NCBI GenBank assembly: GCA_963807635.1
Contig: CAWEDJ010000069.1
Span: 1-32,000, forward strand
Direction of reading: 5' to 3'
Source: an uncultured cyanobacterium
GTDB taxonomy: Bacteria > Cyanobacteriota > Cyanobacteriia > Cyanobacteriales > Microcystaceae
DNA length: 32,000 nucleotides
Part shown: one piece after another, positions 1 to 32,000 of the stretch
Layout: the number at the start of each line of letters is the position of its first letter
Numbering within the stretch: the first letter of the stretch is position 1
The notes under the pieces: generated by a model
What the model saw: the letters and a program-made list of their open reading frames with translations, nothing else
The model's database searches: none
What the model was told of the DNA's origin: nothing
Program-made: the position numbers and the translations under genes

Positions 1-847
1 TATGTAGTTTTTTGCTTTTGGGCATCCCCCCACGAGGGATTGGACGATTCAATCTCAGTTGGTTTTAGTTATTTTGCCGGATGTTTGCTTGTTCAAGTGG
101 TCATGATGAGATTAGTCCGATCGCGTTGGAGTTTCCAGGGAGTTGATTTGAATTTAGTGGAATCCTCTACTGGAATGCCTATGAGTCAACAATGGTTTGA
201 TTTTAGTTTATTGAAAAGTGCTTTGATTACGGGCTTAGGGCTTTGTTTATTGTTACGGGCAAATCATTTCTCGACGATGTTATTGGCTGCGGGATTGGCG
301 ATCGCGAGTAAATTTATCTTTCGAGTACGGGGAAAACATTTTTTTAATCCAGCTAATTTTGGCATTATTGCGTCCTTAATCCTAACCAAAGATGCTTGGA
401 TTTGCGAGGACAGTGGGGAACGGATTGGTGGTATTTAGCCTTATTTTTGGCGACGGGTGGATTAGTTCTTAAAAAAGTAGGGAGATGGGAAACTTCAGCC
501 GTTTTTTTAGGAGTGTATGCCAGCTTGGAAGCGGTGCGGAATATTTGGCTGGGATGGGATAGCGAAGTTTTATTGCATCATTTGAGTAGTGGTAGTCTAT
601 TGGTTTTGCCCTATTTATGTTGACCGATCCTCGTTCGATTCCAAATGCAATCAAAGGGCGAATTATCTGGGCGATTAGTATTGCTGTCCTAACATTTATT
701 TTGCAATATACCCTTTATTTACAGACAGCGATATTTTGGGCCTTATTTTGTTTATCACCTTTGACTATTTTATTGGACTCTCAATATTTTTTCCCGCGTT
801 TTACTTGGCAGAAATCTAATGTTTTATCACCCCAATTAATTCCTTAG
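1..847 (+). pseudogene. RnfD/NqrB-like polytopic membrane protein, 5'-partial at the window edge, split over three frames as assembled
   Basis: ORF pieces 40..438, 396..623 and 617..847 are in three frames but read as one protein (FFNPANFGI ... GQWGTDWWYLALF ... FMLTDPRSIP, motifs of the NQR2/RnfD/RnfE family). The frame is open back to base 1. The junctions fall at T-runs 401-403 and 604-607. Confidence 0.55.
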
Positions 848-976
848 TTAATCCAAAAAACGGTTACTTAAAAAGTTCAACTAAGTCTTGCAAAATATTT
901 CTCTCCGACTCAACATGATCCTAAAAAATATGCTGAAAATCCTAGTCTTTTTACAAGAAGAATAACGGTTATTAAT

Positions 977-2302
977 TTGTCTATTCGCAAATCATTTATA
1001 GCGTTATGTCTAACTTTTTTGAGTTTCTTTTCCCTAATCCAACCCGCTTGGGCTTTTTGTGGTTTTTATGTGGGAAAAGCCGATACTAGTCTTTATAATC
1101 AGGCTTCCCAAGTCATTATTGCAAGGGATAAACAACGCACGATTTTAACAATGGCCAACGATTACCAAGGCAGTGCTAAAGATTTTGCCCTCGTTGTTCC
1201 CGTTCCCGTCATTCTCAAAAAAGAACAAGTCCAAATCGGCGATCGCAAAATCATTGAAAGATTAGATGCCTTTAGTGCGCCTCGCTTAGTGGAATATTTT
1301 GATACTAATCCCTGTGATACTCGGATGTATGAATCTTTTGATGCGGCCCCTGCGGCTCCCAGTGCCAGTGGGATAAGCGGTAATAGAATGTCTCGTAAAG
1401 CGAAGGATTTAGGTGTCACAATTGAGGAAAAATTTTCTGTTGGAGAATACGATATTTTGATTCTCAGCGCAAAAGAATCCAATGGTCTTGAAACCTGGTT
1501 AATTCAAAATGATTATAAAATTCCATCGGGAGCAAACGCAGTTTTAAAACCCTATATTAAGCAAGGATTAAAATTCTTTGTCGCTAAAGTTAATTTACAA
1601 GCATATGCTAAAAATGAGTTTCAAGCTTTGCGCCCTTTAATGATGGCCTATGAATCTTCTAAATTCATGTTACCGATTCGGCTAGGAATGTTAAATGCTA
1701 GAGGAGATCAGGATTTAATTGTTTATTTGCTTTCTCCTCAAGGTGCAATAGAATTAACGAATTATCGTACTGTTAAAGTTCCTAGTGACATTGAATTACC
1801 CGAATTTGTCCAACAGGAATTTAATGGTTTTTATAAGGCAATGTTTAAAAATGCCTATCAGCGATCGGGTCGCAATGTTGCGTTTTTGGAATATGCCTGG
1901 AATATGGCGAATTGTGATCCCTGTTCTGCTGATCCTCTCAATCCTGAAGAACTTAAAAAAGCAGGTGTTTTTTGGATGGATAGTCCCTATGCGTCTAATG
2001 TGTTTATTAGTCGTCTTCATCTTCGTTATAGCCGAGAAAAATTTCCTGAAGATTTAAAATTTCAAACAACGGCTAATCAAAATACCTTTCAAGGGCGTTA
2101 TGTGATGCGTCGTCCCTATCGAGGAGAAATGTCTTGTTCGGCGGCGCAAAATTATAAACAAACGGTGAAGCAACGTCAGGAAAAAGAAGCTCAGACGTTA
2201 GCAAAGTTAACAGGTTGGAAAATTGAAGATATTCGTAAAAGAATTGATTTTCTAGCGGCGGAAAACTTACCTTGGTGGCGGAATATTTGGCCGTCTAAAT
2301 AG
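977..2302 (+). CDS. Secreted protein, probably DUF2330 family
   Basis: Single 441-aa ORF with a TTG start and an N-terminal signal peptide ending ...SLIQPAWA followed by FCGFYVG. The FALVVPVPV block resembles DUF2330 proteins from memory and is unverified. Confidence 0.5.
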   Translation: MSIRKSFIALCLTFLSFFSLIQPAWAFCGFYVGKADTSLYNQASQVIIARDKQRTILTMANDYQGSAKDFALVVPVPVILKKEQVQIGDRKIIERLDAFSAPRLVEYFDTNPCDTRMYESFDAAPAAPSASGISGNRMSRKAKDLGVTIEEKFSVGEYDILILSAKESNGLETWLIQNDYKIPSGANAVLKPYIKQGLKFFVAKVNLQAYAKNEFQALRPLMMAYESSKFMLPIRLGMLNARGDQDLIVYLLSPQGAIELTNYRTVKVPSDIELPEFVQQEFNGFYKAMFKNAYQRSGRNVAFLEYAWNMANCDPCSADPLNPEELKKAGVFWMDSPYASNVFISRLHLRYSREKFPEDLKFQTTANQNTFQGRYVMRRPYRGEMSCSAAQNYKQTVKQRQEKEAQTLAKLTGWKIEDIRKRIDFLAAENLPWWRNIWPSK

Positions 2303-2408
2303 TTGCTTCAGTTCAATCTTGATACAGCGATTGCCTTCCTATTAAAATGAAATTATTGCCCAGTAGAAAAAATGTAAATCACATTAAAACCAGGTTACGA
2401 GATATAAT

Positions 2409-2660
2409 ATGAGCAAGAAATATAAGATTTTGAAACAAGCCCTATCTGGTTCCAAAAATATCAGCTTTAATGATGCTGTTTTACTAATTAAAGCTTTTGG
2501 ATTTATTCTGTCTCGTATTAATGGTAGTCATCATATTTTTATTCATCCTAAAATCCCTGAATTGGTTAATATTCAAAATGTTAAAGGACAAACAAAGCCT
2601 TATCAAGTACGACAATTTTTAAGTTTAATTGAAAAATACAATCTAAGATTAGAGGACTAA
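2409..2660 (+). CDS. hicA: HicA-family toxin (mRNA interferase)
   Basis: 83-aa ORF with the GF..SR.NGSHHIF.HP core typical of HicA/YcfA. It is followed 2 nt later by a HicB-like ORF. Confidence 0.6.
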   Translation: MSKKYKILKQALSGSKNISFNDAVLLIKAFGFILSRINGSHHIFIHPKIPELVNIQNVKGQTKPYQVRQFLSLIEKYNLRLED

Positions 2661-2662
2661 AG

Positions 2663-2889
2663 ATGAAAGACTATCATATCAATATTTTCTACAGTGAAGA
2701 TGACGGGGGTTATATCGCTGACATTCCCGATTTAAGTTATTGTTCGGCTTTTGGTGAAACTCCTGCCCAAGCGTTACATGAAGTAGAAATGGCGAAAGAT
2801 GCCTGGTCAGAAGCCGCGAATTAGAGGGTAAACCCATTCCGTTTCCTTCCTATCGGCCCGTCATTTATCAAGTCAGAACTGCTTCTTAA
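2663..2889 (+). pseudogene. hicB: HicB-family antitoxin, frameshifted as assembled
   Basis: ATG at 2663 gives MKDYHINIFYSEDDGGYIADIPDLSYCSAFGETPAQALHEVEMAKDAWSEAAN, ending at stop 2822-2824. The expected continuation LEGKPIPFPSYRPVIYQ... is in the next frame, ending at stop 2887-2889. One extra A at the AA run 2819-2820 would restore it. Confidence 0.6.
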
Positions 2890-2912
2890 AAACGCGATCG
2901 CTCTCACAATTT

Positions 2913-4950
2913 CTAAAAACTGCGATCACGGATAATCCATTTCACCGCTTTGTCCCGACTCGCGGAAGCCAAGGTTTTACTATCGGGGAAATAACTCACA
3001 CTATTGACCGCAGATTGATGCCCGTTGAGGGTTTGGAGTAATTGTCCTGTGCCTACGTCCCACAATTTTACCGTTCCGTCAAAACTCGCGGTCGCCAAGG
3101 TTTTGCTATCGGGGGAATAACTCACACTCCACGCCGCATATTGATTCCCTCCCAAGGTTCGGAGTATTTTTCCCGTGCCTACGTCCCACAATTTTACCGT
3201 ATTGTCAGCACTCGTGGTCGCAAAGGTTTTGCTATCGGGGGAATAACTCACACTAGTGACTCTATTTTGCTCCTCTCCCAAGGTTTGGAGTTCTTTTCCC
3301 GTGCCTACGTCCCACAAATTTACCGTATCGTCATCACTAATGTTAGCACTCGTAGTCGCCAAGGTTTTGCCATCGGGGGCATAACTCACACTATTGACCC
3401 AAAGTTCACTCACTTTCAAGGTTCGGAGTACTTTTCCCATGCCTACGTCCCACAATTGTACTGTTCCGAACCCACCCGCGGGAAGCCAAGGTTTTACCAT
3501 CGGGGGAATAACTCACACTATTAACATTACTGACCGCATATTGATTCCCTCCCAAGGTTCGGAGTATTTTTCCCGTGCCTACGTCCCACAATTTTACCGT
3601 ATTGTCAGCACTCGTGGTCGCCAAGGTTTTGCTATCTGGAGAATAACTCACACTTATGGACCCATCTAAATCCCATTCCAATGTTAGGAGTACTTTTCCC
3701 GTGCCTAAGTCCCACAATTTTACCGTTTTTACCGTTTTGCCAACACTCGTGGTCGCCAAGGTTTTGCCATCGGGGGCATAAATCACACTCCAGACCTCAG
3801 ATTGATTCCCCTCCAAGGTTCGGAGTAATTTGCCCGTGTCTACGTCCCACAATGTTACCGTTCCGTCCTGACTCGCGGAAGCCAAGGTTTTGCCATCGGG
3901 AGCATAACTTACACTATTGACCACAGATTGATGCCCTTCCAAGGTGCGGAATACTTTTCCCGTGCCTACGTCCCACAATATTACTGTTATGCCCCCGCTC
4001 GTGGTCGCCAAGGTCTTGCCATCGGGGGCATAACTCATACTTCTAACCGCAGATTGATACCCTTCCAAGGTTCGCAGCACTTTCCCCGTGCCTACGTCCC
4101 ACAATGTTACCGTATTGTCGAACCCACTCGCGGAAGCCAAGGTTTTGCCATCAGGGGCATAACTCATACCCATGACCCAGGTTGATCTCCTTCCAATGTT
4201 CGGAGTAATTTGCCCGTGCTTACGTCCCACAACGTTACCGTATTGTCGTACCCATTCGCGGAAGCCAAGGTTTTGCCATCGGGGGCATAACTCACACGAT
4301 AGACCGAATCTTGATCTCCTTCCAAGGTTCGGAGTAATTTGCCCGTACCTACGTCCCACAATTTTATCGTTCCGTTTCCACTCGCAGCAGCCAAGGTTTT
4401 GCCATCGGGGGCATAACTCACACTATTGACCCCAAGTTCATTCACTTTCAAGGTTCGGAGTACTTTGCCCGTGCCTACGTCCCACAATTTTACCGTTCCG
4501 TCCCCACTCGCAGCAGCCAAGGTTTTGCCATCGGGGGCATAACTCACACTGTTGACCGCAAGTTCATTCACTTTCAAGGTTCGGAGTACTTTGCCCGTGC
4601 CTACGTCCCACAATTTTATCGTGCTGTCCCGACTCGCGGAAGCCAAGGTTTTGCCATCGGGGGCATAACTCATACTATAGACCGCAGATTGATGCCCTTC
4701 CAAGGTTCGGAGTAATTTTCCCGTGCCTACGTCCCACAATTTTATCGTTCTGTCCCGACTCGCAGAAGCCAAGGTTTTGCCATCGGGTGCATAACTCACA
4801 CTATTGACCTCAGATTGATGCCCTTCCAAGGTTCGGAGTACTTTGCCCGTGCCTACGTCCCACAATTTTACCGTTCTGTCCCGACTCGCAGAAGCCAAGG
4901 TTTTGCCATCGGGGCCATAACTCACACTATAGCCCGCAGATTGATGCCCT
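2913..4950. repeat. Tandem ~126-bp coding repeats (WD40 units) with long identical nucleotide blocks
   Basis: Strings such as gtgcctacgtcccacaattttaccgt and gccaaggttttgccatcggggg recur with a ~126-nt period through the region. Confidence 0.85.
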
Positions 4951-4988
4951 TCGAGGCGATTTTTTTCATTAACTTCCGTTGCCCCCAC
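2913..4988 (-). pseudogene. WD40-repeat region (about 16 units), the C-terminal part of the TIR gene, broken into three frames
   Basis: Minus-strand ORFs 4164..4988, 3406..4359 and 2913..3500 carry repeated 42-aa units (SVSYAPDGKTLASAS.D.TVKLWDVGTGK.LRTLEGHQS.V). Frames switch at 4182-4183 and at 3480-3482, where the coding strand has CCC and sister repeats have CC. The frame stays open upstream towards the TIR ORF. Confidence 0.8.
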
Positions 4989-5023
4989 CTGAATATTGGT
5001 ATTTTCTAAATTATTTTGCGCTT

Positions 5024-5818
5024 CTATTGTTTTAAGCTCTGCACAACCAATTGCTGTCCTGCACCAACAATGGTAATCCCTAAAAAAATTAACCCTCGGC
5101 GAACAATTTGTTTTTGTTGTGTCTTCGCTTCGGCAACGTTTTGATTCGATTTTTCTATTTTTACTTCTGGTTTTTCCTTTGCTTTCTCCAAAATTAAAAC
5201 AGCCTGATGCTTTGCATATTCCATCTCACGGCTTGTTTTAAGGTAATTTATCTGTAACGCTGTTGGTTTTGGATCTTTATCCTCTGTGGCTTTTAACCAC
5301 TTCTCCCCATCACCTAACTCTTCACCGCGTAACAAAAATCCTTCTTTTCGTGCTTCGTTATCCCACTTCAAGGCTCGAACCAATACGTGGGTATGACCCT
5401 TAACATGGGCTATATCCAGATTCAGCGCATCGATCAACTCTTTAAACGATTGGTCAAAATTATCCGTATCCCGAAAAAATAACCAATTATGACTACTGAT
5501 CGCTTGATGAGCAGGATTTTCTTTCTCTAAAAGCTCGTAGGCATCTCGATACACAATCGGCAAAATCTGTTTATTGTACTTGACGGCGTGGTTAATCTCA
5601 TCCTGACAGACCTTAGAAGCCACAGAATCAGGACTAATCACAAAAACAAACGTATCAGCCCCTTCGATCCCCGATTCAATCTCCTTCCAGCATTCAGTTC
5701 CCTTGGCAATCCCTTCCCAATCAACCCAGGTTTCACGATTACTATTTTCCAAAGCCTCATACAAAATACGCACAAACTCTGAATTTTTACGAGAATAGGA
5801 AATAAAAACGTCAGACAT
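5024..5818 (-). CDS. TIR domain protein with helical linker and predicted TM helix; the N-terminal part of a TIR-TM-WD40 gene
   Basis: The N-terminus DVFISYSRKNSEF...FVFVISPDSVASKVCQDEINHA is a TIR_2-like core that includes the conserved Glu. It is followed by a Lys/Glu-rich linker, then KQIVRR-GLIFLGITIVGAGQQLVV. The stop at 5024-5026 follows T4 run 5030-5033, and one extra base there fuses the ORF in frame to ...SLKTIEAQNNLENTNIQVGATEVNEKNRLEGHQS (WD40). Confidence 0.8.
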   Translation of the reverse strand: MSDVFISYSRKNSEFVRILYEALENSNRETWVDWEGIAKGTECWKEIESGIEGADTFVFVISPDSVASKVCQDEINHAVKYNKQILPIVYRDAYELLEKENPAHQAISSHNWLFFRDTDNFDQSFKELIDALNLDIAHVKGHTHVLVRALKWDNEARKEGFLLRGEELGDGEKWLKATEDKDPKPTALQINYLKTSREMEYAKHQAVLILEKAKEKPEVKIEKSNQNVAEAKTQQKQIVRRGLIFLGITIVGAGQQLVVQSLKQ

Positions 5819-6415
5819 GGCTTTTGCGGTTGAGTCAATTGATCAATTAGATCATAGAGCATTTTTAGATAAATTTCCCATAATTAATTAAATCAATGAC
5901 AAATTGTATTCACGAGTCCCCTAGTTAGTTGCTTCTTTCACCATTACAACTGTTTCCTCTACTTTTTTCACCACATCAACCTTAGTCTCTATCTCTACCG
6001 TCTTACGAACCTGACCATCATTGCTCTTTTGTTGCTTGGATAAACGCTCCTCATCTGCCTTATACAGATCCGTCATCGCATCCTTCATTTCTTGCACCCA
6101 ACCCGTCGTTTTTGCCTAGATCACCTTCTCTGAACTTTCTACCAACTTCCCAATATTTTTACGATCAGCCTCTACAGTGAGGACTTGCGCGGTTTGTCTA
6201 TTCTTAAAAACGATGGGAAAACTAGATTACATCAGAAAAAAGGTCAAAAAAAAGCAATCAGACTTGTTGGCTAAAGACGATCAACGGGAACTATTTTGTT
6301 TCCTATTCTTGCAAATATTTCGATTTCTGGGGAATTACGCGATCGCCTTTTGTCTAAATGGCCACTGCCCAATGATTTCTGGGGATCAATTCTGTTAACG
6401 TTGATCTTATAAGGA

Positions 6416-6496
6416 TGCGGACGGAGAGACTCGAACTCTCACATCAAGGATACTAGAACCTAAATCTAGCGCGTCTACCAATTCCGCCACGTCCGC
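6416..6496 (-). tRNA. tRNA-Leu (anticodon UAG)
   Basis: The reverse complement GCGGACGTGGCGGAATTGGTAGACGCGCTAGATTTAGGTTCTAG...GAGAGTTCGAGTCTCTCCGTCCGCA has a class II long variable arm. The anticodon loop is TT-TAG-GT between CTAGA and TCTAG. Confidence 0.9.
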
Positions 6497-6543
6497 TTAG
6501 ACTTACTATCCTATCAGAAGATTGCTCTTGTTCAAAATTTATT

Positions 6544-7464
6544 ATGATTAATTCCGTTCCGTCCTTGCTGAACCCACCTCCAACGACGGCGATCCAGATT
6601 GCGGTGATAGGAGATATTCATGATCAATGGGAACTCACTGATAACCTGATCTTACAAGCCTTGAATATTGATTTAGTGCTATTTGTCGGGGATTTGGGTA
6701 ATGAGTCGGTGGCGATCGCGGCTTTAATTGCGGATTTAGCCATCCCGAAAGCGGTTATTCTCGGCAACCATGACGCTTATTACAGTGCATCGGACTGGGG
6801 ACGGAAACTCTCTCCCTACGATCATCGCCAAGAAGACCGCGTGACCGAACAACTCAAACTCCTGGGAGAAACCCATGTAGGCTACGGCAAACTGGATTTT
6901 CCGCAGTTTCAATTGTCAGTGGTCGGCAGTCGTCCCTTTAGTTGGGGCGGGGCAGAGTGGAAAAATCGCACCTTTCTTCGCGATCGCTATGGTGTAAGTA
7001 ATTTTAGGGAATCGACCGAAACCATCACCAAGGCGGTTAAAGATACAGCCTATGAAACGGTGATTTTTTTAGGACACAACGGCCCCTTGGGATTAGGAAA
7101 TCAGGCAGAAGATATTTGTGGTAGGGATTGGAAACCCTTGGGCGGTGATCACGGTGATCCTGATTTTGCTGAAGCGATCGCCTGGAGCCAGAATTTAGGC
7201 AAACACATTCCCTTAGTCACCTTTGGCCATATGCACCACAGCTTGCGCCATACCAAAGCTCAATTACGAACGAGGGTAATGCAGGACGCAAAAGGCACGG
7301 TTTATCTCAATGCGGCGGCAGTTCCTCGCATTATTAACCACAACGGCGATCGTCACAGAAATTTTTCCATTGTCACCCTAGAAAACGGTAATATTAGGGA
7401 CATTTCTCTAATTTGGGTCGATCAAAACTTTCAGATTGCCAATCAAGAGTCCTTGTATTCCTAA
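6544..7464 (+). CDS. Calcineurin-like metallophosphoesterase
   Basis: 306-aa ORF with the ordered motifs GDIHD, GDLGNE, GNHD, GHNGP and GHMH. Confidence 0.75.
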   Translation: MINSVPSLLNPPPTTAIQIAVIGDIHDQWELTDNLILQALNIDLVLFVGDLGNESVAIAALIADLAIPKAVILGNHDAYYSASDWGRKLSPYDHRQEDRVTEQLKLLGETHVGYGKLDFPQFQLSVVGSRPFSWGGAEWKNRTFLRDRYGVSNFRESTETITKAVKDTAYETVIFLGHNGPLGLGNQAEDICGRDWKPLGGDHGDPDFAEAIAWSQNLGKHIPLVTFGHMHHSLRHTKAQLRTRVMQDAKGTVYLNAAAVPRIINHNGDRHRNFSIVTLENGNIRDISLIWVDQNFQIANQESLYS

Positions 7465-7493
7465 TATGCTAAACTTTAAAATGATTAAACTCT

Positions 7494-7578
7494 GGAGAGG
7501 TGGCAGAGTGGTCGATCGCATCCGACTTGAAATCGGAAGACTAGCAATAGTCCGGAGGTTCAAATCCTCTCCTCTCCG
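7494..7578 (+). tRNA. tRNA-Ser (anticodon UGA)
   Basis: GGAGAGGTGGCAGAGTGGTCGATCGCATCCGACTTGAAATCGGA...GGAGGTTCAAATCCTCTCCTCTCCG has a long variable arm. The anticodon loop is CT-TGA-AA between TCCGA and TCGGA. Confidence 0.9.
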
Positions 7579-7772
7579 TTTTTCCCATTAAATAAAGTTA
7601 TCTGCTAAATAAACGGGCTTTTTAGGGAATTATTAATAACTTTTACCATCCTGTCGGAGTGCGTTGTGGTCAGTGAGTTTATTTTAAGATAGAAGCTGGG
7701 TTTCTCCGTCTGACACTCTACGAAGTTGGAAAACCCCCACTCATAAAAATTTTTATCAAAACCAGTGACCTA

Positions 7773-9518
7773 ATGGCAACCTCTCGACTTCGGAATCTCT
7801 ATAATTATCTTGTTCCCCATTGGAAAATGGTCGGTTGGGGAGTATTAACCTTATTTATTGTTAATGCGGTGGGGGTTTATATTCCCCTCTTAATTCGGGA
7901 TAGTATTGATGACCTTAAAGCATCTTTTACCTTTGATCAAGTTATTCATTATGTTATTTTAATTTTTGTCCTAGCCTCGGTTATGTGGGCATTGAGAATG
8001 CTCTCACGGATTGCAATTTTTGGCGTAGGTCGTCAGGTGGAATACGGCCTCAAACAAGGCATTTTTCAACATTTATTAACCCTAGAACCCGCTTATTTTT
8101 CCATTAATACATCGGGAGACTTGATCAATCGGGCAACCAGCGATGTGGATAATATTCGTCGTTTAGTAGGATTTGCAGTTTTGAGTTTAGTCAATACGTT
8201 TTTTGCCTATACCTTGACCTTGCCTGCGATGCTGGCCATTCATATTCCCCTAAGTTTAATGGCGATCGCGGTTTATCCCGTAATGTTGATGAGTGTCCAA
8301 TTATTTAGTGGACAATTGCGGGATCAACAAATGGAAGTTCAAGAAAAATTGTCGGATTTGAGTGAACTGATTCAAGAGGATATGAGTGGCATTAGTTTAA
8401 TTAAAATCTATGCTCAGGAAGAAAATGAACGTAATGCCTTTAGAGAAAAAAATCGAGCTTTACTAAATGCCAATTTAAAACTTGCCAGAACCAGAAATTT
8501 AACCTTTCCGATTATTGAAGGATTGTCTTATATCAGTCTTTTATTATTATTAGCCTTTGGAACTGCCGCGATTCAAAAAGGTGAAATTAGTGTAGGGGAT
8601 TTCATCGCCCTTATTATCTTAGTAGAACGTCTGGTTTTTCCGACCGCTTTATTAGGATTTACTATTACCGCCTATCAACGGGGAGAAGTCAGTATCGATC
8701 GCGTGGAAGCCATTTTTCAAGCCCAATCAAAAATTCACAATGATCCTAATCCCGTTATTTTAAATAGTGATTCTATTCAAGGAAAAATTACCGCATCCCA
8801 TCTTTCCTACTCCTATCCTGACAGTCAGGTTCCCGCCCTCAAGGATTTGAATTTTACGATTAATCCAGGGGAAATGGTTGCTATTGTTGGGCCGATCGGT
8901 TGCGGAAAATCAACTTTAGCAAATGCCTTACCCCGTTTATTAGATATCGCACCAGGTCAATTATTTTTAGATGGTATTGATATTACTCAAATTTCTCTAG
9001 AAAATCTGAGAAAGGCGATCGCCTACGTTCCCCAGGATAGTTTCTTGTTTAGTACCACCATTCAAAATAATATTCGTTATGGTGATCCCCAAAAAGAAGA
9101 AATCTATGTAGAAAAAGCGGCGAAACAAGCCTATATTGACTCGGAAATTCAGTATTTTCCTCAAAAATATGAAACCCTGGTGGGAGAGCGCGGAATTACT
9201 CTCTCAGGTGGTCAACGACAACGGACTTCTTTAGCGAGAGCCTTGATGTTAGATGCGCCGATTTTGATCTTGGATGATGCTTTGTCGAGTGTAGATAATC
9301 AAACTGCTACCCAAATTCTTAATCATCTTTCCCAGGAACAACATAAAACGGTGATTTTTATCTCCCACCAACTTTCGGCGGCGGCTCAAACCGATCGCAT
9401 TTTAGTCATGGATCAGGGAATTATTGTGCAGTCAGGAACCCATGAAGAGTTATTAAATCAATCGGGTTTATATCAATCTTTATGGCAACAACATCAACTC
9501 GAAAAAGTGTTGCAATAA
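7773..9518 (+). CDS. ABC exporter, fused permease/ATPase (MsbA/MdlB type)
   Basis: 581-aa ORF. The N-terminal half has six hydrophobic segments. The C-terminal half has Walker A GPIGCGKST, signature LSGGQRQR and Walker B ILILDDALS. Confidence 0.85.
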   Translation: MATSRLRNLYNYLVPHWKMVGWGVLTLFIVNAVGVYIPLLIRDSIDDLKASFTFDQVIHYVILIFVLASVMWALRMLSRIAIFGVGRQVEYGLKQGIFQHLLTLEPAYFSINTSGDLINRATSDVDNIRRLVGFAVLSLVNTFFAYTLTLPAMLAIHIPLSLMAIAVYPVMLMSVQLFSGQLRDQQMEVQEKLSDLSELIQEDMSGISLIKIYAQEENERNAFREKNRALLNANLKLARTRNLTFPIIEGLSYISLLLLLAFGTAAIQKGEISVGDFIALIILVERLVFPTALLGFTITAYQRGEVSIDRVEAIFQAQSKIHNDPNPVILNSDSIQGKITASHLSYSYPDSQVPALKDLNFTINPGEMVAIVGPIGCGKSTLANALPRLLDIAPGQLFLDGIDITQISLENLRKAIAYVPQDSFLFSTTIQNNIRYGDPQKEEIYVEKAAKQAYIDSEIQYFPQKYETLVGERGITLSGGQRQRTSLARALMLDAPILILDDALSSVDNQTATQILNHLSQEQHKTVIFISHQLSAAAQTDRILVMDQGIIVQSGTHEELLNQSGLYQSLWQQHQLEKVLQ

Positions 9519-9537
9519 AAATCAACTATTCACTCCC

Positions 9538-10818
9538 TTATTCACTTCGTAAAGCCACGATCGCGTCTAACTTGGCCGCATTACGAGCAGGAACAACGCC
9601 AGCAATTAATCCCACACTAACCGACATCCCCAAGCCCGCCACAATCGATAAAGGAGAAATAACGAGGGGAACTTTCATGATTTTGGTTCCCGTGATCGTA
9701 ATCCCAATACCAACAAAAATTCCAATCATACCACCAACACTAGAAACAACAACGGCTTCTGTGAGAAACTGAGTCAAAATCGCAAAATAACTGGCTCCTA
9801 ATGCTTTTCGTAACCCGATTTCTTTGGTTCTCTCCACAACGGAAACTAACATAATATTCGCAATGCCAATGCCCCCCACGACTAAAGAGATTCCTGCGAT
9901 CGCAACCAATAGTACGGTAAAAAGACTAATTATACTAGTAAAAGTATTGATCACATCGACTTGATTAATAATGCGAAAATCATCCAACTGGGGAGGATAA
10001 ATATTATGGCGCAGACGTAATAAATTAGTTACCTGAAATTGGGCCGCATCGATTTGCGTACTATCCTTTGCCGCAATCCAAAACCCAGAAATGGCAACCC
10101 CAGAAACCGCATTATTCCCCACAATTTGACTAGACATATTACTCAGGGGAATAAAGAGGCGATCGTCCTGATCCGTTGGCCCCACTGCTCCCTTGGGCGG
10201 CATCACTCCAATGACTCGATAAAGTTTATTTTGAATACGAATTTCAGCCCCGATCGCCGATTCTTTACCAAACAATTGATCTCGTACTTTAGTCCCTAAT
10301 ACTGCAACAGAGTTGGCATTATCTAAATCCGTTTGAGTAAAAAATTGTCCCTCCTGGGGATAGGCATCTTTAACATCAGGATAATTTAAATCCGTCCCCA
10401 AAAGAGTCGTTGCAATATTTTGACCGTTATAGACGACTTGAATATTTCCCCGTTGTAAGAAAGCGGTGACTTTTCTCGCGGCGGTAACTTGACGGGCGGA
10501 GGCTTCGGCATCGGCGACGGTTAAGGTAGAAGCTGATCCCCCCCCCTGACTAATTCCCCCGCTACTAGCGGCTCCTGCTAAAACCAAAATCACATCGGAA
10601 CCCAGGGATTGAATCTGTTTTTCAGTCGCTTGTTTGACTCCCTGCCCGATGGAGGTAACCCCCACGACGGAGCTAATACCAATAATAATGCCCAACATCG
10701 TTAAACCCGTTCTGAGTTTATTACTCCAGAGTGAATTCACTGCCATTGTTAGAACTTCAGTGACCAAGGAGCTTTTCGTGAAAGATTCAGGCAAAAATTC
10801 TTTTTTATTTTTCTTCAT
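9538..10818 (-). CDS. MacB/FtsX-type ABC transporter permease
   Basis: An N-terminal TM (LRTGLTMLGIIIGISSVV) is followed by a large extracytoplasmic domain and a C-terminal FtsX-like 3-TM block (KEIGLRKALGA...). The ORF is open to 10875, but the ATG at 10818 (MKKNKK) is the more plausible start. Confidence 0.75.
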   Translation of the reverse strand: MKKNKKEFLPESFTKSSLVTEVLTMAVNSLWSNKLRTGLTMLGIIIGISSVVGVTSIGQGVKQATEKQIQSLGSDVILVLAGAASSGGISQGGGSASTLTVADAEASARQVTAARKVTAFLQRGNIQVVYNGQNIATTLLGTDLNYPDVKDAYPQEGQFFTQTDLDNANSVAVLGTKVRDQLFGKESAIGAEIRIQNKLYRVIGVMPPKGAVGPTDQDDRLFIPLSNMSSQIVGNNAVSGVAISGFWIAAKDSTQIDAAQFQVTNLLRLRHNIYPPQLDDFRIINQVDVINTFTSIISLFTVLLVAIAGISLVVGGIGIANIMLVSVVERTKEIGLRKALGASYFAILTQFLTEAVVVSSVGGMIGIFVGIGITITGTKIMKVPLVISPLSIVAGLGMSVSVGLIAGVVPARNAAKLDAIVALRSE

Positions 10819-10890
10819 GTCTAAATTGAGGAACAGGATTTTTGGAATCAGGGATAAGCACCAGACCGTAGCCATAGCTTCTGTTCCAAT

Positions 10891-11677
10891 CTAACGCTTC
10901 GTTCTCACCGTGACTTTTTGAGGTTGATGCTCTAACTTAACATGACGCTTCAAAAAACTGATCTCCGCAGGTTTGAGCGAACGATATTGTCCACTCACTA
11001 AGCGATCCTGGGGAAGATTCAGTTTAATCTCACCGATCGCCCGTCGATGGAGTTTTAAAACTTCAAAGCCAAACTCTTCAGCAATACGGCGAATTTGTCG
11101 GTTTCTGCCCTCGGTTAGGGTAATTTCCAGACAAGTGCGAGTGCGGTCATAATCCACGATTTCGACTTTAGCGGGTAGGGTTTTTTTATCATCCAGCAGA
11201 ATGCCCTGTTCCCATTGCTCTAACTGCTTTTCCGTTGGATGCCCCGATACCCAGACATCATAGGTTTTCGGCAAATGATAGCGGGGATGGGTCAATCGCA
11301 AAGTTAGTTCGCCATCGTTGGTCAACAGCAACGCCCCCGTAGAATGGCGATCGAGTCTGCCAACGGGATGAATCCCCTTACCTTCTCGGAGATGGGGTGG
11401 CAATAAATCTAAGACGGTTTTGCGCTGGGCCTGGTCTTGGCAAGTTGAAATCACGTCATTAGGTTTATTAAGCAACAGATAAACAAATTTGGGACGATCT
11501 CAGCGGCTCAATCCTTTTACCATCTACCTCTAGGCGATCGCGACTGGGATCGGCCTTATCTCCTAATTTGACCACTTTGCCATTTAAACGGACTCTACCC
11601 TCTAAAATTAATTCTTCTGCATGGCGACGGGAAGCTACTCCCCATTGCGATAAAATCTTTTGAATACGTTCGGACAT
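10891..11677 (-). pseudogene. RsuA/RluB-family pseudouridine synthase, frameshifted as assembled
   Basis: ORF 11468..11677 is the S4 domain ([30 protein letters not shown]). ORF 10891..11475 is the catalytic domain ([17 protein letters not shown]). The expected bridge [12 protein letters not shown] lies in the second frame, with the break at about 11494-11504. Confidence 0.8.
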
Positions 11678-11924
11678 GAATTTTCAGACTCCATTGTTAA
11701 TCAAAAAAAGAAAACATTGCCACTAAACGATGAAATCATTTGTGGGGTTACAAATCGTCTTTTAGATCCCTTGGGCGTGATCAATGAATTCTGTTAATCT
11801 CCCTAACCTTTTACTATACAAGAGTTTTGAATATTTAGTCAGCTATACGCAAGTAAAATAAGACTTTTAATCTATGAATAATGATTTTTAATCATCAGTT
11901 TCTCAAAAAAAAAGGTAATCATTT

Positions 11925-12077
11925 ATGAAACTTTTTACCGCGATCGTTGAAAAGGATATAGATACGAATCTCTATGTCGGTTATGTAGTTGGAGAAGCTT
12001 TAATGAGAGCGATCGCCGAAGGTCTTGATGGTGAAAATGCTAGTCGTGAAGAAATTTTTACTGTATTATCTGAGTAA
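11925..12077 (+). pseudogene. Possible truncated HicB/UPF0150-like antitoxin remnant (50 aa)
   Basis: MKLFTAIVEKDIDTNLYVGYV matches the usual N-terminus of cyanobacterial HicB-family antitoxins. The sequence then diverges and lacks the PG...QGET core. It is not in the ORF track because it is under 60 aa. Confidence 0.35.
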
Positions 12078-12135
12078 TCCCTAAAAAACTGTAGGGACGT
12101 AAGGCTTACGCCCAAACCTAGCAAGGAGTTAGAGC

Positions 12136-12495
12136 ATGGAACCGTTGACGCTATTGGCTACAGGAGCCACGATTATTTTGACGGGAGCGTTGACCCGTTT
12201 GGGGGAGCTTTCTTTGGATGGTTCGGTTGAAAAACTGAAAAATTTAATTGCGGCGAAGTCTCCTGATACGTTGAAAAAGTTGCAATCTGCTAATCAAAAT
12301 CCTGCTTTGTTACCTGAAACGATTGAGGCAGTGGCGACTTTACTGGAAGATCCAGAGATGCAAAAAGTTGCGGAACAAGTGGTTAAGGAAAATGAATCTA
12401 ATTCTTACGTTATTAATCAATTTTCTGCTTTAGAAAAAATTCTCAATTTTGCTAATCGGGATATTAATATTGAGGAACAGAATATTACCTTTTGA
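12136..12495 (+). CDS. 119-aa unrecognised helical N-terminal domain of the STAND locus, terminated by an in-frame TGA
   Basis: AAGGAG at 12123-12128 lies 7 nt before ATG 12136. The product has a hydrophobic first helix (EPLTLLATGATIILTGALTRL) and then charged helices. TGA at 12493-12495 is in the same frame as the NB-ARC ORF. Confidence 0.5.
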   Translation: MEPLTLLATGATIILTGALTRLGELSLDGSVEKLKNLIAAKSPDTLKKLQSANQNPALLPETIEAVATLLEDPEMQKVAEQVVKENESNSYVINQFSALEKILNFANRDINIEEQNITF

Positions 12496-13404
12496 CTACA
12501 GCCGCCTGTTCAGGAGCAGGTTAAACAAAACCTTCACAATTTACCGAATAGTGGTGTCGCGCAATTTGTGGGACGTGATGATGTTTTAACGCAATTAGAT
12601 CAGCAATTACAGCAAGCTGATCGCGTGGCGATTTCCACTTTGACGGGCATGGGTGGCATTGGGAAGTCGGAGTTGGCTTTGCAGTACGCGTGGCAGGAAT
12701 GGAATAAAAAAACTTATTTGGGGGGAATTGCCGGGTTAACGGTGGCGGATGGTGATCCTGGGTTAAGTCTTTTAAGTTTTGCTCAGTTGCATTTAGGGTT
12801 AACGTTACCGACGGAAGGAGAATTAAGCGATCGGGTTCGTTTTGTTTGGCAACATTGGTTTAAGAATGAACAGGATCAAGGGTTAATTATTTTTGATGAT
12901 GTGCGGAATTATCAACAAATTAAAGCCTATTTACCGCCTCAACCAGAAAAACGCTTTAAGGTCATTATTACAACCCGCAATAAAAATTTATCAGCGACGA
13001 TTCAGACGTTACATTTAGAGCTTTTAGATCAGGAGCCAGCCTTAGATTTATTGCGTTCCTATGTGACGGATGGACGTATTGATCAACAGTTAGAACAAGC
13101 AAAATTACTCTGTCGAGATCTGGGTTATTTACCCTTAGCCTTGGAATTGGTAGCGCGATTATTAAGGCGACGGAAAAATTGGACAATTCAATCTATTCGA
13201 GAACGGTTAGCAGAAAAGGGATTAGCGGATCAAAGTTTAGTTATCAACCCGAAGTTTGATTCAGAAATGACCGCGTTCAATTCAGAAATTACCGCAGAAC
13301 AGGGAGTTAAAGCGGCTTTTGATTTGAGTTGGGAAGCATTAGATAGCAATGCTCAACAGTTGGCCGATGTATTTGAGCTTGTTTGCCCTCGCTCCCTTTT
13401 CTAA
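12496..13404 (+). pseudogene. NB-ARC (STAND) NTPase module
   Basis: Motifs present: FVGRDDVL, P-loop GMGGIGKSELA, Walker B LIIFDDV, IITTRN and GYLPLALELVA (GLPL motif). Conserved sequence begins upstream of the first in-frame start (GTG 12568). The frame shifts at 13362-13365 into the TPR ORF. Confidence 0.8.
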
Positions 13405-15103
13405 ATTTTTAATTGATGCGTTAGTTACTGAGCAAGATCCTGATGACTTGGAGGAGTGGTTGACAGATAGTTTGGTTAATCTCAATTTAGTTAGCGATCT
13501 GGGAGATGATTGGTATGAATTGCATACGTTGATTCGGGTTTATCTTAGGGAAAAATTAGAAGACTCGCCGTTAAAAGAGGAAGCAAAACGCGCCTATGGT
13601 CGGGTGATGGTCAGTATTGCTCAAACGATTAAGCAGACTTTGACGTTAGCAGATATTGCTAATCTAGAGCCGTATATTGAGCATTTAAAAGTAGCGGCTG
13701 AGGAGTTTCATCAATGGTTAGAAGGAGAAGATTTAACCTGGCCTTTTGTGGGTTTAGGTCGTTTTTATGAAGCCCAGGGACTTTATCAGCAAGCAGTTCC
13801 CTATTTTGAACGCTGTTTAACCTTGAGTGAAGAACGTTTCGGGCGAAAACATCCAAAAGTGGCAACCAGTCTCAACAATCTGGCGAATCTTTATGAGTCC
13901 CAAGGGAAATACCCAAAAGCCGAACCTCTCTATCGGCGATCGCTGGCGATTGGGGAAAAGCAATTAGGAGAAAATCATCCTCAAGTGGCAACCAGTCTCA
14001 ACAATCTGGCGGGTCTTTATGAATCTCAAGGGAAATACGCAGAAGCCGAACCTCTCTATCGGCGATCGCTGGCGATTAGGGAAAAGCAATTAGGAGAAAA
14101 TCATCCTCAAGTGGCAACCAGTCTCAACAATCTGGCGGGTCTTTATGAATCTCAAGGGAAATACGCAGAAGCCGAACCTCTCTATCGGCGATCGCTGGCG
14201 ATTAGGGAAAAGCAATTAGGAGAAAATCATCCTCAAGTGGCAACCAGTCTCAACAATCTGGCGGGTCTTTATAAGTCCCAAGGGAAATACGCAGAAGCCG
14301 AACCTCTTATGGCGCGATCGCTGGCGATTTGGGAAAAGCAATTAGGAGAAAATCATCCTGATGTGGCAACCAGTCTCAATAATCTGGCGGCTCTTTATAA
14401 GTCCCAAGGGAAATACGCAGAAGCCGAACCTCTCTATGGGCGATCGCTGGCGATTTGGGAAAAGCAATTAGGAGAAAATCATCCTGATGTGGCAACCAGT
14501 CTCAACAATCTGGCGGCTCTTTATGAGTCCCAAGGGAAATACGCAGAAGCCGAACCTCTCTATCGGCGATCGCTGGCGATTTTGGAAAAGCAATTAGGAG
14601 AAAATCATCCTCAAGTGGCAACCAGTCTCAACAATCTGGCGGCTCTTTATGAGTCCCAAGGGAAATACGCAGAAGCCGAACCTCTTATGGCGCGATCGCT
14701 GGCGATTTTGGAAAAGCAATTAGGAGAAAATCATCCTCAAGTGGCAACCAGTCTCAACAATCTGGCGGCTCTTTATGAGTCCCAAGGGAAATACGCAGAA
14801 GCCGAACCTCTTATGGCGCGATCGCTGGCGATTAGGGAAAAGCAATTAGGAGAAAATCATCCTGATGTGGCAACCAGTCTCAACAATCTGGCGGCTCTTT
14901 ATTATGCTCAAGAGAAATATGAAGAAGCCGAACCGCTTTACCAAAGAGCGATTGCCATTTTCTCAGAAAAATTAGGCGAAAATCACCCCAACACGCAAAC
15001 AGTAATCATGAATTATTATCTGATGCTTTCCCAACTTCCCGACGAAGAATTAAACCAACGCTTTGACCCCGAAACGGTGGAAATGTTGCATAACCTACGA
15101 TAA
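13349..15103 (+). CDS. TPR (TPR_12 / kinesin-light-chain-like) sensor arm of the STAND NTPase
   Basis: About ten 42-aa units of the form HP.VATSLNNLA.LYESQGKYAEAEPLY.RSLAI.EKQLGEN. The true N-terminus joins to the NB-ARC ORF (...NAQQLA / MYLSLFALAPF). Confidence 0.85.
   Translation: MLNSWPMYLSLFALAPFSKFLIDALVTEQDPDDLEEWLTDSLVNLNLVSDLGDDWYELHTLIRVYLREKLEDSPLKEEAKRAYGRVMVSIAQTIKQTLTLADIANLEPYIEHLKVAAEEFHQWLEGEDLTWPFVGLGRFYEAQGLYQQAVPYFERCLTLSEERFGRKHPKVATSLNNLANLYESQGKYPKAEPLYRRSLAIGEKQLGENHPQVATSLNNLAGLYESQGKYAEAEPLYRRSLAIREKQLGENHPQVATSLNNLAGLYESQGKYAEAEPLYRRSLAIREKQLGENHPQVATSLNNLAGLYKSQGKYAEAEPLMARSLAIWEKQLGENHPDVATSLNNLAALYKSQGKYAEAEPLYGRSLAIWEKQLGENHPDVATSLNNLAALYESQGKYAEAEPLYRRSLAILEKQLGENHPQVATSLNNLAALYESQGKYAEAEPLMARSLAILEKQLGENHPQVATSLNNLAALYESQGKYAEAEPLMARSLAIREKQLGENHPDVATSLNNLAALYYAQEKYEEAEPLYQRAIAIFSEKLGENHPNTQTVIMNYYLMLSQLPDEELNQRFDPETVEMLHNLR
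13850..14983. repeat. Nine tandem 126-bp coding repeats (TPR units)
   Basis: The unit-start codon cat recurs at 13850, 13976, 14102, 14228, 14354, 14480, 14606, 14732 and 14858. Units 13976-14101 and 14102-14227 encode identical peptides. Confidence 0.9.
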
Positions 15104-15108
15104 GCATT

Positions 15109-15212
15109 GTAGGGGCTTGGTCTCCAAGTCCAATCATTTAAAGGTTGAGAAACCCATAATTCAAGAATTTGTTAACCATTAAAGTTAAAGGATTTGGAAA
15201 CCAAACCCCTAC
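15109..15212. repeat. MITE-like element or long hairpin: 23-nt imperfect inverted repeats around a ~58-nt spacer
   Basis: GTAGGGGCTTGGTCTCCAAGTCC (15109-15131) pairs with the reverse complement of GGATTTGGAAACCAAACCCCTAC (15190-15212), with three transition mismatches. It starts 6 nt after the STAND stop codon. Confidence 0.45.
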
Positions 15213-15322
15213 TATTACGTCGATTTACATTATTTTAAAATTAATCAAGGCCACTTCTTTAGCTTACATTAGTTTAAATGACTAGAAATGATTAGTTTGG
15301 CTTCTCCCAACTTCACTATTTT

Positions 15323-16039
15323 ATGACCCAAAATCAGCCCAGTAAACTTATTAGCAAAATTCTTTCCCCCGCTCTACGGCTTTGGTTGCGATCGCAGGTC
15401 GAACACGCCGAACAACTAGACATCCAGATCGAAGGACAAGACCGCCAACTGTTGCGGGGTCACGTTCCCCAGATTTATTTGACCAGTCAACGGGCGATTT
15501 ACCAAGGACTCCAATTAGGAAAAGTTTTACTCAAGGGTGAAAATATCCGCGTCAATATTGGTCAGGTGATCAAAGGAAAGCCCCTCGAACTGCTTGAACC
15601 GATTCAAGTCAGTGGAGAAGTTCAGTTAGCCGAGACAGATTTACAAGCTTCCCTCACTTCCCAGATTTTAGCCAATGCCTTCACCGAATTACTGCTTGCC
15701 CTGCTGGAACTCAAGGGTGTTGCTAATGCCACCGACTTTTTAGCTCCCTACCAAATTCATTGGAACGCGATCGCCTTGTGTCCTGATGCTTTTGGCTTAA
15801 AAGGAACCCTTTCACAAAAAAATGAAAAAAATATTCCCCTAGAAATTCGGGCAAAATTAACGCTTCTCAATCCTCAAACCCTCCATCTCCAGGAAATTGA
15901 AATAACAGGATTCCCTGGGCTGGGTGAAAATGAGACCAACAACTTTCCCGTCGATTTAGGGACTGATGTGGAAATTGAATCCCTCAAACTGAGTCAAGGA
16001 GAACTATCCTGCCTGGGACGGTTACTGATTCGCCCCTAA
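15323..16039 (+). CDS. DUF2993-like (LmeA-type) protein
   Basis: 238-aa ORF. LSPALRLWLRSQVEHAEQLDIQIEG.DRQLL.G..P and the GENIRVNIGQVIKGKPL block resemble cyanobacterial DUF2993 proteins from memory. Confidence 0.5.
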   Translation: MTQNQPSKLISKILSPALRLWLRSQVEHAEQLDIQIEGQDRQLLRGHVPQIYLTSQRAIYQGLQLGKVLLKGENIRVNIGQVIKGKPLELLEPIQVSGEVQLAETDLQASLTSQILANAFTELLLALLELKGVANATDFLAPYQIHWNAIALCPDAFGLKGTLSQKNEKNIPLEIRAKLTLLNPQTLHLQEIEITGFPGLGENETNNFPVDLGTDVEIESLKLSQGELSCLGRLLIRP

Positions 16040-16040
16040 T

Positions 16041-16769
16041 TTAGGAATCCGCAGGCACTTCGGGAGTTGTTTCGGTGGGAGTATCAACGCTAATGGCCGC
16101 TTGAGCCTTCTTTTCCCGTTTTTTTCGTTCTGCTTCCATTGCCTCATCCAAGACCTTGAGCAATTGATCTGCCTTATCCAGATTATTACGGTACAACTCC
16201 AGATCTTTTTGTAATTTCTCGCTGGACAGGTTCAATGCTCCCGATAGCTGGGCAAGGACTTGATTTCGTTTTTCCTCTTCTTTGAGTGCGTCAGGATCAA
16301 CCGTATTGAGAATCGTATAAAGTCCGATCGCAAATAAACGACTATATTTAAAATTAGAATTCTGGTGAATATTGACCAACGTTTGCAGAAAATAGTTATC
16401 TCCTGCTGATTCTGGGGTCAAGTTAGCAACTTTCTCCATCAGATCAGAAACCGCGATCGCCTGGGAAGAAGCCAGTATATCTTGGGCATTTTGGCGATAG
16501 TGATGGGGATCGGCAGAAACAGAGCGACAAACCGCATTAAAAATCGAGCTTTTATCTTCTTCAGGGCGATATCCCTGCATAAACCGATCAAAGGAGGTAA
16601 CAACCCCCAATGCAAAAATCGGATCATAGCGAAAATCCACGTTAACCGTGAATAAATGCATTTCAACCATTAATTCTTCCACAAAACGCCGATAAATCGA
16701 ATTTATAGGACGATGATGATGGACATGGAACTCACGTTTGGTCTCGGAAACGGTACGAATTTTAGCCAC
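16041..16769 (-). CDS. thf1: Thylakoid formation protein Thf1 / Psb29
   Basis: RTVSETKREF....HRPINSIYRRFVEELMVEMHL..VNVDFRYDPIFALGVVTSFDRFMQGY.PEED and the C-terminal DLELYRNNLDK match Thf1. The ORF is open to 16856, but GTG at 16769 (MAKIRTVSETKR) fits ortholog length. Confidence 0.8.
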   Translation of the reverse strand: MAKIRTVSETKREFHVHHHRPINSIYRRFVEELMVEMHLFTVNVDFRYDPIFALGVVTSFDRFMQGYRPEEDKSSIFNAVCRSVSADPHHYRQNAQDILASSQAIAVSDLMEKVANLTPESAGDNYFLQTLVNIHQNSNFKYSRLFAIGLYTILNTVDPDALKEEEKRNQVLAQLSGALNLSSEKLQKDLELYRNNLDKADQLLKVLDEAMEAERKKREKKAQAAISVDTPTETTPEVPADS

Positions 16770-16907
16770 AAATCTAACTTTACAAATAGTAATATAATTC
16801 TCATTCTCCCTTGTAAAGTCCACTTTGCCAAGCCTAAAAACCGAAAAGCAGTTCAAAGCAGAAACGGCGGGCTGTTGTTTTTTTATGCTAAAGTGATGGG
16901 ATATAAG

Positions 16908-16979
16908 GGGTTACTAGCTCAACGGTAGAGCACTGGACTCTTAATCCATTGGTTCAGGGTTCAAATCCCTGGTGACCCA
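16908..16979 (+). tRNA. tRNA-Lys (anticodon CUU)
   Basis: GGGTTACTAGCTCAACGGTAGAGCACTGGACTCTTAATCCATTGGTTCAGGGTTCAAATCCCTGGTGACCCA forms a cloverleaf with a CT-CTT-AA anticodon loop. There is one mismatch at the top of the anticodon stem. Confidence 0.85.
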
Positions 16980-17088
16980 TCCCTCCTTTTTTCCTGTAAA
17001 AATCCCGAATTGCGCTCAAAGAATCGTTAAGAATTACGAAAAAGGCATATTTACCAAGAAGTTTTATTATTACTCTAGGAAAATCATC

Positions 17089-19338
17089 ATGGATAATCTC
17101 ATCCTGCAATTACGGGGAATGAGTTGCGCTTCCTGTGCTTCCACCGTCGAAAAAGTGATTCAAGCGGTACCTGGTGTGATCGAGTGCCAGGTTAATTTCG
17201 GGGCGGAACAAGCCACTGTTCACTATAATCCCCAACAAACGGGACTAGAACAGATTCAATCAGCAGTCGCCAAGGCGGGTTATCAGGCATCCGTTCTTCA
17301 GGAAATTGGGGAAGAAGATGAAGAAAAGGCTTTTCGGCAAGCGGAATTAAGGGATCTAAAACGGAAAATCTGGGTGGGTGGAATTATTAGTGTTCTTTTG
17401 ATGTCGGCCATGATTCCAGGCATTTTTGGCTTAGATTTGCCCTTGATTTCTGTTGGGTTAGGGAATCCCTGGGTGCAATTAATTTTAACGACTCCTGTGA
17501 TGTTTTGGTGTGGACGTTCCTTTTTTCTCGGCGGAGGTAAAGCTTTTAAACGTCATACCGCAACGATGGATACCTTAATCGCTTTGGGAACGGGAGTTGC
17601 TTATCTTTATTCCCTATTTGTCACTTTGTTTCCCCATTTTTTTGCAACGGAAGGCGTAATGCCCCATGTTTATTTTGAAATAGCGGCAACGGTCACAACC
17701 CTTATTTTGTTAGGAAGATTATTTGAAACTATTGCTAAAGGCGAAACTTCGGAAGCTATCCGTAAATTAATCGGTTTGGGGGCAAAAACGGCGCGAGTCA
17801 TTCGTAATAATCAGGAAGTTGATATTGCGATCGCAGAAGTTATTTTAGGCGACATTGTTTTAGTACGACCTGGGGAAAAAATTCCCGTAGATGGAGAAAT
17901 TGTCGAAGGCTCTTCCACGATTGATGAAGCAATGGTGACGGGAGAAAGTGTTCCTGTTAAAAAACAAACGGGCGATGAGGTGATTGGTGCAACGATTAAT
18001 CAGACGGGAAGTTTTAAATTTCGAGCGACTAGGGTGGGGAAAGATACGGTTTTAGCCCAAATTGTCAAAATGGTTCAACAAGCCCAGGGTTCTAAAGCTC
18101 CGATTCAGAAATTGGCGGATCAAGTGACTGCTTGGTTTGTGCCTGGGGTCATTGCGATCGCGATTTTAACCTTTATTATTTGGTTTAACGTTATGGGCAA
18201 TCTTACCCTGGCGATGATTACCACTGTAGGAGTTTTGATTATTGCCTGTCCCTGCGCGTTAGGCCTAGCAACACCGACTTCTATTTTGGTCGGAACGGGA
18301 AAAGGGGCAGAAAACGGTATTTTAATTAAAGGAGCCGATAGTTTAGAACTTGCCCATCAAATAAAAACCATCGTTTTGGATAAGACGGGAACCCTCACCC
18401 AGGGCAAACCGACGGTGACGGATTTTGTGACAATAAACGGGATTGCGGATAATAACGAACTGGATTTGCTCAGACTGGCGGCTTCTCTCGAAAAAAATTC
18501 GGAACATCCCCTAGCAGAAGCAGTGGTCAGATACGCCCAATCCCAACAGGTGAATTTTGCAGACGTTCAAGAATTTAATGCGATCGCGGGAAGTGGGGTG
18601 CAAGGAGTCGTAGAAGGTCAATTAGTGCAAATCGGGACTCAACGTTGGCTAGAGGAATTAGGGATTCCCACCCAAAAACTGGAAGATTATCAACAAACTT
18701 GGGAAAATACGAAAAAAACGGTCGTCTGGATCGCGATCGCTGGTCAAATTCAAGGGATTATGGGGATTGCAGATGCTCTTAAACCCACTTCCGTTGCAAC
18801 CGTCAAGGCTTTAAAAAAAATGGGTTTGGAAGTCGTGATGCTCACGGGAGACAACCAAGCCACTGCCGACGCGATCGCCCAGGAAGTCGGGATAGTCCGC
18901 GTTTTAGCCCAAGTCCGTCCTGAACAAAAAGCCGCTAAAATCCAAGCGTTACAAGCAGAAGGAAAAATTGTCGCGATGGTAGGGGATGGAATCAATGATG
19001 CGCCCGCCCTAGCCCAAGCGGATGTGGGGATTGCCATTGGAACGGGAACCGATGTAGCGATCGCGGCTTCGGATATTACGCTAATTTCGGGAGATTTACA
19101 GGGAATTGTGACTGCCATCCAACTCAGTCGTGCAACTATGCAAAATATCCGTCAAAATCTCTTCTTTGCCTATATCTATAATGTGGCGGGAATTCCCATT
19201 GCGGCGGGGGTTTTATTTCCCATTTTTGGTTGGTTACTAAGTCCGATTATTGCAGGGGGTGCAATCGCCTGTAGCTCTATTTCAGTGGTAACTAATGCGT
19301 TGCGTCTGCGGAAATTTCAGCCCAAAGTTATCATCTAA
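17089..19338 (+). CDS. Copper-translocating P1B-type ATPase (PacS/CtaA/CopA class)
   Basis: N-terminal HMA domain [11 protein letters not shown] motif [19 protein letters not shown] and GDGINDAP. The start is placed at ATG 17089 ([10 protein letters not shown]) because the longer ORF from 16972 overlaps tRNA-Lys. Confidence 0.9.
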
Positions 19339-19349
19339 GGAGTGAATTG

Positions 19350-19856
19350 ATGGCAAGTAAAAACGTTATTTTTAGTCATATTATTCTAGCAATTTTAATC
19401 TTGATGACATCAGGAAAGGGTGCGTTTTCGATGTCGTCGGATCATTCCATGACAAATCCCCAGTTTCGTCCCGTTGAGCAACCCTTCGCCCTGAAAGCGA
19501 TCGTCACCTTGGGAGGATTGGGTTTAATCGGCTTAGAGTTATGGTGGTTTTTATTCAGTCAACCGAAGGCTCAAAAAACGGAATCCCAGCAAGGAATTCA
19601 ATCCTTAAATATCACCGTTGATGGGGGTTATGAGCCATCGCATCTTGTTGTTCAATCGGGACAATTGGTTCGCCTAAATTTTTTGCGGAAAGATCCGAAT
19701 AGTTGTTTAGAAAAAGTTCTCTTTCCTGATTTTCAGATTGCTCAGGATTTACCGCTTAATCAATCTGTCAAAATTGAGTTTACGCCCAAGGTTCCTGGGA
19801 AATATTCTTTTACCTGTGGGATGAATATGTTTCGGGGTGAAATAGAGGTTCAATAA
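19350..19856 (+). CDS. Membrane-anchored cupredoxin-like domain protein
   Basis: AAGGAG at 19337-19342 lies 7 nt before ATG 19350. The product has a hydrophobic anchor (AIVTLGGLGLIGLELWWFLF) and a C-terminal beta-rich domain ending PGKYSFTCGMNMFRGEIEV (Cys/Met-rich, cupredoxin_1-like). It starts 11 nt after the ATPase stop. Confidence 0.6.
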   Translation: MASKNVIFSHIILAILILMTSGKGAFSMSSDHSMTNPQFRPVEQPFALKAIVTLGGLGLIGLELWWFLFSQPKAQKTESQQGIQSLNITVDGGYEPSHLVVQSGQLVRLNFLRKDPNSCLEKVLFPDFQIAQDLPLNQSVKIEFTPKVPGKYSFTCGMNMFRGEIEVQ

Positions 19857-19902
19857 AATTATTTTTAAGCGCGATCGCTGCTGAAATCAGTCACAACTAT
19901 TT

Positions 19903-21141
19903 TTAGCCAATAACGCCGTCCCATACGGCCGCTTCTGTATAACAAGATGAACAAACAGAAACCCCTAAATAGCGTTCTCGAATTCTTTGCCAAATCAAAT
20001 TTTTTGCCCCACCTCCTGCCGTATAAACCTGGGTTAAAGGAGTCGCCCCCAAAGCTTGCAATTTCTGATAACCCAAGGCTTCAATGCGGGCAATTCCCTC
20101 TAATAAACCCTGTAAAAAATCCATAGGATTCTCAGGACGAGGCTCTAATTGGGGTAATAAATGGGGATCATTAATGGGAAAGCAATCGCCTGGTGTGAGA
20201 AGAGGATAATAATTTAATTGACTAACAGATTGGGGATTAATTTGTGCGCTATATTGAATTAATTCTCCCTCAGTAAAAAAGTGTTTTAAAACATTTCCCC
20301 CTGTATTAGAAGCCCCTCCCGTTAACCATAGGTTACCCAAACGATGGCTATAAACTCCTGAAGCTAAATCTTCAATGGGCGTTGTACTCAATAACTTTAA
20401 AACTAAGGTTGACCCCAAAGAAGTCACCGCTTCCCCAGGTTCTTTTGCCTTACTCGCTAAAAAGGCCGCAATACTATCCGTTGTTCCCGTACAGATTAGA
20501 CAATCAGGGTTTAAATTGAATTGTTGCGCGATCGCCGTTTCAATTTTTCTAACAACAGTACCAGGAGCCAAAACTTGAGGTAATAAATCAAAAAAACTCT
20601 GATTCGTTAACCAACTAGGATATTTTAAATTAACAACATCATAACCCAGTTTTAAAGCATTATGATAATCACTGATGCCCAACTTTCCGTGTAACAAAAA
20701 AGCTAACCAATCCGCTTGATGTAAAAAATAAACCGCTTGCTTAAAATAGGATTGCTCAGACCACCAAATTAATTTGGCTAGACTAGAACTCGCACTTAAC
20801 GTCAAATGATTCGGCGGAACAAATTGACTTAACTTTGTTTGAATACTTTTTCCTCTTCCATCATGATATAAAATAGGCTCAGTGATAGGATTCCCCCGAT
20901 TATCACAGAGTAATACCGTTGAAGAAGTTCCGTTAATCGCGATCGCCTGAATTGATCGGATCAGATCCTGGGGAATATTAGCGAACAGTTCAAATAAAGA
21001 TTGTTTCCAGATTTCAATGCAATTTGACGAAAAAGATTCAGAAAAATTTATCGCAGTTTCTAAGTGAATATTTTCCTCTAAATCAATCACAACAGCACGG
21101 CAACCTGATGTTCCAAAATCAATTCCTAAAAATGTTTTCAT
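19903..21141 (-). CDS. FGGY-family carbohydrate kinase
   Basis: The N-terminus LGIDFGTSGCRAVVID is the ASKHA phosphate-1 motif. The product is 412 aa, with C-terminal TAGGGAKN. Confidence 0.75.
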   Translation of the reverse strand: MKTFLGIDFGTSGCRAVVIDLEENIHLETAINFSESFSSNCIEIWKQSLFELFANIPQDLIRSIQAIAINGTSSTVLLCDNRGNPITEPILYHDGRGKSIQTKLSQFVPPNHLTLSASSSLAKLIWWSEQSYFKQAVYFLHQADWLAFLLHGKLGISDYHNALKLGYDVVNLKYPSWLTNQSFFDLLPQVLAPGTVVRKIETAIAQQFNLNPDCLICTGTTDSIAAFLASKAKEPGEAVTSLGSTLVLKLLSTTPIEDLASGVYSHRLGNLWLTGGASNTGGNVLKHFFTEGELIQYSAQINPQSVSQLNYYPLLTPGDCFPINDPHLLPQLEPRPENPMDFLQGLLEGIARIEALGYQKLQALGATPLTQVYTAGGGAKNLIWQRIRERYLGVSVCSSCYTEAAVWDGVIG

Positions 21142-21334
21142 TACTTTACGTTAGTGATTACTTGAAGATAGATCTAAAGGGGAAACGAAACCAATGTAAC
21201 TCAACTAAATGCGATCGCGAAGCAGCACTACGTGATCGCGTCAGAATCAAATTTTCCTGTACTGCCCTCAAAGGATATAATGAAATCTTAAATTTTCGGT
21301 CACATCGCCTACACTCATCAAAAGGAAACAGGGA

Positions 21335-22258
21335 ATGGAGATTCAAAGCCTCAAGGGAAGAGATATTCTTGCGATCGCAGATTTTAGTGTGGAAGAACTT
21401 CAGGCGGTTCTTAAGCTTGCGTCCCAACTCAAAAGCGGAGAAAAAAAGCCGCAATGTCAGAAAATACTAGGATTATTATTCTATAAAGCCTCCACTCGCA
21501 CCCGTGTTTCCTTTAGTGCGGCCATGTACCAATTGGGCGGTCAAGTCTTAGACCTCAATCCCAGCGTCACTCAGGTGGGCAGAGGAGAACCCATTACCGA
21601 TACAGCGCGAGTATTAGACCGTTATTTAGATATTTTGGCCGTTCGTACCTTTAAACAAGATGATTTGCAGACCTTTGCCGATTATGCCCAAATTCCCATT
21701 ATTAATGCCCTGAGCGATTTAGAACATCCCTGTCAGATTTTAGCCGATTTACAAACTATTCACGAGAATTTTCAACAACTTTCGGGGATTACCATTACCT
21801 ATCTCGGAGACGGCAATAATGTGGCCCATTCCTTAATCTTAGGAGGCGCGATGATGGGCATGAAGGTTCGAGTGGCAACCCCCAAAGATTATCAGCCCGA
21901 TCCTGCGATTATTGCCCAAGCTCAGGCGATCGCCGCCGAAGGAGCCGAAATTATCCTCACCGATAATCCCATTGAAGCGGTGGAAGGTTCCCAGGTTCTC
22001 TATACCGATGTTTGGGCCAGTATGGGACAAGAAGACTTAGCCGATGCCCGTATTCCCATTTTTCAACCCTATCAGGTTAATGAAAAGCTGTTGAGTCACG
22101 CCGATCCCGATGCCATTGTTCTTCATTGTTTGCCCGCCCATCGAGGGGAAGAGATAACCAATGAAGCGATCGAGGGGAAACATTCACGAGTTTGGGATCA
22201 GGCAGAAAATCGGATGCACGCCCAAAAAGCGTTATTAGTCAGTCTTTTAGGGCTTTAA
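21335..22258 (+). CDS. argF: Ornithine carbamoyltransferase
   Basis: Carbamoyl-phosphate motif STRTRVSF, plus HPCQ.LAD and HCLPAHRGEE; 307 aa. Confidence 0.9.
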   Translation: MEIQSLKGRDILAIADFSVEELQAVLKLASQLKSGEKKPQCQKILGLLFYKASTRTRVSFSAAMYQLGGQVLDLNPSVTQVGRGEPITDTARVLDRYLDILAVRTFKQDDLQTFADYAQIPIINALSDLEHPCQILADLQTIHENFQQLSGITITYLGDGNNVAHSLILGGAMMGMKVRVATPKDYQPDPAIIAQAQAIAAEGAEIILTDNPIEAVEGSQVLYTDVWASMGQEDLADARIPIFQPYQVNEKLLSHADPDAIVLHCLPAHRGEEITNEAIEGKHSRVWDQAENRMHAQKALLVSLLGL

Positions 22259-22264
22259 TCAGAA

Positions 22265-22762
22265 ATGATGGATGGGAACACCTCCCTAGATGCGATCGCC
22301 TATCAACAGCATTGTCACTGGATGAAACGGGCCTTGGCTCTGGCTGAAGTGGCAGGGGAGTCGGGAGAGGTTCCCGTTGGGGCGGTCATTGTCGATCGCA
22401 ACGGTCAAATGATTGCAGAAAGCAGTAATCGCAAGGAACTGTCAAATGATCCCACAGCCCATGCGGAAGTTTTGGCCATTCGAGCCGCTAGTCAATCCTT
22501 AAATAACTGGCATCTAGGCGATTTAACCCTCTATGTCACCCTCGAACCCTGCATTATGTGTACGGGAGCAATGATTCAATCACGCTTAGGTTTATTGGTT
22601 TATGGAGTGGATGATCCCAAAAGTGGAACGATTCGCACGGTTTTTAATTTGCCCGATAGTCCCGCTTCTAATCATCGTTTAAAGGTCATTTCGGGGATTT
22701 TAGAAAAGCCTTGTCGAGAACAATTACAGGCTTGGTTTATGAAGAAAAGAAGGGAAAAATAG
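22265..22762 (+). CDS. tadA: tRNA adenosine(34) deaminase
   Basis: CDA zinc motifs HAEVLAIR and PCIMCTGA; 165 aa. Confidence 0.85.
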   Translation: MMDGNTSLDAIAYQQHCHWMKRALALAEVAGESGEVPVGAVIVDRNGQMIAESSNRKELSNDPTAHAEVLAIRAASQSLNNWHLGDLTLYVTLEPCIMCTGAMIQSRLGLLVYGVDDPKSGTIRTVFNLPDSPASNHRLKVISGILEKPCREQLQAWFMKKRREK

Positions 22763-22864
22763 TGATTTTATGGGTTTTGATTTACAGGCGATCGCCTCTT
22801 GTTTTTCAAGACGATTTTTTTGATTAAACTTATTTTATATTTTGTTAATTTAACTGAGAGAATT

Positions 22865-23212
22865 ATGGTTATGGAGGGGGAATTAAGACAAATTCAACGC
22901 TATGTTACCGCAGAAGGTAAGATTCCATTCAGTGATTGGTTTAATAATCTTAAAGATATTCAGGCTAAATTAAAAATTACTAAGAGAATAGCAAGAGTTG
23001 AGTTGGGAAACTTGGGAGATTGTAAATCTGTAGGAGATGGTATCTTTGAGTTGAGAATAAATTATGGGCCAGGCTATAGAATTTATTTTGGTCAAATCGA
23101 TTTAGTCATTATTTTGTTATTATGTGGAGGGGATAAACAAACCCAGGCACAAGATATTCAAAAAGCAAAGAGTTATTGGCAAGATTATAAACGGAGTAAC
23201 AACCATGCCTAA
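22865..23212 (+). CDS. RelE/ParE-superfamily 'addiction module killer' toxin
   Basis: IQRYVTAEGKIPFSDWF..L.D..AK.KI..RI.RVELGNLGD.KSVGDGIFELRI.YGPGYRIYF matches the HigB-like killer family. The start is set at ATG 22865, because the ORF-track start at 22799 is a TTG with a hydrophobic junk leader. Confidence 0.7.
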   Translation: MVMEGELRQIQRYVTAEGKIPFSDWFNNLKDIQAKLKITKRIARVELGNLGDCKSVGDGIFELRINYGPGYRIYFGQIDLVIILLLCGGDKQTQAQDIQKAKSYWQDYKRSNNHA

Positions 23213-23570
23213 GAGTCTCAGTTATCATAGTCACTTAATGGAATTTTTAGCTGATCCTCAAGTGGCGGCTGCTTATCTAGAGGATATTCTACAAGATAAT
23301 GAAGGTGAACCTCGTTTATTGGCTCTAGCGTTAAATCAGGTAGCAGACGCATTAGGATCATCTCAATTATCAGCCGCAGAACTTGAGAAACAAAAGCAAA
23401 AAATTGATCAACTGCTCCAAGGCAACGGAAGTGAGGTTATCTATAACTTAGAAGAATGGTTAGGAATTTTAGGGTTAAAATTATCAGTTAAAACGATAGA
23501 AAAAGAAAATCAAGAAAAACTATTGAAAATTGGGCATGATTCTTCTATAGCTAGTCTGATTTATTCGTGA
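23205..23570 (+). CDS. Addiction module antidote protein (cognate antitoxin)
   Basis: ATG 23205 (MPKSLSYHSHLMEFLADPQVAAAYLEDIL...) overlaps the toxin stop by 8 nt. The N-terminus resembles the antidote family that pairs with killer toxins. Confidence 0.65.
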   Translation: MPKSLSYHSHLMEFLADPQVAAAYLEDILQDNEGEPRLLALALNQVADALGSSQLSAAELEKQKQKIDQLLQGNGSEVIYNLEEWLGILGLKLSVKTIEKENQEKLLKIGHDSSIASLIYS

Positions 23571-23604
23571 TATTTTTTAGTATGCGTTCTTTTCACGGGA
23601 AAAA

Positions 23605-23769
23605 TTTCAATTATTTGCCATCGGCTAGTTTAAGACTATGGCAAGAGTTTAAACCCGCAAAAAATCAACTTACAGGCTTGGTTTATCAAAAAAGAAGGGA
23701 AAAATAACGATTTTATTTTTTGGGTTTACAGGCGATCGCATCTTGACTTTCACCATTTTTGTGATTAAA
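23605..23769 (+). repeat. Degenerate duplicate of the tadA 3' end and downstream spacer
   Basis: 23669-23769 (ttacaggcttggtttatcaaaaaagaagggaaaaataa...acaggcgatcgcatcttg...gtgattaaa) aligns by eye with 22724-22828 at the real tadA end. It still reads ...LTGLVYQKRREK*, compared with ...LQAWFMKKRREK* in tadA. Confidence 0.65.
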
Positions 23770-25011
23770 TTAGTCGCTGGAAGGTAACAAAATTGGTGTG
23801 TAGGCGATCGCGTCTAATTGGGGCGATCGTTGAACAAAATCTTCATCGTCAAGGCGTTCTAAATAGGGAACAATTTCGGAATAACTTTTAACGCCGAGTA
23901 ATTCTAGTTCTTCTATCGTGATAGTTTCATCGGATAAAGAACCTCGTTTTTGTAGTAGTTGAAAAATGCGGTTTTCCATCACTTTTTCTGCTAGGAGTAG
24001 TTTGCGGTCTTTTTCTATGGTTTTAAATCCTTGTTGCAAAACTTCTGGGGTAATACGAGTTGCTCCTAAGTTAGCGGCAGTAGAGAGAACGGCATTACCT
24101 AAACGATTAAAAAAGCGGGGTTTACCAAGGGAAACACGACAGAATTCTTCGGCTGTTTCTTTTGAAAAAGGTAAAACAGAACAAGGGTCATTCACGTCAT
24201 CGCAATTATTATTAATTCGCGCACTATTAAGGTAATTAATCAGCATTTTGTAGGTGGTAGGCTGATCGAGTTCTTCTAATTTAAGTTGTAGATCAAATAA
24301 TCCCCTTTCACTGGTCAATAAATCCCCTGTTATTCCCAAAGGATGACCTGTGAGCATAAACCAGGCTTTTCCCTTTAAGATTCCCTGGGCATCGTGCATT
24401 AATTCTCGGACTCTTCTGGGGTTTTGTTTATCGAGATCATCAATGGCAATGAGGACACCATCAGGATATTTTTCGAGGGCGCGGTCTAATAAAATTTCTA
24501 GGCTAACGGTGGGATATTGGGCTTTGGTTGCAGAGACATCTTTTTCACTAAATTTGCCTACAAAAACCGCATTTGTTCCTGCTTCGGAGGTGCGTTCTTT
24601 TATCTCTTTTGCGGTTGGGATTCCCATTTGATGAAGTTGTCGTTGCGCCCAGTCATCATCAGGCAGGGCTTTCGCTAAGGCAATTAGGGCAGTCGTAGCC
24701 AGATCGAGTTCGGAAGGTAGAGAAATATAGGTTGTCAGCATTTTGGGGCGTTTACGAGTCAATACTGACAAAATTTCTAATAAAAAAGCAGTTTTGCCAA
24801 TCCCAATCCGTCCATAAATTAAAATGCGGCGACGTTCTCGGTTTTGAAAGAGATTAAAAACTTGACGGAGTTCCTTTTCTCGACCTGTAAATATACGATC
24901 TAGGGTTTTATTTTGGAGATCAGTCGGGCTTTCTGTGAAGGGAATTTCTCTGAGTCCTAAGTTGTGAATATTGTTAACGGATTGCTCGAAAATATCATCT
25001 GCTGTTGTCAT
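23770..25011 (-). CDS. P-loop ATPase (ORC/Cdc6-like or AAA_16-like) with C-terminal winged-helix-like domain
   Basis: FTGREKELRQV lies upstream of Walker A YGRIGIGKTAF, with Walker B VLIAIDDLD. The C-terminal segment IFQLLQKRGSLSDETITIEELELLGVKSYSEIVPYLERL looks wHTH-like. The start ATG overlaps the upstream gene's stop as ATGA (25008-25011). Confidence 0.7.
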   Translation of the reverse strand: MTTADDIFEQSVNNIHNLGLREIPFTESPTDLQNKTLDRIFTGREKELRQVFNLFQNRERRRILIYGRIGIGKTAFLLEILSVLTRKRPKMLTTYISLPSELDLATTALIALAKALPDDDWAQRQLHQMGIPTAKEIKERTSEAGTNAVFVGKFSEKDVSATKAQYPTVSLEILLDRALEKYPDGVLIAIDDLDKQNPRRVRELMHDAQGILKGKAWFMLTGHPLGITGDLLTSERGLFDLQLKLEELDQPTTYKMLINYLNSARINNNCDDVNDPCSVLPFSKETAEEFCRVSLGKPRFFNRLGNAVLSTAANLGATRITPEVLQQGFKTIEKDRKLLLAEKVMENRIFQLLQKRGSLSDETITIEELELLGVKSYSEIVPYLERLDDEDFVQRSPQLDAIAYTPILLPSSD

Positions 25012-26666
25012 GCTAAGACCTCACTTTTTACCTGTTCCAAGACTTGCTGAACCGATTGATAAGTATTATCCACTTTTTCGGCGGCTTCGGTTTTACCTAA
25101 TTGTTGATAAATTTCACGGGCTTGGGCTAACTCGGACATTCCTTTTTCCAGATGACCTTGGGAAACGAACACATTCCCTAAACTTTCCCGACTTTTGGCA
25201 ATGCCAGGTAAATCCTGAAGATGTTCATACAGTCGCAGGGCATCCCGATAATAGAGACGAGCATTTTCTTGATCGCTGAGGAGTTCGTAGGCATAGCCTG
25301 TTTGATAGAGAGCGTTGGCATAAACTAGGGAATTATCCCCTGTTTTGAGTTGATTAAGGCTATTAATCAAAAGTTTCAATCCTTCTTGCCAGTTGCCATC
25401 ACGGACTAAACGACTGCCTAAAATGGCTTGGGTGGCGGGGATGGCTTGCCAATATTGTTGGCGATTGTAGTGTTCGGGACTGAGATAATTTAGGGCAATT
25501 TGATAAGCGGCGAGGGATTGTTGCAGATCTTCAGGATTTTTGCTGGTTTCATAACGACGAGCTAGGGCATTACCTAAATAATATTGATTATTAATAAAGT
25601 AAGAAGTACCAGGAGCAGAAACGGTTAAAGATTGGCGATATAATTCAATGGCTTGGTCTAAATCTTGAGCATTATTATTTAAAGATGATCTTACTGTTAA
25701 AGCTCCTGCTAAATTGCCTTGAGTCCATGCCCAATCCTGGGGAAAAGCTGTAAAAGTTCTGACCTTAAGAGCTTCTTGATAACAAGCGATCGCGGTTTCT
25801 AAATTGTCAGCCCGTTCTCCTCTGATTCTGTTACGGTAAGCAATTCCCAGATTCATTTGAGTCGTTGCCCAATAGAAAGGAAAAGCAGTAAAAGTACAAA
25901 CCTTAAGAGCTTCTTGATAACAAGCGATCGCGGTTTCTAAATTGTCAGCCCGTTCTCCTCTGATTCTGTTACGGTAAGCAATTCCCAGATTCATTTGAGT
26001 CATTGCCCAATCTTTAGGAAAAGCAGTAAAAGTATAAATCTCAAGAGCATCTTGATAACAAGCGATCGCAGTTTCTAAATTGTCAGCCCGTTCCCCTTTT
26101 ATTCTTTGAGCATAAGTATTTCCCAGATTCATTTGAGTCATTGCCCAATCTTCAGGGAAAGTGGTAAAAGTATAAACTTTAAGGGCCTCTTGATAACAAG
26201 CGATCGCAGCCTCTAAATTGTCAGCCCGTTCCCCTCTTATTCTTGCCCAGTAAGCAATGCCTAAACTACTTTTTAACTTTGCCCAATCTTGCAGATAATC
26301 CTGAAAAATAAACACCGTTAAAGCCAGTTCACAACTTTTAATAGCTAACTCTTGATTAATGGCAATAGACCCTAAAGGAAATTCCTTGATATAAATATTA
26401 AAACTAAAAAGATTACCCGCAAACCAATAAGCACTTTTTCCCGTCAGAGATGATAATTTTGCTTGAGCATATTGTTCCAGAATTGTTAATAAATTCTCAT
26501 TTTTCAAACCCTCCAGATTTGCCTTCCAATACTCATAAATCGCTTCACGACTTTCCCACTCCGCAATCATCTCCAAACTCTTCACCAGTATCTCATTCTC
26601 CCCTCTTATCAAGGGGGGCTGGGGGGGATCAAAACCTTCAACAGTCATCAAAATTTTCCTCCTCAA
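25008..26666 (-). CDS. TPR protein resembling the TPR arm of cyanobacterial TPR-CHAT proteins, with no CHAT domain
   Basis: Four 46-aa units RI.GERADNLE.AIACYQ.AL..YTFT.FP.DWA.TQMNLG.AY, plus further TPRs to the C-terminus. The first ~32 codons run through a dispersed G/C-tract repeat and overlap the HicB ORF, so ATG 26570 (MIAEWESREAIYEYW) is a likelier start. Confidence 0.8.
   Translation of the reverse strand: MRRKILMTVEGFDPPQPPLIRGENEILVKSLEMIAEWESREAIYEYWKANLEGLKNENLLTILEQYAQAKLSSLTGKSAYWFAGNLFSFNIYIKEFPLGSIAINQELAIKSCELALTVFIFQDYLQDWAKLKSSLGIAYWARIRGERADNLEAAIACYQEALKVYTFTTFPEDWAMTQMNLGNTYAQRIKGERADNLETAIACYQDALEIYTFTAFPKDWAMTQMNLGIAYRNRIRGERADNLETAIACYQEALKVCTFTAFPFYWATTQMNLGIAYRNRIRGERADNLETAIACYQEALKVRTFTAFPQDWAWTQGNLAGALTVRSSLNNNAQDLDQAIELYRQSLTVSAPGTSYFINNQYYLGNALARRYETSKNPEDLQQSLAAYQIALNYLSPEHYNRQQYWQAIPATQAILGSRLVRDGNWQEGLKLLINSLNQLKTGDNSLVYANALYQTGYAYELLSDQENARLYYRDALRLYEHLQDLPGIAKSRESLGNVFVSQGHLEKGMSELAQAREIYQQLGKTEAAEKVDNTYQSVQQVLEQVKSEVLA
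25692..26243. repeat. Four tandem 138-bp coding repeats inside the TPR gene
   Basis: The block gcgatcgcggtttctaaattgtcagcccgttctcctctgattctgttacggtaagcaattcccagattcatttgagtc recurs with a 138-nt period. Confidence 0.8.
26600..26636. repeat. Short dispersed G/C-tract element, copy A
   Basis: CCCCTCTTATCAAGGGGGGCTGGGGGGGATCAAAAC closely resembles CCCCCCTTATCAAGGGTTAGGGGGGATCAAAAC at 29007-29039. It contains the small palindrome CCCTTATCAAGGG. Confidence 0.55.
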
Positions 26667-26862
26667 TTTTTGGTCGCAAACCCACCATAATTTTTAATTC
26701 ATTCAAAACTTCTAAATAGGATTGAATAGCATCCTGAATATTAGCAACGGCCTCTTCTCTCGTTTCACCCTGGGAAGCGCAACCTGGCAGACTAGGACAC
26801 CAAACCGCATAGCCTTCTTCACTTTTTTTAAGTTTAATTTGATATTGCATATTATTACCCAA
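26638..26862 (-). CDS. HicB/UPF0150-family antitoxin-like protein with no HicA partner
   Basis: YQIKLKKSEEGYAVWCPSLPGCASQGETREEAVANIQDAIQSYLE is the canonical HicB N-terminal fold signature. No HicA-like ORF is present on either side. Confidence 0.65.
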   Translation of the reverse strand: MGNNMQYQIKLKKSEEGYAVWCPSLPGCASQGETREEAVANIQDAIQSYLEVLNELKIMVGLRPKIEEENFDDC

Positions 26863-27196
26863 ATAGCCTACCTATTTTGTATTAAAGCAAAAATTTAAAC
26901 TTTTAGCAGAATCAATAAAACGCGATCGCGAATTATTTTATTTTAAAACGGGAAATCTTCTATTTTCTGTAATTGAATATAGGTTTTAGGAGTTGAATTG
27001 GCGATCGCAGAATACAAATATATTTTCAATTATTTGACTGAGCTTACTTTACAATTAACCCTTTTGCAAAGAATTTATCCCACTAATCCAGAAGGCGATC
27101 GCCAATTTTGGCTATAAATTTTGAAATCACTATTTATCCATTGCCTGTTATTTTAATCATCAAGCTTGGTAAATAACGTAGTATATCAACGCTTAA

Positions 27197-27631
27197 TTAC
27201 TCCCTCCAGGAAGTTTTTTGTAAAATCTGATTGATTTGTTGGGGGAAAGGACAATCATCAGGAAAAGAAAAAGATTGATAATCCCGATTCTCTCTTAAGC
27301 TTTTGATGGCTTTAGCATAACAATCGAGAAAAATTTCTTCCCAATAGTGTTTAAGGCTGGGGGAATCTTCCAATAAATCCTGAAGTTCTCGCTGGCTACG
27401 ACGAATTGTTTCTGTCCAACCTCGATAGTCCTGAGCATAGGTAGAGTAACAAAGTTTGAGACAATGTTCTAGCATGGTAGTCAGTCGATTGCGGAGTTCT
27501 CGTCTTTGACTTCTGCCCAAGCTTTCAATTTCCTCAATTAAGTTTTCCCAGTCAACACTATCATAATTTTGTTTTTTTAATAGATCAATCGTTCCTTCTA
27601 GCCAAAGGAGATAATCGTTTGTTGCAAGCAT
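27197..27631 (-). CDS. DUF29 family protein
   Basis: DYLLWLEGTIDLLKKQNYDSVDWENLIEEIESLGRSQRRELRNRL..MLEHCLKL is the DUF29 signature. The start is set at ATG 27631; the ORF-track start at 27733 adds 34 non-conserved residues. Confidence 0.7.
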   Translation of the reverse strand: MLATNDYLLWLEGTIDLLKKQNYDSVDWENLIEEIESLGRSQRRELRNRLTTMLEHCLKLCYSTYAQDYRGWTETIRRSQRELQDLLEDSPSLKHYWEEIFLDCYAKAIKSLRENRDYQSFSFPDDCPFPQQINQILQKTSWRE

Positions 27632-27798
27632 AGGACTTGAGAGAATTTCTTTTTTTCCTATTCTATCCCCTAAAAACTGGTTTGAAGAAAGCGATCGCAT
27701 CTTTTTAAGTTCAGAAAATATTTTTAAAATCAATCAAATCCATAAAAAAAAGTGGGCCAGATAGCCCGCCCATCATTATCAATTCGGATAAATGAAAT

Positions 27799-28835
27799 CT
27801 ATTTAAGTTGAATAACTTTAGGAGCTTCAAATAAATGTACCGTATCGACAAACCGTGCTGTTTTTGATTGGGTAGAAATAACTAAACTTTGAGTCCGCGC
27901 ACCACCGTGGAAGAAGCGTACACCTTCCATCAAGGTTCCAGGCGTAATCCCGCAAGCCGCGAATAAAACGGTTTCACCACTAGCCAATTCTTCACACTCA
28001 TAGACGCGATCGCCATCGGTAATTCCCATCTCGCCAAGACGTTTGAGGTTACCTTCACGACTTTCACCGATTAAGCCCGTTTGGACGACAGCAGGATCAT
28101 AAACCAATTGACCCTGGAAGTGACCACCCAAACAACGCATCGCTGCCGCCGAAATGACTCCTTCAGGAGCCGCACCAATGCCCATCAGACAATGAATATT
28201 GGTTCCAGAGAAAGCACAGGAAATGGCGGCAGAAACATCACCATCACTGATCAAACGAACTCGCGCACCCGCATCACGGATTTCTTGAATTAATTCTTTG
28301 TGACGGGGACGATCCATGACAACGACAACTAATTCTTCAACGGCGCGACCCAAACACTCGCCCAAAATTTTAAGATTTTCGGTAGCCGATTTATTAATAT
28401 CAACTTTACCTTTAGCGGCTGGGGGAGCGGCTAATTTTTTCATATAAAAGTCAGGAGCGGCAAATAGGCCACCTTTTTCGGAAATTGCTAAAACGGCCAT
28501 CGATCCATTTTGTCCATAGGCGACTAAGTTAGTACCTTCACAGGGATCAACCGCAATATCGATTTCAACTAATTCGTCAGGATTACAAAATGCACCTGCG
28601 TTTCCTGGGTACAAATACCTACTTCTTCACCGATGTAGAGCATGGGAGCTTCATCCCGTTCTCCTTCTCCGATGACGATGCGCCCTCTCATGTGGATTTT
28701 GTTCATCCGTTCCCGCATGGCATCAACGGCAACCTGGTCAGCGATGTCTTTTTCGCCTTTACCCATCCATTTAGAAGAGGCGATCGCGGCCTGTTCAACA
28801 ACTTCAATAATTTCTAAACCGAGCGTATTTTCCAC
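27799..28835 (-). pseudogene. glpX: Class II fructose-1,6-/sedoheptulose-1,7-bisphosphatase, one-base frameshift as assembled
   Basis: ORFs 28569..28835 and 27799..28614 together match the Synechocystis dual FBP/SBPase from memory ([20 protein letters not shown]...[15 protein letters not shown] | [45 protein letters not shown]...). The break is at 28601-28603, where the coding strand has GAAACG and GAAAACG would restore the frame. Confidence 0.9.
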
Positions 28836-28994
28836 GAGTTAATCCTCCCAATTGCTGATTAAGTTTTCCTAGACTGGATCTTTTTTTGTTATCAGTCAAA
28901 GTCTATCAGAGTCGGGGATCACCTTAAAATAAAAAATCCCTCAAGGCAGACTATATACCCTAGAAAAATCAGAGAATTTCCCTAGCCACCTTGA

Positions 28995-29039
28995 AAAAAA
29001 TAAAAGCCCCCCTTATCAAGGGTTAGGGGGGATCAAAAC
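28995..29039 (-). terminator. Putative intrinsic terminator of the binding-protein gene; also copy B of the G/C-tract element
   Basis: The minus strand, immediately after stop 29039-29041, reads TTTTGATCCCCCCTAACCCTTGATAAGGGGGGCTTTTATTTTTTT. CCCCCC can pair with GGGGGG (inner CCCTT/AAGGG), followed by a T-rich tract. Confidence 0.4.
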
Positions 29040-30390
29040 TAGGTTTTAGGCGAAACCTTATCAATGACCGCTAAAGTGCCATCAGGCTTAACCGTCCAGA
29101 CATCATAACTACCAACCACATCCCCATTGGCATCGATATCCACATTACCGCTTGCTCCCTGATAGTTAACGGGTTTACCCGCCTTCACCAATGCCAACGC
29201 TTCACAAGGATCGGTGACTTCTTGCCAGGCCCCGCCGCAACTTCCCGAATTTTGCTCTGAATTCCTTCACCCGTATTGGCTTTCGCCGCCTCAGCCGCTA
29301 ACATCATCAAAACTGCCGCATCGTAGGTATGGGGAACAAAGGCGGTCACATCTTTACCCGATTTTTCTTTCCAGGTTTTGCTAAAAGCCTCTAAAGATTT
29401 ACCGTTCGCACCAGGGACGGTTCCCAAAGCTCCTGCAATAATCGAGTTACCCGCCGCATCTTTACCGACTTTTTTGACAAAATCTTCAGAATACACCCCA
29501 TCGGTCAGGAGGACGATTACTCCCTTGGTTAAACCCTGTTTATAAGCCGCTTGCAACAGCGCACTTCCCGTATCGGCATAAAGCACGGCGGCCACTGCAT
29601 TGGGTTTCCCCGCAAAGGCTTGACCTGCTTCCGTATCTAGGGTTGCGGCCTTGGGGTCATAACGGACGGGTTTATCACCATGAAGAATTTTTCCACCATC
29701 CTTGGCAACGGATTCGACAAAAACTTTCTCAAAGCCTACGCCGTAATCATTATTAATCACCACAGTTGAAATATTTTTAAGACCTTTTTTCGCAGCCAAA
29801 GCGGCTAAGGCGGCGGCTTGATAGGTGTCAGGAGGAGCGGTACGAGCCCAGTAACCTTGGAACTCACCTTTTTGCGCTTGTTCTGTAAAGACGGGACTGG
29901 TGCTTCCTGGAGAAACCAACATCACTTTATTTTTAACGGCAATGGGAATAGCTGCACTGGAAACACTGCTGGCAAAGGAACCAATTACCCCTGCCACCTT
30001 ATCCGCTTCGGCAAGTTTAGTCATTGCGGAAGCTCCAGCCGTCGGATCGGTTTGATCATCTTCCACCACGAGAGTAACGGGTTTTCCGTTAACACCACCA
30101 CAAGCATTGATGGTATCAACGGCTAATTTAGCGGCAACGGGCATATTTTGACCGATAGAAGATAAATCTCCCGTCGCAGGCAATAAGGCTCCTAATTTCA
30201 AACCATCAGCACCAGTAGTCGCACTGGGAGCCGCAGAAGCTTCCGTTGTGGGTGTCGTTGTGGGGGTAGTTGCGGTTTGGTCGCCACCACCACAAGCCGT
30301 TAAAAAGTTGGCACTGAGTCCAGTCAAAATAAGAGTTAGAACAATTTGGGGCTTGATATGACGATTTTTTTTGAGCGATGATTTGAGCAT
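29039..30390 (-). pseudogene. ABC transporter periplasmic binding protein (Leu/Ile/Val or NatB-like, Peripla_BP_6), frameshifted near the 3' end
   Basis: Lipoprotein-type signal LTGLSANFLTACGG, a Thr/Pro linker and a type I PBP body. The ORF ends ...GPGKKSPILVKRWHW*, while the conserved tail EVTDPCEALALVKAGKPVNYQGASGNVDIDANGDVVGSYDVWTVKPDGTL... is in the next frame. The break is at 29222-29223. Confidence 0.8.
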
Positions 30391-30602
30391 GAATGATTCC
30401 TCACGGGCATGATTAAGTAATATAAATCCAAAATAAGCTTAACCCAGGATTAACCATCAGTGAAAAATCTTATATTTCCCAGAATTTTCGCAGAAAACCG
30501 CACTAACCTGAATTACTGTCAAGAAGTGCTAAGGATTTTGACAAATTTTGGACAGTAAACGCCGCGAAATTTGAAAAAAGAAGCTATGGATAGTATTTAA
30601 AA

Positions 30603-30694
30603 CGGAGAGAGAGGGATTCGAACCCTCGGTACGGTCTTACGATTCGTACAACAGCTTAGCAGGCTGCCGCTTTCAACCACTCAGCCATCTCTCC
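30603..30694 (-). tRNA. tRNA-Ser (anticodon GCU)
   Basis: The reverse complement GGAGAGATGGCTGAGTGGTTGAAAGCGGCAGCCTGCTAAGCTGT...GAGGGTTCGAATCCCTCTCTCTCCG has a long variable arm and a CT-GCT-AA anticodon loop. Confidence 0.9.
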
Positions 30695-30849
30695 AAACTC
30701 ACGAGTATCTATCATAGCAAATAAGGCTACTTCTGCAACAAAAAAATTTTGGGGCTGTTTTTATTAAGTATTGCAACGGATTTATCTGCAATAGGGGAGT
30801 TGGCCTTTAAGATGTAAGGCTTAATATGCCCTATTTTGAGGAAGATCTA

Positions 30850-31113
30850 ATGTATTCTACTTTGTTACTCGCTACAACTGTCCCTGCAACCCTTGAATGG
30901 AGTCCCACAGTGGCGGGGGTGATGATTGCTTGTAATATTTTGGCGATCGCGTTTGGTAAATTGACGATCAAATATCCCAGTGTGGGGCCTGCTATGCCCT
31001 CTCCGAATTTGTTTGGTGGATTTGGATTAGCCGCAGTCTTAGGCACGATGAGCTTCGGTCATCTTTTAGGGACGGCTGTGATTTTAGGGTTAGCCAATGT
31101 GGGCGCGCTTTAA
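30850..31113 (+). CDS. psaK: Photosystem I subunit PsaK
   Basis: MYSTLLLATTVPATLEWSPTVAGVMIACNILAIAFGKLTIK...FGGFGLAAVLGTMSFGHLLGTAVILGLANVGAL matches PsaK almost throughout. The ATG at 30850 fits ortholog length better than 30826. Confidence 0.9.
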   Translation: MYSTLLLATTVPATLEWSPTVAGVMIACNILAIAFGKLTIKYPSVGPAMPSPNLFGGFGLAAVLGTMSFGHLLGTAVILGLANVGAL

Positions 31114-31202
31114 ATTATTTTTCATCAAGTTGACAATCTGAAGACTGAAAATAATCAAAAAATACTCGGCAAGGGATTAAATTCTGACTGCTGGGTATTT
31201 TT

Positions 31203-31997
31203 TTAAATTTGTTCGCATAAAATCAATAATTTTTCTAATCTTTCAGCTAAAGAAATTAATTCAGACCAGGAAGATCCGCCGACTAAATCCTGGGCATGGG
31301 CGAGTTTATTGCGTAATTTTTCGGCATTTTTTAGAAATTTTTCCCCTGAACTTTTTGATTTTAATGCTAATTTTGCGATTAGTTCAAGATTGTGTAAAAT
31401 CAAATCCCGTTTATCACAAAATTGTAAATAATCTAATAGATCGGTTGCTTCGTTGCGATCGCGGCTTTCTTGTAATAATTTATGGGCAGCTTTTAAACGT
31501 TCTTCGGTTAAAATATTAGATACAGAATCGGGGGAATAATAAAGACGAATAATGCGTAATAGGTTCATCTCTAAAAGGGTCACTAAACTAAATAGAAGCA
31601 TCCTGACAGGGGATTTTTGTAAATCTCCTTGGGTAACAATTCCCGTGACAGAGTTGCAATCTAAGATAAATAGACGAGTTTTATTTTGTAATAAGGGAAG
31701 AAGTTTAATCAGAGGGGTAGAAATGGCAATTAAATCCTGGGGAAGAAAGGCTTTTTCATGATTTTTACATTTTCCTGAACTTTGAGCGTTTAAACTATTT
31801 TTTTCTAAATAACCCGTCACGATTCCCTCGGTTTCAATCCCCACCACATCAAAATCCTGTTCCTGCATCCATCCAAATATTTCTTGAATAGATAGGTTTG
31901 CATTAACGGTTTTTAAGGGTTCAGCTACATATTCAATAGTGATACTATTTTCAAATAAACTGCGGAGGTCTTGCGATCGTGACTTCAATTGTTTCAT
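31203..31997 (-). CDS. CBS-pair protein with C-terminal helical domain carrying an RNxxxH (HEPN-like) motif
   Basis: Two CBS-like units (VAEPLKTVNANLSIQEIFGWMQEQDFDVVGIETEGIVTGYL and ISTPLIKLLPLLQNKTRLFILDCNSVTGIVTQGDL) precede an all-helical tail containing LRNKLAHAQD (R at 31311-31313, H at 31296-31298). The frame is open to the window edge, so the N-terminus is uncertain. Confidence 0.55.
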   Translation of the reverse strand: MKQLKSRSQDLRSLFENSITIEYVAEPLKTVNANLSIQEIFGWMQEQDFDVVGIETEGIVTGYLEKNSLNAQSSGKCKNHEKAFLPQDLIAISTPLIKLLPLLQNKTRLFILDCNSVTGIVTQGDLQKSPVRMLLFSLVTLLEMNLLRIIRLYYSPDSVSNILTEERLKAAHKLLQESRDRNEATDLLDYLQFCDKRDLILHNLELIAKLALKSKSSGEKFLKNAEKLRNKLAHAQDLVGGSSWSELISLAERLEKLLILCEQI

Positions 31998-32000
31998 CAA

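Follow-up and report, generated by a model that had tools for sequence, protein, structure and literature searches.

The window analysed here is a stretch of 32,000 nt of cyanobacterial DNA, and the features described below all lie on its forward strand. A Shine-Dalgarno sequence, AAGGAG (12123–12128), can be read 7 nt before the ATG at 12136, which opens an ORF of 119 amino acids (12136–12495) terminating with TGA 12493–12495. Beyond this stop, the same frame runs on through a linker of 24 codons, LQPPVQEQVKQNLHNLPNSGVAQF (12496–12567), which is devoid of start codons and continuous with an NB-ARC NTPase module (12496–13404); the NB-ARC ORF, as listed from GTG 12568, shares the frame of the TGA. 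The stretch separating the small ORF from the NB-ARC ORF showed no terminator-like site, and the sole nearby promoter-like match (12271–12300) falls inside the small ORF. The first-pass annotation, made from the letters alone, had already reported the Shine-Dalgarno sequence, the TGA that ends a 119-aa domain in the frame of the NB-ARC ORF, and the position of the linker between this TGA and the first possible start, GTG 12568, all of which are borne out by the sequence.

The identity of the small protein had been left without a family, and indeed the 119-aa product has no match in Pfam, while neither its sequence nor its fold finds a match in the PDB. However, Pfam, NCBIfam and PADLOC contain no Bell model, and the features by which Bell domains have been described are present. 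Published accounts point to a MEPIS motif and an acidic residue at position 2 (bioRxiv 10.1101/2020.01.06.895854, 10.1101/2024.11.07.622273). The N-terminus of the product, MEPLTLLATGATIILTGAL, starts with MEPLT and has the acidic residue within positions 2–3 of this ‘MEPIS’ region, followed by a hydrophobic first helix (residues 3–20) with a hydropathy maximum of 1.49 at residue 4 (Kyte-Doolittle, 19-residue window), in line with the hydrophobic helix originally noticed; the distant member P0129 begins with MEPIS itself. An AF2 model (mean pLDDT 70.8, pTM 0.61) places six helices between residues 3 and 106, in keeping with an all-alpha bundle roughly 100 residues long. Profile comparison by hhalign aligned the product with more distant Bell-like proteins at 95.6–97% probability, including 95.6% for the protein of locus L055, which carries a string nearly identical to the BASS5 Bell-side one published for PCC 7806. 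The domain is constrained as protein, with a pN/pS of 0.39 in its own frame and of about 1 in the other two. By its published defining features, the N-terminal module (residues 1–93; 12136–12414) is therefore assigned as a predicted Bell-type cell-death domain. The likeness to HeLo and CC-type executioner domains suggested at first sight is upheld by the MEPLT start, the hydrophobic helix 1, the helical bundle and the BASS5 tail described below, whereas the suggestion of an effector-associated adaptor domain (EAD) is not, since no Pfam EAD model matches the product even at E up to 10.

The remainder of the small protein, NQFSALEKILNFANRDINIEEQNITF (12415–12492), is a C-terminal tail that matches a BASS5-type amyloid-signalling motif. 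Its string EKILNFANRDIN corresponds to both the Bell-side EKIVNFSQRDIN and the NLR-side KIVNYAQGDIN of BASS5 (Table S2, Dyrka et al.), the same two published strings to which the effector terminus EKILNFANRDINIEEQNITF was compared. Residues 104–119 have pLDDT below 50 in the AF2 model, a low confidence consistent with disorder. We consider this tail a predicted BASS5 amyloid-signalling motif on the basis of its sequence, and five interchangeable tail types occur at the same junction. The sequence 3′ of the stop, LQPPVQEQVKQNLHNLPNSGVAQFVGRD, has no BASS5 motif at the N-terminus of the NLR half, and so the motif would reach the sensor only as a readthrough fusion.

The sensor half is readily recognized. 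The NB-ARC model of Pfam (PF00931) matches at E=4.1e-17 and 62.7 bits against a cut-off of 23.5, and Walker A (GMGGIGKS), Walker B (LIIFDDV), TTRN and GYLPLAL are all present, so the motif set was rightly called complete. The expectation of about ten TPR units was likewise sound, as TPR_12 matches ten stretches (E=1.9e-194), and a tandem array at 13845–14934 has a period of 126 nt, 8.7 copies and 95% matching. The view of a single NB-ARC/TPR gene up to 15103 has to be given up for the window, however: the Bell frame ends prematurely at TAA 13402–13404, and the helical/winged-helix remainder of the NB-ARC together with the TPR array lies in the +1 frame (13349–15103, the ORF as listed). This frameshift had been overlooked. 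Alignment with the closest relative, L009 (about 92–93% nucleotide identity), reads ttggcc-atgtat against ttggccGatgtat in the window, a single extra G at 13366 that shifts the frame between the NB-ARC and the winged-helix/TPR parts. An in-frame imperfect tandem duplication of 21 nt (FDSEMTA/FNSEITA, 13258–13299) is also absent from L009 and L048. In L009, L048 and L006, the NTPase and the repeat sensor are contiguous in a single ORF, and these three loci as well as L021, L028, L030 and L043 stay open for 696–1068 aa past the stop. Since the extra G is absent from close relatives, the sensor of the window is damaged or misassembled, and any readthrough product would end at 13404 without TPRs unless the G is an assembly error. 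Another lesion near the locus is a split rluB-like gene.

With real lesions in the vicinity, the extra G and the split rluB-like gene, one could imagine that the TGA is also an error of sequencing or a nonsense mutation that recently split a fused gene, the first-pass annotation having allowed for a nonsense mutation or a base-call error. The distribution of the stop makes this scarcely credible. An identical 119-aa ORF with the same stop occurs on 10 independent contigs from JGI, ENA, Logan and NCBI samples, and L048 carries the same ORF and the same TGA-CTACAGCCGCCT with an intact continuation of 820 aa. The stop is retained family-wide, down to 31% identity (31–41% to the window over the N-terminal domain in L041–L046; the contigs of L043 and L044 measure 0.45 and 2.95 Mb) and in at least four named genera, with no sense-codon allele. 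In P0083, an apparent Trp at the stop position stems from a gene caller that applied the TGA=Trp code, for the DNA reads TGA; the apparent Trp of P0085 likely has the same cause. We accordingly discarded mutation and base-call error on the strength of the 10 contigs and the family-wide conservation.

The absence of sense alleles also bears on whether the TGA is a contingency switch, in which a reversion to TGG in a subpopulation would yield an all-in-one Bell-NLR. A single transition would fuse both parts, and all-in-one Bell-like NLRs exist. Yet about 50 loci, 86 close clusters and 27 representative clusters yielded no sense allele, and the stop site has no mutable repeat, so that a phase-variable stop seems very improbable. 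Among the 86 close homologs and all credible hits in 1.84 billion representatives, every protein is short (44–175 aa) and none is annotated as fused. That orthologs might show the small ORF as an independent conserved one had been named beforehand as a possible refutation, and this is indeed how every database homolog appears; the in-frame continuation is conserved too, however, and the recoding question is left standing. The original impression that the stop breaks up what looks like one protein is borne out.

The immediate context of the stop is conserved as well. At the tetranucleotide 12493–12496, the window has TGA followed by C, a leaky context kept across relatives. Wherever the frame runs on with no start codon, in 20/20 related loci, C comes directly after the stop (19 TGAC and 1 TAGC, the latter in L042, the one relative with TAG instead of TGA), and the continuation usually leads into an NB-ARC/TPR protein. 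As these lineages share ancestry and undergo recombination, the count does not amount to 20 independent events. The loci belong to Snowella, Microcystis, Crocosphaera, Dolichospermum (at least four named genera) and metagenomes. The codon after the stop varies among CTA, CTG, CAG, CCA and CCG, encoding L, Q or P, and only its first base is constant. By contrast, where the frame closes or a start codon lies directly against the stop, the next base is G or A (7/7 loci). As background, TGAC accounts for 2/89 stops of long ORFs, and TAA terminates 9/12 solid genes in the window. The conserved identity of the stop, combined with its leaky 3′ context, is what would be looked for in programmed readthrough.

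A conserved in-frame UGA also brings to mind selenocysteine, or another non-standard residue inserted through a dedicated recoding element. A possible small hairpin, CCTG-N8-CAGG (12505–12520), begins 12 nt past the first base of the stop (9 past its last), with 95.8% of cells paired over 12 diverse loci and one pair changing from U-A to G-C. The hairpin has just 4 bp, though, and folds of the whole region after the stop gave z-scores near 0, with no strong conserved structure, which also weighs against programmed readthrough. An Rfam scan returned nothing at E up to 5, including SECIS-type elements, the window contains neither tRNA-Sec nor a suppressor tRNA, no homolog has Cys at this position, and L042 uses TAG. 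To our knowledge, Sec decoding is not a cyanobacterial trait. We thus rejected a selenoprotein gene, given the lack of a SECIS-type match, of a Cys homolog and of UGA in one relative; recoding of this kind is hardly conceivable here.

The linker provides further evidence. Over its codons 8–24, pN/pS is 0.26 in frame, compared with 1.20 and 0.43 in the two alternative frames. The in-frame figure derives from 17 codons in 7 sequences, and gene conversion could have inflated it, the donors being paralogous NLRs that translate this stretch. The first seven codons show no constraint (ratio 1.18). Among relatives, the length of the linker changes by whole codons only, and the F of FVGR is retained at every depth of divergence. 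From this pattern of substitution, the linker codons appear to be translated and under purifying selection. Beyond the linker, the NB-ARC/TPR continuations are open for 528–1068 aa in nine loci from eight lineages (L005, L006, L009, L014, L021, L028, L030, L043 and L048), an extension under selection as judged by the linker ratio of 0.26. The common Microcystis variant differs, with an extension of just 97 aa and no sign of selection (ratios 0.84–1.36).

The main competitor to readthrough is a pair of cistrons, in which Bell-BASS5 always ends at the UGA and the NLR is made by reinitiation or from an internal start such as GTG 12568. Closely spaced genes are common among the published Bell/NLR pairs, 57% of which lie 10 bp or less apart and 42% of which overlap, suggesting coupling (10.1101/2020.01.06.895854). 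A GTG is found at FVGR in the window and in L005, L009, L013, L028 and L030, and is missing from L006, L018, L021 and L014; 5′ of it, no usable start was found in the relatives examined. None of the five post-stop codons of the 20 loci is usable as a start either. A start at this GTG would leave unexplained why the linker 5′ of it is under purifying selection and varies in length by whole codons, and why C is constant after the stop while the encoded residue changes. It would also produce an NLR without an amyloid motif to signal to the BASS-tailed effector, unlike L037 and P0140. Two separate cistrons therefore strike us as rather unlikely. The shared frame could in turn be a relic of an ancestral abutting stop and start. 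In L055, a GTG abuts the stop after a Bell-BASS5 gene (TGA-GTG), and in L054 an ATG does so after a TIR gene (TGA-ATG). Genes arranged in this way share a frame by construction, so that the single-frame layout could descend from coupled stop–start genes, and an NLR that lacks a motif may be viable. We regard such a relic as an equally doubtful origin for the shared frame.

Canonical two-gene relatives serve as natural controls, having strong stops instead of stop-C. The Bell gene of L037 closes with TGA-G-TAA, and the NLR there opens at a separate ATG and carries a motif copy of its own, MEIKIGQDGFGNVQHNTFNV, which matches the Bell-side ...SGIGNSQNNTFSL. The canonical NLR P0140 begins M..TVNDAQRDINIKQQNIY-PPNQEPPKPNPHNL..FVGRD, that is, BASS5 followed by the same linker. 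At the level of sequence, this layout is exactly that expected of a readthrough product.

UGA is the leakiest bacterial stop, and it is read by the near-cognate tRNA-Trp. The weakest tetranucleotide in E. coli is UGA-C, and a classical programmed UGA readthrough is that of the Q-beta A1 protein. Because the in-frame TGA (TAG in L042) is common to every relative examined, its readthrough is probably deliberate. The first-pass annotation had offered readthrough or a deliberate split into two chains; both remain, with readthrough favoured. The domains are identified, conservation covers the stop together with its context and the open frame, the linker is under selection, no start is conserved, and the canonical two-gene relatives present a contrast. 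The locus can be described as a predicted Bell/BASS-NLR abortive-infection or cell-death module, a kind known from multicellular and colonial bacteria, with an unusual single-frame layout, and we judge it somewhat more probable than an even chance that programmed UGA readthrough yields much free effector and little Bell-BASS5-NLR sensor. Translation from ATG 12136 would give the 119-aa protein with its Bell membrane-targeting domain and BASS5 motif, and most ribosomes would end at UGA 12493 to leave a free, latent executioner. A minority would pass the weak UGA-C, most plausibly inserting Trp through tRNA-Trp, and cross the linker into the NB-ARC/TPR part, generating a rare Bell-BASS5-NB-ARC-TPR protein. 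By analogy with the published Bab/Agp and HET-S/NWD2 systems, a trigger sensed by the TPR array may induce NB-ARC oligomerisation and cluster the N-terminal BASS5 motifs; these would nucleate an amyloid fold that templates the free Bell-BASS5 pool, whose helix 1 would then attack the membrane. That the whole clade of cyanobacterial Bell/BASS-NLR loci of this kind makes an abundant executioner and a rare sensor with the same motif from one frame, by programmed UGA-C readthrough, is in our estimation an evenly balanced proposition.

The closest known systems are the Bell/BASS-NLR pairs (10.1101/2020.01.06.895854), specifically the BASS5 pairs of Microcystis aeruginosa PCC 7806. They share the helical domain (about 95 aa), in which helix 1 is hydrophobic and position 2 acidic, the N/Q/I/F-rich C-terminal tail (EKILNFANRDIN here, EKIVNFSQRDIN there), a collinear NB-ARC/TPR gene directly 3′ with highly similar TPR repeats, and the type of host, colonial cyanobacteria. 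The NLR of a published pair starts from a codon of its own and bears its own N-terminal motif, whereas the one here does neither and is joined to the effector ORF by a conserved in-frame UGA-C. The published screen demanded a motif on both proteins (10.1101/2020.01.06.895854), and would therefore probably miss a start-less, single-frame class. In E. coli ECOR25, the antiphage Bab/Agp system employs a sensor with the same motif that activates the effector, leading to membrane damage and abortive infection (10.1101/2024.11.07.622273). Its ‘Babybell’ effector is likewise a small Bell-type protein whose N-terminus is MEPIS-like and whose C-terminus bears an amyloid motif (BASS11), although it is encoded with its sensor by two ordinary genes without an in-frame stop. 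By analogy, Bab/Agp is an experimental precedent for the mechanism proposed here. The MEPIS motif is also found in Avast2 and bNACHT proteins, so that the fusion of a Bell-like domain to an NLR is a known architecture (10.1101/2024.11.07.622273). Avast2/Avs2 and bNACHT02/11/23 have the arrangement of the proposed readthrough product, a Bell-like N-terminus, a STAND NTPase and a repeat sensor, but as single uninterrupted ORFs with a NACHT/Avs-type NTPase and no free effector; PADLOC models gave no match to the NB-ARC or Bell parts of the window. The EAD1-11 domains of cyanobacterial STAND NTPases (Pfam PF19954 and related) offer a further comparison. In sister NB-ARC proteins that share the linker and FVGR, EAD10 occupies the place where the Bell-BASS module would sit, but EADs are adaptor domains, unlike the membrane-targeting executioner proposed here. 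In terms of recoding, the leaky UGA followed by C, here mostly UGA-CUA, resembles Q-beta A1 and eukaryotic UGA-CUA contexts, and the expected outcome is the same, an abundant short product and a rare extended one with a distinct role. The difference lies in the setting, a cellular cyanobacterial immune locus where readthrough is predicted and the extension reaches about 700–1070 aa.

If true, this would be the first programmed stop-codon readthrough reported in a prokaryotic NLR or cell-death system, as far as the literature was searched, and an immunity-related cellular addition to the very short list of bacterial programmed readthrough. The ratio of sensor to effector would be fixed translationally, low for the sensor and high for the effector. 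If UGA-C is read through, a single copy of the amyloid motif serves both products, which keeps them matched; the signalling motif could then diversify without matched changes in two genes, and the five tail types are consistent with this. Gene callers return a “hypothetical protein” and a 5′-truncated NLR, and screens for motif pairs skip such loci, which makes the class invisible in current catalogues. In bacteria, Bell/BASS-NLR pairs correspond to HET-S/NWD2 of fungi and to amyloid signalling of the necroptosis type, and we know of no experimental test so far of their biology in cyanobacteria. The module described here is a candidate phage-defence or cell-death switch in bloom-forming Microcystis, Snowella and Dolichospermum.

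The locus opens with a Shine-Dalgarno sequence (AAGGAG, 12123-12128, forward strand) placed 7 nt before ATG 12136, from which a small ORF of 119 aa can be read on the same strand to TGA 12493-12495. Past this TGA, the same frame reads on as LQPPVQEQVKQNLHNLPNSGVAQFVGRDD... and then enters an NB-ARC module (Pfam PF00931, E=4.1e-17), in which GMGGIGKS, LIIFDDV, TTRN and GYLPLAL are all present. Both the sequence and the Pfam match bear out the first-pass annotation on the Shine-Dalgarno sequence, the small ORF, the TGA in frame with the NB-ARC ORF and the four motifs. That annotation was right about the stop and the motifs, but it missed a frameshift and called an assignable domain unassignable. 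What it took for one NB-ARC/TPR gene past the TGA contains a second interruption: the NB-ARC frame ends early, at TAA 13402-13404 (forward strand), and the TPR part (13349-15103, forward strand) lies in the +1 frame relative to NB-ARC. The TPR part comprises ten TPR_12 stretches, and its repeat array has a period of 126 nt and 8.7 copies (13845-14934).

The N-terminal domain, formerly held to belong to no recognisable family, has Bell-type features and a BASS5 tail. Pfam, NCBIfam and PADLOC models gave no meaningful match to the 119-aa product, and no PDB entry fits it (best sequence-profile match E=0.019; best Foldseek match of the AF2 model E=1.9). The AF2 model is a six-helix bundle with a pLDDT of 70.8, in which residues 104-119 score below 50, as a disordered tail would. 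The product starts with MEPLT and is most hydrophobic in helix 1; a distant member, the database protein P0129, starts with MEPIS. The Bell domain defined by Dyrka, Saupe and colleagues is helical and about 100 aa long, with a first helix that is hydrophobic and with residue 2 or 3 acidic; a BASS amyloid-signalling sequence, some 25 aa long and with abundant N, Q, G, V and I, follows at its C-terminus, and its gene adjoins an NB-ARC/TPR or NACHT/WD NLR with the same motif at the N-terminus (bioRxiv 10.1101/2020.01.06.895854). The Bab/Agp preprint names a conserved "MEPIS" N-terminal motif and describes Bell-mediated abortive infection via amyloid templating, in which Bab moves to the cell periphery on infection, with membrane alterations (bioRxiv 10.1101/2024.11.07.622273). 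EKILNFANRDINIEEQNITF, the tail in the window, agrees with the BASS5 strings of Microcystis PCC 7806, both on the Bell side (EKIVNFSQRDIN) and on the NLR side (KIVNYAQGDIN; Table S2, bioRxiv 10.1101/2020.01.06.895854), and hhalign links the window's family with 95.6% probability to the Bell protein of the related locus L055, which bears a near-copy of the published BASS5 string. Because of the helical model, the hydrophobic first helix, MEPLT, the BASS5 strings and the alignment to L055, we assign the product of the small ORF to the Bell type, its tail to BASS5, by features, tail strings and the L055 link, not by published seed sequences. Among the other tails in the same Bell family are BASS3/RHIM-like ones (...SQSGIGNSQNNTFNL and NVGIVNQGTIHNPTFNFN) and a long BASS4-like one, and the helical core is under purifying selection, as indicated by a pN/pS of 0.39 in frame versus about 1 out of frame. 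The locus is a Bell-BASS5 effector with an NB-ARC/TPR NLR, and as such of an already known kind.

The stop between the two halves is shared across the family. Among 5.8 billion proteins, a word-indexed search turned up 86 homologs of the small ORF, all of 65-173 aa, and a full HMMER search of 1.84 billion representatives gave 27 matches to its profile, all of 49-175 aa except one; this lone 2519-aa match aligns only to profile positions 3-31 and was rejected as spurious. A nonsense mutation or base-call error at the TGA, which had been considered at first, is an unlikely reading and does not hold: 10 contigs, drawn from independent samples in JGI, ENA, Logan and NCBI, encode the identical 119-aa product, the stop is found family-wide, and the same TGA is present in the related locus L048. 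The TGA is a family character, neither an error nor a private mutation. Phase variation between stop and sense alleles is also unlikely, with no genuine sense-codon allele seen at this position among the loci and homologs examined. An apparent TGG (Trp) allele in the database protein P0083 (...F-W-LQPP...) was rejected, since the DNA (L039/L040) has TGA and the gene caller used a code with TGA=Trp; the apparent Trp of P0085 probably has the same cause. Entries of this type could mislead searches for fused alleles, the TGA having been verified in DNA for P0083 only.

About 50 related loci were retrieved, and 26 representative ones were tabulated for the stop, the next base and the continuation of the frame. 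The lineages are related and recombine, shuffling tail types and downstream modules at the conserved junction, and the stop-context counts are therefore not independent: the next base is C in 20 of 20 loci in which the frame continues with no start codon after the stop (19 TGAC, one TAGC), G in all five in which it ends 5-68 codons past the stop (L011, L027, L037, L026 and L033, with TGA-G, TAG-G or TAA-G), and G or A in the two whose stop runs straight into a start codon (L055, TGA-GTG; L054, TGA-ATG). In each of the three TGA-G loci of the frame-ending group, a nearby frame carries another stop. In the continuing loci, which include N-domains just 31-41% identical to that of the window, the codon 3' of the stop is CTA, CTG, CAG, CCA or CCG; the residue varies among L, Q and P, and the first base is constant. 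The continuation is open for 528-1068 aa into NB-ARC/TPR in L005 (Crocosphaera), L006 and L021 (Microcystis), L009 (Snowella), L014 (Dolichospermum), L028, L030, L043 and L048; it enters NB-ARC in L023, L041, L042 and L046, with no stop before the contig runs out, and 17 open codons are visible up to the contig end in L045. TGA-C is locally rare, ending 2 of 89 long ORFs across all loci, and TAA is the stop of 9 of the 12 solid genes in the window.

The NLR half has neither a BASS motif nor a conserved start codon. The GTG within FVGR (12568) is absent from L006, L018, L021 and L014; L006, whose intact continuation is longer than any other, has its first start-like codon in this frame 8 codons upstream of the P-loop. 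In the window, no terminator-like site was found between the small ORF and the NLR ORF, and the sole nearby promoter-like match (12271-12300) is inside the small ORF. Codons 8-24 of the linker between the TGA and FVGR, which sit upstream of every candidate NLR start, show a pN/pS of 0.26 in frame versus 1.20 and 0.43 out of frame, a signature of purifying selection that gene conversion from paralogs could mimic; no constraint was detected on linker codons 1-7. Relatives at all depths keep the F of FVGR and an NLP.SG-like stretch, and the linker length varies by whole codons only. The canonical pair of L037 is built differently, in that its Bell gene ends TGA-G-TAA and its NLR has its own ATG and its own copy of the motif (MEIKIGQDGFGNVQHNTFNV vs ...SGIGNSQNNTFSL). 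The N-terminus of the canonical BASS5-NLR P0140 reads M..TVNDAQRDINIKQQNIY-PPNQEPPKPNPHNL..FVGRD, and this order of motif, linker and NB-ARC is the one that the window would have if the TGA were decoded.

The absence of a motif and of a conserved start in the NLR half, the constraint on the linker upstream of the candidate starts, and the canonical relatives as a control favour readthrough. In our estimate, programmed readthrough is the simplest explanation of the conserved in-frame UGA-C junction, with a slightly better than even chance of being correct. Of the bacterial stop codons UGA leaks most, in E. coli a following C makes its termination weakest, and the near-cognate tRNA that usually decodes it is tRNA-Trp. 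Selenocysteine at the TGA is unlikely; it was rejected together with a suppressor tRNA, as the window holds no SECIS and no such tRNA. The main rival, to which we give a distinctly smaller though appreciable chance, is independent or coupled initiation of the NLR. The start codons abutting the stop in L055 (after Bell) and in L054 (after a TIR gene) speak for it; both of these NLRs are truncated, to 72 and 134 aa. The shared frame would follow from an ancestry as two coupled genes, and a motif-less NLR may be tolerated, but the GTG of FVGR is not conserved and the constrained part of the linker precedes all candidate starts. As for cis-acting elements of readthrough, no strong RNA structure was found 3' of the stop, the MFE z-scores being near 0 in 12 loci and Rfam giving no match. 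A candidate 4-bp hairpin, CCTG-N8-CAGG (12505-12520, forward strand), starts 12 nt past the first base of the stop and 9 nt past its last, and recurs at the same position in 11 other loci, where its third pair changes from U-A to G-C (L030, L042) or to U-G (L023, L041), even where the encoded peptide differs. This hairpin could form, but it is marginal and too small to call.

Evolution around the junction is also mosaic. Across L001-L048, one Bell core is freely combined with no fewer than five tail types and two downstream modules; the Bell ORF of L048 is the same as that of the window, yet the nucleotide identity of the two NLRs is about 82%. The recombination joint may be the conserved stretch TGACTACAGCCGCCTGT.... 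The commonest Microcystis form (L001, L007, L008, L010, L012, L016, L017, L019, L020, L022, L024, L025) keeps TGA-C and the first 13 linker codons, and has a 97-aa extension (DTTSESSKS...) in place of NB-ARC, followed by a TPR-only ORF in another frame. No selection on this extension was detected by pN/pS, and the form looks like a decayed, NLR-deleted derivative without NB-ARC, with its Bell gene intact. In L054, G, N and Q abound in the C-terminal tail (GFQINVSGGTVNISPPTQQPD) of the TIR-domain gene (L054 1871-2905), which ends in TGA; the ATG of an NB-ARC ORF comes directly after, and this ORF opens with a linker of the same family (MESSERDRTK...FVGRD). Bell effectors are thus not the only ones with a single-frame stop junction.

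The window itself carries further lesions. Its closest relative, L009 (Snowella sp. ULC335bin1), is about 92-93% identical in nucleotides and syntenic over 11545-17287, and the alignment reveals in the window a single extra G at 13366 and an in-frame 21-nt insertion, apparently an imperfect tandem duplication, around 13258-13299. L048, a near-identical locus, has the same small ORF, the same TGA-CTACAGCCGCCT and the same linker, after which its frame is open for 820 aa, and its rluB-like (261 aa) and HicB-like (86 aa) neighbours are intact. In the window, the rluB-like pseudouridine synthase (10891-11677, reverse strand) is split into an S4 ORF (11468-11677) and a PseudoU_synth_2 ORF (10891-11475) in different frames, a comparison made via L048, as synteny with L009 begins only at 11545. 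A chimera-like 50-aa ORF (11925-12077, forward strand) joins a HicB-like N-terminus (MKLFTAIVEKDIDTNLYVGYV) to a C-terminus like that of a RelB antitoxin (...AIAEGLDGENASREEIFTVLSE), at the position where L048 has its intact HicB-like gene. Beside or inside Bell/NLR loci (L001, L005, L026, L037), toxin-antitoxin modules (HicAB, RelB/ParE) are a recurrent finding. Because L048 is intact, the frameshift, the split rluB and the truncated hicB are specific to the window's source, whether through real decay or through an error of assembly; the rluB split and the extra G together suggest indel errors or real decay there. The extra G, if it did not arise in assembly, also disables the window's sensor. 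A second NLR-like remnant (2913-5818, reverse strand) consists of a TIR_2 ORF (5024-5818) and then at least three overlapping WD40-repeat ORFs in different frames (4164-4988, 3406-4359, 2913-3500); a scan covering the TIR and WD40 ORFs detected no NTPase domain, and the remnant is either a fragmented TIR-WD40 gene or the product of repeat-induced assembly frameshifts. Broken NLR halves are frequent (window, L013, L018, L054, L055), which fits the fast turnover expected of immune genes.

We found no description in the literature of such a UGA-C junction with a start-less, motif-less sensor, and nothing relevant on readthrough in Bell/NLR or antiphage systems. Under programmed readthrough, termination at the UGA would supply abundant free Bell-BASS5, and rare readthrough would yield Bell-BASS5-NB-ARC-TPR. 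By analogy with Bab/Agp and HET-S/NWD2, we infer that ligand-driven oligomerisation of NB-ARC would cluster the BASS motifs, that the clustered motifs would nucleate amyloid and template the free effector, and that the templated Bell effector would then attack the membrane. The novelty lies in the conserved in-frame UGA-C junction and in the sensor beyond it, which lacks both a start codon and a motif of its own.

What the first reader, a model, noticed from the sequence alone, without database searches (positions are those of the whole stretch)
23770..26862. HicB-like / CHAT-less TPR / ATPase-wHTH operon: candidate split, reverse-ordered STAND-type system with no recognisable effector
There are three same-strand genes. 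The TPR gene's stop and the ATPase start overlap as ATGA (25008-25011), which implies translational coupling. The TPR protein has the N-terminal region and 46-aa GERADNLE.AIACYQ.AL repeats that I associate with cyanobacterial TPR-CHAT proteins. It ends without a CHAT protease domain. A 413-aa P-loop NTPase follows instead (FTGRE.EL, GRIGIGKT, LIAIDDLD), with a wHTH-like C-terminus. Classical STAND proteins place the NTPase before the repeats in a single chain, whereas here the order is reversed and split. No nuclease, protease, TIR or pore-forming module is visible. The locus lies in an accessory island next to TA modules, so a sensor (TPR) plus switch (ATPase) with a DNA-binding output, or an unrecognised effector, is plausible. 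I do not recognise this pair as a named defence system.
Basis: partly seen in the sequence, partly recalled or inferred. Interest (0 to 1): 0.72.

Follow-up and report, generated by a model that had tools for sequence, protein, structure and literature searches.

The report
Conserved TPR plus AAA+ ATPase pair
Two overlapping genes, one for a repeat-rich scaffold protein and one for an ATP-driven switch, form a unit conserved across many cyanobacteria whose relatives carry cell-killing enzyme domains, so it is probably the weapon-less core of an undescribed immune or cell-death switch; the small HicB-like gene next to it is only a neighbour.

Summary
Three minus-strand genes lie at 23770-26862, the TPR stop and ATPase start share ATGA, and the TPR gene holds a 138-bp (46-aa) tandem repeat.

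The functional unit is two genes, not three. In 74 of 78 related loci with upstream sequence, a TPR gene with the same C-terminal module ends at the ATPase start. 57 of the 74 have the ATGA overlap. This holds in cyanobacteria and Chloroflexota. No third gene is conserved. The HicB-like gene belongs to a lineage-specific toxin-antitoxin hotspot.

- **TPR protein:** full length, not a CHAT-less relic.
- **ATPase:** a Cdc6/Orc1-fold AAA+ protein (AAA_16/ATPase_2), not an NB-ARC/NACHT NOD. Its winged helix is strongly acidic, so DNA binding is unlikely.
- **"Split STAND":** disfavoured, because some TPR partners carry their own NB-ARC.
- **Conflict-system reading:** supported. A strain with a 98%-identical ATPase has a caspase fused to the TPR protein. 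Other partners carry CHAT, NB-ARC or TIR. Distant ATPase relatives carry Mrr, TIR or CHAT.
- **Against it:** strong purifying selection, housekeeping flanks, and no match in PADLOC, phages or plasmids.

Function remains inferred. I rate it an undescribed variant of NTPase-plus-TPR conflict systems, of moderate to high interest.

The parts
23770..25011 (-). AAA+ ATPase gene (413 aa): conserved acidic N-terminal peptide, AAA+ base, lid and C-terminal winged helix
   Evidence: Pfam AAA_16 and ATPase_2 pass their cut-offs. The AlphaFold model (pLDDT 75.6) is closest to archaeal Cdc6/Orc1 (2qby, 1fnn, 2v1u; E = 2e-9 to 6e-8). Full-length homologs share 62-97% identity in many cyanobacteria. dN/dS is 0.07-0.13.
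24790..24813 (-). Walker A motif GRIGIGKT (aa 67-74)
   Evidence: Read from the translation. G67, G70, I71, G72 and K73 are invariant in 44 homologs.
24430..24453 (-). Walker B motif LIAIDDLD (aa 187-194)
   Evidence: I188, I190, D191, D192, L193 and D194 are invariant. Also invariant: R236, a putative arginine finger in ERGLFD, and P298-R299, a putative sensor 2 in GKPR. The roles of these residues are inferred from motif position.
23812..23994 (-). C-terminal winged-helix domain (aa 340-400), strongly acidic
   Evidence: The model shows helices 322-356, 366-372 and 381-393. The equivalent region of the ~420-aa relatives P0394, P0395 and P0397 passes Pfam wHTH thresholds. Net charge is -7 in the window and -8.3 on average in the family, against +5 to +6 in those relatives.
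25008..25011 (-). ATGA overlap of the TPR stop and the ATPase start (translational coupling)
   Evidence: Read from the sequence. The same 4-nt overlap occurs in 57 of 74 related loci, and 70 of 74 have genes overlapping or at most 2 nt apart.
25008..26648 (-). TPR protein gene (546 aa): an all-alpha TPR solenoid
   Evidence: TPR_12 and TPR_10 hits. P0125 is 100% identical over 546 aa. The AlphaFold model has pLDDT 89.9 and is helical from aa 17 to 545, with no catalytic domain. Foldseek finds OGT and LGN TPR superhelices.
25011..25697 (-). Conserved C-terminal TPR module (aa 318-546), the signature that co-occurs with the ATPase and the candidate ATPase-docking region
   Evidence: It lies directly upstream of the ATPase in 74 loci. 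A profile of this module scores 85-120 bits at the extreme C-terminus of all clade-B partners, whatever their N-terminal architecture. Non-partner TPR proteins, including TPR-CHAT, score 23 bits or less or do not hit. It is 94% identical to L085, with dN/dS 0.13.
25719..26243 (-). Array of 46-aa (138-bp) near-identical TPR-type repeats: the variable region
   Evidence: TRF reports period 138, 3.8 copies and 88% matches. Orthologs have 2-7 units spaced exactly 46 aa apart. Units within one protein are 78% identical, against 62% between proteins. Variation concentrates at about 11 positions. dN/dS is 0.30-0.45.
26364..26648 (-). N-terminal helical region of the TPR protein (aa 1-95), which has the family-typical start; aa 1-15 are disordered
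   Evidence: MTVEGFDPPQPPLIRGEN matches the family consensus MGxKGFGQPxPPTR. This is the position where L085 carries a caspase domain instead. It is fast-evolving and recombinant: dS = 2.0 against L085.
26658..26664 (-). GAGGAGG Shine-Dalgarno sequence, 9 nt upstream of the TPR ATG and inside the end of the HicB-like ORF
   Evidence: Read from the sequence.
26638..26850 (-). HicB-like (UPF0150-type) small gene of 70 aa: a neighbour probably co-transcribed here, but not a component of the conserved module
   Evidence: PF15919, E = 4.6e-10, matching the N-terminal half of the profile only. No HicA is adjacent. It is absent beside the pair in the other 80 loci. Its 3' half is present upstream of the caspase-TPR gene in L085. 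L006 has a different HicB/HicA pair in the same slot.

Best explanation
The unit is a self-contained two-gene module. It encodes a TPR solenoid protein and, translationally coupled to it, a Cdc6/Orc1-fold AAA+ ATPase.

Shown:
- The two genes are co-inherited across cyanobacteria and Chloroflexota, usually with an ATGA overlap.
- The co-conserved parts are the ATPase and the last ~130-230 aa of the TPR protein.
- The TPR N-terminus and the 46-aa repeat array vary by recombination and by repeat gain and loss.
- Relatives of either partner carry caspase, CHAT, TIR, Mrr or NB-ARC domains.

Inferred:
- The two proteins form a complex through the C-terminal TPR module.
- The variable TPR array binds a peptide or protein ligand.
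- The ATPase acts as an ATP-dependent assembly or threshold switch, like the AAA+/co-chaperone pairs of other conflict systems. It is not the missing NOD of a split STAND protein.
- In effector-bearing versions, activation releases a protease, nuclease or NADase.

The window copy is the effector-less core form that is typical of cyanobacteria. Its output is unknown. It most likely acts through protein-protein interactions, possibly on effectors encoded elsewhere, and not through DNA binding. The HicB-like gene is the remnant of a neighbouring toxin-antitoxin cassette.
For: - Linkage: the TPR C-terminal module lies directly upstream of the ATPase in 74 of 78 loci with upstream sequence, including 6 Chloroflexota loci. 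57 of the 74 have the ATGA overlap.
- No third gene: only these two genes recur among the flanks of 80 loci.
- Specific signature: the C-terminal module profile scores 85-120 bits in all clade-B partners and 23 bits or less, or nothing, in non-partner TPR proteins.
- Effectors on the TPR partner: caspase (Peptidase_C14, E = 8.7e-20) in L085, whose ATPase is 98% identical to the window's; CHAT+AAA_16 (L077), NB-ARC (L083, L084) and CpXC (L067); CHAT+NACHT/AAA_16 (L086) and TIR (L087).
- Effectors on ATPase relatives: Mrr in 8, TIR in 2 to 3, CHAT in 2.
- Competent ATPase: the Walker A, Walker B, ERG and GKPR motifs are invariant, and the fold is AAA+ base, lid and winged helix.
- Peptide-binding scaffold: the TPR model is a superhelix of the OGT/LGN type.
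- Mosaic divergence: against L085, dS is 0.17-0.23 in the ATPase and TPR C-terminus but 0.57-2.0 in the repeats and N-terminus.
- Repeat dynamics: concerted evolution and variable copy number.
- Patchy distribution with cross-phylum copies at 50% identity.
Against: - No experiment bears on function, and no complex was modelled.
- The cyanobacterial core clade lacks any effector. Only 1 of the 120 listed TPR orthologs carries an N-terminal effector domain, the caspase of P0142; the one listed CHAT protein, P0232, shares only the repeats.
- The ATPase is under strong purifying selection (dN/dS 0.07-0.13) and keeps 62-73% identity across orders. That is unusual for immune genes.
- The flanks are heterogeneous housekeeping genes with no defence-island enrichment.
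- There are no PADLOC hits and no copies on plasmids or phages.
- The partners of the most distant effector-fused ATPases (L086, L087) are TPR proteins, but homology of their C-terminal module to the window's is weak (17 and 8 bits).
- One ~420-aa relative (L088) has no TPR partner.
- The repeats show no positive selection overall (dN/dS below 1).
Confidence: 0.5

Rival explanations
1. This is a housekeeping or regulatory pair with no immune role. The AAA+ ATPase and its TPR adaptor would remodel or assemble a cellular complex, by analogy with ExeA/MshM-type ATPases that work with partner proteins. The effector fusions in relatives would be secondary recruitments of a generic switch.
For: - Strong purifying selection on the ATPase (dN/dS 0.07-0.13).
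- 62-73% identity across cyanobacterial orders.
- Chromosomal, housekeeping-type flanks.
- No effector in the core clade.
- No plasmid or phage copies.
- The profile of distant relatives also reaches a protein annotated as general secretion pathway protein A (P0406, E = 2.4e-7).
- The N-terminal motif LGLxEIPF followed by FxGRxxE resembles the ExeA/MshM N-terminus. This last point is from memory and was not tested.
Against: - The distribution is patchy: only 130 of 185,579 species genomes matched the two peptide patterns.
- Synteny is not conserved.
- Chloroflexota copies are as similar as some cyanobacterial ones, which indicates horizontal transfer.
- Death and immune domains are fused repeatedly to both partners.
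- The TPR sensor half is a recombination mosaic with variable repeat number.
Confidence: 0.3
2. One reading: a three-gene HicB-TPR-ATPase operon that is a split, reverse-ordered STAND protein, in which the ATPase is the NOD of the TPR sensor and its wHTH provides a DNA-binding output.
For: - The three genes are on one strand with overlapping ends in the window.
- AAA_16 and ATPase_2 are STAND-allied families, and nSTAND6 gives a weak hit (E = 0.011).
- A C-terminal winged helix is present.
- The same HicB-like gene is also upstream in strain L085.
Against: - HicB is absent beside the pair in all other loci. There is no HicA. L006 has a different TA cassette in the same slot.
- No STAND protein appears among the top 50 fold matches, and NB-ARC, NACHT and nSTAND are below threshold.
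- Partners in L083, L084, L077 and L086 already contain their own NB-ARC, NACHT or AAA_16 NTPase and still keep the downstream ATPase.
- The winged helix is strongly acidic.
Confidence: 0.05
3. The locus is a decayed relic: a truncated TPR-CHAT or TPR-caspase gene next to an unrelated ATPase, with no joint function.
For: - The 46-aa repeats are 55% identical to those of a TPR-CHAT protein (P0232).
- A close strain has a caspase-TPR fusion, and the window lacks that ~1-kb segment.
Against: - The window protein has the family-typical N-terminus and full length, like more than 100 orthologs.
- In TPR-CHAT proteins the CHAT domain is C-terminal and the C-terminal module is absent.
- The pair is conserved and coupled in 74 loci.
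- Both genes are under purifying selection.
Confidence: 0.02
4. The ATPase belongs to a characterised machine, such as a BREX BrxC/PglY-type, KAP/PifA-type or transposition (TniB/TnsC/IstB) ATPase, and the TPR gene is incidental.
For: - TnsC appears among the fold matches.
- KAP_NTPase scores 19.0 bits against a cut-off of 20.
- Relatives give weak BrxC_BrxD and PifA hits confined to the P-loop region.
Against: - No BREX genes, transposase or TniQ appear among the conserved neighbours.
- The hits cover only the first ~60 aa around the P-loop.
- There is no transmembrane insert: the highest 19-residue hydropathy is 1.43.
- TIGR02928 and the other NCBIfam models score far below their cut-offs.
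Confidence: 0.03

Closest known systems
STAND/NLR-like ATPases with TPR sensors (bacterial Avs/AVAST, Apaf-1-like caspase-NB-ARC-TPR proteins, MalT/AfsR-type regulators)
   Same: Both combine a P-loop NTPase of the Cdc6/Orc-STAND lineage with a TPR array. Death and immune effectors (caspase, CHAT, TIR, Mrr) are swapped modularly in relatives. Both are enriched in cyanobacteria and Chloroflexota.
   Different: Here the NTPase and the TPR are separate proteins, with the TPR gene first. The ATPase does not match NB-ARC, NACHT or nSTAND profiles, and its fold is nearer Cdc6/Orc1, RuvB and RFC. Some partners already contain a full NB-ARC, so this ATPase is an additional component. The core clade has no effector.
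AAA+ chaperone plus peptide-binding co-chaperone 'threshold' pairs in conflict systems (MoxR-vWA ternary systems; TRIP13/Pch2-HORMA in CBASS), as described in PMC7159879
   Same: Both pair an AAA+ ATPase with a peptide- or protein-binding adaptor encoded by the adjacent gene. The core is constant and the effectors are variable, fused or linked. Both occur mainly in multicellular bacteria.
   Different: The ATPase clade differs (Cdc6/Orc1-like AAA_16, not MoxR or TRIP13), and the adaptor is TPR, not vWA or HORMA. This pair is not described in that paper. The resemblance is functional only and has not been demonstrated.
Archaeal Cdc6/Orc1 initiators
   Same: They are the best structural matches for the three-domain layout of AAA+ base, lid and winged helix. 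The motif order matches too: Walker A, Walker B, ERG, and a sensor-2-like GKPR.
   Different: Sequence identity is 14-16%. TIGR02928 scores 20.6 bits against a cut-off of 181.3. The winged helix is acidic, not DNA-binding. The obligate partner is a TPR protein.
Cyanobacterial TPR-CHAT and orthocaspase (metacaspase-like) proteins
   Same: They share the same 46-aa GERADNLE...AIAAY repeat type, at 55% identity. One close ortholog is itself fused to a caspase domain.
   Different: The window protein has no protease domain. In TPR-CHAT proteins the CHAT domain is C-terminal, and the ATPase-associated C-terminal module is absent.
HicAB toxin-antitoxin systems
   Same: The upstream 70-aa gene has the HicB/UPF0150 fold domain.
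   Different: It has no HicA toxin and no DNA-binding domain, and its linkage to the pair is not conserved. It is a neighbouring cassette remnant.

Membership tests
STAND / NLR-type NTPase (NB-ARC, NACHT, nSTAND) | P-loop NTPase with intact Walker A and Walker B motifs | tested here: met
   GRIGIGKT and LIAIDDLD are invariant in 44 homologs.
STAND / NLR-type NTPase (NB-ARC, NACHT, nSTAND) | Above-threshold match to an NB-ARC, NACHT or nSTAND profile | tested here: not met
   NACHT scores 13.4 bits (cut-off 26.7) and nSTAND6 16.2 bits (cut-off 27.7). NB-ARC gives no hit.
STAND / NLR-type NTPase (NB-ARC, NACHT, nSTAND) | Fold closest to STAND NOD modules (NBD-HD1-WHD) | tested here: not met
   The top 50 Foldseek PDB matches are Cdc6/Orc1, RuvB, RFC, ORC, TnsC, HslU and proteasome Rpt subunits. 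None is a STAND protein.
STAND / NLR-type NTPase (NB-ARC, NACHT, nSTAND) | NTPase followed by the repeat sensor in one polypeptide; for a 'split' version, the ATPase should supply the only NOD | tested here: not met
   The genes are separate, with the TPR gene first. The partners in L083, L084, L077 and L086 carry their own NB-ARC, NACHT or AAA_16 domain and still keep the downstream ATPase.
Avs/AVAST or any PADLOC / NCBIfam defence family | Significant match to a curated defence-system model | tested here: not met
   The best PADLOC hit is PDC-S27 at E = 0.022. NCBIfam DS41_1 scores 15.1 bits against a cut-off of 370. PADLOC is the 2023 version; newer catalogues were not available.
Cdc6/Orc1 replication initiators | AAA+ base, lid and winged-helix architecture | tested here: met
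   Best fold matches are 2qby, 1fnn and 2v1u (E = 2e-9 to 6e-8; TM-score 0.48-0.55).
Cdc6/Orc1 replication initiators | Family-level sequence match and a DNA-binding (basic) winged helix | tested here: not met
   TIGR02928 scores 20.6 bits against a cut-off of 181.3. The winged helix has net charge -7, with a family range of -10 to -5.
HicAB toxin-antitoxin | HicB antitoxin fold domain | tested here: met
   PF15919, E = 4.6e-10, aa 8-57.
HicAB toxin-antitoxin | Adjacent HicA toxin gene, and a DNA-binding domain on HicB | tested here: not met
   No HicA-size ORF lies in 26840-27210. The protein is only 70 aa and matches profile positions 2-52 of 123.
TPR-CHAT proteins | CHAT protease domain, and homology beyond the repeats | tested here: not met
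   The window protein gives no CHAT hit. Only the 46-aa repeats align with P0232. P0232 does not hit the C-terminal module profile.
BREX BrxC/PglY, KAP/PifA or transposition (TniB/TnsC/IstB) ATPases | Full-length family match, the cognate partner genes, and (for KAP) transmembrane helices inserted in the NTPase domain | tested here: not met
   KAP_NTPase scores 19.0 bits against a cut-off of 20, AAA_22 scores 16.6 against 27, and BrxC_BrxD gives no hit. No such partner genes appear among the conserved or nearest neighbours. No hydrophobic insert is present.
TPR-AAA+ two-gene module (family delineated here) | The ATPase ortholog is preceded on the same strand by a TPR gene ending in the conserved C-terminal module, with overlapping or abutting stop and start codons | tested here: met
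   The window has the ATGA overlap. 74 of 78 loci have the module upstream. 57 of 74 have ATGA. The module profile is specific.
TPR-AAA+ two-gene module (family delineated here) | Physical complex between the two proteins, and ATP-dependent switching | not testable with these tools
   No multimer prediction or biochemistry was available.

The most novel reading that the evidence does not exclude
The pair is the effector-less core of an undescribed, horizontally mobile TPR-AAA+ immune or cell-death switch family. In cyanobacteria it would act in trans: the variable 46-aa TPR array would sense a phage or stress ligand, and the ATPase would then license stand-alone TPR-CHAT or orthocaspase proteins that share the same repeat type. 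That would make it a master regulator of cyanobacterial programmed cell death, not a self-contained defence gene.
Probability: 0.15. Interest if true: 0.8.

Novelty: new variant of a known kind. Interest (0 to 1): 0.6.

Why it matters
If the inference holds, this is a new architecture for NLR-like signalling in bacteria. A constant core, made of a TPR C-terminal module and a Cdc6-fold AAA+ ATPase, sits on two translationally coupled genes. Different lineages attach caspase, CHAT, TIR, Mrr or even a whole NB-ARC NLR to that core.

It would add a component to the link between bacterial conflict systems and eukaryotic apoptosis and innate immunity.

It would also give a handle on the many orphan TPR-CHAT and orthocaspase genes of bloom-forming cyanobacteria such as Microcystis and Snowella, where regulated cell death and phage resistance matter ecologically.

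The natural pair of near-identical strains, with and without the caspase domain (L085 versus the window), is a ready-made experimental contrast.

If instead it proves to be a housekeeping chaperone pair, it is still a widely conserved cyanobacterial gene pair with no assigned function.

Tried and rejected
- **Named defence systems:** PADLOC and NCBIfam scans of all three proteins found none.
- **Solved structures by sequence:** the PDB sequence profile search gave only marginal RuvB and Cdc6 hits.
- **Promoters and terminators:** the scan found no more sites than in shuffled sequence, 13 against 9.1 ± 3.5, so it gives no operon evidence.
- **Third conserved gene or effector:** flank clustering found none. 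The recurring extra clusters were antisense ORFs inside the two genes.
- **Defence-island context:** the 123 nearest neighbours are heterogeneous housekeeping genes. The only recurrent hit was Uma2/PDC-S03 in 5.
- **Plasmid or phage carriage:** no match.
- **Literature:** five searches and three papers (PMC7159879, PMC8195603, 10.64898/2026.01.04.697583) contain no description of this pair. The library is incomplete, so this is not proof of absence.
- **Exact look-up of the window's TPR protein:** not on record.
- **Last homolog search:** the profile search with distant relatives was limited by the word index to 23 hits.
- **Same C-terminal module in the far-distant pairs:** rejected as a claim, because L086 and L087 score only 17 and 8 bits.
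- **Positive selection on the repeats:** not supported, since dN/dS is 0.30-0.45.

Full report
**1. The observation**

Three ORFs lie on the minus strand between 23770 and 26862.
- **ATPase (23770-25011, 413 aa).** It contains IFTGREKEL, Walker A GRIGIGKT (aa 67-74) and Walker B LIAIDDLD (aa 187-194). It passes the Pfam cut-offs for AAA_16 and ATPase_2.
- **TPR gene.** It gives strong TPR_12 and TPR_10 hits and no CHAT hit. At the DNA level it holds a tandem repeat at 25719-26243 with period 138 bp, 3.8 copies and 88% matches.
- **Junction.** The TPR stop and ATPase start share ATGA at 25008-25011.
- **HicB-like ORF.** It matches PF15919 at E = 4.6e-10.

Two corrections apply.
- The TPR gene most likely starts at ATG 26648, 9 nt after a GAGGAGG Shine-Dalgarno sequence. 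That gives 546 aa, identical in length and sequence to database protein P0125.
- The HicB-like gene probably starts at ATG 26850 (70 aa), and its stop overlaps the TPR start by 11 nt.

No HicA-size ORF is adjacent.

The window probably comes from a Snowella-like cyanobacterium. Its ATPase is 95% identical to those of two Snowella MAGs, and its DNA is 90-94% identical and syntenic with L005 across the neighbouring genes, which I read by eye as argF and tadA.

**2. The functional unit is two genes**

The ATPase has more than 440 homologs. The top 120 are full length and 65-97% identical, from many cyanobacterial genera.

A scan of one genome per species found 130 genomes, of which I fetched 80 loci. 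They include Snowella, Microcystis, Nodosilinea, Phormidesmis, Spirulina, Pseudanabaena, Acaryochloris, Moorena and Prochloron, plus six Chloroflexota/Anaerolineae at about 50% identity.
- In 74 of the 78 loci with upstream sequence, the conserved C-terminal part of the TPR protein lies directly upstream on the same strand and ends at the ATPase start.
- 57 of those 74 have the same ATGA overlap. 70 of 74 overlap or lie within 2 nt.
- Clustering all flanking ORFs recovered only these two genes. The other recurrent clusters were antisense ORFs inside them.
- The 123 nearest neighbours are heterogeneous and mostly housekeeping: GroEL, tRNA synthetases, UvrA, hydrolases and dehydrogenases. There is no defence-island enrichment.
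- The ATPase has no match in the plasmid or phage collections.

**3. The HicB-like gene is a neighbour**

It was found beside the pair in none of the other loci. The only hits were an unrelated opposite-strand gene downstream in Microcystis.

Its 3' half is present upstream of the TPR gene in the closely related contig L085. In Snowella L006 the same slot holds XisI plus a complete UPF0150(HicB-like)/HicA pair. On the other side of the module, the window's RelE/ParE-antidote cassette (~22796-23669) is absent from L005 at the same junction.

The module therefore sits in a local toxin-antitoxin hotspot. The window's HicB-like gene looks like a cassette remnant that is probably co-transcribed with the pair only because of its position.

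**4. The TPR protein**

Orthologs from Nodosilinea, Phormidesmis and Cyanosarcina are 52-53% identical. They share a very conserved C-terminal ~230 aa, a variable number of 46-aa repeats, and the same kind of N-terminus: MGxKGFGQPxPPTR in the family, MTVEGFDPPQPPLIRGEN in the window. The window protein is therefore full length, not a relic.

The AlphaFold model is confident (pLDDT 89.9). It shows one continuous all-alpha solenoid from aa 17 to 545, with no catalytic domain. It resembles peptide-binding TPR superhelices such as those of OGT and LGN.

A TPR-CHAT protein (P0232) shares only the repeats (55% identity). Its CHAT domain is C-terminal.

A profile of the C-terminal module (aa 318-546) scores 85-120 bits at the extreme C-terminus of every clade-B partner. 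It scores 23 bits or less, or nothing, in TPR proteins that are not ATPase partners, including P0232. This module is the specific signature of the pairing, and I infer that it is the ATPase-docking surface.

The repeats show concerted evolution. Units are 78% identical within a protein and 62% between proteins. Copy number varies from 2 to 7 exact-period units. Variation concentrates at about 11 positions.

**5. The ATPase**

The model (pLDDT 75.6) has an AAA+ base, a lid and a C-terminal winged helix. A disordered insert spans aa 139-168.
- **Fold.** The best matches are archaeal Cdc6/Orc1 (2qby, 1fnn, 2v1u), followed by RuvB, RFC, ORC and TnsC. No STAND protein is in the top 50.
- **Profiles.** NB-ARC, NACHT and nSTAND are below threshold. 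TIGR02928 is far below its cut-off.
- **Catalytic motifs.** The Walker A and B motifs, ERG (R236) and GKPR (R299) are invariant, so the enzyme is probably active. The assignment of R236 as arginine finger and R299 as sensor 2 is inferred from motif position.
- **Winged helix.** In unpaired ~420-aa relatives the equivalent domain passes Pfam wHTH thresholds and is basic, at +5 to +6. In the window's clade it is strongly acidic: -7 in the window, with a family mean of -8.3 and a range of -10 to -5. Direct DNA binding is therefore unlikely.
- **Membrane insertion.** There is no hydrophobic insert, which argues against a KAP-type membrane NTPase.

**6. Evidence for a conflict-system role**

*Effectors on the TPR partner*
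- Contig L085 encodes an ATPase 98% identical to the window's. It is preceded, with the same 4-nt overlap, by a TPR ortholog (78% identity) that has an N-terminal Peptidase_C14 caspase domain (E = 8.7e-20).
- In the 47-51% identity clade, the partner carries CHAT+AAA_16 (L077), NB-ARC (L083, L084) or a CpXC zinc ribbon (L067).

*Effectors on ATPase relatives*
- Distant relatives at 27-31% identity carry C-terminal Mrr nuclease, TIR or CHAT domains. Of 15 long relatives scanned, 11 have such a domain. Two more came from the profile search.
- Their upstream genes are CHAT+NACHT/AAA_16+TPR in L086 and TIR+TPR in L087, the latter with a 4-nt overlap.
- Homology of those partners' C-termini to the window's module is weak.
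- One ~420-aa relative, in L088, has no TPR partner and is followed by a methylase gene.

*Consequence for the 'split STAND' idea*
- Some partners already contain a complete NB-ARC and still keep the downstream ATPase. The ATPase is therefore better seen as an additional switch or chaperone-like component than as the missing NOD.

**7. Evolutionary pattern**
- dN/dS is 0.07-0.13 for the ATPase, 0.13-0.29 for the TPR C-terminus, 0.30-0.45 for the repeats and 0.24-0.40 for the N-terminus.
- Between the window and L085, dS is about 0.2 in the ATPase and TPR C-terminus. It rises to 0.57 in the repeats and 2.0 in the N-terminus. The sensor half has been exchanged by recombination while the core stayed put.
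- Identity does not track taxonomy. The window's ATPase is 65-66% identical to that of Microcystis but 70-71% identical to those of Phormidesmis and Acaryochloridaceae. Chloroflexota copies are as close as those of Moorena. This indicates horizontal transfer.

**8. Mechanism (inferred)**

The two proteins are made in a fixed ratio through translational coupling and form a complex through the C-terminal TPR module. The variable N-terminal region and repeat array bind a protein or peptide ligand. ATP binding or hydrolysis by the AAA+ partner gates assembly or release. In effector-bearing versions this activates a protease, nuclease or NADase.

The window's version has no effector. Its output is unknown and is probably a protein-protein interaction. 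I put 0.5 on this conflict-type reading and 0.3 on a non-immune chaperone or regulatory role. The main arguments for the latter are the strong purifying selection, the housekeeping flanks and the lack of any effector in the core clade.

**9. Novelty**

No PADLOC (2023) or NCBIfam (2026) model matches. No description was found in the searched literature, including the Aravind-lab conflict-system papers and a 2026 STAND survey.

I classify the module as a new variant of the known NTPase-plus-TPR conflict-system kind, with interest 0.6.

Noticed in passing
window 22799-23570 (+): A RelE/ParE-type toxin gene (TIGR02683, E = 1e-38) is followed by a weak HI1420-type antidote gene. This ~875-bp cassette (22796-23669) is missing at the same tadA/ATPase junction in Snowella L005, so it is a recent insertion or deletion.
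   Followed up: partly
window 27799-28835 (-): A gene that looks by eye like a class II fructose/sedoheptulose bisphosphatase (GlpX-like) is split into two overlapping ORFs: 28569-28835 (88 aa, N-terminal part) and 27799-28614 (271 aa). This suggests a frameshift or a sequencing error near 28570-28614.
   Followed up: no
window 27197-27733 (-): A DUF29 protein (PF01724, E = 3.5e-41) lies just upstream of the HicB-like gene. It is another small accessory gene typical of cyanobacteria.
   Followed up: no
window 26862-27197: The AT-rich intergenic region upstream of the HicB-like gene holds three HIP1 palindromes (GCGATCGC), a cyanobacterial hallmark. The only promoter-like match there (27004-26976, minus strand) is no better than chance.
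   Followed up: partly
L006 244-1128: In a Snowella MAG, the slot upstream of the TPR gene holds XisI, a UPF0150/HicB-like gene and a HicA toxin gene. This is a different TA cassette from the window's lone HicB-like gene.
   Followed up: yes
L085 125-1148 versus window 26540-26637: Two near-identical strains differ by a ~1-kb segment that encodes a caspase domain at the 5' end of the TPR gene. The window has 98 bp in its place, encoding the family-typical N-terminus.
   Followed up: yes
protein P0339 (representative library): A 275-aa ORF joins the TPR C-terminal module to the first 52 aa of the ATPase in one frame. It could be a read-through or frameshift at the ATGA junction, or an assembly artefact.
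   Followed up: no
L039 and L057: In two genomes the ATPase is full length but solitary. The upstream gene is divergent: priA in L039 and an unknown 499-aa gene in L057. A TPR ortholog from Adonisia turfae (P0205), the species of L057, is in the database, and its genomic location was not checked.
   Followed up: partly
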